From the NCBI RefSeq assembly GCF_000315625.1, contig NW_005434645.1:21413-85412 (forward strand): DNA of 64,000 nt, given 5' to 3'. Positions 1 through 64,000 of this stretch are shown here, piece after piece (positions within the stretch are counted from its first letter, which is position 1; each line of letters opens with the position of its first letter). The stretch is from Guillardia theta CCMP2712. Lineage: Eukaryota; Protista; Cryptophyta. The notes under the pieces were generated by a model. That model made no database searches. It was not told the origin of the DNA and saw nothing but the letters and a program-made list of their open reading frames with translations. A program made the translations under genes and the position numbers.

Positions 1-72
1 TCGCAGCTGTGATGCCTATCAATGCACTTCCCCTTGATCCAACTGAAACACCTGTTGTGTGATGAGCACGTA

Positions 73-2334
<2,262 letters not shown>

Positions 2335-2465
2335 GATTGTACGCGTAAAGCAGATGCAGGAGGAGGAGGAAGAGGAGGAGGAGGAGGAGGAGGAGGAGGA
2401 GGAGAGAGGAGGAGGAGGAGGTCGTCAATGGAATCTGCTCTACATCAAAATGAATAAACTCGAAA

Positions 2466-5400
2466 TCAAATTTTCAGGTGCTGCTTGAGCATGCCAAGAA
2501 GATTGTCCAGCTCTCGTACCTGCCCACACCAGCGTGAGGGAAACGAGGGGGAGAGGCAAAGGAGGGAAGAAAATCTGCAAGGGAGGAAGAAGGAGAGGGG
2601 AGGAAGCATGGAAGGGAGGGGAGGGGGAAAGGAGAAGAGGAGAGATACGAAGGAGGAGACGCAAGCAAGGCAGGAGGAGACGTGATGGAGGAAGGAGGAG
2701 AGGGAAATGGGGGAGGATCAACAAGACAGAAGATGCTACATACCTTGTTAACGACCTCTGCTCCTCCCGTTCCGTCTGTCTCTATGCTCACCGTGTTGTT
2801 CTCACCCGAAGCCCCACCGCCTGTTCTCCAGCTCAGCACCTTTCCACCTCCACCTCTCCTCCTCCCCCAGTCCCCAACACAACCAACTTCCGTTCCCTCC
2901 CTCCCGTTCCTTCCCGGCGTTCACCTCCTCCCGAGCTCGTTGCTGATGCCTCAGCCTTCTCTCCTCCCGAGACCTCCCGACGTCGAAGGAGCGACCGAAC
3001 GCGAGCCTCCAACTCCTGCGACCAGGATCAGCCAAAACCATCACCAACATTGTTCCCCACCTCCCCTCCTCTCTTCTGTTTCTCCTTTCCAACTCCTCTC
3101 TTTTCTTCTAGTCCTTGCTGACTTTCATCTCCTCTCCAACTTTTCTCCTTCTCTTCTCTTCTCCTCTTTCTTCTCTCCTCCCTCCTTCTGTACTTCTCCT
3201 CACCTTGGGCGCAAAAGGCTTCACGATGTAGTCGTCAGCACCCGCATCAAGACCCTTGATCCTGTCCTTCACGTCGTTCATCGATGTAAGCATCACGATC
3301 GGCACGCGCTTGTCATGCTTGCGGATCTGGCGGCAGAGCTCGAACCCATCCATCTTAGGCATGAAGACGTCCGAGATCACGATGTCAGGACGTGACTTGT
3401 GGAACTTCTCAAGCGCCTCCTCTCCATCCCCCGCGTCGATCACCCTGCTGTTGTCCTTCTCCAGCCTCGACTTCACCAGCAGCCTCAGCGTGTTGTCATC
3501 GTCCACCAGCAGGATCGTAGGTTTGTTCTCTGGCACCTCCTTCTTCACCGCCGTGCTGTTCGCTCGCCGAATCGCGGGACTCCTGACTCGCTCCACGGGC
3601 ACAGCACTCGGGAGAGCTGGAGCCGGAGCGGCTGCTCCGCTTGTTGCTGGCGTCACTGTTCCTGTGGCAACCGCCACGTCGGGTACAGTTGTGGTCCACT
3701 TGGCGATTATCTCATACAGGCGCTTCCTCTCCACAGGCTTGCTGATGTAGTCGTCCATCCCCGCGGCTATACACTTGTCCCTGTCGCCTTTCATGGCGTT
3801 GGCTGTTACGGCGATGATCGGAGTCGTCTGGTTCAGCCCTGCTCGCTGCCGGATTTTCTCCGTTGCCTGCCATCCGTCCATGATGGGCATGTTGCAGTCC
3901 ATGAGCACGAGGTCGAACTCAACCACTGCGGTGATGTTCACTGCCTCCACCCCGTTCTCAACGCAGTGCAGCTCGTGTCCCTTCTGCAGCAGCATCGCTT
4001 CCAGCAGCTTCCTGTTCGCCCAGTGATCCTCCACGATCAAAATCCTCGCTGCCTTCGACTCCTTCTTCGGCTGCACTGCAGCTGGAGCAGGAGCAGGAGC
4101 AGCCACAACGCTGCTCTGGGCAGCGCTAGGGGGCGCCTTGTTGCTCTTGTGCGAGTTCGACACGATGGCCTCGATGGCACTTTTGTCGTAGGGCTTGCAT
4201 ACGAAGCCCGAGAAGAGCCCGTCTTTGTTCTTTCCTCGAACTCCTTCGCTTGCTCGGCGCTCATCAACGCGATGATGGGCATCTTCGAGGATCGCTGCCG
4301 CAGCTCCTTGGCAATGTCCCAGCCGGACGGGCTGGGCATGTCAGAAGTGATCATCAGCATATCAAACTTCTCTGCCGCGAGCTTGTCCAGGCACTCGCTG
4401 CTCTTTGACAACTCCGCCATCTCGCACTCCAATCGCGACAAGATCGCCTTGAGCACCTTCCTCTGCCCGATGTCTCTGTCCACCACCAGCACCTTGGGCT
4501 TCCCCCGCAACTCTTCCTCCTCCTCTTTCTTTTCCACTGGAGGAGGCGAGTCGCACACTGTTCCCTTCCCCCGGCTGAGAGCCTCAGCGATCGTGGCAGA
4601 CAACTTGTCCTTGGACAGAGGCTTGCAAATCAGGTCCGTCACTCCTGCCTCTCGGAACTTGGGATCGTCGTCGGAGGGGTTGGGGCCGATGATGCCCAGG
4701 ATGACAGCTGAGTGCGAGCTCGCGGCTTCGCACGCCCTGATCTCCTTGCACGCGTCCCAACCCGACATGTTGGGCATGAAACCATCGAGGATCACGACAT
4801 CGTAGTTCACCTTCGCTGCCTTCTTCACTGCCTCTGCCCCGTTGTCTACAGTATCTACCTGGTGCTTGTCTCGCGTCAGCATCGCGCGAAGCATCATACG
4901 ATGCCCGGCGTCATCATCGACCACCAAGATGCGCAGTTGGTTGGAGCCAGCTGCTGGCTTCGCGAGCTCCTTGGAGGGGGGAGGGGGAGTACTGCAGGGA
5001 TCAGGCGAGTCGCATCGAGCTGCCTCTGCCTTGGAGATCCACTCACGGATCTTAGCGGTGAGCTTGTCACGTGAGATGGGCTTGAGGATAGTGTCAGTCA
5101 TCCCCGCGTCTTTGCATTTCTTCTCATCATCGCCAGAGGCACCAGTGACTCCGATGATTGTGATGGGCCGCCGACTTCCGGTCTCCTTTTCTCTCAACCG
5201 GATCTCTGCAGTTGCCTCCCATCCCGTCTTGTTCGGCATGAAGCCGTCCATCAGCACAGCATCGTACTTCACCTTCTGCACTGCCTTTACTGCCTGAGAG
5301 CCATCCTCTGCCGTGTCCACTTCGAACCCGTCCTTGCTCAGCATCGCCCGAAGCACCCGACGTTGCCCTGCATCATCGTCCACCACCAAGATCCTCTGCT

Positions 5401-8400
5401 TGCCGTCCAGGTCGCTCGCGTAAGCTGCACGGGAACTGCTCGTGGAGCACACCACGTGGGAGCCTCCAAGGACGGGATCGCGCTTGGACTCGGAGATGGT
5501 GGCGGCCTTGGCGATGGCTTCCTTGACCTTCATCCTGTCGAAGGGTCTCGTGATCAGCCCGTCCATCCCCGCCTGCGTACACTCGTGATACTCCTGACCA
5601 TCGAACCCGTTGACGATGCCGATCAGGATCGGTCTCTTGCCGGAGGTTGACCGTCTGATGTATCCCTGGATCTCCTTGGCTACAATGCTCGTCTTGGAGC
5701 CCAGAAGCTCGTAGTCGAGGATCACACAATCGTGAGAGAAGTGCGAGAAGGTGTCTTCCCCGTTACGCAACATCGCCATCACCTCGTTGAAGCTGTTGCA
5801 CAGGTCGCAAGTGTGAGACTCGCGGACGAGCATCGCTCGCAGCACGTGCTGCTGCTCCAGCTGCATGGCGATCAGGATCCTCATGCTTGGGATTCGCGCC
5901 ATCCCTCCACCCATGATCTCATCTTCCACCTCTACCGATTCCCCTGATCCACCTCGCTCAATCGCAGAGTGGGAATTGTGCTCCTCAGGAGAGATGCACT
6001 GCTTGAGCGCTGCGTGCAGTGCTGAGAGACGACCCGGGCGACTGAGCATGATGCAGCCAGGAACATTCCTGTACACCGCAGCCTGGCTCAGTTGCGTGAT
6101 AGGGCAGAAGACGATGCTCTGCATGTCACCAGGTTCCTGTGCATACTGAGCGACGATCTTCATGCAGGACCTGAGGTCATCAGTGATGGGCTCCTCGTCC
6201 GGGTTGTTCTCGTCGGTTATGGCGCTCCTCTGCTGCTGGACTGACGGGCATACGATGAGAATATCGACCGAGCGCTCCTTCAGATACGGCACGGCAGTTA
6301 GGATCCCCTCCACCGATCGAGGGACGATGCCGAACGTCTCCAGGTATCGCAGGATGGCGTTGCGAAGGGTCTCGTTGTCTGCCACCAGCATGATCCTCTT
6401 GCTGTGTACAGCGCTAGGGAGAGAGAAGGTGGGCTGCACTGCAGTGTTGATCTTCTTGAAGACCGCATTGAACCAGAACAAGGACCCCTTGCCCAGGTTG
6501 CTCTGGACCCCCATGGACCCGTTCATCAGCTCGGCAAACTGCTTCGAGATCGCAAGGCCGAGGCCCGTCCCTCCGTACGTGCGGGTTGTGGAGGAGTCGA
6601 CCTGGGAGAATCGGTTGAACAGCTTCTTCTGGCCCTCCTCGGAGATGCCGATGCCCGAGTCATACACTTTGAAACGGAAGGCCTGGTGGGTCGGCGTCTC
6701 CTCCTCCATCTCAGCCAGCAGGTACACCTGACCCGAATTGGTGAACTTGATCCCGTTGGACAGAAGGTTCAGCAGGATCTGCCTCAGCCTGTCAGGGTCG
6801 CCGTTCACCACCGTCGGGGTGTTGGGGCTCATATAGCAGCAGATCTCCAGCCCCTTGCCGAGGGCCTTGGAAGCCACGGAGTCAACCGTGTCCTCAATGA
6901 CCTGCCGGAGATCGAAGTCAACGCTGACCAGCTCGAGCTTGCCAGCCTCAATCTTGGTGAGATCAAGGATGTCATTTATAAGGACCAGTAGGGACTCGGA
7001 GGACGATTTGATCTGTTCCGCAAACTTCCTCTGCTCATCCAGCAAGCTTGTTTCGAGGATCAAGTCGTTCATCCCCATGATCACATTCAGCGGCGTTCTC
7101 ATCTCGTGCGACATGGTCGCCAAGAATTGCGACTTAGCATCGTTCGCAGCCTGAGCCTGGAAGAGGAGGGCCTCTTGTTCCATCAGTCGACGCATCTCGG
7201 TGATGTCCTGCCCTACCCCGATCACTCCGACTATGGCACCTGTGACGTCACGTCGAGTGGTGGCGTTCAGCAGAACTTCCACTCGACGTTTATCCTTGGT
7301 GAAGAGAGGAAACTCGAAGTTGGATTTCTCTTTCCCCAGCAGAGCATCGTCTAGTACTTTCTTCACCGACGGCCGGAACTCTTGAGTAATGTACACCTCC
7401 ACCAGATTCCTGCCCAGCACTTCAGCCTTCGAGTATCCAGTGATCTCTGCCGCCTTGTTGTTCCACTCGTTCACAAGCCCGTTGGCGTCGATACCGAAGA
7501 TGGGGGCGTTGGCTGTGTCGATGAAAGTCTGCAGCTCTTGTGCCACTCGAGTCTTCTCTTCCTCTACTTGTTTCCTCTCAGTGATGTCCTGCCCAACACC
7601 GATCACACCGATTGGCCGCCCTGTCACATCCCTTCGGGTAGTGGCATTCAGCAACACATCTACACGCCTCCCTGTATTCGTGAACAGAGGAAACTCAAAA
7701 TTGGCAGTCTCCTCACCCTCCAGCGCATTGTCAAGAACCATTTTGACCTGCTCCCTATATTCCTCAGTGATATACTTCTCGACCAGGTTCTGTCCGAACA
7801 CCATCTGTCTCGAGAAGCCAGTGATCTCTGCCGCCTTGTTGTTCCACTCGTTGATCAAACCCTTGTCGTCGATACCAAAGATGGGGGCGTTGGCCGTGTC
7901 AATGAAGGTCTGCAGCTCTTGCGCGACTCTAGTCTTCTCGATCTCGACTTCCTTTCTCTCGGTGATGTCCTGCCCTACCCCGATCACTCCCACAACCTGT
8001 CGAGCCATGTTTCTTCTTGGCGTCGCGTTCAGGAGCACTTCAACTCTCCGTCCATCTTTGGTATAGAGGGGAAACTCGAAGTTCGCCGTCCCCCGACCCT
8101 TCAGCGCGTTCTCCAAAACCTCGGATACGGTCGATCTGAAGTCCGCACTGATGTACACCTCCACAAGGTCTTGACCCAGCACCTCCTCACGGGAGAAGCC
8201 AGTGATCTCTGCCGCCTTGTTGTTCCACTCGTTCACAAGCCCCTTGTCGTCGATACCGAAGATGGGGGCGTTGGCCGTGTCGATGAAAGTCTGCAGCTCC
8301 TTCGCGACTCGCGTCTTCTCCTCCTCGAAAAGCTTCCTCGCCGTGATGTCCTGCCCTACCCCGATCACTCCCACCACGTTCCCGTTCGCATCCAGTCGAG

Positions 8401-11400
8401 GGGTGGCGTTGAGCAACACGTCCACTCGTCGCTCGTCCTTCGTGTAGAGGGGAAACTCGAAGTTCGCCGTTGCCACTTTCTGCAATGCCAAGTCGCAAAT
8501 CTTTCGAACGGACTGGCGGAACTCCTCGCTGATGTACACCTCCACAAGGTCTTGACCCAGCACCTCCTCCCGGGAGAAGCCAGTGATCTCTGCGGCCTTG
8601 TTGTTCCACTCGTTGACGAGGCCCTTGGCGTCGATACCGAAGATGGGGGCGTTGGCCGTGTCGATGAAAGTCTGAAGTTCGTTGGCAACACGAGTCATCT
8701 CCTCCTGAGATCGTTTGATATCCGTGATGTCTTGTCCAACGCCAACGACTCCGGTCACATTTCCGTGAGCGTCTCTTCTTGTCGTGGCATTCAGCAACAC
8801 CTCAACCCTCTGGCCATCGACTGTGTACAAGGGGAACTCGAAGTTCGCTGTACCAACACCCTTGAGCGCCTTGTCCAGCACATCTCGGACCGATACACGG
8901 TATTCCTCCGTGATAAAATCTTTGACAAGGCTGCGACCGATCACCTGCTCCCTAGAAAATCCCGTGATCTCTGCCGCCTTGTTGTTCCACTCGTTCACAA
9001 GCCCGTTGGCGTCGATACCGAAGATGGGGGCGTTGGCCGTGTCGATGAAAGTCTGCAGCTCTTGCGCGACTCTTGCCTTCTCCTCCTCAACACGTTTCCT
9101 CTCGGTGATGTCCTGCCCTACCCCGATCACACCAACGATCTTTCCCGCTGTGTTGCGACGAGAGGTGGCATTGAGAAGCACTTCCACCCTCCTCTTGTCC
9201 ACCGTATATAAAGGGAACTCAAAATCAGAAGTCTCAATACCAAGGAGAGCATTGTCAAGCACTTCCTTCACTGTAACGCGGTATTCTTCAGTGATGAAAT
9301 CCTGAACCAAGTTTCTCCCCAGCACATCTTCGCTGGAGAAGCCCGTGATCTCTGCCGCCTTGTTGTTCCACTCGTTTACGAGACCTTCTGCATCGATACC
9401 GAAGATGGGGGCGTTGGCCGTGTCGATGAAATTCTGTAGCTCCTTGGCCACTCGCGTCTTTTCTTCCTCTGCACGCTTCCTCTCTGTGATGTCCTGCCCT
9501 ACCCCGATCACTCCCACCACTCGGCCCCCGTCTCCAAGTCGCGTCGTGGCGTTCAACAGAACATCCACTCTGCGCATGTCCTTGGTGAAGAGAGGAAACT
9601 CGAAGTTGGCTGTCTCTGCGCCCTTCAACGCCTTGTCGAGTACTTCCTTCACCGAGGCTCTGAACTCTTCGGTGATGTACACCTCCACCAGATTCTTGCC
9701 CAGCACTTCAGCCTTCGAGTATCCAGTGATCTCTGCCGCCTTGTTGTTCCACTCGTTCACCAGTCCTTGGTCATCGATACCGAAGATGGGGGCGTTGGCT
9801 GTGTCGATGAAAGTCTGCAGTTCACGGGCAATACGCGTCATTTCAATCTCTACTCGCTTTCTCTGCGTGATGTCCTGGCCAACACCAAGCACCCCTACAA
9901 CGCGGCCGCTCACGTCTCGCCTCGTGGTAGCATTCAAGAGAACTTCGACTCGCCTTTGATCTTTCGTGTACAGAGGGAACTCAAAGTTGGAGGCCTCGAC
10001 TCCCCTCAGCGCGTTGTCGAGCACCTCCTTCACAGTCTCGCGATATTCCTCAGTGATGAAATCCTTCACCAGCTCCCTTCCCAACACCTCCATGCTCGAG
10101 AAATTGGTGATCTCAGCAGCCTTGTTGTTCCATTCGTTGATTCTGCCTTTAGCATCGATACCGAAGATTGGCGCATTCGCTGAATCGATGAACGCTTGCA
10201 ATTCTTGAGCTACCCGGAATTTCTCGGACTCAACCTGCTTCCTCTCTGTAATGTCTTGCCCTACCCCGATCACTCCCACGGCTTTCCCAGATTCGTCTCT
10301 CCTTGTCGTTGCATTCAACAGAACTTCAACACGCCTTTGATTCTTTGTGAAGAGGGGAAACTCGAAGTTGGCGGTCTCGTGACCTTGGAGCGCGTTATCG
10401 AGTACTTCCTTGACCGAAGAACGATACTCGTCGGTAATGTACACCTCTACCAGATCCTTGCCGAGCACCTCCTCCTTAGAAAACCCCGTGATCTCTGCCG
10501 CCTTGTTGTTCCACTCGTTCACAAACCCGTTCGCATCGATACCGAAGATGGGGGCGTTAGCCGTGTCGATGAAATTCTGTAGCTCCTCGGCTACCCGGGT
10601 CTTCTCTACTTCAACTTGTTTCCTATCTGTGATGTCCTGCCCTACCCCGATCACTCCCACAACATTCCCAGAGATATCCTTCCTCGGTGTTGCATTCAGG
10701 AGCACTTCGACACGTCTCTTATCAACTGTAAACAACGGAAACTCGAAGTTCGCCGTCCCCCGACCCTTCAGCGCGTTCGTCAGTACCTGAGACACCGACA
10801 CCCTGTAGTCTGGACTGATGAAATCTTCTACAAGATTGCGGTTCAACACCTGATCTTTTGAGAAGCCCGTGATCTCTGCCGCCTTGTTGTTCCACTCGTT
10901 CACAAGCCCGTTGGCGTCGATACCGAAGATGGGGGCGTTGGCCGTATCGATGAAAGTCTGCAGCTCCTTCGCGACTCGCGTCTTCTCCTCCTCGAAAAGC
11001 TTCCTCGCCGTGATGTCCTGCCCTACCCCGATCACTCCCACCACGTTCCCGTTCGCATCCAGTCGGGGGGTGGCGTTGAGCAACACGTCCACTCGTCGCT
11101 CGTCCTTCGTGTAGAGGGGAAACTCGAAGTTCGCCGTTGCCTTCTGTTGAAGAGCATTGTCCAGTACTTCGCGAACGGACTGGCGGAACTCCTCGCTGAT
11201 GTACACCTCCACAAGGTCTTGACCCAGCACTTCCTCCCGGGAGAAGCCAGTGATCTCTGCCGCCTTGTTGTTCCACTCGTTGACGAGGCCCTTGGCGTCG
11301 ATACCGAAGATGGGGGCGTTGGCCGTGTCGATGAAAGTCTGCAGCTCCTTCGCGACTCGCGTCTTCTCTCCTTCAACACGCTTCCTCTCTGTGATGTCTT

Positions 11401-13040
11401 GTCCAACAGCGATGACTCCGATGATATTCCCGTTGATGTCCCTGCGTGCTGTAGCATTCACAAGTACTTCAACTCTTCGCTTTTCTTCCTTTGTATACAA
11501 TGGGAACTCAATGTTTGATGTCTCCATTCCACACAAGGCGTTCTGTAGGACACCATTCACAGTGTTCCGAAACTTTTCGCCGATGTACACTTCAACAAGA
11601 TTCTGGCCAAGCACTTCTTGTTTTGAGAAACCTGTCAGTTCGGCAGCCTTCATATTCCACTCATTGACAAGCCCTTGATCATCTATTCCAAAGATCGGAG
11701 CATTGGCCGTGTCAATAAACGTCTGAAGCTCCTGCGCCACTCTGGCTTTTTCCATTTCTGCCATCTTCCTCTCCGTGATGTCTTGCCCAACGCCAATGAC
11801 GCCGATCACATTTCCTTCAACATCGCGTCGCGGGGTCGCGTTAAGCAGCACATCAACTCTACGATGATCCTTGGTGTACAACGCGAATTCAAAGTTGGCT
11901 GCCTCAAATCCCTTGAGGGCATTGTCTAGCACCAGCTTGACGGAGGACCTGAACTCGTCTGTGATGTAAATTTCAACAAGGTTCTTGCCAATGACTTCTT
12001 CCCGTGAAAACTGGGTTATCTCTGCTGCTTTCAGATTCCACTCGTTGACCAAACCCATGTGATCGATCCCGAAGATGGGTGCATTCGCTGTGTCAATGAA
12101 GTTCTGCAGCTCTTGAGCCACCCTTGCCCTCTCATCTTGAAATCGCTTTCGGTCAGTGATGTCTTGACCCACTCCCATAATGCCTATGACTTCCCCATCA
12201 ATATTCTTGCGAGCAGTCACGTTGAGCAACACTAACAATCTCTGCTTCTTCGCATCAAGGAGCGGCAATTCGAAGTTGGTACGATTGTTGCCATTCAAGG
12301 CGTCATTCAACAAATCCCGTACAGAAACTTGGTTTTCATGTGCTATGAAGAATTCGATGAAGTTCTTCCCAAGGACTTGATTTCTTTTGAATCCTGAAAC
12401 TTCCTCTGCCTGATCATTCCACTCATTAATGTTGTAGCTGACGTCTGTCCCAAAGATAGGGGCATTCACAGTATCTATAAAGGATCTGAGCTCCTGCGCC
12501 TTCCTGACCATCTCCTGCTCGTATTGCTTTCTATCAGTGATATCTTGACCAACGAACAAAACTTCTTCACAACTCTTCGCATCATCCTGTACTATGGGAA
12601 TTCCACGGAGCGACAAAAAAATCACAGACCCATCCGGCTTTGATGCAGAGAATTCGAGAGAAACTGATTCTCTCTTAGATTTGGCATGCTCAATGCCTTG
12701 CTGTATCTGCGCAATGAAATCAGGACGAAGCACACAAGGAAGATCGTGGTATGACCTTGGACTTCAAAACATCCGCCACCAAGAACTCGTATATGCTCTT
12801 CCCCACTACATCCCCCTTCTTCCAGCCCATCTGCCTCTGCGATATCGCATTCCAGTCCCTAAGGCGATCATGCAGATCGATCGAGAAATGAATCAGGCCA
12901 AGGCGTTCCAGCACTTCCCGTGTGCATGCGTCTCTGCGGTTAGGGGACTCCAGCTCTCGTAGTCTCTCCTCCAAATCTCGGTTCCTTCGCTCGAGCTGAC
13001 TGATCTTCTCCTCGTGCCCAGACTGCCCGAGGCCCCACAT
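2466..13040 (-). CDS. Giant soluble hybrid histidine kinase: 15 PAS + HisKA + HATPase_c + 7 receiver domains (~3,340 aa)
   Basis: Exons 13040-12756, 12706-3204 (with a -1 frameshift near 4230), 3015-2925, 2820-2744 and 2519-2466, all joined by GT-AG introns. 14 repeats of FIDTANAPIFGID...GQDIT plus one divergent N-terminal PAS. H-box FLATMSHEMRTPLN, N-box QILLNLLSNGIKFT, G1 DSGIG, F-box, G2 GGTGLGL. Receivers show DD/D/T/KP motifs. Confidence 0.95.
7195..12495 (-). repeat. Coding tandem repeat: 14 PAS units of ~381 bp
   Basis: GCCTTGTTGTTCCACTCGTT and ATACCGAAGATGGGGGCGTTGGC recur with ~381 bp period on the + strand. Confidence 0.95.
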
Positions 13041-14642
13041 CGGCTCCGGCACGAAGGATGGCCTGTCAGAAGACCAACTCCTGATGGAAAAACATCAGCT
13101 CTTACCACAGATCAGATACTGCGACGTTGAGCGTCTTGTTGATGCCCTCTGCCCTCGATTACGCGTCTCTCTCCCTTGTAAACTATCCTATCAACCACGC
13201 ACTTACTTCTCAACTTCATATTCACTATCATGTAAGAGCTCATTCTACGGTTGATTGCTCTTACGTCCTGTGAGACGTCTAAAATATCAAGCTCGTCCGT
13301 AAATCTTGCGGCCCAAGCAAAACACCGAGTCACTATACCCAATTTTCGCTTTCCATGTCACACTGTGCAAAATGACGATCGAGCTGATCTTTCTTGAGAT
13401 CAGCATACTACGAGCGATTACCACTATCTTGCGCTGTTCTTCTATCTTACAATATCCGATTCTGATTTCATTTCACAACAAGGATGCGTTCCGTCAGCTG
13501 GTAGTAATCATTACCCAACCTGAGCTTTAAATCAGAGTGCTTGGAAGGATCCTTACACATGCACCGTAAGGTTAAATCCTTTCTTTTTCTCTCTTGTTCC
13601 TTCCATCCCATGCCCTCGTTCGTGATATCTCAACAACTGTTAACCCTGAAATTACCATCTATAAAAGTTCTCTTCCTCCCCTCCCTCAACTTCTCTGCTC
13701 GAACCGCCTCACGACTGGCTTCCTCCTTCAACAGTCCAGCATATCGTCACCATATTCTTCAGAAACCTCCTCCTTCTCCCCTCCTCCTGCCTCACTCCAT
13801 GTTCTGCCGTCGCACGCAACATGAAGTCCACCCCAATCAATAACCCCTCTGAAAGTCATTTCACCCCACCCCCTTCTTTGACCACCCTGGGCTGTAAGGT
13901 ACACCCCACCCCTCCATTACCCTCTTCGTGCGCTTTAGGACTACCCCAATTTTTGTTGTTTTATGGAGGGGTACAAAACCAAGAGTTTCATCTTCTGTCT
14001 GCACCCCACCCCACCCTGTCCAACTCATTTAATTCCGCTTATCTACCCCTACCCTCGAATATCCCGTACCCCACCCCCAACAATTTTCGACTACCCCCAT
14101 CCCCCTGTTTTTGGGACTCAAGACATCACAAGACCAAACGTCGGTAAGTACCCCACCCATGAAGATATCTTGAAATTCCGGTCAAAACCAGGGGTTTAGT
14201 TGGAGGACCCTCATACAGATCTGGGAACGAACGTTCCGCAATTAATTGGAGAGCTACAGCCTCCTACTTTTGAAAGAGACACATACCACTTCAATATGCA
14301 TTCACAACTAGTGAGAAAAGACAAGTGGTATCGGTGAGGCTGTCCCGGCGCGGCCCGGTGACTGGCCGGCGGCCGTACCGTACGGTACGAGTGAGTACGG
14401 TAAGCCTCCTCACTCAGCACGTCGGATTCGTGCCGCAAACTCGGCCCGCCGATGATGCGAGTTCCGAACCAGTCCACTGGGGACTGGGACGTGGCACCGT
14501 TGAACCGACAGAAGCTGACTCCCAATGTACCGTTTCAATGACTCTCATCATGACTGTTTTAAAGCCTGGCAGTACCTCTAGACGAAGAAACGTTGAACCT
14601 TTGAGAGTCAGTGCGGTGGCGAGAGGCCACACAAGGCAAGAC

Positions 14643-15889
14643 TCACTGAGCATAAGGAGACTTGTCAAGTCCCTTGTATGTCGGCTTGCCGGTAGTTTTC
14701 CATTCGGTGTATGCTCCATCATACAGCGGAGCTTCGCGGACACCTACTATCTCAAGGGCTGCTCGGACAACGCACGCAGTAACCCCACTTCCGCAGGTCA
14801 CGGCGCATGGCTGGCTCAAGTCGACCTTAGCTTCATGAAACACTTGCTTGAGCTCGCTTTCATCCTTGAAAGTACCGTCGGGTCTGAGGACGTCGAGGAA
14901 AGGCACGGAGTAGCTGCCTTCGATGTGGCCCGACTCGATCGGTCTCGGTTCTGGCGCTTCACCAACAAATCTGGGCTTGGGCCGACCATCAATGAGCTGG
15001 AACTGCTTCGAACCGATGTTTGCTTCCACTTGCGCCATGTCCAAGATTGAACCTTTGAGAACCTCGCATGTGTATTCTGCTGGACTCGAGCTGGTAGCAT
15101 CAACAGGCTTCCTTTCGCGGTCGACAGGGTGTGCCAGCGACTCCCACATGGGAAAACCTCCATTGAGGATGGAAACCTTGGCATGTCCCATGGCCTTGAA
15201 CATGTACCATGCACGGGAGAGCTGAAAACCCCCTTTCCATCATACACAACGACATGGCTGTCACGACTGATACCGTACCCGGCACAGTACTTTAGGCACT
15301 AAGAGTCAATGCGCTCGTGGAGGCAGTAAGGGACGATACCTTTGCGAATGTTGGAGCTGACGGCATCATGTGCGGCCAAGGTGAATCAGTATCACTGACC
15401 TTGTCGATGTCGAAGAAGAACGCTCCCGGAATTCTCCTCTCCGAAAATTCCTTGATGGCATCACGCTGCATTGCAGGCAGGTACCTGGAAGAAACCTGAA
15501 TCAGGCTTGAGCTGCGGGACACATTGTCCAGCTACTCACCAGGAAGCGTCCAAGATTGAGACTTTCTCAAGATTCTTGTGTAGCCAATCACAATCCACAA
15601 TTGGAGGGCAGTCTGCCATCATCGAAGGCCTTTGGTGCGTCTGGTAACTCCTTCCCCAGTGCCGGTGACCTGAAAACAGATCAACGATTGTAAACGGGGA
15701 TCAAAACTCTTTACTTGTGTAACTGAGACTTCTCCTATGAGAATCAAACTGCACAAACAATCTACTCTGATGTCTTAGACCGACCCGGGGAATCCCGCTA
15801 CCCGCAAAATGCAAAAATCCCCAAGCAGGGCGAAAAGGGCAAACGAGTGACAAACAGGCAGACAATCTAAAGAGATTGCTTCCTATCAT
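14643..15889 (-). CDS. 3-mercaptopyruvate/thiosulfate sulfurtransferase (two-domain rhodanese), probably plastid-targeted
   Basis: ILDASW|YLP, RIPGAFFFDID, PHMMPS, HVVVYDGKG, LNGGFP, IDGRP...GHIEGS, active loop CGSGVTA, YDGAYTEW. N-terminal signal-like MIGSNLFRLSACLSLVCPFRPAWG-F. One-base frameshift at ~15216. Confidence 0.9.
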
Positions 15890-16079
15890 GAGGGCCGAAA
15901 GATCCCACAACTGCGTTCTCTGTCAAGGAAAGAAAGCAGGTGAACGTGGTAATCGCAAATTTGACCGTTACCAACTGTTCCTCAAGTTTGTTTGTTGTTT
16001 CAGTCTGCTTGAAGTTGCCCGCCCTACGTGATACCAACCAATCTCCTTGATCCACCTCAACCTCACTAGGATTCCTGGT

Positions 16080-16225
16080 TCTCTCTCGTTCTCTCTCGTT
16101 CTCTCTCGTTCTCTCTCGCTCTCTTTCTCTATGTCTGTCATAATCTGTCGACGTGTCTCCTGTCTCTGTCTCTGTCTCTCTCTGTCTCTGTCTGTCTGTG
16201 TCTGTCTGTCGTTCTGTCGCTCTCT
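16080..16225. repeat. CT/CTGT-rich low-complexity microsatellite
   Basis: (CTCTCTCGTT)3 followed by TCTG/TCTCTG units. Confidence 0.85.
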
Positions 16226-18096
16226 CAGAAGACTTCTACTTCCTAGCCAAGAGATACAAGAGGCAAGCTGATGGGTTGATCCTCCCTCCTTCGCCTCTTG
16301 CCCCTCCCCTACTGTCAGCCGATTCATCATCATCATTATTTCCTTCTGCTTTTCCACCACCTCCTTTTTACCCTCATCCCCACCATACCCAACGCGGTTG
16401 CGTGGTATGAGGGTCAGGGTTGAAGTGCCCTCCATGTTACCCTCATCCCCACCATACCCACAGTGGGAGGTTGATGGGGATGAGGGCAAATCAGTGCCCT
16501 CTAGCCCTCATCCCCATCCGTACCAATCCACCCTTTGCACCACTACTTTCTTTTTTTCCTTCGATCCCCATCGGAGCAGTGCCTGGCGTATCCACCTGAC
16601 CACCCACCCCACCACATGACCGTCGTAATGGGGTTGCGGTCTCCCAACTCTGGCGGGTCAAGATCTCTAAAATACTAATAAACAGATATGAAGACCACGA
16701 CGCTCCGCGACGGAGCTAGTCCAAACATTGCAAGGTTGAATCGCTTTTAATTTGGTTACTCTCCGTGTCGCCAAGGGGAGCCTTAATATCTCAAAAGATG
16801 TCTTTTCATATAGTTCAATCCCTGCAACCCAAGGGGTACATCCTGAAAACGATCCCTTTCAATGAGAACGTCATGAACGATCATCGCCTAAACGCAGCGT
16901 CCTCTTTGCATTTGAAATTAGACAGAATAAATTGAAACTTTGTTCAGGAAGATGATATCTAGTTATGAAGGCATGGTGCTGCATGAAATGCCTGCTACGA
17001 AAACCTTTTACGAAACTAAAAATCAAGTTTTTACACATATCTGGGATGGGCTCTCAAGGGATTGGAAGTGTGCTCCTCGAGAGGAATGGGGTGGGGTGAT
17101 AAGTAACCCCGTCCATTGATTGAGTTCCGATATTGGTTCTGGGGGTTAGGGTAGTACTGAAAACAGCTCACTGGTGGGTGCGAAGGTTCGGGATATCGTA
17201 AGTCGAAATAGGTATTTTTCGTGTATGAGTTCGGAGACTTCCTCCGGGTGGCTCTCAAACCAGCTCACGGGATCCACCCTCAGCAATTGACTTCTATCCG
17301 TTCATACTGTGGTAAAGAGACAGCGAAGAAGTTGGTCGAAACGTTGCATGATATCACTCAACCTTGCCGGTACATAGCGTCTTGTCAAAGGCAACGATTC
17401 GTTCAGTGATTGCTTTGGATTCCCAGACACCACCATTTAACGGCTCCAACGGTTTTCTACGAGCTTCGCGTCCTTAAAAGAGAACGCTTCACCACATACC
17501 CGTACACTGCGACCACTGACCCCTTCAGAGCACGGACGCAGACAACCACGTCGCTTGGGAACTGTCTGCATATCCCTTTTATTTTTACATTTGACTTTTA
17601 CGTTCTTTTTTTAAAACTCGATTTAACGGGGGTCGCACGTTCGACTCTCATTCACAGTACCCTACCAGGATTGTACCCACCGCTTCTCCACTTCCTGACC
17701 CCTTGCATCACCCCACAACTTTCGGTAAAAAAAGAGGGTGATAAGTTCAAACATATTTTCAGTACCCCTTCATCGAACATGCTACCCTTACTCCCAGAAA
17801 CACCTTTCTCTCGCAATATCCAGCTCGAAAAAAAAACTCTAAAAGTTTATTGATGCGAGGTAAAAGTAAGTTGTACAGCACTACTTCTTTTTAATTCTTA
17901 TTAGTATTATATCGCTCACTCCTATTTAGACCCCAGTGCTCCTCGTCCTCCTCACCAGCGCACTGTGCCAACACCATCTCACCGTTCTTCTGCATTCCTC
18001 GAGCATCCTCTTGCTTCAACCTCCCTTCTCTCTACTGCAGCACATTCATTCAATACCGTCTCTCCTTCATCAGCTCCTACCCACCACCTCACAACA

Positions 18097-18963
18097 ATGG
18101 TTGCCTCCCTCTTCGTTCCTCGTGAAACCGAGCTTGAGACCAAGTCCAAGGGCATATCAAAAGCCCCAGCCATCAGAATGAGCAAGAAGAAATCCAATCC
18201 CAGGGCACAGCAGACCAATTACGGGAATGCTTGCAATGCGGAGTCTTGCCATCCTTACGATCAGCACATGCAATACGAAAGATATCACCATGTTCCGGCC
18301 CAACAGGACTCAAACTCCCTTGAAAACGATTCCCTGGTTGCAGTCGGCATTCCTGTTGCAAAGGGCATTCCGGCTGTTCCTCTTTCTGATGAAGATGTAC
18401 AAGTTGCCCTTGTTCACGCTATTGACGCCGACAACTTCAACTTTCTGCGGCGCATGATGATGGTAGGGTGGTTGCCCAAGAACTCAGCAGAGGTTTCTCT
18501 GTACTTCTCTGAAGACAATTCCGGGGCTAAAATGTTCCGAATCGACCTGGTGCAAGCATCTGCCCTTCACTACGCGATCGTATGCGGCTCAATCCAGTGC
18601 TTTGCTGCTTTGCTCGTGGCATTCCCAAGCTTCGTTGATAACGCCTGCTATTTCAAGGAAGGAAGCTCAGCCACAGGGGATTTCCAGCAAGTGACCACGT
18701 TTGAAATGGCTTCTTTCATGGTTCACTTCACTCGTCATGATCCAATCAAAAACGAGAAGGCGAAGAAGATCGCGGCTATCCTTGACTGTATTCAGCGACT
18801 TCCATGGACCCAGCCCCTGCTCGCACACGATACAACTTATGAGCGTTTGGTGGCGGCAGGAGAGGATGGCAACGAATTGGTCAATTCTCTTTACTCCGCG
18901 GCACTGCCATGGCAGAATGAAGAAGCGCTGTTTGCGTCAATCCAATTAGATGTTTTTGAATAA
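18097..18963 (+). CDS. Hypothetical intronless protein with one ankyrin-like repeat
   Basis: ORF 17965-18963 with first ATG at 18097. SALHYAIVCGSIQCFAALL resembles an ankyrin repeat (TALHxA...G). Confidence 0.6.
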   Translation: MVASLFVPRETELETKSKGISKAPAIRMSKKKSNPRAQQTNYGNACNAESCHPYDQHMQYERYHHVPAQQDSNSLENDSLVAVGIPVAKGIPAVPLSDEDVQVALVHAIDADNFNFLRRMMMVGWLPKNSAEVSLYFSEDNSGAKMFRIDLVQASALHYAIVCGSIQCFAALLVAFPSFVDNACYFKEGSSATGDFQQVTTFEMASFMVHFTRHDPIKNEKAKKIAAILDCIQRLPWTQPLLAHDTTYERLVAAGEDGNELVNSLYSAALPWQNEEALFASIQLDVFE

Positions 18964-19054
18964 CGATCAAATTATCAATAAATACACATACAGATGAAAA
19001 AGTGTTGAGTTTGACATGACTCGCATGATTTCAAGAAAATCAATCAATGCTTCA

Positions 19055-20292
19055 TCAAGCATTATTCGACGATCTTTTGTGCCCGAGAAACCACTTCCAC
19101 AGCTCCTCCCCGCTCTTTTCATACGCATCAACCCAACTAGCGTGTCCTTCCATGTGCAACCCGCCCATGCCAAAGTTGATCCAGTTCGGGTCGCTACCAG
19201 CAGAGTGGGGAAGGCGAGAGTACTTCACCTGAGCAAAGCATAACGATGTGGCATGAATGAACATCCCTCAAGGGCTCACCTGAACAGCATGCTCTGCTAA
19301 GGTACGATTCATATCATCACTGGCTTCAACCGGAATGGTCTCATCGTTGACGGCATGCCAGATCCAGACACCCATCCTCTCGTCCTGTAACTTCAGTCAG
19401 CTGGACGGCAGTGATGATTGTGCATGACCTTGATCGCTCCGGCAACCTCATCCAACTTGCGTTTTCCACCATCAACCCAGCCACAAACCTACAACCACCC
19501 GCACTCATCACGCATCCTCGTCCCTCCAAATACTTTTCTTACCGGTGCAATAGCTGCAAACTTGGGTGACTTGCGCTTTGCACTTGCGGCTGCTAATGCC
19601 CATGTGCCCGACCCTCCCATGCTCAGCCCAGTTAGATAGATCCTGGTGGGATCAATCTTTCCCTTGTTTGATTCTATTACATCATCGATGAGATCAAGAA
19701 TTGAGTTCGATATCGAAGGATTGCTGAATCCTCCACCCCAGCTTTGACTGCATTGCGGCGAGAGCACCATAAAGTTGCTCCTGAGAAAAGCTGCAGAATC
19801 CCGAGCCGCATCCTCATTCAAGATTGAGAAGTTGACATTCTTTGCATCCTGCACCAATTTCGGCGGTCCTTGCAAGAGAAGTTTAGAAGCATCATGCCCG
19901 CTCTCACCGGCTCCATGCAAGAAAACAAGTAGAGGCAGCGGCGAGCTTGAATCGTGTTGAAGGGGCATGTACAAGAGAAAATCCAAGGATTCGCCACGTT
20001 GAGTCTTGCCATGAATCTGTTTCCCCGCTGGTGGAAGAGGGTAGGCTGATGTGTTCATGACGGTAAATGGGGAAGGTTTGCGTCGGGGAGGTGGGGGGAG
20101 CTGGGATGGAAGAGGAGGCAGAGTAGTTGTTGCGGAGGAGGATTCCTGTTCCTTGTGAGGAGCGGGACGTGTGGGGCTAGGGGAGGCCTTCCTACCCGAT
20201 CTAGATCCCTGCACTGGTAGGAGAAGCGGAACCAGGAGGAGGAGGAGGAGGAGGACAGCGAGAGCAGCAGGCCCTGCCCATCGAACCAGCAT
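19055..20292 (-). CDS. Signal-peptide-bearing alpha/beta hydrolase (predicted peptidase/esterase, COG4099-like)
   Basis: [28 protein letters not shown] (GxSxG), FAAIAP|[17 protein letters not shown] and GHASWVDAY give a Ser-Asp-His triad across 4 exons. Hydrophobic N-terminus. Confidence 0.88.
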
Positions 20293-20311
20293 CCAGAAGC
20301 ATCTCCCAACA

Positions 20312-20412
20312 CTCATCCCCCTCATCCCCCTCATCCCCCTCATCCCCCCTCATCCCCCTCATCCCCCTCATCCCCCTCATCCCCTTCATCCCCCTCATCC
20401 CCCTCATCCCCC
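20312..20412. repeat. 9-bp tandem repeat (CATCCCCCT)~11
   Basis: Read directly, just upstream of the hydrolase ATG. Confidence 0.9.
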
Positions 20413-20963
20413 ACATGAGACCCTCATCCCCATCCTGATCCCCGCTCCTACACGTGTGCCCTTGCTCATCCCCCTCGTTATCACGGCATCGCCCTCATAC
20501 ACAAGGGAGTTTAGTTCAGGCTCAATTTAGTTTAGTTCTCGCAATGCAGTTCGAAAGCACCGTGGATCGATGTCGCCTCCCCCGCCTCCGCCTCCGCCTC
20601 TCCCTCCCCTCTCCCTCCCTTGCTCATCATGATTGCTGCATTATGCCTCTTCCTGCTTCCTCTTGTCTTCCTTGCGTCCATCGCGCTCACCCGCCGCTGC
20701 CATTGTCGACCCCCTTGTTCTTCTGAACAAGTTCTCGTGCTGCTTGCCTAGATGACGAAGGAAGGTCATCAGGAGAAGAAGAAGATAGAAAAACAGTGGC
20801 GCATGGTACCTAGAGCTGTGAATTCAGAACAGGTCGAGCAGGGCGAAGATGAGGAGCTGATAGGGCAAACGAGCAGTTTTGGATAGACATGTGGCCTAGA
20901 GCGACCTGTTTCATCTTAACTTGCAGCTGAGCCTTCTCGTAGGGGGTCGAGGGCTTCACCAGA

Positions 20964-23733
20964 AGATGATGGTACGGAGGTCCTCCAGTGGTGCTGAAGG
21001 TGACATACACGAGCACGTTGTGATATGCGCGGCCATGGCATGTGACCTGGTTGGCAGGTAAATGTTATTTTACAGCCGGTATGCAGCCCAACCTGGAGAG
21101 CCTTCGCCGGTTCGCTCAAGAGTCGGAGTGCCTGTGCTGCAACGACAGTGGGTGTGAAGAGATGGAGCTTGCCGAGGGTGCTCAGATCGTGTTTGGAGGG
21201 ACGGGGAGGATTGAAGGGCCACTGGACCTGTTGTTTCTGAGGAGGATGATTGGCATCAAGTACAAATACCCTGAGAAAGTTCACCTCCTCATTGGGAGCA
21301 GAGAGATCGACCTGCTGGAGGCCTGGGTGGACTTCGACAGGCTCGGCCGGTACGTGCAAGGAAACCAGCAGAATCTGGATCGACAGGGGGTTGAGGAGGA
21401 GGTGAAGAAGGGGGGTTCGAAGATATTCAAGGCGGCGTGTGAACAGCATTTGGGTGAGAGTTCGGAACCCAGGGGAGAGGAGGGTAAGGGATGCTGTGAA
21501 GACTCTCTCATGAACGGGCTGGAGAAGTTGACAGGCTACGCGCAAGTGATCGAAGAATACTTGAGGTCCTGTCGATTCGCCCATTACTTCGGGAGGACGA
21601 TCTTCATTCATGGCTGCTGGAACCTGTCTGTCTGCGCGCTCTTCTCGAATTACATGCAGACGGAGAACACGAAGGGCTGCTTTGTAGATTTCTTGAACTG
21701 TCATTTCTCAGACGCCGTCGACAACCTATTGGCGACAGCAAGGGCATCTGGGGACGTCGAGGACGACCTGGAGTACCTCCGCCACGCGGTGAGGTTCTGC
21801 TTCAAGGATATCATCCCCATCGACTTCTTCGACATCCTCCAGTTCAGAAACGTTGTTTGCTCCCACTCCGTCCTGGGCTTCATCCCCACCATCATCCAGC
21901 ACGACGACGTCTCCATCATAGGGCTGGACTTGTCGGCTCCGACCCACCTCTTGGACGAGCACCATGACATCGTAGTCGCTCCCGAGTCCTGCTGCTGCTC
22001 CCTCAGCTTCACGGAGGACGGCTGCGCAAGGGTGAAGGCCGAGGCAGGGAGCGACATCCAGATCCGGTTCTCCAAGTGCACGTGGGCAGTCAAGGGACAG
22101 GGGGAGGAGAAAGTGCAGCTCGGGATGAAGCGAGACAACCTCTACATCATCTCCAAGCTCAGCTACTGCAAGCGACAGTACTACGTCTACCTGTGCTCTT
22201 CCAGCCTGCTGGTCTCCCTGGGGCTGTGCAGCGAGCAAGACTCAGACGTCCTCCACTGCAACCACGACGAGGAGGAGGCTGAGGAGGAGGAGACAGGAGT
22301 TGACCTACACAACGTTCTTACAACCCCAGGAGGAGGCACTGTCTATCTGGTGGGGACGGCACATGTCTCCTCCAAGAGCTGCGAGGATGTCCGGAAGGCC
22401 CTTCAATCCATCCGCCCCCAGGAAGAGTCCGAGTTCGCCTGTCCGCTACTGACTCCTGCGCGCAGATCGTTGCCGTCGAGCTCTGCGAGGCTCGCAGAGC
22501 GATGCTGTTCCACATTCCCCCCGAGTCGCTCACGTTTGCCGGTGCTTCCTCCTCTGCTGCCTCCCTCGCTGACGTTGCCGCTGGCACTCCAGCCATCATG
22601 AGCAAGATGAAGGACAAGGACTCCAACCTTTTCTCCCTCCTCTACTCTTGGTTCCTCAGCAACGTCAGCACGCGCCTCGAAGTCGCTCCAGGGGAAGAGT
22701 TCAGAGTGGCGTACGAGGAATCGAAGAAGCTCTCCCCACCATCCTCTTTCCTTCTCATCGACCGGCCAGTTCACATCACCGTACCGCCTCCTCCCTCCCC
22801 CTCCTTCCATGTGCAGTGACGTGCTAACTGCAGGTTGCTCGTATGTGGGCGGGCATCACAACGTGGGAAAAGCTCAAGTTGTGTTGGATGCTGGTGAGGG
22901 AGACGCTCCTGATCCCGTCAGGTTCAGCTCCCCTGCCCTTGTGCGATGAGCCTGACGGGAAGTTGCCAGCCGACGAGCTCAACGAGATGGTGGAGAGCTT
23001 GAAGCAGACAGACGCTATGACGATGGTCCCCTTGCACTCCTCATCCTTCCTGAGCCCCTCACGTCCTCTCCCCTCTTGTTCCCCAGGCCGTGATGGAGCT
23101 GGGATCGAAGTTTCCGGGGCTGATTGAGCCCCTGATGACCGAGAGGGACCAGTACCTCTGCTACATGCTGAGGAAGAAGGCCCAGTCGGTGTCGGAAGGA
23201 GTCAGGTGGGTCTCTTGGCGGAGGAGGTGGCTGTCGCGATAGTGGCGCTAGTCTAGGAAGCCGTGGAGTTGATGTGTTATAAGGAGGACGCGAAGGGGAG
23301 GGCAAAGGGGAGGAGGAGGAGGTAGAGGAGCTGGTGGTGGTGGTGGTGGTGGAAGAGGATGTCAGGTGGTGATAATGGTGGAGGAGTAGCAGGAGGGAGG
23401 AAGTGATAGCAGTGGTGCTAGTAGAGGAGGACGATGACCATCGCGACAGGATCGTCGCTGTGGTGGGAGCAGGTCACATCGCAGGCATCAAGAAGTTCTG
23501 GGAGGAGCCGATAGACTTGCGCAAGATTTGCTGCCTGCCGGTGACGCATCGCTACCTTATCTCCTGCTCCAACTGAACCCGAGCAGGTGTCCAGCAGGCC
23601 GCACCCAGCCACGAGGATCTTCCGGGGGTTCGCACTCGGAGCGACCGTTGTAACCGGGTTTCTAGTCTCCTCCTACTCCTACAGGCTTTCTGCCAGGCTC
23701 ATTGTCCGGCTCTCGAGGCTGCTGAGGGGATGA
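20964..23733 (+). CDS. Fusion protein: degenerate calcineurin-like phosphoesterase domain + TraB-family (TRABD-like) domain + C-terminal anchor
   Basis: TraB motifs VYLVGTAHVS, IVAVELC, PGEEFR, LIDRP, TERDQYL, IVAVVGAGHIAGI, then a C-terminal hydrophobic and basic tail. N-part IVFGGT...KYPEKVHLLIGSRE...IFIHG. Start codon uncertain. Confidence 0.8.
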
Positions 23734-23814
23734 AGGGAGGGAAGGGGTAGCGGCGATCCTTGTACATAGAGACAGATGGGAGACCATGGCGACTGCTGCT
23801 TCATGCACACACGT

Positions 23815-26800
23815 TTATGAGAACGACTGGTTGAGATTTCGACTCTTTCCACGAACCATATGCTGCTCCAGATGATGCAGCCACGCATCGAAATCTTGGT
23901 TCTGCTTTTTATCCGACATCGACGTCGGGGAGGGTATCGCAACGCGCGAGATCTGGTCGGGGGACAGAACCCGAATCTCGCTCCCTCCCCTTCGACTCAC
24001 TCCTTGAGGTTGCAACCCTCCATTCTCGTAGTCACTAAACAGACGATCCTTGAGCTGGTTATCGCTCTTGTACGATCGATCGCTCTGCTGCTGCACTGGC
24101 CAGGGCTCGCCGTCCAGGTCCTGCCGTGAAGATCGACCCTCTGTGGAAGTTGTTGACAGATCTGAGCTGCTCTGACTGCGATAGGCGATGTTTTCAGTGC
24201 TGCTCCTCACCTTCTTTTCAGTCGGCACGTGAGGACGTGGAGCCTGCCGGATCACTGCGAAGTCTCGAACCTCCGGCCCATAGCGCTTGTCCTGCAAGCC
24301 GATAACGACTGCCGTGTGCGCTGCTCCGAGAAGCATCTCATTCACTTCCGTCACTTTCATCCCTTGCACGCGAGCTCCGTCGATGGTCATGACCACACTT
24401 CCAACTTGAATTCCACACTTGGCAGCGCTGCTTCCCGCCTCGACATTGGAGACAAGAATCTTGCCCGTCTTCTTCTCCAGGCCCAGCATCACACCCACCC
24501 CACAATGTTCCACGTTTGCTCGATGATCTCGAAGGTTCGAATGTCCTTCCAATTCTGCTTGAACCAGATTATCTGCATGTCCATTTTTCTCTTGCCTGTG
24601 CACGTCATGACCTGCAAAATCTGTGGACGGCCTGATGGGAAGAACGCGAGGAATTCTAACATTCGAATCTTGTGAAGTTCCGTTGGAATTCAAGCGATGG
24701 AGTTCTTCTTTGACCGGCTTGATCTCTTCGATGATTTCAGGTACCTTTGAGGCAGGGTTGTCCTTCTGTACAGGAATCTCTTCAGGAGCTGCATGCGTAT
24801 TTGCCTCCACTTTGTCAACAATGTCGTTCCTTGTTTCAGCAGAAGGAGCGATGTGATTCCTGCTATCAAATCATAACCACACTAAATACTGAAGTAAAGG
24901 AGAACAAACCTGTTGGCATGGGAAAGATTTTCTTCAATAAGACTGTAGTCGCTTGCTATCTCTGGAGAATTTTCAACTGTCTTCTTTGATTCATGATGGT
25001 AACCAACGTCTGAGCCTCCCAATGAATCTGTTCCTGTGAGGACCGCAGATTCTTTTCCTGACCTCGGAATTTCATGTGCTATCAATGTTTGGCTCTCGTC
25101 TACTTTACTTGCTACCAACGTTTGATTTTCTTCAGTCTCTGACTTCTCTTCGTCGCGCATTTTCAGTCTGCGAATGAGCTCGTTCTTTTCTTGCTCAGCC
25201 CGCTCGTTTAATCGCTTTGCTTTCTCAATCAAGTCTTCGCCTGAGAATGTAGATTTCATTGCTTCAGATTGAATCGCTGCTTCATGTTCCCCCTTCAACC
25301 TCTCCAGGTAGGTCCAGGCGTTCTGATAAGAGTTCTTGTTGGTATCTGGTACTTCAATCGGTCGTGTGAACAGATTCTTTTCAGCGCCGTTAAGGTCAGA
25401 AAGTTCCACATTATCATGCCGATTCTGCTGCAAGTGTCAAGAGAGCAATTTCACATCAGCAAGAAATTGAACCGCTGATGCTTTGTCAGAGCCGTTCACT
25501 GGAATTTCCCAGTTACTTGGGGATTCGAAAGAATTGCTGTCGTCATTCTTCAATTCCTTGGACTCTGATGAACGTAGAAGGGCGGTCATTCAACGATTGT
25601 GAGGGAAGAGATTACCTTGTAAGTATTTGTGCTCAATAGGTGCATCGTGAACTTCAGCAGCCTAAGAAATGCATCAGTCTTCGGACGATGATGATGACCA
25701 ATACACACATCAGATGTAGCTTCTGTTTCTTTCTGTTTCTTTGCATCTGTTCGATATAATCTAAGATGGTTTTTATGGAAGCTAAATTGGGATTGCCTGT
25801 TATGAAGGACAGCAATGCTGCCTCGTTGGTGCTGTTTGGATTCAAGGCATATGCCAGCTTGATTGACAGCCAGTCAAACTGTTGAGCGCATTGAGTCAAA
25901 CGACTTCGCCACAAGATCTAATCATTTCTTTTACCTGCTCTTCGTTCGGAGTGTGGTTATAACTGAAACAGTTTGAAACATATGGCATCATGAATCCATA
26001 TTCTGACAGTTGCTTTTCCAACAACATCATTCTCGCAAAGCATGCATGGAGTTCTCTTACCGTATATTCTGCTGAGAGTATACGTCCTTGAATCGCCATG
26101 GGATCATTGTAGATCGCAATCAAGGGAATTCTTCCAGTACGCATGAAAATTCTGTGAAGAACCATCCGAAAATCCTGATCTACTTCGTTGTTATACAATT
26201 GATTCTCCGATCCTGCAGGCGCATCATCGTTAAAATGAATTGCCCAACAGATTGTAAAACAGACCATCAACAGCAAGGATGTGAAAGGATTTGGGGTTCA
26301 CTGAGAATGCATCGTCTCTTGATATGAGGTTGAGAAATTTGAGTTGCTTTGCTGGAAAATCTTTGAAATTTGTTGTCAGGATTTCAATTTCGAAACATGC
26401 AACACCTCACTCTTTTGATTGATGACGTCTGAAACATAATTTCTGATTTGCATGTCGATACCACTGTTGTCTTCCGTGACAATCTTCGGACTCCCCTTTC
26501 AGATAACGCATTGAGAAAAATAGAACCTTACCGTTAACGTCTCAACTTTCGCTGGAATTGGAGCAAACATCGCTGCGGTAGAGGCTAAAATATCAAACAA
26601 CACATTCTGTTGCGATTTGCTGAGCCTTGCATTGAACGAAAACAGTGAGTTTTCTATCGTGTCTTTGCTGAAACCCTCCTTCATGGCTGAGTCCTTGACT
26701 TCCATTGCACACACGGTGTTCATGTGTTGACTTTAAAAAAGTCAAAACAATTGCATTTCAGTCGATCAATGGAAACCACCTTTCTGAATGATTACAGACG

Positions 26801-27337
26801 AACACAAACGGGCTTTTTCCTGCATTGAATGTTGAAACTCAGTGCAACAACCTTTCAGAATGAAAGTTCATCACCAGTCAAGTATTCCATTTGCAATAGA
26901 GGGAGCCTCATGTTCTCGAGAGGGTGTGAGAGCTCAGTCGACTTCTCATCAGTATATCTAAAGGTCTCATCAGTTCATATCGGAGCTTTCTGGGCAAAGT
27001 AGTTCTTACGGAACAAGTACAAACACGATGGCATCCATGCTGAGTTTTCTGTGCAATTCAACGGAAGCATCCTTCAGAGAAAATTCGACTAGTTGTATGG
27101 AGGTTTGTTCTAAAGACAGCAATCACAAAACCACCGAATAAAACAAAAGATCGGCACCAGCATACTCTCCAAATGAAGCTTCCCAGATTGGATCGATTTG
27201 CTGTTTGAATCGAGTTATGTGAAATTCCAAGTCCTGTTTAGGAGTCAGATGATTGATGATGAGAAGAGAAAAGTGGATCAAACCTTGAACGAGGAAGATT
27301 CATGAACGATGAACGCTTGTGGGACTTTAGAAGTCAT
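23815..27337 (-). CDS. Multi-exon PDZ-domain protein (upstream exons may belong to a separate gene)
   Basis: CGVGVMLG...ILVSNVEAGSSAAKCGIQVGSVVMTIDG...VNEMLLG is a PDZ domain (~24500-24290). Further ORF segments separated by ~50-nt GT-AG introns extend to ~27337. Confidence 0.65.
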
Positions 27338-29246
27338 GACTCGAAGATGAATTGATTTCAAACACCAAGATACAATGTTCTGCTGATTGTCTGAAGGAAT
27401 ACAGCTATGACAATCTTTCAAGTTGTTGCTTGCTGAGTCTCGAAGTGTGTCCTCCTCATCTCCTCGTTTCCAACTCGCACTTTCCCGCGCATTGCGAATG
27501 TCTCCTTGTGCATTCTGATCAGTGCTGCACCTCGCCTAACTACCCTACCCGCTCAAATCTACCCTACCTTCCGTAAGCCATGCTTGATGACCCTACCCCT
27601 GACTTCCTCCTCCACTCCACCATCACCCCTCCTGCTACACCTCTGTTCCCTGACCCACCCTATTCAAATAAGTACACTTCCAATACCTGTGCCTACCCAC
27701 CCCACCAATCTATAATTCACCCCTGGGTCCCTATGCGAATTCAAACTACCCTCCGTTGAATGTTCCTGGCAACCACCCTACCTAGCTAGCTTCGCATTGA
27801 CCACCCCTCTCTGGACTACCCTACCTCCCTTTCACCGACCTCCCTCTTCACCCGGTCATACCACCACAGAGTCGGTACTACTTTCACCCCGCCAGCAATT
27901 TTCAAATCGGTACCCCTACCCCCTCAAGTAAGAGTCTTTAGCACCAACCACCCCCTTGTCTTCCCTTCAAACTCCCCTCCCTGTTTCTACGTCCAGTTCT
28001 TCGGATATCAAATCATCTAGCTCATGTACCCTACCCACCCTCCGACCAATGGCTGCCAAGCTGATCGGTCGGACCCCTCCCAAAAGACCCCAACGGCGGT
28101 TCTACCCACCCCCACTGTCCATGATACGGTACCCCGGGGGTGGGTCATGTTCCTACCGCTCATTCGGGCCAGCTAGGCCTGTTGGAAGTTTATTTCGTAC
28201 CTTCAGTCTATTAGCTCAGTCGTTTACTCAAAGTTAAGTTAAAATCAGTACCAAGACAGTCTATCCTGTGAACCACCCCTGCTAATTCCCTAAACTGCTC
28301 GGTCAGTGGCACCGGTAGCCGGGGTCTCGCTCTCCCGCCAGTCTAAATGTGTAGTAGTACCGGTGATTTTCCTACCAGGAGATCTGGCGGAAGTTTTCAT
28401 GTCATGGAGCTAGGCTGTGGCATGCATAACTGGAGCTACTTCTGGATCGGCGAACAAGGTACAACTGCACAACAATCTTCGAATGCCTTGAAACGGATGT
28501 TCCATCTCGCGGCAGCAATCTCTGGTCACAAGTTCTTTACGGTTCAAAATTTATCTTTTGGTCTTCAAATGCCGGCGGGCACGCTCTCTCTCTCTCTCTC
28601 TCTCTCTGTTATCTGAACTCCGAAGTTCTCTCCTCAGACTCTCTTATCTTATCCTCCTTCTCTCGTCATTGCATCAGCTCGCCAGGCATCTCCCTTATCT
28701 CTGCACTGCACATCTAATAGCCCTGCATGAAAATCTTCTTCAGAATGGACTATCCTTGAATGGTTATTGCCCACTCAGCATGACTGTGAACTTGACGTTG
28801 TATCATCGTATCTTGACTTGGATCTGCTGACATTCTTGTTTGTGTGACTTTCTGACGTCCGATGTAACGTACTATTTCAGAAACTCGGGGGGAGGATGGA
28901 ACGTATGCCAGCCGTGCCAGTCAGATAGCGCCGAGTTAACAAAAACTCTCCTGTAAACCAAGACGACTTACGTGGCGAGGCGGCATGTAGTACGTGGGAT
29001 GAAGAGGGGACTTTCCTAGCCGTCTTGCTAAGGTCCTCTCATGTCTGGATGCTTGGGTTTCACATCCTAGCATACAGTCTATCTCTCATGTGCTCCTCAA
29101 TGCTGGTTTTTGTGTGCATTAAACTCGGTCTTGAGCAAAAACTGTCTTGTTACAACTAAGGTCGATGTGACGTCTGCGGCGTGACTTTGGACTAGTACAA
29201 GTCTAACAAACTTGTATTCCGTCAAACCACCCGTTAGTGTGACACA

Positions 29247-29393
29247 TTAACTTTGAGTAAAGTTTACGACGACCGGGTGGCCGGCCGGCCCGGCCTGGCC
29301 CGGGGCGGCGGGTCCGGGTACTTCACTAGCAGCTGAGCCCGGGCCGTAACCCGAGCGGCCAGGCTGGCCGCAAGCATCTTTACTCAAACTTAA
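29247..29393. mobile_element. MITE-like element with 16-bp terminal inverted repeats and a GC-rich core
   Basis: TTAACTTTGAGTAAAG (29247-29262) and CTTTACTCAAACTTAA (29378-29393) match 15/16 as an inverted pair. A third copy of the end lies at 28223-28246. Confidence 0.45.
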
Positions 29394-30304
29394 GTTAAAA
29401 ATCTGGTAGTCACTACATAAAGGTTCGGATAATTCCCCAAATATTATTTTCAATTTTAGAATTAGCTGATTATATTTAAAAAAATAATTCAACTTGACTT
29501 CCGGTGGCAACTCCCAAGAAATGCCGAGGGTCTCGACACGTTCGGGGTGAAATCTGTAGGTGTGATGGTGTACCAGGGGTAGGGTCAATGATTTTATCAA
29601 CGGAGGGGTACTTTTCATGTTTAATTGAGGGGTAGTGGTAGTCAGTGTTGGGGGTGGAAATGGGTGGAGCTAGGTAGGGTGATAGGATCGGGGGTACCCC
29701 ACCTGCTGACCATCCTTGCCTTATAGGTTGATGGTGGGGTCTGGCATGATTCATAGGGGTAGGGGTTCAGTAAGGTATGAAAATACCGGGTACGTTTCAT
29801 TCTCGTCATTCGATGGGAAGGGGGTAGGGGTACAAAGTTTGGGGTGTCGGGGTACTGTGGAGAGGGCGCATGCAAGGAGATGGCGTTGCTGCAATGGGGG
29901 CAGTAGGCCGTGGGAGGAGAGGCGAAGAGCGGCATGAGAACCGGCATGCAGAGAATCATAAGAGGGGAGAGGAAGAGATAGGACATGACATGAGTTGTGT
30001 TGATAAGGGGGGCGATCTCCCGTCTGAGTTGCCATGCACCATTCCGAACCGGACCTCGCTCGCCCACAGTTGGTGTGATGTGTTGATGGACGTGCTGCAC
30101 GAGTCGCGAGTTTTGGCAAGAGGCCATGTTGTTGTGAAAGGAATGCTGATCAGGATGTTGAACGAGTCAGAGTATCCCGCGTGTGTGTTTGTTCATATGA
30201 TAGGCGATGTTGAAACGCAGAGGAATCTCAAAGTCGGTAGCGAAGCGTGATCGAGGATTGTGTCATCGTCAAGTAATCATGTGCTTGCAGGATTGGATGC
30301 AAAC

Positions 30305-31663
30305 ATGAGTGCTTCTCCAGCCGTACAATCGAACAACATCACTTCCTTTGCCCACAGACATCCTGAAGCCAACTCCACCAACCTTGAAGACTCGGTCCGC
30401 GTCACGCGCCGTCCCAAGCAGCTCGATGACACGAACAAGAAGAATTGGAAATATTTGATAGCAGGAGGTGTAGGTGGAATGACCGGGGCTGTGCTGACAT
30501 GCCCGATGGAAGTCATGAAGACTCAGCTGCAGTCGAAAGGGTATCACCAATACGGAATCACTACAATTGCGTCGCGCACCCTCCAGAGCGAAGGGCTGTT
30601 CGGCTTCTGGAAGGGGATCGGGCCCATGCTGGTGGCTGTCGTTCCAGCGCGAGGGGTCTACTTCTGGACGTACAACAGCACCAAGGGCTCTCTGCTCAGC
30701 CGAGGGCACGCCGACGAGGCCCCTGTACACCTTGCCTCGGCCGTCGTGGCTGGGGGCTTGTCGGCCACGATCATCAACCCTGTCTGGGTGAGCGCACGCT
30801 CTTCCTATTTCCTTCCTCTCCTCATCGTTGCGCAGGTTGTGAAGACCCGGTTGCAGCTCCAGAGCAGGGACTTGAACTCCAACAGCCGGTATGCTGGCGT
30901 GCAGTACAAGGGCTCCCTTCATGTGAGGCTTCGTGAGAATGACGTGATGGGTTCGCCCTGAGATGGTGCACAGGCTGTCCGTCAGATCTTGCGGGAGGAA
31001 GGAGCCCGGGGCTTCTTCAAAGGGTTGGTGCCGAGGTATGAGAGATTGCAGTGAGCTGTGAACTCGGGTTGTTTGTGAGACTGGGTCCAGTTATTGGGGA
31101 ATCTCCGAGAGCGCGCTGCACTTTGTTCTGTACGAGTACTTGAAGAACACGATCCACTTCCGGAAGCAAGGCATGTCGGAGGAGTCTTCTAAGAAGCTGT
31201 CGAACCTCGAGTACCTGTCGACGGCAGCGATCGCCAAATTCGCGGCTTCGGTGTCAACTTACCCCCATGAGGTGACCGGGTACATGCTTCTTGCCAAGGA
31301 TGCCGATCTTGCCGCTCGCAGGTTATCCGAACTCGCATGAGGGAGAGAGGAGCGAGCGAGGTGAGGACAGCTTTGAGGTGTTGGCGGGAGGTGACTGAGT
31401 GCGGTTGCAGATCTACAAATCTTCCATCCACTGTGTTAGGAAGATCTGGATAGAGGAGGGAATGAGGTATCCCCTTGTTGCTGCCTGCCTGCTTCATCCT
31501 CATACCTCACCGCAGGGGATTGTATGGAGGGCTCTTCATGCACTTGCTCCGCGTCGTTCCTAACACTGCCATCCTCTTCTTCACCTACGAGAAAGTTTCG
31601 GTGACTTCGGTGACGTGTGTCCTGGACCTCGCTAACGAGAGGGTGCAGGCGTGGCTGTCGTAA
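30305..31663 (+). CDS. RIM2: Mitochondrial carrier, pyrimidine nucleotide carrier type (Rim2/SLC25A33/36-like)
   Basis: Three carrier signatures: TCPMEVMKTQLQ, NPVW|VVKTRLQL, TYPHE|VIRTRMRE. Also SYWGISESALHFVLYE and LLRVVPNTAILFFTYE. Seven short GT-AG introns. Confidence 0.9.
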
Positions 31664-31833
31664 CACCCAAGAAGTCAATCATGTTCCTGATTTGTAGCAT
31701 AGAGACAGAAACTTGTACGTTAGCAACCCCATCGTCGAGCAGAGGAAACTGGTTCTCCATTCATTGAATGCTATTATTCGTTCCTCGAGACTCCAGGTGT
31801 GCATGCAAGGCGGCGAGCTGCTCCCATAGAGCT

Positions 31834-33406
31834 CTACAAGCCGTAGACAGCAGCCAGCCCCGGGCTAAGCCTGCAGCACTCCTTGAACAGTCTCAGCGCC
31901 TTGTTCGGGTCCTCTGCGAACATGTGTGACTACAGTTCAAGGTCAGCTGGACGCTGCAGTGAATACCTGCCTCCGCCAGCTCCGCCTCACGGAAGACGCG
32001 GTAGGCCTCCCGGTCGTTGGGCTCATCGAAGATCTTCGGGTCCCTCTGGTAGAGGATGTCCGAGCGAATCATGTACTTCATGCACCCTTCCCCCACCGGC
32101 TCGCCTTCATGCAGCGTGTCCTGCCTCCCATCTTCACCCCACGAGCAACAGACGAGGCGGGAGGACCTGAAAGAAGAAGAGCGCGCTGCCTGCTCTCGGA
32201 GACACGCTCGAGCGTATCCTGTGGTCTTCGAAGCGATGCCTGCCCTCACTGTCCTTCACGAACGTCTCCTGCTCTGATTCAGCTCCCACTCAACGCTCGC
32301 CATCCCTCATCCACCTGCACGTGATCGCCGAGCGCATCTCCTGACTCCTCCATCATCCTCGTCGCACCTCCCTGAGTTGACAGTGAGGAGACAAGGCTGT
32401 TAACCAGCTCAGCCACCTTGGGGCAGTCGTTGAGGTAGAACAGCGCTGAGTACATGGACCGCGTGTTGAAGTCAATAATGGTGTAGCCGTCCGTGTGAGG
32501 GGAGAAGTGACCGCCGGGGTGATATCGATTGAACAACATGTTAGGATTCAGACCCACTGCCACCCATGTGCCCTCCAGCTCACGGGACCATCTGCTCTGC
32601 TCGCAGCACCTCAGTTTCTTCTCTCTTCTGGCACTTGCCGCAGTTACCTCTCCCGGAGATATGGTCACACAGGGCACGACGAGGTGCTTGATGCGCGACC
32701 ACAAATCTTGCGCAAACTTTTCATTGATGATCTCGATCGTGTCTGCGTTCCTGTAGTCTGTTCTTGTGCTGCCGAGCCAAGAGAGTGTTCAGCGGATGTC
32801 TAGCTAAAGGGGGAATATTCAACCTGTCAGGATTCCAGAAAGAATAACCCATCTTCTCCGTCTCCGCGATCAGCCTTGAGCATTCATCTTGGAGAATCAC
32901 TTGGTTGACCGTGAAGCCATCTATCCCGTTGCCTACATCTTCTCTCTGCAAGAGATTGTTCCAGTCCTTGTCACCTTTCAAGACAGTCACCACAATCACG
33001 GACAGATGCGAGGAAGAAATTTACCGTGAGAAGCGAGAACTTCATCGATAGACTTTGAGCTCGTGATCCCTTCTTTGTACACTGCGCGAATACTCGCGAG
33101 GTCTATATCGTCTCCCCCCTCGCCATGCTGGCTCGACTGGCTCGACTCTCTCTCAGAATCTTCTCCTTCAGCAGAGCATATCGGTCTCTGCTCTGAGGGA
33201 ACGGAGCCAAACGACCTAAGCTTGTAGGGGGTGTACGGATCACCGCTGATCACGGATGATGCCTTGTGTTGTGACATGGTCGTATCCCGTGGCTCTTCGT
33301 CATCGCTGTCGGCAATGGCGTTGAGAAAGTCTACCGCAAGGTTGCCTCCCATGTCGTCTTCCTCCAGACCCGTTGCTGCATGTATCGCATCGCACCCTCC
33401 CGGCAT
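31834..33406 (-). CDS. 2OG-Fe(II) oxygenase (prolyl-4-hydroxylase-like)
   Basis: FNRYHPGGHFSPHTDG (HxD), LFYLND..GGAT, ALFFFQ|DTLHEG...KYMIRSDILY. Start uncertain. Confidence 0.88.
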
Positions 33407-34043
33407 TCTCAACACCGGGAGATGCGCCCCCGCGAGGTCAAGCAGGATGAGGAGCGGGGGAAGGAGGAGGACAAGGAAGTGAAGACGTAAAATCGTTATC
33501 AGCGATCCTCTTCTTCCTGCACATGGACGAGGTCATGAATCGAGGCACGACATCGCAAAGCAAGCATTGGAACGGCAGACAGCGCTCCCCGCATGCGTCA
33601 GCCTCGTTCATGCTACCCTTCGCTTCTCAACATCGTGAAGCTATCAGCTCCGTATCTGCTCTATGCTCCTGTCACAATCCACTCATCTTGTGCATGGTAT
33701 ACTGAGCCTTCCTTCCTGCATCTCTCAATTTCCTGCCTCTCTCGTATTATACCTCTGCTCATCGCACTGAATTTTCTCTCTCCCATAGATAGCTTCGCTC
33801 GCTCGCTCCTATCGCCCCCCTTCCCTCCCTTCCTCCTGGTTCTTGTAACCGCTTCCATTCTTGTTATGTTGTCTCTCCCTCCCTCCCTCGTTCCCTCCTT
33901 CTCCTTCCCTTCACATACTTGCTAATGGCCTCATGCCATATTTACTCGAGTCGCTTCACGTTCTGGTAACGACGCCCGTTTCATTCGCAACATAACGTGA
34001 TTGAAACCGTTTTTGTAACGGATAACGGCAGGACGGAGGCGCC

Positions 34044-35557
34044 ATGGTGGTAGCAAAGGAGATCGAGGGATGGCTGGAGAAGATACCGCTGAGGAAGGGG
34101 ATGAAGAACCTGGCGAGGGACTTCAGCGATGGCTGCATGTGTGCGGAGGTCATCAAGAACTTCCTGCCCACGGCCGTCGACCTTCACAACTACTCGGAGT
34201 CCCTCTCGGTGGCCAGGAAGCGAGAGAATTGGATAGTTCTGAACCACAAGGTCCTGAAGAAGCATCTTGGCATCAATCTAGGGAAGGGGGACATTGAGGA
34301 TCTTTGCAGTGGCGCCAACGATTCTGCTGAGAAGCTCCTGCTGCAGATCAAGAAGAAGATAGAATCGAAACTGTCCAAAGTAGCCCAGACAAAGAAGGAG
34401 CAACAGGCTGGCGCGAAGGTAAACGACGCGAAGCAATTACACAGGGAGCAAGGGAAGACAGATAGAGAAGAGAAATCGTATGCAATAGAGGAAAGAATGC
34501 CTGAGGCAAAAGCTCCGACACAGGAAAACAAGAACCCATATCAAGCTCGACTCGACTCTCTCGAAAGCCCTCATGCTGTTTCTGATTATGACCAGCAGCC
34601 ATCACATCGGAAGTTCTTCGAACCGCAGAACCTCATGAGCAGAGGACAACAGCCCGTTCAACCAAGCAGTTACCAGGGAAATGACAGGAATGGTTATGAG
34701 CAAAACTTTGCCATGAACAAGATGTTGCTGGAGATGGCCAACTACAACCTGTCACAGTTTGATCTTCGACGGAATGCTGCAAAGCCGCCGCCAGAGAAAG
34801 AAGTAATCTTGCCAGATGTGCATGTCAAACAGCAGACTCGGCAGGACTCAGACAAGAAGATGGATCCTGGGAGGAGACCGAGGGGAATCATCAAAGGAGG
34901 GACCCCTGCTCTCTCCAAGAAGGGATCGGAACGGGTCCCTGCTGCCCCGTCGTCGTCAGGCTCGAAGCAAGCAGCAAGTTCTGCAGGAGTAGCCCCGAGC
35001 AGGTCGAGAATGGTGGCAACGAAGAGAGGAGTTGGGTTCTCAAGGTGCTTGCACCCTGCGATGTGTTGGAGGTCGAATAGCGCCTGACTGTTTCTCGACA
35101 GGGAAGCATGGCCGGAGGAGGAAAGCAACGTGGACGGGAATGGACGCGATGTAGTCTCTGAGTGCAACTCGATCCTCTCCGACGTTCGGAGTGTGTATGA
35201 TCAGCTCGAGAGCTCCCTCGCCGCGCTGGAGGAGCGAGTGAGGGTCACAAACGGAGGCTTGCAAGGCTTTTCAGGTCTCGTAGCGTGCCCGCACTGTCGC
35301 TGCTGGATGTACTGAAGTTTTCTTTTCCCCGCAGAGTTCTCCGGCATGAACGGAATCGATGACCATGAATCTCATATGGGTGGCAGTGAGTTTCGCAGGA
35401 TGTACAGTCAACTCAACGAGTATCCCTGGTGAAAGACGAAGAAGCCTGTTTTTTATGGCCGATTTTTATTCACTTTGTATTCTGCAGGTTCAATCCTTAT
35501 GTCGCGCAATTCAGGAGAGGGCGTTCGGCTGACCTCCAATCATTCCATGAGCGTTAG
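34044..35557 (+). CDS. SPEF1/CLAMP-like calponin-homology (CH_2) microtubule-binding protein
   Basis: WLEKIPL...KNLARDFSDG...AEVIK...VDLHNY...KRENW..LNHKVLKK, followed by a low-complexity/coiled tail and short 3' exons. Confidence 0.85.
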
Positions 35558-36761
35558 AATGCTTGGGAACTTTCCAGGTCTTACATGTTTGGCAATAAAT
35601 TTTAGCACCGTGATTGAACTTTCTCGTTGCATCAGGGCCTCAGGCTAGCAAACTTGAAACACTGATACCATACGGTACCGTCGGTCGCTGGTGCCACTGT
35701 CTGAAGTTCAAGGCTCCCGGGGCAGTCCCCTCATCACTCGGAGTCATCCGATTATCCCCGCCGTGTCCGAGTGAGTCTCCGTTGTCGGAACGGTCAGAGT
35801 CACGGCCGCCCGGCCGCACGGCGGCCCGGGCCCGGCCCCGGCCGTCAAAGAGTTTTCCGAATTTCAGAACCAACTCAGTATTATTAGTGCTATCGGCAGG
35901 GCATCAAAATAAATTGTTATAAGTTTCAAACATATTTCAGGGTCCGGTAATAATATTTCAATATCTCGATGCAAATCGGCTCTCGCGTTATAGGTGCCCC
36001 TAATAAGCAAAGAACAGTACTGTAATTTTGCTACAACAATGTGATTTTACTACAATAACTTTTTAAATAATGTACTGTAATTAATTTACAATGCTTCCAT
36101 ATGAGTGATTTCATCTAAATTAAAACTTATTAATTATTCAATATTTATTAAATTGTGCCTGTGGGCTGTACCAATAATGGTTGTAAAAATAAAACGCAGG
36201 AGAGGCGCGCAGCATGCAGGAGTAGGGTGGACAGGTAGAGAAGGGTGGAGGAGGAGGGCGCGTGAAGGAGGAGGAGGAGAGAGAGCAAGTTTGTCCTGAT
36301 GCGACACAGAAGAGTGATGATGCAATTGATGCCACTGCACTCGAGTGAGTTAGAAACATGCACGAGGAAGAAGGGTTGGTGATAGTTTGACGACAAGGTC
36401 TTGAGGTGGAGAACAGCTGCGATTGCAGCCAGAAATTATAGAGATCAGTTGTAAAGAAGTAAAGCAAGAAGATCATTGGGAGGGATTCGGGAACAGGATT
36501 GTGATTTGGGTCCACTGTGGCAGCGTTGTTTGTTGAGATCAAGGAAGGAGCTACCAGCATCATAAAAAGATGCTGGAAGTGTAATGATATCTGATGAAGA
36601 AGAATGAGACGCATGAGTTTTGGCAAACCTTGTTCTAGCTTGTTTGGCTGTTCTGTTTGTTCATATTCCTGACATGTTCCCTGCAGGCAGTGGATTCATA
36701 CATAGCGGTTTCACTCCAAAGCAACTCTTGCTGATATTCGTCTCCCGCCTCTTTGAAGAAG

Positions 36762-38537
36762 ATGGCTTCTGCAAACAGCTGGGACCAGGGAGGTCGTCTC
36801 AGCAGAGAGGATTTCAAGAAGCGACAAGAGCTGGAGGAGCTTAGAAAGTCTGGAGCGATCGAGCCAGAGCGAGATGAGGAAGGAAATGAGATCAACCCTC
36901 ACATCCCACAGTACATGTCCTCTGCGCCATGGTACTTGAACTCCAAGGGACCCACTTTGAAACATCAAAGGAATCTCAAAGTTCAGTCCATCACTGAGGG
37001 AGTTGCGGCTCGTGCAGTCCAGCCGGTTGGGAAGGGGAAGACCGTTTCGCGGACGAGGGACGAATTCGGAGAGAAGAAGAAGTCCAAAGATGATGACACT
37101 GATGCTCCTCGTGCAAACGGATATGATACAACCTATGCCGGCAAGCGCGACAGGTGGAACGGGTTCGATGCGGATATGTACATGAAGGTCGTGAAACGAC
37201 ACGAGCTGCTGGCAAAGGAGCGGCAGGCGTTGCGCGAGCAAAATGTCGACAAGTCACTGCAGGAGGGAGAGTCTTCTGCGTCGAGAGTGAAGCAGAAGGA
37301 CGAAAGTGACTCGTCGTCCTCTGACGATGAGGACGAGCAGAAAGACGCGGAGAAGGCAGAGATGATCGACCAGGATGGTAAATTGGTAGGACAGCAACTT
37401 GACACTGGCCGACTGGGTATGCAAACAAGAGTTTCTGTCAGAAATCTCCGTATTCGTGAGGACACTGCCAAGTATCTTCGCAATCTTGACGTGAAGTCTG
37501 CCTACTACGATCCCAAGACTCGTTCGATGCGTTCCAACCCTAATCCAGACAAGAATCCCCATGAATTGGATTATGCCGGTGAGAATTTCATCCGATATAC
37601 AGGAGATACTGTCAAGGTTGCCAAGCAGCAGCTGTATGAGTTGGAGGCGTACGAGAGAGGACAGGATGTGCACATGCTGGGTATGCCGACGCAGGCCGAG
37701 CTGCTGCACACCCAGTTCGAGGATAAGAAGACGTCTCTGGTTGAAAAGCAAAAGAAGCAGCTCTACGAGCATTATGGCGGGCAGGAATACGCAGAGAAAT
37801 CCATTCCACGAGCTGTCATCTTTGGGAACACCGAGCAGTATGTGGAGTACGCTGATGATGGTACCATCGTTAAGGGTCAGGTGAGGACATGGATAGTCTC
37901 TTGACTCTGTCTCGCTGATTGTGTGCTCGGCTACAGGAGCGAAGGGTCTTGAACTCCAAGTACGAGGAAGATAAGATGACCAACAACCACACCAAAGTCT
38001 GGGGCTCCTTCTGGTACAACGGCAAGTGGGGATACGCTTGCTGCTGTCAGTTCATCCGCAACTCGTACTGCACGGGCAAGACGGGCATCGAGGCCTTTGA
38101 AAAGCAGAAGGGAAGCCGGATGGGTCTGACTCCCTTCTTCGAGAACTCAAGCCAGATGGTTGCGACGATGCAGGCTCAGATCCAGAACCAGAAGCAAGAG
38201 AAGAAGGACAAGTCTGAAGGCTCCAAGAAGCTTGCCATCGGCGATCGCATGGTCGGACGCTCGTCCGACAGTTTTGACAAGAAGGCGCTAAAGAAGGCGC
38301 TCAAAGACGAGGAGAGGCGTGAGAAGCATGGTAGGATGAGCCTTGTCCTGTGTGTAACGAAGCTGACATGTGGCTGCAGACGGAGAGGCGGACGAGAGGA
38401 AGAGGAAGTACAACAGCCTTTCGACCACAGACGTGACGGAGGAGGAGATGGAGGCATACATGCTCAAGAAGAACCGCGGGGACGATCCGTTAGCTGGGTT
38501 GAGCAAGGGTGCCAACAACGGCTACGACTTTGTGTAA
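36762..38537 (+). CDS. SLU7: Pre-mRNA splicing factor SLU7
   Basis: [61 protein letters not shown]...[10 protein letters not shown]...[15 protein letters not shown]. Two introns. Confidence 0.96.
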
Positions 38538-38989
38538 GAGCTACTCTAGTTTGACTCTACTTGCCCGCGATGCTGCTGCATCGCTAACATGAACTAAGAG
38601 TGAAATGCATCATAAACTCTCTCGCTCTTACCTCTCGTGTGTCTCGCTCGCCTCTCGCTCCTCCTTATCCTCTTCACTCGCTCCCTCCCCTAAGAGTCTT
38701 GACCACCTCCCCTCTCTGTCCTTTTATTTCGCCGAAACTGAACCCAATAACCTTGTCCTTCCCTACTCCGCTCCCTCCGCTCCCTCCACCCTCACCTGCC
38801 CCTTCTCTTCCAGCGCCCTCCCTCCCCTAACTGAGACCCTCCCCTCTGCCCTCTGCTCTGCCCTCCCCTCCCCTCCCCTTCTTCCCCTCCTTTCCCTCTC
38901 CTTCCTCCGTCCTCTTCCTTCCCCTCTTTCATTGTCACTATTCTCCTCCTGGTCCTACACTGGTAGCCGCGGCTACCGGCCGCAGCCAC

Positions 38990-41471
38990 ATGCGCGATGC
39001 GCGATGGCTGCATGCGAGGCACAGAGCGGCAGAGGACGTGACGCGAGCGATCGAAGAGCTCGTGGACCAGCTCGAGTATCCCAGCATCAGCATTTTCGCG
39101 TCCGCACACGCGCCGAGGTACAGTCTGTGGAGGAAGGCGCTGGCAGGAGTGTTCAGCTACCAGGACCACTTCAACCAGCGGGCAGAGGAGCGAGCGAAGG
39201 AGATTCTGAGGGAGGAGAGGGCGAGGAGGGAGTTCCTCAAGAAGAACGCGCCTCTGACGACTGAGTTTGACCTCGATGTCGCCGTTACACTGCTGTGCAT
39301 GGCGGAAGACAGCATGTTTAGACCCTTTCCCCCACCAGCAGCCAAGGAGCAGGTGGAGGGGTCTGACATGCTACAGGTCAGACTAGAGGACATTGAAGTG
39401 CTCGCGCGCAACGTGGAGAGGAAGGCTATCCGGTCGATCTTCCACGAGGCTGGGCAACATCAAGTCTGGAAGGACTGGTGGAGGGACGTCCTGTCGAGGA
39501 TGATAGCGGCAGCCGAAGAGAGTCCGAGCTCTGGCGAGGAGAGGATCTCTAGAGAATTTTCAGAGGTGGAGGTATGCCTGCATCTGCTGGAGGAAGGAGT
39601 GGTGCACGAGGACTTGGATCGGAGCTCGTCGGATGTTCCCGCGGAGGTGCACGAGAAGTTGGAGGCGCTGGCGGACGAAGCAAGCATCAACGTCGTTCTC
39701 TCTTTTCTCAAGTCGTACGCCAAGGCCATGAGGGAGAGGATCAGCGCGTGCGATGTCTCTGTCGTGAAGCATCTTGTTGACTATGACAGGCACACTGGAG
39801 GGTTCCGACGTCTCTCCAGCTCCGTCAGGCCCACTGGCCCGACCGCTGCGTCCAGGAGAAAGGCAGGAGCAAGGACGGACGTCCAGGGTTCCTCCAAGGC
39901 TGATTCAGAAACCTTCGTTGCTGTTGTGTTGAAGAGCTTCCGAGACAAGTCGCTGTTTGTTCAGGTACTGTCATGGTGCATGTTGTGCCGCTGGGACCTT
40001 GACGGAGCTTGCTCAACGACAGGTGAAGTCGATAGAGTTCGACATGTTGTCCTCACGAGTCGAGCCATGGTTCGATAGCATCCTTGAGACTTTTGTTGAC
40101 GTCAACTGGCGCACAAGGAGAAAGATCAGCCCCGACTCGCTCGCCGTCCATCCGAGCGTTGTCTCCTTCCTTGTCCATCGACTGAGCAGTCCGACAAGGG
40201 AGGGGCAGGACCTGCAGGCCTCTGATGCCGACGACCAGGAGAGGAGACATCAACTTGCGGCCCTCGGAGCTCTCGCCATCTTTGCGCAGAACGAGGAGAA
40301 CGTGAGCAAGTCGGGCGCCCTCGACAGCCTCGTGCAGCTCCTCACGGGTTTCATGCAAGGCGATGCTCAGCAAGACGTCTTCACCGCCCGCTTGTTCGCG
40401 CTGGCCAACAGCCTCTGCAAGTTCGATGCGGTACTGGCTCCCCTCCTCGCCTGCGGCTACAGCGAGAAGGCGGTAAGAAGCCTCGACAGGGCGAGGGAGT
40501 CGGAGCTAGTCAACGAGAGCATGCTGTTCCTTGCCGTGAACGCCACAGTCAACCATGGAGAAGTTGTTGGAGCAGAAGCGAACTTGACCGAAGAAGCTGT
40601 CACGCGAGCTTCTCAGGTGGTAGATCAGCTGGACCCGACCAGGGGCCGAGATGCCATGGCGACCGGGTTGGTTGACAAGTACCTGAAACTGCTCAGAGCC
40701 ATCGCAGTCCAGCATCCGGAAATGATCCCGGTCAACGTGATAGGGCAGATCAAGACGGCGCTGACCTACATGTGGGACTTGAAGTCTGTGCTGGAGAACG
40801 CCTGCCTGGTGCTGCAGGCAGCGTGCTGGGGGCACGAGGAACGGAAGCAAGCATGCCATGACAGCGGCCTATCCTCCTTCCTCCTCAAGTTGCTCGACCG
40901 ATGCAAGGTGGACAAGGACAGCTCCCAGCACCTCTTCACCTCCATTCGCATCCTCTCCTCGCCAGCCTCCAGGCTTCACAAGGCAATAGCCCAGCACGTG
41001 GAGGTTTTCTTCCGGGTCCTCGACCTTCATCGAGGGGTCGGCAGTCTTGTGGAGAGCGTCTGCCTCATCTTCTGCAACATCTCCAAGCACGACAGCTCCA
41101 GCCTCCTGCATCACTCGGAGAAGCTCATCGACTACGTTGCTCAGCACGAGCAGGAACCCAAGATCGCCAGGAATGGGATATGGCTGCTGGCGAACATCTG
41201 CGAGGACCTGGAGTTCTGGGACCTGTACGATGACGAGTACGTTTATGAGATCGTCTTGCACCTCATGATCTTGCACGAGGACGACCAGGAGTTGCAGTAC
41301 GCAAGTCTACACCTGGCGCTCCTGCTCCTTAAACAGCGAGGGGAGCTGCAAAATGAAGAGATGCTGCTGCATCTCAGGAAGCAGGTCCAGACCTCCATGC
41401 TGAAGCACAGCGAGCATGCCGGGATCTGCAGGTTCGGGGACATGTATTTGAGGTACTCGTCGAGCCTGTGA
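38990..41471 (+). CDS. Helical/armadillo-like repeat protein, function unknown
   Basis: Two long ORFs joined by a GT-AG intron at ~39966-40023. ARM-like segments such as ENACLVLQAAC and NGIWLLANIC. Confidence 0.7.
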
Positions 41472-41626
41472 CGATAGCGAGGAGTGGAGGCAAGCGATGT
41501 AAGAGGAGGTGCTGCATACAAAGGAAAAGAGTTCATTCCGAGAATACAAAACACTTTTTTCCTCCATCTTGAAAGGAGAGAAGGAGCAGGCACAACACCC
41601 CCCCCGTTGCTTCCCTCCTGTCCTCG

Positions 41627-42596
41627 TCATTTCTTCATCAATGGGGCCCAGGGGTCTTCAACGAATGAGCTCTTGTAGTATGGTCTCGCCCCTCCTCCCC
41701 CTTCGCCCCTCTCCTCCCCGCCTCTCCCTCCTCCTCTCCCACCTCCTCTCCACCCTCCTCTGCCACCTCCCCCTCTGCCACCTCCCCCTCTGCCTCCTCC
41801 CCCTCTGCCTCCTCCGAAGTCATCACGGGGGTGATGTCCTCTGCCTCTGAACCCATGATCGCCTCGTCCTCTTCCATGTTGCCATTGACCTGATAGGAAG
41901 CGTTACTGATGTTACGACGGCGAAGCAGGAAGCATCATCAGAACAGCGAGGCGTGCCGAGACCTTGTTGTGTTTGATTGTGATGGAAAGGACGATGATTG
42001 TCCCCTTCGTTCCTGTCGGCAACGATCTCACCACCATGGAGCAAGACTCCCTGCCACATCCCCATACCCTGCATGCGAATCCATGGCGGAAAACGCCTGC
42101 ACCTCGAAGTTGCCGTTCATACCGCCAGACGGCAGATGAAATGAAGCATAGTATCTTGAGAGTCATCAGTACATGAGCTTCACATCAGGAGCTTCTCCTC
42201 ACCCGGGAGTACTGCCATCACCTGCCGCATGATAAGCCAGACTGTTGAGAAGGATCAGGAGCAAGCACAGACCAGCATGCGGCATTGGCATCCCCATAGC
42301 GTTCGTTTGTAGAAACCTTCCCACAGGAGGAATTCCTGCATGTCCTTGCATCCCTGGAGTCCCTGGCAGTCCCTCCATCCCCTGCTTACCAACGCCCTCA
42401 GCCTCGCAGATCCCGAAGCGTTCGTATTTACCTGACCTCCCTGCTCCTCGCCTCCTCCTTGCACCGGTGGAGCAGAGTGCTTTCTGCCAGCTTCGTCCTG
42501 CAGCTCCTTGTCTTCTTGCTCTTGCCTCTCTCTAACCTCTCTCGCCCTCTTCCTCATCGCCTCCAGCCGCTCGCGCCTCTCCGCCGCGTCCTCCAT
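41627..42596 (-). CDS. SICKLE / MPLKIP(TTDN1)-like protein with RGG box
   Basis: N-terminus MEDAAERRERLEAMRKRA, Pro/Gly-rich middle, RGG repeats, and C-terminus RPYYKSSFVEDPWAPLMKK* in a frame not shown in the ORF track. Confidence 0.72.
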
Positions 42597-42827
42597 TGCC
42601 CATGTGCCCTCCTCAGAGGTATCAGGGAGTCAACGGAACAACGAAATGTAACGGACACTGAAGCAAGACTGAACGGAAAGAGTAACGGTTTTGGAATACG
42701 ACGTACCCTCCCGAGCGAGGAAACTGAATAAAACTCAGTCAATAAAAATTTCAAATTAACAAAGATCATTTGTACATATGATAGATTTCTGAGTACCCCT
42801 ACCCCCAACGAATCATCCCCGCGCGCC

Positions 42828-45174
42828 ATGAGCTGGGCGGATCTAGCCGACGATGACGACGACGACTGGCTGCAAGACTCGCCCTTCCCCTCCTCCTCCT
42901 CTCAGTCTCCTTCCGTCCCTATCTCTTCCACTGTCTCTAGCTCCCCTCCTCAGAAGACTTCAGGATTTGCCCCTCCTCCCGCCACGACCTCTGCTCATGC
43001 TCCCAACAGGGCCTCCTCGCATTCCCACTCAAGCACGCCATCCTGGTCCTCTTCTGTGCCCAAAGCTTCTGTGCAGCCGTCCCAGTCAGCTCAGTTTGGT
43101 TCCATTCTACCCGACCCGCCGAACTCTTCGAAGAATGCCATACCTGCGTGCTTTCGGCTGACACCCCAACGTTCGTCTGTCACACTACCCGAGGATATAG
43201 CGGAGCCTAAAAGGGAATCCCCGAAAAAACCTGAAGCTTTTGCTCTTTCCATGCCTACCTCCACGGCAACGTTTTCCTTCGGCTCAACAGCTACATCGAA
43301 TTTCACGTTTGGACAGTCATCAACGACTAGTCAGTCTTCGTTGTTCAAGCAACCGGTTCAGACATCGACAACCGCCCAGCACGGTAAACTTTCAGCTGCT
43401 CCTGCACACTCGCGAGCCCCTCCAGCTGCTCCTGCACACACTCTCCAGTCATCCTCTCCCGCAACGCAATCTTTGATTTCCCCTATGTCGCGAACAAGTC
43501 CTTCGGCGCCTGCTGCAACAACAGAGATTGAGGAAAGCGTTGGGGTAAACAAGCACGAAAGCTTTATCACAAGTCTTTGCAAATTTAATGTGGCATTGGT
43601 AATAGCATAAAGCTGATTTGGCTTCATAGCTGACCTTCTTGCTTTTGCAGACAAAGCCAGCTTTGTTGGCCATGACAAAGTCGCAGTTACTTTCCCTGCG
43701 AATTCCGTAAGTTTTCAGATTGTTCATGCGCATTTGGGTACTGAGCGATATTTTCAGCATCGGAACCATCAAATATTTGCTAAGTCAGCCCACGAATAAC
43801 GTCCAAAGGCCAGACGTGCAAGCCAGGATGTCCCAACCGTACCAAGGTTTCCTAGACGCGATGAACCTGAATGTGACATCGCTCTGCATGATAGAGCAGG
43901 AGACTCCTCAGATCCGGGCTCTTCCCATAGGAGTGAGGAAACGCCTTCAGATGGTCAGGGGGGACCTTGACAGGGAGGCCCGTCACAGGCCCTCCACAGA
44001 CAACATGCAGATTCCTGTGAAAGTTCGGGAATACCTGGACGCCCTGCCCCTTGGCGTACGGGTTCATCTTCACTCGCTGTCAGGTTCTGTGGAGGAGTTG
44101 TGCCGGGAAAGCAAGAGCTCCGAAGTTGCTAAGGCTCCTGTTGTTGTCAAAGATGAGAACCAGGAGAAGGAGATCGAGAAACTTAAGAAGAAGCTGAAGG
44201 AGAAAGCAGCTGAGAACGCTTCCTTGATCTCAAAGTTGGACGACAAAGACAAGAAGCTGGCGCAATCGATCAAGGACAACGAGGCGAAGAGTCAGGAGAT
44301 CAAGGATCTTCATCACGTTGTGGAGAACGTCTCCCGCAACTTCCAGACTCTGAAGGACACCCTCGTCCAGAAAGAGTCCGAGCTAAGGGCTTGTCACGAT
44401 GAGATCAAGGCAAAGAAAGACATCATCCACAAGCTTGAATCGAAGATTCGGCACCATGAGAAGACCATCGCGAAGCTTCAGAACCTTGAGAACTTCCATG
44501 TTGAGCGAAGAATACCGCTCTACAAGAAGGCCGCGGCGTTCAAGAGGCTTGTCGCCGGGCTGCACGAAGAGCAGAGGGAACGCGTGAGGGAGGAGCGTGC
44601 TGGTGCGATGAGCTGCAGGAAGGAGAAACTGCGGTCTCTTGTGCGATGGAAGCAGTGCTTCATGGACAGCAGGGCGGAGGAGCTGGATGAGGTTTCTTCA
44701 CGCTACAAGGAGATCCGAGCGAAGATGTCGAGGATCGCTAACGAGCTAGTGCCCCTTGGAGCTTTCATCTCCTCCTCCTCCTCCTCCTCCCCTTCGATTC
44801 GCAGGTCTTTCGAGCGCTCGATGATCAGCCTGCGTGAGGGATTCATGGACGTGAGCAAGTACCCTCCACGCACAGCGGGCGAGGAGGAAGAGAAGGCATC
44901 TCCTCCTTCCTACCGGCGTCCTGGACGCTCTCAGCAAGCTGACTACCTGCTCAACGACTCAGAGAATCAGCTTGCCAACTGCATGACGCCTACAGGAAAG
45001 CTAGGTTCCCCCCTGCCCTCTCCTGGGGATCTCCACCACACGCCCATCGCCACAGACCGAACGCGGGAGATCGTTCAGAGTCCGCAGTCGAAGGAGAAGA
45101 CGTCAGTACAGAGGAATGTGCCCAAGGACCTGATCCGCTGGCTGCAGCGAGGAAACTTGTCGTCTACTCAATGA
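42828..45174 (+). CDS. Ser/Pro-rich plus coiled-coil protein, function unknown
   Basis: ORFs 42828-43610 and 43720-45174 linked by short introns; long heptad region EKEIEKLKKKLKEK... Confidence 0.7.
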
Positions 45175-45663
45175 CAGCAGGGACTTGGGCTGTTGGGTTG
45201 TTGGTTGATGAAGTAAATATGACACGAACGTGAGAGTGATGGAGAGGTTCTAGGAAGGGAGAGGTTCTAGGATGGAAGAGCTGATGGAAGAGGTTCTAGG
45301 GAGGACGAGGGTGCTGACAACAAGATGAAAGGGGAGAGGAGGACGGAGAGGTGGGAGGATTGGTGGGAGGCACAGCGTAAGGGAGCAGGGCAGCAGGCAG
45401 GCAAGCAGGCAGGACGGGTGGGATGCGGGTTCCCAAAAAAAAACTGATATGAGTTTGTTGGACTGGGGCGGGGAGAGAGGAGGACGGAGGGAGAGAGGAG
45501 CGACGGGGCGATAACAGCTAGAGAGGTAGAGGATGCGGAGACGGGTGGACAGTCGGCAGGAAGGGAGAAGGGGAGGAGGAGAGTGGCAAAAGAGGAAGTA
45601 AAGGAAGAAAGCGTCAAGGAGGACGGGGAGGGGAAGGGGACGGGAGGGCGAGGATCCGAGACC

Positions 45664-47570
45664 ATGGGAGGCACCAGCTCTGTGTGTGCGGATGTGAAGG
45701 CGAGAGGAAATGCATTGTTTGCTGAGGGCAAGTACGAGGAAGCGGTGGAAGCGTACACACGAGCTCTGGAAGCGAGCGGGCAAGACCAGACGCTGTGGAG
45801 CAACAGGAGCGCGGCCAGGTTGAAACTGGGCCATTATGGCTTCGCCCTCGCCGACGCGCTTTCTTGTGTCCACCTCGCTCCTCGCTGGGCCAAGAGCTAC
45901 TTCCGTCTCGCGAGCGCGTTCCTCGCTGCAGGCAGACCCGTCGAGGCAGCGGACAACTTCAGACGGGCGCTGGCACTGAGCCCGACGGACGCGACGATCC
46001 TGACGAGCTTGAAGGCGTGCGAGGAAAAGAGCGAGGGCGTGAGAGGACGAGGATACGTCTACTTCTGGGGACAGGCGGGATCAGCTGTGGGCGAGCAGGT
46101 GTCGTCAAGTACCCCAAGGATGCTCAAGAAGGCCATGGGCCGGCAGGTGCGGGACGTGGCCTGCGGGCTCGTACACTCGGCCATGGTGATGGGGAGCGGG
46201 GAAGTGCTGTGCTGGGGAGAGAACAAGTACGGGCAGTGCGGGACTGGGACGCAGGAGCAGACGGAGCACCCGACCTTCGTCGGCTCGCTCTTCGGAGTCG
46301 CGTGCATGTCCGTGTCCTGCGGGGGAGCACACACGGTGGTGGTCAGCGAGGACGGGAGGGTCTTTTCGTGGGGGCTGGGAGCCAACGGGCAGCTCGGGCA
46401 TGGGAGCAGAGACAACTTGACGACCCCCAGCGTCGTGCAGGCGATGAGAGGAAGGGACGTGCTGGCGGTCACGTGCGGTGTCGGGCATACGGTCATTGTG
46501 CTTGCTGGGGGGGAGCTGTACACGTGCGGATGGAACAAAAATGGTTCTCTCCGCCTTCATTTTCTGCCCCTCCTCTTCATCCTGCTCCTCCTGCTCCTAT
46601 CAGTTTTTCCAGAAACACCTCATCCTTCATCACACCTTCACTTCTCCTCCTGGTCCTCTTCTCCATCTCTCTCCCCGATCATCTTCCCGTTTCTCGTCCT
46701 GCTTATCATCTCCATCATCTCCATCATCTCCATCTTCTCCATCTTCTCCATCTTCTCCATCTTCTCCATCTTCGTACTTTCCATCTTATCGGCTGTTTGC
46801 AGGACAATGTGGAGTAGGGAGCACGAGCGACCTCCTCTCACCCCAATGCGTCGAAAGTCTGCGGGGTGAAGGGGTACAGCATGCTTCCTGCGGGGCAGGA
46901 CACACAGCAGTCGTGACAGGAGGAGGGGAGGTGTTCACCTTCGGCTCCGGCAGCTGCGGACAACTCGGCCATGGCGACTGTCAGGACTTGTCCATGCCCA
47001 GGAGAGTTGGGGCCCTGGTGGGGATCGTGATGTCCATGGTGGCATGCGGGGAGGAGTACACCGTCTGCGCTGCCTTCGATCATAGGGTGTTCGGCTTCGG
47101 GCTGAACAACGTCGGTCAGCTGGGGGCCAGCTCGACGTCCCATCCCTACCTGAGCGAGCCAAGGCAGATGGAGTTCCTCAAGGAGGAGGAGGTGGAGCTG
47201 TGCAAATGCAATCAGAGCGAAGTGATCGCGCTGACGAGGAGAGGAGCACTGAGAGCGTGGGGGGGGTCGAGCTTCCCCTCCTCCTCCTCCTCCTCCTCCT
47301 TCTCCTCCTCCTCCTCCTCCTCCTCCTCACAGCTGCGAAGCATCGCGGGCTTTGACAGGAAGACGGTGCAGAGAATTGAGTGCGGCAGACGACATGTCTG
47401 CATCCTCCAGCGATCTACTCACGCACAGGCTTGCAAGGTCAGATGAAGTTGCAACGAAAATCGATGACGATGATGATGATGATGAGGATGAGGATGATGA
47501 GGATGAGGATGATGATGATGAGGATGATGATGAGGATGAGGATGATGAGGATGATGATGATGATGATAGA

Positions 47571-47603
<33 letters not shown>

Positions 47604-49257
47604 AATGATGATGAGGAGGAGGAGGACGATTGGAAGATAGAGAAGACAATTGTACGGAGGGGGGAAAATAGCACGAGTAGGAAGTGCAGGAAGACGAGAC
47701 AGGTGGAAGGCGAGGAGGATGAAATAAGCTGCAGGCTGTTGGGGAAGCAACGTGCTGTGTACAAGCAGGGAAGAAGTCGAAGTTCAAGATCATCGCAGCG
47801 TACGAGGATGGAGAGCGAGTGGATCAGGTGGGTCGGAAGGGAGGACGAGGACGAGGACGAGGACGAGGATGAGGACGAGGATGAAGGAGGAGGAGGAGGA
47901 GGGAGGGAGAGGAGTCTTCTGATGCCATTACAGGGAGGGGACCGTTTCTCAGCTCTGCTGTTCTACGAAGACGGGAACTGCGAGTGCAACGTTAACTTTT
48001 CTCATCCCACTTCCCTTGCCGTGAGTGTTTCCCTTCAGATCTTCGTCGACGACAACTTCGATGGGACTTACGATGGCGAGCTGATCGCCCAGCATGCTGG
48101 GGAGGCTCGCCTCTGGATCCTACTAGGTCCTTCCCCTCATCAACCTTCCACCCTCCTCCTCCAACCCGTTCCTCCTCCTCATCCTTCACCGCCTTGCCTT
48201 GCCCTCATCATCGTATCCCCCTCTCTTTTCTCACTTCCAGCGTCATCTCTCCCCATGCTGTTCCTCTTTCCCTTCTTGCTTTCATCTAGACAGATCTGCC
48301 TGCTACCTCTGCATCACCTTCATCCTCTCACTTGGCTGTTGAAAAGATGGAGTTCACATTCAAGGCAGCCCTTATCATGTCAAGATTGAACCGCAGGAGG
48401 TTGAAACTTGATCGGCCATGCCTTCCCATCTTGAACTTGTCTTTACAGATCAGCTGCAAAGATTGTTTCGTCGTCTGCAAGACAAGCAGGTGCTCAACAG
48501 GTCTTGTTGCCTGATGGTTTGCATGAGTTCTGGGAGCAGAGAGAACAGCTATCACGAGGCCGGCCAGATGATGTTTGTCATGGTTTACTTGAGAGATAAG
48601 TGATAGAAGCAATTTCTTGCACTCCTCCCCCTGTAATCTTCACGTCAGGTTCAACAATCCATGCAAACCTGACCTTGCACGGATCAAACACTCCATCACA
48701 GTTGCGGAGAGCTCCAGGGAGGTTGGAGAGGTGACTTGATGAATGCCTCCATCTCCTGACGATGATAACATTTGTGTCTACAAGATTGAAACGAACATGG
48801 AAATCGACAAGACAGGAGCTGTGGTCCTGACCATGTGAAAGCTATCATTGTCATCCAATACCGATGTCTTGACGATCTTTAATCAAAGGGAGCCAACAAT
48901 CCGAGCAAATTACTTGATAGACGTTGGCGTGCTACGGGATTGGATGGTAGCATTGAAGCTGATGATAGGTTCTCTTCGACGGCAGTCAACTACCAGGGTG
49001 CCCCCTTGAAGTCGAAGTATCCTCTTCCTCCCTCCCTCCCTCCCTCCCTCCCTCCCTCCCTCCCTCCCTCCCTCCCTCCCTCCCTCCCTCCACTCCTCCT
49101 TCGCTCTTCAGCTATGCCTGCCGCTCTCTTTCCGTCCATCCTCCACTGTCCCGCCCTGACGAGGCATCTCACGGCTTGTCTTGCAGGTCTTTCCTACTGA
49201 GATCTCCCCGGACAAATGTCTCGTGGACGATAAAGGTAAGAGGAGGAGGAGGAAGAT

Positions 49258-49303
<46 letters not shown>

Positions 49304-49516
49304 GGGGCAGAACAAAACATCGCTGACATGCAGTGAAGGACTTGAGCCTTGTGTTGCCGGACAAGCGTCGAGCTTCACTGTGAAGCTTGTCGACAAGTAT
49401 GGTAACGATGGTGATTACATAATGCAAGGATCGAGCCTCTGGATACTGATGGATTTGGTCAAGGTGCAATCTTCAAAGATGGATACGTGCAGGTATGTTC
49501 AGGGAGAGGGAGGGAG

Positions 49517-49593
<77 letters not shown>

Positions 49594-52263
49594 AGATATG
49601 GGCAAGAGAGAATATTCAACATGACAGTTGAGAATCCGACGACCAAACCAAACAAGAATTTAGCTCAAACTAAGGGGCAGGAGTTCATGGACCATACCAG
49701 CGTACCTCTCACTGTCAAACTCAACCAGTCCCTGCCAGGTTTTCCCTTCCCTCACTTGCGAAACTTCCTTGAGATTTGTCGGGGCAGGCGGCGGCGTCGG
49801 AGAGGCTTTGGAAGTTGATATCGTTTCCCTTGGAATGTTTCTCGGATCCGGTGAGCTGGCAGTGCTTGTCCTTCCCCTGCCATCGCAAATCCACTTCCTG
49901 CCATCGAGATCGTTCGAGTCTGTCGGCATGTCGCCATGACCTAACATGGAGGCTCAGGACATCAAAGGGCGACGCTCATGGCGACGTTCACTGCCTTCAA
50001 GGCGAACAAGCTCGTCCTGCAGGTGAAGGAGCGGAAGTTGACATCATGTTGCCTTCTTAGATGGTCGGAACAGGTCAACATCGGACGTACAAGCCTCTTC
50101 AAGACAACTCGTACCATTCAAGTGCTTCCAGCATCGACTTCAGCCTTGTACTCCAAGATCACAGGGGATGGACTGACGAGCGGGAGTCTTCGGTCTGGTA
50201 ACATGCTTGACTGCAGACCAGGACTGACTGTGATGATGATGATGATGATGATGAGAGGAGGAGGAGGAGGAGGAGGAGGAGGAGGAGGAGGAGGAGGAGG
50301 AGGAGGAGGAGGAGGAGGAGGAGGAGGAGGAGGAGGAGGAGGAGGAGGAGGAGGAGGAGGAGGAGGAGGAGGAGGAGGAGGAGGAGGAGGAGGAGGAGGA
50401 GGAGGAGGAGGAGGAGGAGAGGAGGAGGAGGANNNNNNNNNNNNNNNNNNNNNNNNNNNNNNNNNNNNNNNNNNNNNNNNNNNNNNNNNNNNNNNNNNNN
50501 NNNNNNNNNNNNNNNNNNNNNNNNNNNNNNNNTATCTCTGCCGTGGCTTCATCTTATTCTTCTTCTCCTTCAGATTCTTTTTCTCATCCCGCTGCTACTC
50601 TACAAATATATACCTATTAACCACCGCACCCGTCTCCACCAGCCCCCAATGTCCCAAACTCCGTGCTCGTCTGCTTGCCACGCACGACGCCTGCCCCCCC
50701 GTCTGTATCTTTTTTTGTTGATGAAATCGTTGCTCCCCCCCCTCAGCTATCATTGTTTTTCTGTTGTTTTACAAAGTTGTGTTTGTGGGGGCGGTAATAA
50801 TCGTATTTTTTGTTTCCCCCCCCACCCCCCCCTATGATGAATATAACGCAAAGGAGGAGGGGGAGGAGGAGGAGGAGGAGGAGGAGGTGGTGGTGGTGGA
50901 GGAGGAGGAGGAGGAGAAGGAGGAGGAGGAGGAAGGTAGAGATGGAGAAATAGGTGATGATGACGATAGAGATGATGACGATAGAGATGATGATGATAGA
51001 GATGATGATGATGGATTTGATGACTCAATACACATTTACATGATGAGGCTGAGATTGACCATGACGACACTGGTGAAGGTATACTGGAGCGAACTTTCGC
51101 CATCGAAGCGCGAGACGAGTATGACAACAAGAGCAGCAAGGGAGGAGACAGTTGGGACATTAGCTTGGAGCACAAGGAGACGAAGGAGAGAGTCGAGGTA
51201 GCTGTGGCAGAGGAGCAAGGCGGCACATACAAGTGTAGCTACCAGGTGAATCTCCTGAAACTTCATCTCCTCCTGACCTCCACAAGGTAACAAGGGCAGG
51301 GGAGTTTTCCCTTGCCGTCACTCTCAACTCAGAGCAAGTATGCGAGAGGTAAGCGAAGGCTCTACATGTGCATTTTTTCAAGAGAAAGAACTCTTCCTGT
51401 CAGTCCGTACGTCTTCAAGATCAGCCCGGACCCTGCTGAGCTTGTCAGACTCCGTCACTTGGAGCAGCAGAGCCGCATCGAACGCGAGAGGAAGGGATGC
51501 TCTTGCGCAAGCGTCGACCTGAGCTGTGCTTTCTGCAGGCGGGTGCAGGAGAGGAGGAAGGCGGAAGAGAGGAGGAAGATGGAGGGACAAGGTAAGGAGG
51601 GGGGGGAGAGAAGAGGCCTGTTTGCTATGACTTCTGTTGGCGGCAGCTGCGCAAAGGAAGGAGAAGGAGGAGGAGAAGCTTCGGATCCACGAGAAGCTGG
51701 TGGAGGAGAGGTGCGAGGGAGCCTGTTGGTGCCCTGTCTGACATGAGGGCCTGCGAAGGAGGAGCAAGGAGGAGGAGCTCAAGGCGCGGAGAGAAAGCGA
51801 GGCACACTTTGCTTTCATTGCAGACTCGACGGTGAGAACTTGACAGGAAAAGGCGAGGAGCGAGGAGAAGAGATTGAAGATTATGGAAAAGCTGAGACGC
51901 GAGGAGGAAGCGAGGAGGTGAAAACTCGATCGCCTCCTTTCTTTATCCCTCTCGCCTCACTGCTTGCTCTCAGACGTGCCCTCGCGCTCGAGGAGGAGAA
52001 GAGAAGTCTGACGCTGCAGAAGCTTCAGGTCCTCGAGGAGAAGCGGTCAGTCTCACTTCTTGCACCACTGAGATCCTTCGTCCTGGAGCTCATGGTGACG
52101 ATTTGCAGGGCGCGGCCAGGATCCGCTCGCAGAAGCGCAGGTGGAGGTTTTACCTTGTCGTTCAGTCGGACGGGGAGCGAGGCTCGGTGAGAGAGCGACA
52201 GTTGCTGCGGAGGGACAACGAGACGGCTACATGAAGCGGTCGGAGGACTCAAAAGGTTTGTAG
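45664..52263 (+). CDS. TPR + RCC1 repeats + filamin/ABP280 Ig repeats + coiled-coil protein
   Basis: KARGNALFAEGKYEEAVEAYTRAL (TPR). About 7 RCC1 repeats (SCGGAHT...FSWG....GQLGHG). Filamin-like GGDRF...DNFDGTY, AGQASSFTVKLVDKYGN, GTYKCSY|VTRAGEF...SPY. Charged C-terminus. Spans an N gap. Confidence 0.82.
47462..47630. repeat. (GAT/GAG)n intronic microsatellite
   Basis: Read directly. Confidence 0.9.
49519..49592. repeat. (GCAG)n intronic microsatellite
   Basis: Read directly. Confidence 0.9.
50256..50432. repeat. (GGA)n microsatellite running into an assembly gap
   Basis: Read directly. Confidence 0.95.
50433..50532. other. Assembly gap (100 N)
   Basis: N run. Confidence 1.
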
Positions 52264-54188
52264 GAGCAGCGATGAAGGCGATGTGATGAAGAGGGTCACT
52301 CGTAGTTGAAACATGTTCATGCCATCATTAGTCAGCTCTGATATCTGCATCTTCTCTCCCTTCTCTCCACCTCGCATCGCTCTCGCTACTGCCATTCCAT
52401 TTCGCTCTGTATCCTAAAAATTGCACTTTATCGGGCAGGCGTATCGTTGTCGTACCCACCCTTTCCTCCATGGAGATTGGGGGTACTAAATATTCAAGTA
52501 GAGCATATTGAATTTGAAATAATGCAATAACTTTTGAAAATTGGTATTTAGGTGAATGTGGTAGCTGGTGAATAGTAGACCGAGAAAGGGGGGTGGGGGT
52601 TATCAGGTTTCGGAGGAGGGTGGGAGCCGAGGGGGTAGCTAGAAGAATAGGGGTGGGGCTGGGAATACAAGGGGTAGTTGAATTTGTTGGAATGAGAAGA
52701 TCCTCTGGGAAATGGACGGGTAGTTTACGGTCGAAGAGGTGGTGGGTAGTGAATAAAGGGTGGAGGCATAAAGGAGGGTGAATCGCGAAAGGCAGAAAGT
52801 CTTCCTAGTGAAGGAATTAGTCCAGTCCAAGGGCAGAAGCCTGGGGTATAGTGTAGAGGAACAGGGGGTGGGCTCATTTTGCGTCAGACTCGAGTGGGTG
52901 GGGGTACACGTTAGGAGTAACTGCAAGGGGGGAGGTAGAATATAAGGGGTGGGTGGTTTAATGTGAGTAATATCCACGGGTACTGTAGTAATGAATCGAA
53001 AAGGATTCCCGAGGTAGGTGCTGCCCTTGCTAGGGTAGGGTTGAAATTGTGTTGGATGATGAGGGGTAGGGTCCATGTCATCGGATGCCCAAGGGGGTAT
53101 TCATCTGATTGACTTTTGGGGGGTGGTTGGTGCTGAGTTTCAAGTTGCTGCAATTGAAGGGTACTTCTCGTGGGGGGTGGTCATAATCACTACCCCTACT
53201 AACCAAAGAAAATGTCTGATATATGTACCGGTGTTCCGTCCTCAATCGTCAAACTGGGTCAGAGGGGGTAATGCTATGGGGTCAAAACTGGTGGGTGGGG
53301 AGCAGTCCGGGCGGGGTAAAAGGAATCCTTACTATGGGTGGGGTCCATAATTGTGAGGGGGTGGTATGGGAGAGACTGGTGGGGTAGGCAGGGAGTGAGG
53401 GGTGGGTTAAGTCTACTCGATTTGTGGGGTGGGTAGGGGTGGTCCGTTGGATAATCCAGTTCCTCTGATGCTGCCGCTGGCGTCGACAAAATGAGAGTAG
53501 GAAGGAATGAGAGGAGAAGAGGAATGAGAGGAGAGGAGCAAAACATAGACGATGGGAGAAGATTTGAGATTAAACCAGAAGAGAAGATAAGAGAAGAGAA
53601 GAGATAGTGAGAGAAAAGAATAGAAGAAAATTAAGATCGTTCGACACTCGTCGGGATCAATGAAGATAAGAAGATGACAAGAGAGAAGTTGATGGGAAAA
53701 GGCCAGGCCAGGACTTGACAGGACAGAAAAGTTTGAGCTATCAGAATATCGAATGCAGCAGAAGATGATGAAAGCAGAAGTAAGCGAGCAAGGAGTGAGC
53801 TGGATGTTTTGTGAAATCAAGGATCAGATCCGCACGGAGCAAAAAGCGGTCGATGATAGACACCCACATCAGGTCAGATAGAGAGTGTAATTATTATGTG
53901 ATGCTCAAGGCTAGGATCGCAATCAGATTTATGAAGTTGAGGTGTTACTGAAAGATTTCCTTGCGATTCAGGATGTTTCTGTGCCGTCATAGGTGCAGCA
54001 TGCCACTTACTCGCGGATAGCGTTTAAATGCGTTTGGGTTGAAACGAAGACCTCGTCTCCAGTTCGCCATTTTGCATTTTTTCTATTTCGTTCGCAGGTA
54101 TGAATACTAAGTCTAGTCCTTCAATCGTTGGAACTGTAACCTTGTGTGCTGAAGTTTTCTCCATTTCTAGGTTTACATAAATTAAGAA

Positions 54189-56983
54189 ATGAAGCTTTCA
54201 GTGAGAAGATTATTTTTCCTTGTAACTATTGGGATTGCTGGCCATCAGCGTGTTGATGCAGGTAATCAAGAGATGGGAAGGTTATGTCTGTAAATATGTT
54301 CGCAGGGAATGGTGACATAATGGCGAGTAGCGATTTCAATTGGGATGCTGAAGATTGGGAGGTGAAACAGCGCCATTCCTTGAGCTTTCACATTGATCAC
54401 GTTCGATTGTAGCTGTTTGGTCCGGGGAAGTTGAAAGTTTACGATAGGGGGGGGATGCTCTACGCATCGGTAACCAGTCACTTGATTTGATTGTTGATTC
54501 CCGACAGTTGTTCGAATAGGACCAAGGGAAGACAGTCTGGTACTTCGCTGCACCAGCGAAGTTGGATTCATGTAGAGTGCAAAGACTATGACTTACTGAT
54601 TCCTCAGATTCCTTGGGGAGAAAGCTTTTGCCCACAACGGCAAGCTCCGATTCCGACTTGGTCATTCGGAGTAAGTCCTAAAGAAACAACTTTCAGAAAT
54701 ATCTGATTTGAATCAGGTACATGTCGAACGGGAAAGACATGATAAAAGATTGGGACGTCATTCTTGAGAGCAAAGAGTGGAAACTTCGTAAGATTCTACA
54801 TACTTTGTTTTGCACTGAATTCTTTTGCCATGGACGTGATTCATTGTTTGTCAGGAATTGGTGTCCGCAACCTCATACCCCCCTGGGTGGGTGCAACCGA
54901 CAACGACCTTTCCTTGAACGAGAAAAGCTGGACAGTGGTCAAAGGGCAAGGGCACGGGCACTCTCCGACAACGATCCAGATGCTTCGTTTATTGTCCAGC
55001 CTATCTGCCGTAAGTCTATGCGCCTCAATGCTGGACAAGTTTGGCTGAACTGACTTGCACATTAGATATACATCCGTGGGGGATACTATGATGGCCATGA
55101 AGAAACATGGCTTGACTCAGTATCTTTGATTGAGGGCGATCATCACGAGGAAACTATGCAAAGTATCATTTGATGACCCGCGGTGTTGGTTTTGACGATT
55201 TGTCCCAAGGAAAAATTCAGAAGCATCATCATGAACCATTGCGGAAGAAAAAGGAACAAGAGAAGAAGTGATGATGACTTTTCCAGAACAAGTTGTTGAA
55301 CTGATCCTATTTCAGGAAGCGTGAGCAAGAGGAAATTGAGATGCTTGCGGCTGCTGGGCAACTCAACAACGCACAAGCTGCTCTTAATCAGAACAATGCT
55401 CGTCCCCCTTCAACCAACTCTCAGTTGGACAGGCAAAGCAGTGAAGAACTGAAACGCAGACAGGAGGAAGAGGAAAGGAAGACAAAGGAAGAGGAGGAGC
55501 GGTTGAATGCTCAAAGAGCGCAGGATGAGATGGAATCGAGACGAAAAGAGGAAGAGCTCAAAGAGCTTGAAAAGCAAAAAGCTGAAATGGAAGCGAAATC
55601 TCACATTGAACAATTGTTGAAGCAAGAGGCAGAAACAGGTGGCGGAGATCGGCTAAACTCTGGGATTTCGGAGCAAATTAAACAGGAAGATGAAAGGATC
55701 CTTGAAGAGCACTTGAAGCGCGAACAAGGAATTTCCAACAGCATCGATCCCAATGAATTGAAAAGAGCAGCTAAGGCGGCCCCACGGCTTGTCCCTTTGC
55801 AGGATGATAACATCGTGCCCGACAACGAGTTTGCGCAAGTAGAAGAGCCTGCCGCTCCTACTGTGACTGGAATTTCTTCGCTCCAAGACCAGACATCCCC
55901 TGAGGATTTGGCTGGACAAATTGACAAGGAGCACAGCCAAAGCCGAATGGGAGCACAACAGGATAGGTTGAGAGAGGAAGAAACTCGTAGGATGGAGGAA
56001 GAGGAGGCTCGCAAGAAACAGGAGGAGGCTGCTCGGAAGAAGCAGGAGGAGGAAGAGGCTGCTCGGAAGAAGCAGGAGGAGGAGGAGGCTGCTCGGAAGA
56101 AGCAGGAGGAGGAGGAGGCTGCTCGGAAGAAGCAGGAGGAGGAGGAGGCTGCTCGGAAGAAGCAGGAGGAGGAGGAGGCTCGCAGGAGACAAGAGGAGGA
56201 GGAAGCTGCCCGAAAGAAGCAGGAGGAAGAAGCTAGAAATCGGATGATTGCAGAACAGATTCGGCGTCAAAAGGAGATGGAAGAGATCGAGGAAATCCGA
56301 AAGCGTAAGCAGTTGAGACATCACTGCGTCGTGTAGTGACGTTGAGACCATAGGTGCTCAAGCACAGGAGGAACTCCGTGAAAACACGAGTGGAGATGCA
56401 GAGAATTCTGATCAAGATTTCATTGCGGATCAAGATTTTGACAGAACGGTGGATAATTCCAAGAAGGAGGAGCAAAAACGGTGATCATGATTGTTGGTGA
56501 CAACCAGGACACTTGTACTGAGACGCAGGATCAATGCAGGGGTGAATCTCGCTTTGAGAGGCTCAGATCAAGGTTCCTCAAGGGTGACAAGGAAGCCAAG
56601 TCAAACAAGGTATTCCAGGGAAAATGCCTTGCTCCCTATCTAAACATGTTTGAAGGAAATGGATGGGGAAGACCTTCCCTGAGCTCTTGGTGATGACTTG
56701 TCTTCCGAACCAGAGGTGTTACCTTGATGCCATGAAGCGGAACAAGCTGGTGAAGGGGTGAAGGACTAAGTGCGAGGCGCACAAAGCTTGCATAATATCT
56801 GCAACAAGTTCGGGGCCTTATTTCGGGGAAACCGTAAGTTCATCGTCTGAAACGAGGGGGGCGATGGCCAGACCGCCGGATGCTCCAACAGCTTGGTTTC
56901 TGCGCTCAAACATGTGAATAGACCGGGAGGAATTGGCTACTTGACTGCCTTCCTGGCGGTTACAGATCAACCGTACATCCTAA
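54189..56983 (+). CDS. Secreted protein with laminin IV (laminin B/L4) domain and charged repetitive coiled coil
   Basis: Signal MKLSVRRLFFLVTIGIAG...DA. Spliced exons give VWYFAAPA|KFLGEKAFAHNGKLRFRL, DVILES, LNEKSW, MLRLLSSLSA|IYIRGGYY...ETWLDSVSL. Then a long E/K/Q-rich ORF. 3' end approximate. Confidence 0.75.
55999..56232 (+). repeat. Coding 30-bp tandem repeat (EEEEAARKKQ)~8
   Basis: GAGGAGGAGGCTGCTCGGAAGAAGCAG-type units. Confidence 0.95.
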
Positions 56984-57667
56984 CAATAAACTACATAAAC
57001 ATCACGAACTAATGTGATCGAGCGTTGTGAGCTCGAGAAATTCCAACCGTCACAGGGAGAACTGCGGGCTCAATAAACTCGATGAGCTGAGTAAACTCCA
57101 TAAGCTAAGTCCGATATCAGAGTACGTTGCATTGCAGTGAAGAATTCACAGGGACCGTGACTACCGTCCAGGTTGGTCACATGGCACTACCCTCTTTGAT
57201 GGGGTCCTTCAAGGCTATAGAGGAGGGGTGATCGATAGTAAGGGTCTGGTACCTGGTCAGTTCATGGAACGATTGGATAACAAATTTCATCTTAGGTACA
57301 AATTTTTCAAAAAAAGAATTGGAGTACCCACCTTATAATGATGAATAAGATGTCAAATTGTATGGTGGGGTCAAAAAAACAAAACATCGATCGCCCACTC
57401 ATGCGGGTGTGAGCTTTGACCACTGGACAGGAAAGGGGCGGAGGGGGAGAAGGGGGAGGAGAACAGCTAGGAGGAGGAATGAAACCCGATGATGGAGAAA
57501 ACATTGAAGCAGAGGAAGAAGAATGTAGTGTTGATGAACTGAGAAGTAACATCATCAAGTGCACTGGAAAGGAGGCAAGGTGGAGGGCAGGGAACAAGAA
57601 ATCGTGAAGTCGAAAGTATTGGAGAGCATGTTTCCTCCCTCCTGACAAACTTGCTCTTACAGGACCA

Positions 57668-59104
57668 ATGTACACTTCGATGCCATTCAGCAACGTCATC
57701 TTCTTCATCCTGCTCTTGTCTCTGCTGTGCCCCCCGTCAGAAGCCAGACAGTGCATTCCAGCTCCTGCAAACAACACGAATACCTCAAGCGTCACCCCCG
57801 TACTGCATCATCGGCTTCCTTGCACAAGTGCTGATCGTTTCTTGTCAGTCGCCAAGCCCGAGGAATGAAACGAGCGTGTTCAACACAACAACATCGTCAG
57901 AGCACCCCAAGTTCACCCTCCCCGCTGTGATCATCCCAGTAGTGACCCCCCATCCCATCTCGTCGAAACTGGTCGCCTCTTCCTGCCTCCTGGCCTCCTC
58001 CTTGACTGTGAGGGCAGCAAACGAGCGCAAACTCCATCACATCGGACCTGAGCTACATCAACCAAAGCTTCGTCAACGCAACCCATCAGAATTTGTAATG
58101 TGTCGATACCTCCCTCTCCCCCCTCCTCTCCCTCTCCCTCTCCCTCTCCCTCTCCCTCCTCTTGCTCGCTCGGCTAGTCTGACACCCTTGCAGCTTCCCC
58201 TCAGTTCAGCTGCCTCGTTCCCTTGAGCTCTTCATCGCTACATTGCTCGTCATTGTGGGCTCAGTCACATGTAACACGTTTGACGTCACACAAACGAGAT
58301 GATTGAGAGGTCACAGGTTTCCTCGGCTTCATGTACGCGAAGCTGCTGTTTACCATCCTCTCCTTCATGGCAGGAGTGATCATCTCCATGTCATCTCTTC
58401 CCTTGTCGTGCACTCGTCCCTGACCACCGTCATGCAGGTATCCCATCGATGTCTTGATGGGTAACATACTGTGCGGGAAGTTCTACTGTGTAAGGGGAGA
58501 GGCAGGGGAGAGTTCTCTCAACTCAGTCCCGCTGGTGCGCAGGTGGAAGGACAGGCAACAAATCAGTTCTGCGGATGGGCCATGGTAAGAGAGACGAGAA
58601 GGGAGGAGTCGGATAGGGAGAGCACAGGAGAGGGAAGGGGCGGAGAGAAGAGAGGCATTGAGGAGAAGAGGAGAGGAGAGGAGGAAGAGAAGAGGCAAGG
58701 AGGAAGTGAGGAGGAGGAGAAGAGGAGGAGAGATCGAATTCTTGTCATATGTCAAGCAGGTTGCTGGGCTGTTCTTCGGCCTGTTCGCCGCGAGCTCAGT
58801 GAGATATTCAAGCAGCTTGTCAAACTTTCTTCTCAGCTGCCCCAGGCATCCAAGATGTTCGACCTCGGTCTCCTAACTCTCGGCGCCTCTGTCGCAATCA
58901 TCCCAGCCCTGATCCTGCAGCCTGCCATTGACTCTGTGATGTCAAACTTTGACGCCCCTGCCCGATGACAGCGCTGATGGTTTCCTGCAGGCCATGTCAA
59001 GATGGCCAGATTGGACTCACTACATCCACTACATCGTCTTCGCCGGCGTCGGAGCCCTGGTGAGCCTCCGAGCGATCGATCGTTTGAAACCTCATCGTCC
59101 TCGT

Positions 59105-59139
<35 letters not shown>

Positions 59140-60857
59140 CCCTCGTCCTCGTCCTCTCGTTCTACTACATTGACTTGTTCATGGCGCGATTGTACATGAT
59201 CGGGTGTTGACCTCCTGCGTCTCGCAGGCGGCCAAGAGCAAGCCCGATCCCTTCATCATATGCATGACGTCTGTCATCGGGGCCCTTCTGATCAGTGAGG
59301 CAGTTTGGCTAGAAGTTTGACCAGCTGACCGTCTTGTCCCGTCAGCGATCTCCTCCTCCTACTACATGGACGGAGGGCTTTCACCATCCAACATCTCTAG
59401 GGGGTGAGATGAAGAGGGAGGGAGAGGGAGGAACAAGTGTGGAGAGCTGCGGAAGAGGGAGAAGTGCTCGGGAGGTGAAGGGGAGAGGAGAGGAGGGGGA
59501 GAGGGAGAGGAGGGGAGAGGCGAGGAGGGGAAAGGAGAGGGAGGGGAGGGGAGGGGAGGAGGGAGGAGGGAGGACGACNNNNNNNNNNNNNNNNNNNNNN
59601 NNNNNNNNNNNNNNNNNNNNNNNNNNNNNNNNNNNNNNNNNNNNNNNNNNNNNNNNNNNNNNNNNNNNNNNNNNNNNNAGGGATGAAATATGACGAATAC
59701 CAAGAGGAGAGAGGAACCTTCACTGTGCTTGATAATTTTTTTCGGCGGTCTTGGTCCCTCTCTTTCTTTGTCAAGAAAGGATAGTGAAGCTTTCTCTCTT
59801 GATCGTCTTATTTCTTTCTTTCTCCTTGTCTTTTCTTCCCTCGCTGTCGTTTTTCCTCTCTCTCTACGAACAGTCATTGAAAGGGAGAAAGGAGACGGCG
59901 GGGGAGAAGGAGGCAGAGTCGGAAGCAGGGCAGAACTTCGAAAGAGAATAAGACCTGCATGGATAAGTGAGCAAGAGAGGGGAAGTCAGAATGAGTGATA
60001 GGTCTTATGATCAAGAATAGACGGCACTTGTTGAGGTGAATACTTGATAAGCTCTGAAAGCAGAGACGGCGAGGGGAGGGGAGAGGAGAGGAGACACAGC
60101 ATGATTGATATCGGACGCAGACAGCCTTGTCAAGATGTCAAATGTATCTCCATGGTGATTTTGACAGTGGTGAGAATTTCCCTTCCCTCCCTTTTCCCTT
60201 CCTCAAAAACTTCTCGCGTCTTCCCTCGTCCTCTTCCTCTCCATCCTCCTCTTCGTCACCGCCGCCATCGCTACCTCTTCTCTCGCATCTCCAAGCTCTC
60301 CACAAACATCACCAATTATTTTGATAGGTTCTCGCAATCCTCGGAAATCTGTTCCAGCTCTTCCTCAAGAAGCGAAAGGTTCCTTTCCTTTGCCCCTTCC
60401 CTTTTTCTCCTTCCCCCTGCCCTGCCAAACCCCATCCTTGCCCCCCCCCTCGCTCCTCCACGGCCCACAATGAAATGATTTCTACAGGAGAGGAGAGAAA
60501 ATGGGGACGAAGTCACTGACATCCTGGATGAAGCACTCTCGACACAACAAGACTTGAAGTCAAGTAAGTTTTGAGTTTTCTTCACCTCCGTTCCTTCTCT
60601 TGACTTACTTCTCTTTCCCTCCGTCCCTCCGTCCCTCCGTCCCCTTCTCTCCCTCCTCCCCCCCCCTCTTCGTCCTATCGCAAACTCACCTCCTGTATCT
60701 CTACAGCCCTGCAGTCCATCGAGAGACGGTAACTTGTCCTTGCTCCCCCTCTCCTCTCCTCTCCTCTCCTCTCCTCACCACCGCGCACTGCCTCCAGGCA
60801 GGAGATCGCGAACGAGATCCATCGCTTCGACTGGCGTGCTCCTCCCGTCAACCCTGA
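57668..60857 (+). CDS. Signal peptide plus multi-pass membrane protein (DUF4203/TMEM198-like)
   Basis: MYTSMPFSNVIFFILLLSLLCPPSEA, then hydrophobic spliced exons LLVIVG|FLGFMYAKLLFTILSFMAG, VAGLFFGLFAAS, FIICMTSVIGALLI. Spans an N gap; 3' end uncertain. Confidence 0.6.
59579..59678. other. Assembly gap (100 N)
   Basis: N run. Confidence 1.
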
Positions 60858-60914
60858 AGCTCTCCCTGGCCCATGGGAGGACAGAAATCGCCCCAGGAGG
60901 AGCATAGATATGTG

Positions 60915-62217
60915 CTAGTGAATTTCCACTGCTGCTCCTGCTTCTGTTTCCTTCAAGTGGATCCGCGGAGCCCGCAGAAGCAAGGCAAAAAGCACGTCTT
61001 CCACAAGGACCGAGGCTTCTGAGGAGAGGGAACGAGTCAGAGGGAGGAAGGAGCAGAGGAAGAGGAGAACCGCGGGGGTGCGAGACTGGATACTGGGAGG
61101 AGGAACAGGGACTCTGCACGAGAACAGGTCACTTGCTGTGTGAGTGTAGCGGAGGCCGGAACCTGAAGACGACGACGTTGCTGTTGTTGTCCCCCAGGGC
61201 GACATCGTCTTCCTTTTGACAGGGGCTGACTTCGGTGGTGTTCCTAGGGAACTCGTCAGGCACTTTCAGGGAGGGAGGGGAGGGAGGGGAGGGAGGGAGG
61301 GGAGGACGGAGGAGGAGTTGAGACCTTAAGCTGTGAATGAACTTGTACGGTCGTTCATACTTGATTACAGCATAGAGACCGACTGCTGCTGTCGTTGCAA
61401 GGCCTGCAGGTCCCTGAGCCACTTTCCTGGAATTGTTTCTCCTCCCCCCGTTCATCCCCTTCTCACATTCCTTGCCCGTTCCCTCCTCCTCCTCCCTGCC
61501 TGTCCTGCTCGACCTCTCCTGCTTTCTCGTTCTCCTTCCTACTCCACTTCTCCCTCCTCTCCCTCCTCAGTCTGTACCAAGTGGAGTGATCACGACACCG
61601 AGTCCGAACGTGAAGAACCCTGAAGTCACCAGTCACGCTCCTCACTCTCGAGCCTCCGCGCGTCCATACCGATGGGAATGGCAGCGATTGACGCAAACCT
61701 CTCCACAAAGTTTCTCCTCTGACACCTCGTCAACTTCACTCTTCTCCTCATACACACTCACGATCTGCCCGACTTTGAGTGAGTCACGCCAAGAGATCTC
61801 CGCATGCTCCTGCAGTCCATCAGCGGAAACATGGGCTATCCCACTGCATCTTCAGTTCTACCTCGACACTCTCGGCCTCCCTGCCGTCTTGCGTTGGACT
61901 CTTCTCGCTCGAGTAAGACAGCAGCTCCCTCCTGCATCCATCGGATCACCGACGACTTCGCGCCTTAGTCTCTCAACCTCCCAGGCGCACGCCACGTGTT
62001 GTTTGCTGTCAGGACGACATCCCAGCTGTTGCTCCGATGCTGTCTTGCAGCTCAACTTCTGGTGCATCAAGTCAAACTCATCCGCACCTCGACGCTGCGA
62101 GTTTGAAGGCAGTCTAGAGCCATCCATCAGCATACAAGGGAAGAGCCGTAAGATCAACTTACCCGCTCCAGGAAAACACAGGAGGAAAGCGAGAAACAGC
62201 TGAAAATTGCCGCTCAT
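60915..62217 (-). CDS. Hypothetical multi-exon protein with signal peptide and a probable TM segment
   Basis: MSGNFQLFLAFLLCFPGA then G|GTAAG donor. Later short exons such as GFFTFGLGVVITPL are flanked by splice-like sites. Model not fully resolved. Confidence 0.4.
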
Positions 62218-62913
62218 TGCGGCAAAGCAACACCTGTTCGATAGAATGCAACCATCAAGAAAGCACAAATGAAGAAACCATGTATCTCTTCTGGTTATTT
62301 CCCTTCATAACGTGTCTCATCCTCCTTCCCGCAGAAGCATCTCCCTACCATTTCTCACTTCCTGTCTGCCTAATCCTGACCCATTCCTTGCTTTACAACC
62401 TCCTGTAGTGGAAGCGTTGCTCCTCCACATCAACTTTTGCAACCCACATTCCAATTTTCCCCTCCTTCTCCATCACTTGCCTTTATCCATATCTTCTCTT
62501 CCCCGTTTTCCCTTCCCTTGTCCCGCTCTTCTCGCTCGTCTCCCTCTCCCTCCTCTGCCCTCCTCTCCAACCTCTCCTCTCCCTCTCCCCCCCTCCTCCT
62601 CTCTCTGCTCTCCCTTCTCTCCCCTCCCCTCCTCCCCCCCTCTCTCCTCTCCTCCTCCTCCTCTCCTCCCGGCCTTGTCACTCAACCAGCATGATCCGAA
62701 ATTTCAAAGAGCGTGTAGAGCCCTTCTCATCATCCCCCTCATTCTCACTTCATCATCCCCCTCATACTCAATTCAATCTCTCCGTGACCGCAGCCGTGAC
62801 CGTTGACTACTAGAAAAACCAAGTCCGCCTCAGTATGATACTATGGATGGTAAAAAGACAGCAACATAAATTAGTAGAAAGTCCCCCGACATCGAGGGCT
62901 TCGATCGACACCC

Positions 62914-64000
62914 ATGGCAGCGCTGTTGTTGGTGCTCCTGATGGCAGCGTCAGAGGTCGGCGGCTTCATGCATGCAGGAGGAGGATGGAAACTTCCTAGA
63001 ATCAGTGCTAGATCCTCCTCCTGTTCACCCCAGGGACATTCAGCTCATTTTGGTGATGCGGTAGCTTCTTTGCGCCAGGCGCGCAGCAGGAGGGTGAAGG
63101 GGGTTGTGTGGAGCTGTGCCACATCGGCAGCAGAAGTGTCGTCCATGAAGGTCTCAGAGATCAAGGACGAGCTCTTCAGGAGAGGAATCTCGTTCCAAGG
63201 GCTGTTCGAGAAAGAAGAGCTAGTCAGAGCTCTGGTCAAGGCACGAGCCGAACAAACCTCGGACCTGGACTCCTTGGACGTGCTCAAGGACCTCGGGGGC
63301 ACCGTTGTGCCCATGAAGAGGACAAGGGCGAGAGAGAACAGCCTTGGGTCGGAGGTTCGGGTGGATGAGAAGGACTACTTCTCTATCGCTGTGTCACTTC
63401 CTGAACTCAAAGTCAGCAGAGCCGAGTTTGTCATCGACACCGCGTCCACCCTCTCCATCGTCGTCCCGAGTTTCGCGAGGACGACGCAGGCGCAGGCCAC
63501 AGGGAGGACAGCCTCTGTCAACGCAGCAACGGCAGGAGGGCAGCAGCTCAGCCAGGTCAGCCTGGGAAGGACTGAGATCAACGTCGGAGGGAGCAGAGTT
63601 GAATGTGGGAGGTTGGAACCGATCGTGATGGATCTTCCTGTGAAGGACGGGGTGGCAGGACTGCTGGGGGTCGACTTCCTGCTCAGGTTCGACGCCCTCT
63701 TCGATCTCAAGGAAGAGCGAGTCGCGCTCGCCCGGCCCAACACGATCGTGTCGGGCGCCTTGGGGCAGCAAGGCGCGCTCAGGGCGATGGAGCGGGCAGG
63801 GCTGGTAGAGGTTCCCATGTTCTTCCTGCCTCCTCCTGCAGGCTTCTATGTCGTCAAGGTGAAAATTGAGGTGGAAGGAAGAAGCTCTCCCGTCATGTCA
63901 GCGGTGGTCGACATGGGGTCGACCTTCACAGTCATCAACACACCAGCAGCGCGATCGGTCGGGGTGGACGAGGGAAGCCCGGTGAGTCGGCAAGAACCTG
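62914..64000 (+). CDS. Probably plastid-targeted protein with HeH/SAP-like motif and two retropepsin-like aspartic protease domains (runs off the window)
   Basis: Open frame from ATG 62914 to the window end: MAALLLVLLMAASEVGG-F, MKVSEIKDELFRRGISFQGLFEKEELVRAL, FVIDTASTLSIV...GLLGVDFLLRF, AVVDMGSTFTVIN. Confidence 0.8.
   Translation, partial: MAALLLVLLMAASEVGGFMHAGGGWKLPRISARSSSCSPQGHSAHFGDAVASLRQARSRRVKGVVWSCATSAAEVSSMKVSEIKDELFRRGISFQGLFEKEELVRALVKARAEQTSDLDSLDVLKDLGGTVVPMKRTRARENSLGSEVRVDEKDYFSIAVSLPELKVSRAEFVIDTASTLSIVVPSFARTTQAQATGRTASVNAATAGGQQLSQVSLGRTEINVGGSRVECGRLEPIVMDLPVKDGVAGLLGVDFLLRFDALFDLKEERVALARPNTIVSGALGQQGALRAMERAGLVEVPMFFLPPPAGFYVVKVKIEVEGRSSPVMSAVVDMGSTFTVINTPAARSVGVDEGSPVSRQEP

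Follow-up and report, generated by a model that had tools for sequence, protein, structure and literature searches.

The stretch of DNA analysed here, a window of 64,000 nucleotides from Guillardia theta CCMP2712, encodes on its minus strand a hybrid histidine kinase with an unusually long series of PAS units and receivers. The questions arise as to whether such a gene is real in the form in which the reference genome presents it, whether it represents an undescribed system, as the initial annotation of this DNA had proposed, and how so many sensor-like and receiver-like domains could work in one chain.

The gene and its corrected model

The coding region (13040..2466; all features given below are on the minus strand) forms one gene of five exons, from an ATG at 13040 to a TGA at 2468-2466, and comprises 10,011 nt, or 3,336 aa, after addition of a base supported by reads. 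All the parts announced by the initial annotation were found where it had placed them, almost to the base. Among them is a short N-terminal coiled coil (12948-13016), which lies in exon 1 (12756..13040) together with the start codon and the first half of a divergent PAS unit, U1. The start of exon 1 is supported by a transcript ORF of Hanusia phi (P0323), which aligns from M1 of the 3,336-aa protein; over residues 1-595 this ortholog is 90% identical, with no gap. The alignment also crosses the junction of intron 1 (12707..12755, 49 nt, GT-AG), which is identical in the JGI model, and being ungapped it rules out a frameshifted reading in place of this intron. For introns 2 (3016..3203, 188 nt), 3 (2821..2924, 104 nt) and 4 (2520..2743, 224 nt), all GT-AG, the spliced joints are shown by RNA contigs X2 and X3 and by 1, 10 and 5 raw RNA reads, respectively; the joint of intron 2 was looked for in DNA run X1 and is absent there. 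The protein ends with a low-complexity, Gly/Ser-rich tail of 59 aa (2466..2973), closed by a short helix (VRELDNLLGMLKQHLKI) before the stop codon, and neither an Hpt nor a DNA-binding domain is apparent in this tail after the last receiver, R7. Kyte-Doolittle means over 19 residues peak at 1.35, in agreement with a soluble protein devoid of transmembrane segments, as had been proposed.

The public model, GUITHDRAFT_45786, is partial, and its GenBank entry is a hypothetical protein. It has one receiver and misses six of the seven receiver-fold domains; the RNA contigs show that five receivers were wrongly removed from it by splicing. A frameshift had also been noted in the gene. It corresponds to a 1-nt deletion in the reference, between 4230 and 4231, inside R5, and the extra base is carried by all three other assemblies (two RNA-like and one DNA), so that the error lies in the reference and not in the gene. 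A single RNA contig covers 3203 to 7224 without a break, including the kinase core and all seven receivers, and continues through three spliced introns. For the PAS array itself, 82-84% of the 31-mers were found in independent DNA and RNA-like assemblies; because the array is not crossed from end to end by any one read or contig, the number and order of its units rest on the reference assembly.

Could the locus then be an assembly artefact, or a gene killed by its frameshift? The deletion carried by the reference, and the fact that short-read contigs stop at the edge of the array, speak in favour of this. However, the three other assemblies are free of the frameshift, the DNA of the PAS units diverges by 10% or more, the dN/dS of the array is 0.15, RNA contigs show the gene to be transcribed and spliced, and an expressed ortholog exists in H. 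phi. We consider an artefact or a pseudogene hardly credible: this is an intact, transcribed and spliced nuclear gene of G. theta.

The PAS array: one subtype and a constant period

Pfam recognises 14 PAS domains in a 2,898-aa ORF and a weak one in exon 1. Alignment gives 15 units, every one ending in QDIT, with a spacing of 127 aa (128 for one unit), and TRF reports a repeat period of 381 nt. U1 (12536..12914), which contains intron 1, is only about 21% identical to the other units, and U2 (12155..12535) is about 50% identical to U3-U15. The latter (7199..12154) are 13 tandem units of 127 aa (U4, 128 aa), each made of a 22-residue helix and a PAS core, with mutual identities of 66-90%. The number of units, their length, their DIT ending and their helical linker had thus been correctly described, whereas 'near-identical' overstates their likeness. 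In the AF2 model of a unit (mean pLDDT 82.6), residues 2-23 form the helix, followed by the PAS core. QDIT closes the last strand of each core, and this strand leads straight into the next helix.

With a median dS of 1.3 and a median dN/dS of 0.15, the units are old and under purifying selection. Across 14 units, 42 of the 127 positions are invariant, and the variable positions concentrate in the E/F helices and the H-I loop. A tree of 30 units from the three G. theta paralogs is mostly unresolved; its only well supported groupings are two within-gene pairs of the present gene, in which a segmental duplication (u5-u6 to u12-u13) has taken place.

The closest solved structures by sequence are the C-terminal PAS-A/PAS-B domains of plant phytochromes A and B (7rzw, 8f5z, 9irk). 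Residues 650-771 of phyB are matched at E ~1e-33, the next non-phytochrome match reaching only about 25 bits, and the same domains are the top Foldseek matches of the G. theta unit. Phytochrome PAS-A ends in QDVT, where the G. theta units have QDIT. The protein is nevertheless not a phytochrome, because the photosensory PAS-GAF-PHY core, which binds bilin, is absent: no piece of it has a GAF, PHY or PAS_2 match in Pfam. Since this PAS subtype occurs widely in PAS-PAS-HK proteins of bacteria and protists, the likeness to phytochromes is one of subtype and does not imply a specific common origin. Two-PAS matches of about 1,000 aa were considered as algal phytochromes and discarded, being PAS-PAS-HK proteins without GAF or PHY, some of them bacterial.

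What may the units bind? PAS domains often bind small ligands, and all the units could bind the same small molecule or cofactor, the output of the kinase being the summed occupancy, a role that the initial annotation had imagined alongside that of a ruler. The strong conservation of the units and the purifying selection acting on them would suit such a counter. Yet we know of no ligand for the nearest solved relatives, which are phytochrome PAS-A/PAS-B and also the PAS domain of PpANR; the Cys motif of LOV-type flavin adducts, searched for by alignment in the E-alpha helix, occurs in none of the 15 units, most of which have no Cys at all; and variability in the E/F helices and H-I loop suits differing specificities better than identical ones. 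This scenario seems to us quite unlikely.

Arrays of the same subtype, in strict tandem and followed by a hybrid kinase core, were found in Paulinella micropora (g43597, P0121, 4,799 aa, 31-33 units), Cymbomonas (CYMTET_17988, P0111, 4,299 aa, 27-28 units) and Phytophthora fragariae (PF005_g13507, P0122, 3,417 aa, 21 units). All three have more PAS units than the G. theta gene, periods of 127 or 120 aa and a single Pfam receiver each. An MMETSP protein (P0006, 2,336 aa) is 37% identical to the G. theta protein across the kinase and first receivers, and shares with it the 127-aa PAS period and the presence of several receivers behind the kinase; in contrast, it is built of six PAS units and five receiver-like domains and carries at its C-terminus an Hpt, absent from the G. 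theta gene. Unit number varies widely among relatives, from 6 to 33.

The period is 127 aa in 13 of the 14 intervals of this gene, and also in both paralogs, Paulinella, Cymbomonas and P0006. The Phytophthora units have 120 aa, and the difference of seven residues is exactly one heptad, located wholly inside the linker helix. The heptad argument is built on these two length classes, and periods of 124 and 128 aa occur too among the relatives compared. Heptad-preserving linkers favour a rod with a helical spine, and the rod-like array imagined by the initial annotation gains support from linkers that are helical, a unit length kept at 127 aa and the one-heptad difference in the oomycete relatives. 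A complex prediction for a U9-U10 homodimer scored 0.00, which is evidence in neither direction. Tandem duplication alone partly accounts for the constancy of unit length.

Alternatively, the array could be a multivalent scaffold, recruiting many copies of a partner or driving higher-order assembly, and would then localise the kinase and receivers without driving them allosterically. Phytochrome PAS-A/PAS-B, which the units resemble, act as interaction modules; the wide variation in unit number and the duplication of u5-u6 inside the gene are typical of the tuning of valency. A pure scaffold, however, needs neither conserved, heptad-stepped linker lengths nor a DIT motif kept in every unit, and we find it unlikely as the whole explanation.

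Kinase core, receivers and a proposed phosphorelay

The kinase core is intact, as had been described. The signalling helix and HisKA (DHp) domain (6902..7198; PF00512, 75.6 bits) contain the H-box SHEMRTP, with the phospho-acceptor His1962 at 7106-7108. In HATPase_c (6437..6814; PF02518, 93 bits), the N, G1 and G2 boxes (NLLSNGIKFT, DSGIGI and GGTGLGL) are all preserved.

Behind the core, seven receiver folds are present, as had been counted, of which only three carry the complete set of residues expected of a hybrid kinase receiver (acidic pair, acceptor Asp, Thr/Ser and Lys). These are R3 (5030..5398; DD, D2582, T, K), R6 (3690..4049; ED, D3032, T, K) and R7 (2974..3521; DD, D3208, T, K), the last helix of R7 being split by intron 2. 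R6, a receiver of the hybrid-kinase type, resembles those of RcsC, AHK5, CKI1 and SLN1. R7 is of the OmpR/PhoB type and resembles those of PhoP, VicR, MtrA and RpaA (top PDB matches: PhoP, VicR, MicA, MtrA and YycF); no Pfam match to the winged-helix domain Trans_reg_C was found in the genomic ORF carrying R6-R7. R4 (4571..4936), 53% identical to R3, is nearly canonical (DD, D2736, K), with Thr replaced by Ile. The other three are best described, from their residues, as pseudo-receivers. R1 (5990..6400), whose acceptor position is occupied by Cys and whose KP is replaced by SRP, contains an insertion of 24 aa and is conserved in both paralogs (C154 and C78); R2 (5495..5884) keeps Asp2426, has lost the acidic pair and Thr, and has Arg for Lys; R5 (4146..4498), in which the reference deletion lies, has Thr2882 at the acceptor position.

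R3-R7 reach the Pfam cut-off, and R1 and R2 stay below it (13.7 and 17.4 bits). Both are predicted (beta-alpha)5 folds, and structurally they come closest to proteins with tandem receivers: ShkA (6qrj), RcsC (ABL+REC, 2ayx), PleD (REC-REC, 1w25) and 3luf. In ShkA, RcsC and PleD, as in the G. theta protein, a degenerate receiver fold stands between the catalytic domain and a true receiver; these proteins have one pseudo-receiver, against three in the G. theta protein, where they are interspersed among four receivers that bear the Asp.

On balance, and with some reserve, we favour a soluble, dimeric multi-PAS hybrid kinase in which a helical PAS spine would control His1962 and, through it, the Asp-bearing receivers. 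HisKA kinases dimerise via their DHp domain, and the same is expected here. The PAS units would lie along a continuous helical spine, in preserved register, and binding events at single units would shift it; as binders, we slightly prefer partner proteins or self-association, as for phytochrome PAS-A/PAS-B, over small ligands. The last unit would relay the net state via its DIT motif and the signalling helix to His1962, from which the phosphoryl group could be transferred in cis to at least one of D2582 (R3), D2736 (R4), D3032 (R6) and D3208 (R7). R1, R2 and R5, which would not be phosphorylatable, may have a regulatory or spacing role comparable with that of the pseudo-receivers in ShkA, RcsC and PleD. 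R7, devoid of a DNA-binding domain, might be the end point of phosphotransfer, serve as a phosphate sink, or switch dimerisation according to its phosphorylation state.

The genome has a single Hpt candidate, on contig C259, and R6 would be the most probable source of its phosphate. The exon concerned has a sub-threshold Pfam score but carries AHSIKGASATIG, a motif clear enough for the idea of a genome without Hpt to be dropped. A phosphorelay with several outputs, as the initial annotation had suggested, is possible, but three of the seven receivers lack key catalytic residues. All 16 Pfam receiver matches of the nuclear genome adjoin kinase genes, and an exon-by-exon search, which gives a lower bound, found no free response regulator there. 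For this reason, one can conceive of R7 acting on the oligomeric state of the rod itself: in a multistep phosphorelay within one chain, phosphate would go from the kinase to R6, to the single Hpt and back to the fused R7, the additional receivers and pseudo-receivers being phosphate sinks that set a threshold. We regard this elaborate version as very doubtful, and retain the dimeric kinase with a helical spine described above.

A member of a named class

Is this, then, an undescribed system? The main text of Kabbara et al. (2018, PMC6324907) names a class of 'multi-PAS HK' in G. theta, E. huxleyi and oomycetes, with GthetHK2, GthetHK7 and GthetHK9 as its G. theta members, and gives no PAS or receiver counts. 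Exactly three loci of G. theta contain the PAS unit studied here, this gene and its two paralogs, which matches the number of named genes. Several PAS/PAC domains N-terminal to a kinase core define the class, and 15 units are found in this position. As those authors' main text describes the class, a soluble N-terminal PAS array preceding HisKA/HATPase_c and a receiver is common to its members and to our protein, from the same organism; in the oomycete members, an Hpt is fused to the C-terminal receiver, whereas the G. theta protein has seven receiver folds and no fused Hpt. The claim of novelty must therefore be abandoned: the class has a name in PMC6324907, GenBank already contains a partial version of the gene, labelled as a hypothetical protein, and longer arrays exist elsewhere. 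The G. theta gene is not a new kind of system.

It does combine an exceptional number of domains in one soluble, expressed gene, as was first thought. Arrays of 21-33 PAS units are known from other protists; the receivers number seven here, against a maximum of five among 534 sampled relatives. Used as a query, the R1-R5 tail returned only generic receiver similarity (best, 150 bits). The novelty is confined to the tail of seven receivers and the correction of the gene model.

Members of the class occur widely among algae, dinoflagellates and oomycetes, some of the latter being plant pathogens, yet none of these kinases has been characterised. The full-length, transcript-supported model presented here replaces a public model from which most of the receiver region was missing. 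The seven-receiver tail, the richest in our sample, offers a natural system for studying competition between receivers in cis. Finally, the comparison shows eukaryotic multi-PAS kinases to be arrays of one PAS subtype with a fixed period, in which the linker apparently changes by whole heptads between lineages, and this provides a concrete structural hypothesis, open to testing, of how signals could be transmitted by PAS arrays of great length.

Reconstruction of the coding sequence

The multi-PAS hybrid kinase gene, located on contig C29 of the genome searched (87.1 Mb, 669 contigs), is confirmed as real, intact and expressed. In the ORF listing it is split into three minus-strand frames: an upstream ORF of 110 aa (12720..13052) with a weak Pfam PAS match, a large ORF of 2,898 aa (4037..12733) containing 14 PAS, HisKA, HATPase_c and three receivers, and a downstream ORF of 351 aa (3108..4163) with two receivers. 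For the 3' gene model, public sequence data were aligned to positions 2300-7300. An additional T (plus strand) behind 4230 (4230-4231) is present in a DNA contig set (X1) and in two RNA-like sets (X2 and X3), so that the frameshift between the large and downstream ORFs is false, being a 1-nt deletion in the reference assembly; the corrected reading through 4230/4231, ...KEFEEKNKDGLFSGFVCKPYD..., is an ordinary receiver end. A single 4,322-nt RNA contig spans 3203-7224 unbroken, and the kinase core and all seven receiver regions (R1 to R7) therefore share one transcript. Three minus-strand GT-AG introns (3203..3016, 2924..2821 and 2743..2520), supported by X2, X3 and raw RNA reads and absent from DNA, lead to a stop at 2468-2466, which is where the initial annotation had ended the gene. 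Short-read contigs all stop at the border of the PAS array, around 7195-7231.

The database protein with 100% identity is 'hypothetical protein GUITHDRAFT_45786, partial [Guillardia theta CCMP2712]'. This JGI model is truncated at both ends and stops short of R7; it also skips from ~6410 to ~4150, calling 2.26 kb of coding sequence (R1 to R5) an intron, a splice that the RNA contigs contradict.

For the 5' end, evidence comes from the sister cryptophyte Hanusia phi, whose transcript-derived ORF P0323 aligns without gaps over residues 1-595 (90% identity), including the Met at 13040 and the junction of a 49-nt intron (12755..12707). The Hanusia ortholog carries 21 additional N-terminal residues, and similar ones are encoded in the G. 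theta frame just 5' of the start codon (13041-13100; SWSSDRPSFVPEP), although this frame meets a stop before any ATG. A splice-acceptor-like ttttccatcag lies at ~13077, and a small coding exon further 5' is thus possible. The assembled coding sequence, free of internal stops, comprises 10,011 nt (3,336 aa).

Sampled 31-mers of the PAS array (7200-13100) are present at a fraction of 0.82-0.84 in X1, X2 and X3, and those of 2300-7300 at 0.71-0.84 in twelve additional contig sets drawn from several studies. A 2023 'freshwater metagenome' run (X15) also contains about 41% of the words sampled from both gene halves, which is unexpected for CCMP2712, which we take to be a marine cryptophyte strain. 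Raw RNA reads of another run (X24) accumulate within R6 at 3873-3905 and carry mismatches, such as G>A at 3876 in 29 of 35 reads; position 3905 has 35 loose read ends. A paralogous receiver or another strain is the apparent source of these reads.

The surroundings of the gene include a neighbouring upstream minus-strand ORF (14643-15203) with a rhodanese-like domain (PF00581, 54 bits). Introns and 3' flank show purine/pyrimidine skew and low complexity, and the stop codon is closely followed by long (GGA)n and (AGG)n microsatellites (2093-2136 and 2358-2421).

Age, subtype and register of the PAS array

Tandem Repeats Finder reports a period of 381 nt with 71% matches, and the QDIT motif occurs 15 times, spaced by 127 aa with one spacing of 128. 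The units had been described as near-identical, which is overstated: identity is 66-90% among U3 to U15 (numbered from the N terminus), ~50% for U2 and ~21% for U1. Given a median dS of 1.3 among U3-U15 pairs (34 of 78 saturated) and a median dN/dS of 0.15, the units are old copies, each under selection, rather than an assembly artefact. The youngest pair is U5-U12 (dS 0.28); the unit tree supports only a segmental duplication from u5-u6 to u12-u13.

By sequence, the closest solved structures by far are the C-terminal PAS-A and PAS-B domains of plant phytochromes (E ~1e-33), the next non-phytochrome structure reaching only ~25 bits; Foldseek also ranks them closest. We rejected a phytochrome identity, since no GAF or PHY domain was found in the gene. 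Further strong matches are PAS-PAS-HK proteins, bacterial and protist, so the likeness is one of PAS subtype and not of lineage.

In an AF2 model of U7 (pLDDT 82.6), a helix at residues 2-23 precedes the PAS core. The 127-aa period recurs in Paulinella (28 of 32 spacings), Cymbomonas (24 of 26) and an MMETSP transcript protein, P0006 (5 of 5), whereas Phytophthora and another relative, P0123, have a period of 120 aa. When three units were aligned, all 7 residues of this difference fell in the linker helix, the PAS cores being gap-free. A heptad rule for linker length is suggestive only, because periods of 124 and 128 aa occur in other proteins.

A named class of multi-PAS kinases

A search of 1.84 billion representatives with the unit profile recovered 1,034 proteins at E<1e-30. 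Among the top matches are proteins of Paulinella micropora (4,799 aa, 33 matched PAS stretches), Phytophthora fragariae (3,417 aa, 21 stretches) and Bigelowiella natans (8 stretches), as well as other oomycete and dinoflagellate proteins; Cymbomonas CYMTET_17988 has 28 PAS domains. The PAS count of our gene is no record. The Paulinella, Phytophthora and Cymbomonas giants have one Pfam receiver each.

Within G. theta, two paralogous hybrid kinases, at C154:66000-84000 (L001+L004) and C78:387000-404000 (L002+L005), have 8-9 units of the 127-aa type, kinase cores 76-79% identical to that of the studied gene and about four receiver-like domains each. A further locus, L003 (C49:362000-371999), shows two weaker units of the same subtype directly upstream of HisKA and a receiver; this locus may encode the organism's phytochrome-group kinase. 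Of the ten HKs that Kabbara et al. 2018 (PMC6324907) counted in G. theta, they named GthetHK2, GthetHK7 and GthetHK9 'multi-PAS HKs', and they mention comparable proteins in E. huxleyi and oomycetes. The gene, once put forward as a candidate for an undescribed system, is a member of this named but uncharacterised class; our literature search found no functional study of these or similar multi-PAS HKs.

Kinase core, receiver tail and a possible mode of action

The kinase core resembles ordinary hybrid kinases and is intact as predicted, with H1962 and the N, G1 and G2 boxes all kept; the predicted absence of a TM segment also holds (maximum hydropathy 1.35 over 19-residue windows). All seven proposed receiver-like domains are confirmed, five via Pfam and R1 and R2, which fall under the cut-off, as two (beta-alpha)5 folds best matching PleD, 3luf, ShkA and RcsC. 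In the receiver alignment, R3, R6 and R7 are fully canonical, and the Thr is all that R4 lacks. R2 retains its Asp, but the acidic pair and the Thr are gone and Arg stands in place of Lys; the acceptor position is Cys in R1 and Thr in R5. R6 is nearest to hybrid-kinase receivers and R7 to OmpR/PhoB receivers, followed only by a 59-aa low-complexity tail. R1-, R3- and R6-like domains are common to both paralogs, and an R2-like one is also in C78; R4, R5 and R7 are additions in the studied gene, despite a weak R5-like match in C154. Among 534 relatives retrieved, the maximum is five receiver-like domains per protein, and the sequence search found no close full-length relative of the tail.

The sole Hpt candidate in the genome (motif AHSIKGASATIG) is intron-split and scores 24.1 bits, just below the Pfam cut-off (L006, C259:18000-21000, ~1336-1740, minus strand). 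All 16 Pfam receiver matches in the genome have a HisKA locus no more than a few kb away, and the exon-wise genome search, a lower bound, revealed no stand-alone response regulator; this is no more than a hint that G. theta has few or no free response regulators.

That the array sums ligand occupancy or acts as a ruler, as initially proposed, is speculation. We favour a model in which a dimeric helical spine would keep register along the array, integrate binding events on the PAS units and feed the kinase, for which the receivers would compete in cis. The novelty lies in the corrected gene model, in a tail of seven receivers, three of them pseudo-receivers and the last of OmpR type, and in an array period that may be heptad-stepped.

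Follow-up and report, generated by a model that had tools for sequence, protein, structure and literature searches.

A receiver domain of the OmpR/PhoB type ends a nuclear multi-PAS hybrid histidine kinase of Guillardia theta

Introduction

OmpR-type regulators form the largest family of response regulators in bacteria. To our knowledge, the nuclear genomes of eukaryotes have almost none, and in algae they survive mainly as the plastid-encoded ycf27. The OmpR/PhoB family includes PhoP, YycF/WalR, MtrA, PhoB, and RpaB, in which the receiver usually has a winged-helix partner.

The part of PMC6324907 that deals with multi-PAS kinases treats them by domain architecture. It describes three multi-PAS histidine kinases in the cryptophyte Guillardia theta and makes no mention of an OmpR-type terminal receiver. 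GthetHK2/7/9 and their oomycete and haptophyte relatives, as presented there, have the same PAS array, HisKA/HATPase_c core, and C-terminal receivers as the kinase analyzed here. In the oomycete relatives, an Hpt is joined to a receiver (PMC6324907, same part), whereas a six-frame scan, which can miss intron-split genes, found no Hpt in the present assembly.

Here, we describe a nuclear, intron-bearing gene for a multi-PAS hybrid kinase that ends with an intact receiver of the OmpR/PhoB subfamily (REC7) without the usual winged-helix partner. This arrangement, an OmpR-type receiver without a DNA-binding domain at the end of a nuclear multi-PAS kinase, is kept in relatives.

Organization of the kinase gene

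The window, meaning the whole stretch of 64,000 nucleotides that was analyzed (contig NW_005434645.1, positions 21,413 to 85,412), carries the kinase gene on its minus strand (Table 1). The encoded protein exceeds 3,000 residues, with at least 14 PAS domains in the N-terminal array and REC7 as the C-terminal module and last folded domain. No hydrophobic signal peptide was seen at the kinase N-terminus, which would predict a cytosolic protein. REC6 lies upstream of REC7, and both are contained within one open frame. REC3, REC4, and REC5 fall into a single starred clade in the tree. In a by-eye alignment to REC3, the phospho-acceptor position of REC5 is occupied by Thr. In this assembly, the frame change in REC5 would, if real, end translation ahead of REC6 and REC7.

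The preliminary description had counted seven receivers. Five of these are solid Pfam receivers, whereas the other two, ‘REC1’ and ‘REC2’, are degenerate and score under the Pfam cut-off. Two paralogues of the kinase are present in the same genome. The assembly searched comprises 87.15 Mb, and the G. theta nuclear genome is reported as 87.2 Mb (PMC4007541).

Table 1. Features of the kinase gene, in window coordinates.
Feature	Position	Strand	Basis or remark
N-terminal start and PAS array	7184..13040	(-)	coiled-coil-like start MWGLGQSGHEEKISQLERRNRDLEERLRELE near 13040 (position approximate)
HisKA + HATPase_c core	6467..7138	(-)	Pfam, residues 1866-1931 and 1978-2089 of ORF 4037-12733
‘REC1’ and ‘REC2’, degenerate receiver-like stretches	5459..6421	(-)	Pfam 13.8 and 17.3 bits, cut-off 30.2
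REC3 (5072-5401) and REC4 (4613-4942)	4613..5401	(-)	Pfam; pair of similar receivers
REC5, receiver-like	4232..4498	(-)	interrupted by a one-base frame change within 4232-4274
REC6, hybrid-kinase-type (BarA/RcsC/ArcB-like)	3729..4055	(-)	Pfam, NCBIfam/PDB matches, trees
REC7, exon part, β1 to β5, ending ...DDYIVKPFAPK	3204..3533	(-)	Pfam Response_reg, residues 217-320 of ORF 3108-4163
GT-AG spliceosomal intron, 188 nt, phase 0	3016..3203	(-)	between β5 and α5 of REC7
Exon with REC7 α5 ELEARVRSLLRR (3015-2980) and start of low-complexity tail	2925..3015	(-)	3' boundary modelled
Short exon, ..GGASGENNTVSIETDGTGGAEVVNK	2744..2820	(-)	inferred boundaries; donor GTATGT at 2743; weak tblastn match to P0001 tail
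Last exon, VRELDNLLGMLKQHLKI and stop TGA 2468-2466	2466..2519	(-)	sequence; matches orthologue ends

Splicing and the 3' end of the gene

On the minus strand, exon 1 of REC7 ends at 3204 with GAT GAC TAC ATC GTG AAG CCT TTT GCG CCC AAG, directly followed by GTGAGG. The donor GT occupies 3203-3202 and the acceptor AG 3017-3016, and the frame is kept. Exon 2 begins at position 3015, where it reads GAG TTG GAG GCT CGC GTT CGG TCG CTC CTT CGA CGT, which encodes ELEARVRSLLRR. Four environmental orthologues (P0001-P0004; exon-1 identity 85-89%) are continuous through the splice point (KPFAPKELEARVRSLLRR, ...DDYIVKPFAPKELEARVRSLLRR), and this uninterrupted reading provides independent support for the splice. 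The junction of 3204 to 3015 given in the preliminary description was thus confirmed by its GT/AG sites, its phase, and the orthologues. P0013 has an intron-like insert at another site, between DRIK and GLDAG, indicating that intron positions vary between lineages. Bacterial contamination was rejected as an explanation, since REC7 shares its reading frame with REC6 and is split by a GT-AG intron.

The boundary at 2925 (donor GT 2924-2923) was placed from the frame and the GT/AG rule only; tblastn of the orthologue tails was further evidence for the exon itself. A gene end at the TGA near 2835 was considered and rejected, and two further short exons were modelled instead (Table 1). The resulting tail after REC7 comprises ~63 residues and ends at 2466; the orthologue tails comprise 65-78 residues. 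The orthologue C-termini read VVAKVQELDxLIGxFNQH, the same conserved amphipathic helix as VRELDNLLGMLKQHLKI. AlphaFold2 predicted a helix at residues 161-188 of the orthologue segment P0002:225-413 (pLDDT means of 83-94 in 10-residue blocks), preceded by a disordered linker. The order REC6-REC7-tail and the terminal helix are kept in the orthologues.

These comparisons also bear on whether REC6 and REC7 are made in this strain. The frame of the long ORF meets a TGA at 4037, and the β5/α5 part of REC5, REC6, and REC7 are in a different frame, open from ~4274. Such an arrangement would be expected if the frame change were real, the 3' part of the gene decaying, and REC7 without present function. 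We regard this as improbable: REC6, REC7, the three splice sites that follow, and the terminal helix have all been preserved intact, at 85-89% identity to the orthologues, and REC5-REC6-REC7 is continuous in P0001. Decay therefore fits less well than a one-base error of assembly or a change that arose very recently.

Classification of REC7

REC7 contains the acidic pocket, the phospho-acceptor Asp, the Thr/Ser, and the Lys of a receiver, as judged by Pfam and alignment. Its NCBIfam, PDB sequence, and Foldseek matches are mostly OmpR-family receivers, and the top-ranking matches by PDB sequence and by fold belong to the OmpR/PhoB family. In the hmmalign alignment, REC7 is 50-55% identical to OmpR-type receivers versus 26-38% to the gene's own receivers. 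The resemblance spans the whole domain and extends beyond α5.

The α4-β5-α5 region consists of DRIKGLDAGADDYIVKPFAPK from exon 1 joined to ELEARVRSLLRR from exon 2, and follows the family pattern GADDY.xKPF..xEL.AR....LRR across both exons. The α5 motif EL.AR...RR, located in exon 2, was found in 35 of 72 OmpR-type receivers (49%) versus 5 of 559 receivers from hybrid or multi-receiver proteins (0.9%), a ~50-fold enrichment. The orthologue REC7s retain every residue that is invariant over 30 aligned receivers (among them D14, D57, T85, Y104, and K107 in P0002:225-413 numbering). In α5, E113 and R117 are likewise invariant in the orthologue REC7s and the OmpR-type receivers, while R123 and R124 are nearly so.

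Within the genome, REC7 is unique, with a self match of 234.6 bits and a next best match of 51.7 bits. The two paralogous kinases, located on other contigs, have REC3/4-like and REC6-like receivers and no REC7-like one.

Phylogenetic analysis

We constructed two maximum-likelihood trees. The window is represented in both by REC7 exon 1 only, and the α5 evidence comes from the natural orthologues. REC1 and REC2 were excluded from both trees. Tree 2 is the fuller one, with α5 and plastid-like Ycf27 added and 11 very long-branched random receivers excluded. The bacterial sample is partly biased, one scan having used six exact peptide patterns and another being word-based; no RpaB (DDYVVKPF) was among the matches listed for the six-pattern scan, which was treated as a biased sample. 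The exhaustive search of representatives ranked proteins by a score summed over 3-5 receivers per protein and did not yield nearest single domains, so its proteins served solely to supply hybrid-type receivers.

The REC7 clade (98/98 in tree 1; 100/99 in tree 2) lies inside an OmpR-type cluster with moderate support in tree 1 (63/79) and in tree 2 (84 rows; 66/76), from alignments whose ~110-125 columns are too few for deep receiver phylogeny. The corresponding cluster of 83 rows in a quick tree received an SH-aLRT of 95. Path lengths from REC7 were 1.3-1.7 to OmpR types versus 3.0-3.6 to the gene's own receivers. A single clade of REC7 with REC3-6 was rejected by the AU test (ΔlnL 90.8, p = 0.012). 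In both trees, REC6, which is of the bacterial BarA/RcsC/ArcB type, falls at a distance from REC7, among the receivers that come from multi-domain proteins. REC3-6 group with such receivers, whereas REC7 does not join them. Grouping of REC7 with generic hybrid-kinase receivers, which the preliminary description had named as refuting its view, was not observed.

An ordinary hybrid-kinase receiver, duplicated in the gene or inherited with the kinase, could have acquired an OmpR-like α5 by convergence. Receivers are short and fast-evolving, the backbone is weak in both trees, and the OmpR-type cluster also takes in three receivers of multi-domain proteins (P0012_d2, P0034_d2, and P0258_d2). However, the AU rejection, the low identity and long paths to the gene's own receivers, the OmpR likeness over the whole of REC7 rather than α5 alone, and the missing REC7-like receiver in both paralogues make convergence very improbable. 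REC7 is probably an OmpR/PhoB-type receiver separate in origin from the other receivers of the gene. Both the OmpR-type assignment of the terminal receiver and its different origin, as first described, are thus upheld by the identities, the cluster position in two trees, the AU test, and the α5 motif. Eukaryotic two-component proteins can, on this reading, combine receivers of differing ancestry.

Absence of a DNA-binding domain and proposed mechanism

In comparison with the OmpR/PhoB family, REC7 has no winged helix, is nuclear-encoded, is interrupted by a spliceosomal intron, and precedes a tail with a terminal helix. A Pfam search of the downstream minus-strand ORFs found no domain, and the orthologue tails contain no further Pfam domain and no Trans_reg_C. 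Across the whole 87-Mb assembly, Trans_reg_C (PF00486) gave no match at E ≤ 1; the same model was detected in 10 of 14 control genomes. These results agree with the earlier remark that no winged-helix domain follows. The kinase as a whole protein is not a member of the OmpR/PhoB family; only its receiver REC7 is of that type.

REC7 is probably not a duplicate of the gene's other receivers. It probably represents a separate module from a bacterial-type OmpR-family response regulator, added before the divergence of the sampled relatives. We propose a mechanism that, taken as a whole, is tentative and stands at somewhat less than even chances. REC7 may act as the terminal phospho-acceptor, fed by the kinase's own HisKA; this transfer could be direct, because the six-frame scan detected no HPt in the genome. 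Phosphorylation would then promote dimerization of REC7 through its α4-β5-α5 face, as in OmpR/PhoB regulators. The output would be other than DNA binding, possibly an altered oligomeric state of the giant kinase. Alternatively, the conserved C-terminal amphipathic helix might be exposed to a partner. REC7 offers a natural test of the OmpR α4-β5-α5 dimerization switch freed from the DNA-binding domain.

Comparison with RpaB and Ycf27

Of all groups compared, RpaB/Ycf27 (NF045944) gave the highest pairwise and HMM scores to REC7. The exon-1 receiver scored 132.6 bits with the NCBIfam RpaB model, against 109.8 bits for the next model and a full-length cut-off of 330 bits that a receiver alone is unable to reach. 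Cyanobacterial RpaB proteins scored 117-129 bits with up to 54.6% identity, and the other OmpR receivers found ≤115 (tblastn, phmmer). The α5 of REC7 is identical at 10 of 12 positions to that of one RpaB (locus L108). REC7 could accordingly derive from cyanobacterial RpaB or plastid Ycf27 by endosymbiotic transfer of the receiver half of ycf27/rpaB, followed by a graft onto the nuclear kinase. We consider this origin unlikely. Generic OmpR regulators, too, have the RpaB HMM as their top match, and NCBIfam rank alone was therefore rejected as evidence. Base-to-tip paths are short for both RpaB (0.89) and REC7 (0.66), against a median of 1.03, so that the two would be expected to score as highly similar even if they were not kin. 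The plastid-like Ycf27 sequences show 43-53% identity to REC7 and are no closer to it than cyanobacterial RpaB.

Tree 1 placed REC7 as sister to the RpaB clade, but with a support of just 33/78. In tree 2, the clade of RpaB and Ycf27 (60/96) leaves REC7 out, and REC7 stands beside an MtrA-like regulator and three multi-domain receivers (59/86). A tree constrained to REC7+RpaB+Ycf27 was 50.9 lnL worse, although the AU test did not reject it (p = 0.113). An α1 Arg (column 23) is common to REC7 and 100% of RpaB, and occurs in 1% of other OmpR receivers; however, REC7 matches only 1 of the 9 columns that form the RpaB signature, no more than background OmpR receivers do. These observations do not support the RpaB(Ycf27)-type, plastid origin given in the preliminary description. 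Its notion of a bacterial or plastid domain grafted onto a nuclear kinase is supported for the fusion of a bacterial OmpR-type module and unsupported for the plastid source.

The α1 of a receiver is its partner-specificity helix. Most RpaB signature columns lie in α1, and they could conceivably have been lost when the partner changed.

G. theta has kept ycf27 in its plastid and carries a Hik33/ycf26-type kinase in the nucleus (PMC2677595, PMC1885438, PMC6324907), indicating that genes of plastid two-component systems were transferred to the nucleus in this lineage. Nuclear genes resembling ycf27 have been reported from diatoms (PMC2677595). The plastid Ycf27 of G. theta is absent from the present assembly. 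On present evidence, a plastid-to-nucleus transfer of the domain is not documented. Slightly less likely again than the transfer itself is a fuller scenario, in which the receiver half of plastid Ycf27/RpaB would have entered the nuclear genome and become joined to a cytosolic multi-PAS kinase, keeping its OmpR-type dimer face as the phosphorylation-controlled dimerization switch of a giant single-chain integrator. If true, host signalling would have re-used a single domain of the endosymbiont's regulatory hardware.

The plastid-like Ycf27 sample was obtained by scanning metagenome contigs with a back-translated pattern of the motif WGYTPERYLDTRVV (PMC1885438), which yielded 28 AT-rich contigs. 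One of them carries rpoC1-rpoB-ycf27-tRNA-His-ycf4-DUF3685-psaF-ccs1, a plastid-looking context. The Ycf27 contigs are probably of plastid origin, and haptophyte-like rather than cryptophyte.

Gene Layout and Splicing

A very large gene on the minus strand carries REC7 at its 3′ end (see the table). Exon 1 of the domain ends in ...DDYIVKPFAPK at 3204, followed by GTGAGG, and an acceptor AG at 3017–3016 precedes GAG TTG GAG GCT CGC..., which translates to ELEARVRSLLRR. The splice from 3204 to 3015, as proposed in the preliminary description, proved exact: the intron is 188 nt long, GT–AG, and in frame. It was independently confirmed by four orthologues predicted on environmental contigs (P0001–P0004; 85–89% identity to exon 1), which read KPFAPKELEARVRSLLRR without a break. 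In a further relative, P0013, an intron-like insert in REC7 separates DRIK from GLDAG, and the window's site, between KPFAPK and ELEAR, has no insert. Intron positions in the domain therefore vary between lineages, implying that the introns were gained once the domain was already nuclear.

The frame originally read downstream of REC7 is closed by a TGA near 2835, yet the gene continues. The orthologue tails end with a conserved helix, VVAKVQELDxLIGxFNQH, and its counterpart in the window, VRELDNLLGMLKQHLKI plus a stop, lies behind an AG acceptor. The preceding exon ends in ...AEVVNK at 2744, followed by GTATGT.

Features of the kinase gene (inner boundaries of the 3′-end model were inferred from frame and GT/AG alone)
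Feature	Position	Strand	Content	Source
ORF	4037-12733	minus	at least 14 PAS, then HisKA + HATPase_c, then receivers	Pfam
ORF	3108-4163	minus	REC6 + REC7, single frame	Pfam
Exon	3015-2925	minus		3′-end model
Intron	2924-2821	minus		3′-end model
Exon	2820-2744	minus		3′-end model
Intron	2743-2520	minus		3′-end model
Exon	2519-2466	minus	conserved terminal helix	3′-end model

REC7 is an OmpR-Type Receiver of Separate Origin

The assignment of REC7 to the OmpR type is supported by several comparisons. Against solved structures, exon 1 best matched B. subtilis PhoP (102 bits), then VicR, MicA, MtrA, and YycF, nearly all matches being OmpR-family receivers. The best NCBIfam models were RpaB (132.6 bits), MtrA (109.8), PleD (106.4), and PhoB (105.7). 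On common match columns, REC7 showed 50–55% identity to OmpR-type receivers, versus 26–38% to REC3–REC6. Exon 2 opens with the α5 motif EL.AR...RR, detected in 35 of 72 receivers from Trans_reg_C-bearing regulators versus 5 of 559 multi-REC/hybrid receivers. All residues invariant in 30 aligned OmpR-type receivers are kept by the orthologue REC7s, including D57, taken to be the acceptor Asp, T85, Y104, K107, and, in α5, E113 and R117 (numbering of P0002:225-413). In an AlphaFold2 model of this orthologue segment, the receiver had a pLDDT of ~97, and its top Foldseek matches were the RpaA, YycF, RstA, PhoP, VicR, KdpE, and MtrA receivers; this result is consistent with the OmpR type but not discriminating, since all receivers have one common fold.

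The different origin of REC7 from the gene's other receivers, suggested earlier, holds. In a tree of 135 receivers over the exon-1 span (tree 1; IQ-TREE, LG+C20 PMSF), REC7 and its orthologues were joined at 98/98 inside the OmpR-type cluster, and REC3–REC6 fell among receivers of multi-domain proteins. Forcing REC7 and the other receivers, with orthologues, into one clade cost 90.8 lnL and was rejected by the AU test (p = 0.012); "other receivers" here denotes four domains, leaving aside two receiver-like stretches below the Pfam threshold. Within the genome REC7 stands alone, its self match scoring 234.6 bits and the next best 51.7. Our receiver trees rest on ~110–125 columns and have a weak backbone, the bacterial sample is partly biased by the search methods, and the single exhaustive search, being ranked by summed multi-domain score, gave no useful information.

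Guillardia theta is described as having ten histidine kinases, including three "multi-PAS HKs" and one nuclear Hik33/ycf26-type kinase, and the domain-architecture descriptions in the accessible portion of that report do not mention an OmpR-type receiver (PMC6324907). The G. theta plastid retains ycf27 and lacks ycf26 (PMC2677595, PMC1885438). The gene described here is a eukaryotic multi-PAS hybrid kinase whose last receiver is of OmpR type and lacks a DNA-binding domain. Two paralogous kinases, at G000:C78:394745-398272 and G000:C154:72006-75356, have REC3/4-like and REC6-like receivers and no REC7-like domain; they are probably the other two published multi-PAS HKs.

Resemblance to RpaB and Ycf27

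The likeness to RpaB–Ycf27 noted in the preliminary description is accurate as a resemblance. Of 31 genomes sampled from the cyanobacterial phylum, 30 yielded RpaB, and these proteins scored higher with REC7 than anything else compared (117–129 bits, with identity reaching 54.6%). Among the matches listed, 592 bacterial regulators found by pattern scored ≤109 bits, and word-search matches ≤115 bits.

Five observations argue against kinship. Generic OmpR regulators (e.g., P0045, P0050, P0059, and P0068) likewise have the RpaB HMM as their best-scoring model. Among nine RpaB signature columns (≥80% conserved in RpaB, ≤25% in other OmpR receivers), most of them in α1, the partner-specificity helix, REC7 shares one, equal to typical background receivers. 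Base-to-tip paths of 0.66 for REC7 and 0.89 for RpaB (median 1.03) make both short-branched and hence near the family consensus. Scanning metagenome contigs with a pattern from the motif printed in PMC1885438 yielded 28 contigs of 30–39% GC with ycf27-like genes of at least three sequence types; one (L131), with the order rpoC1-rpoB-ycf27-tRNA-His-ycf4-DUF3685-psaF-ccs1, looks like red-lineage algal plastid genomes. At 43–53% identity, these plastid-like Ycf27 proteins are not nearer to REC7 than cyanobacterial RpaB is. Finally, in tree 2 (129 rows, with α5 added except for the window's row, which is exon 1 only, and five plastid-like sequences), the RpaB+Ycf27 clade (60/96) excluded REC7, which instead joined three multi-domain-protein receivers and one MtrA-like regulator (59/86).

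Tree 1 did place REC7 as sister to RpaB, with support of just 33/78, and forcing REC7, RpaB, and Ycf27 together cost 50.9 lnL and was not rejected (AU p = 0.113). Within the OmpR family, a cyanobacterial or plastid donor is possible but unsupported.

Absence of a Winged Helix and Possible Output

No winged helix follows REC7, as first described. The tail past α5 is ~63 residues, leaving no room for one, and a Pfam search of the downstream ORFs gave no domains. Trans_reg_C (PF00486) was not found in a six-frame scan of the 87,145,349-base assembly (published nuclear genome, 87.2 Mb; PMC4007541), whereas 10 of 14 control genomes gave matches, and the orthologues showed no domain beyond REC7. In all relatives the protein closes with a conserved amphipathic helix, VVxKVxELDxLxGxxxQH (window 2466–2519; P0002, P0003, and P0004 C-termini), and a low-complexity linker lies between it and REC7. 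In the AlphaFold2 model of P0002 this helix is predicted confidently (10-residue block pLDDT means of 83–94) after a disordered linker.

REC7 looks like a competent phospho-acceptor. Hpt (PF01627) was found neither in the kinase by Pfam nor in a six-frame genome scan, which could miss intron-split genes; the simplest route would therefore be phosphotransfer from the kinase's own HisKA, direct or with competition among receivers. Phosphorylation of OmpR/PhoB regulators leads to a symmetric dimer through α4-β5-α5, and the sequence of this face is kept in REC7. As the DNA-binding domain is absent, we infer that the dimer itself would be the output, which could act through the kinase's own oligomeric state or through the conserved terminal helix. 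The N-terminus as read (MWGLGQSGHEEKISQLERRNRDLEERLRELE) has no hydrophobic signal peptide, which counts against plastid import and hence against direct contact with plastid Ycf27. Kinases encoded in the assembly carry up to seven receiver-like domains, yet no Hpt appeared in the scan; a canonical His-Asp-His-Asp relay may be missing, or its Hpt may lie in a gene that is divergent or split by introns.

Other Receivers

Several receivers may be non-phosphorylatable, given a Thr at the REC5 acceptor position (by-eye alignment to REC3) and the degeneracy of REC1 and REC2. The latter (5459–6421, minus; the first two after the kinase core) reached 13.8 and 17.3 bits with the Response_reg model of Pfam, below threshold, and are at best degenerate pseudo-receivers. 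A one-base frame change occurs within REC5 at ~4232–4274 (minus strand): after ...AEQAKEFEERTKT, the frame of 2898 codons continues out of frame until the TGA at 4037, and REC5 β5/α5 (KNKDGLFSGFVCKPYDKSAIEAIV), REC6, and REC7 lie in a different frame from the long ORF. The P0001 orthologue is continuous across this site; the change is either a mistake in the assembly or a genuine lesion.

Elsewhere in the assembly, a nuclear gene at G000:C25:719238-722537 encodes the second-best RpaB-HMM match of the genome (64.6 bits), a receiver (...DYVTKPFNRQELMARITTQV); a Glu-rich stretch comes after it and, further on, by eye, the apparent start of a nucleotide cyclase domain.
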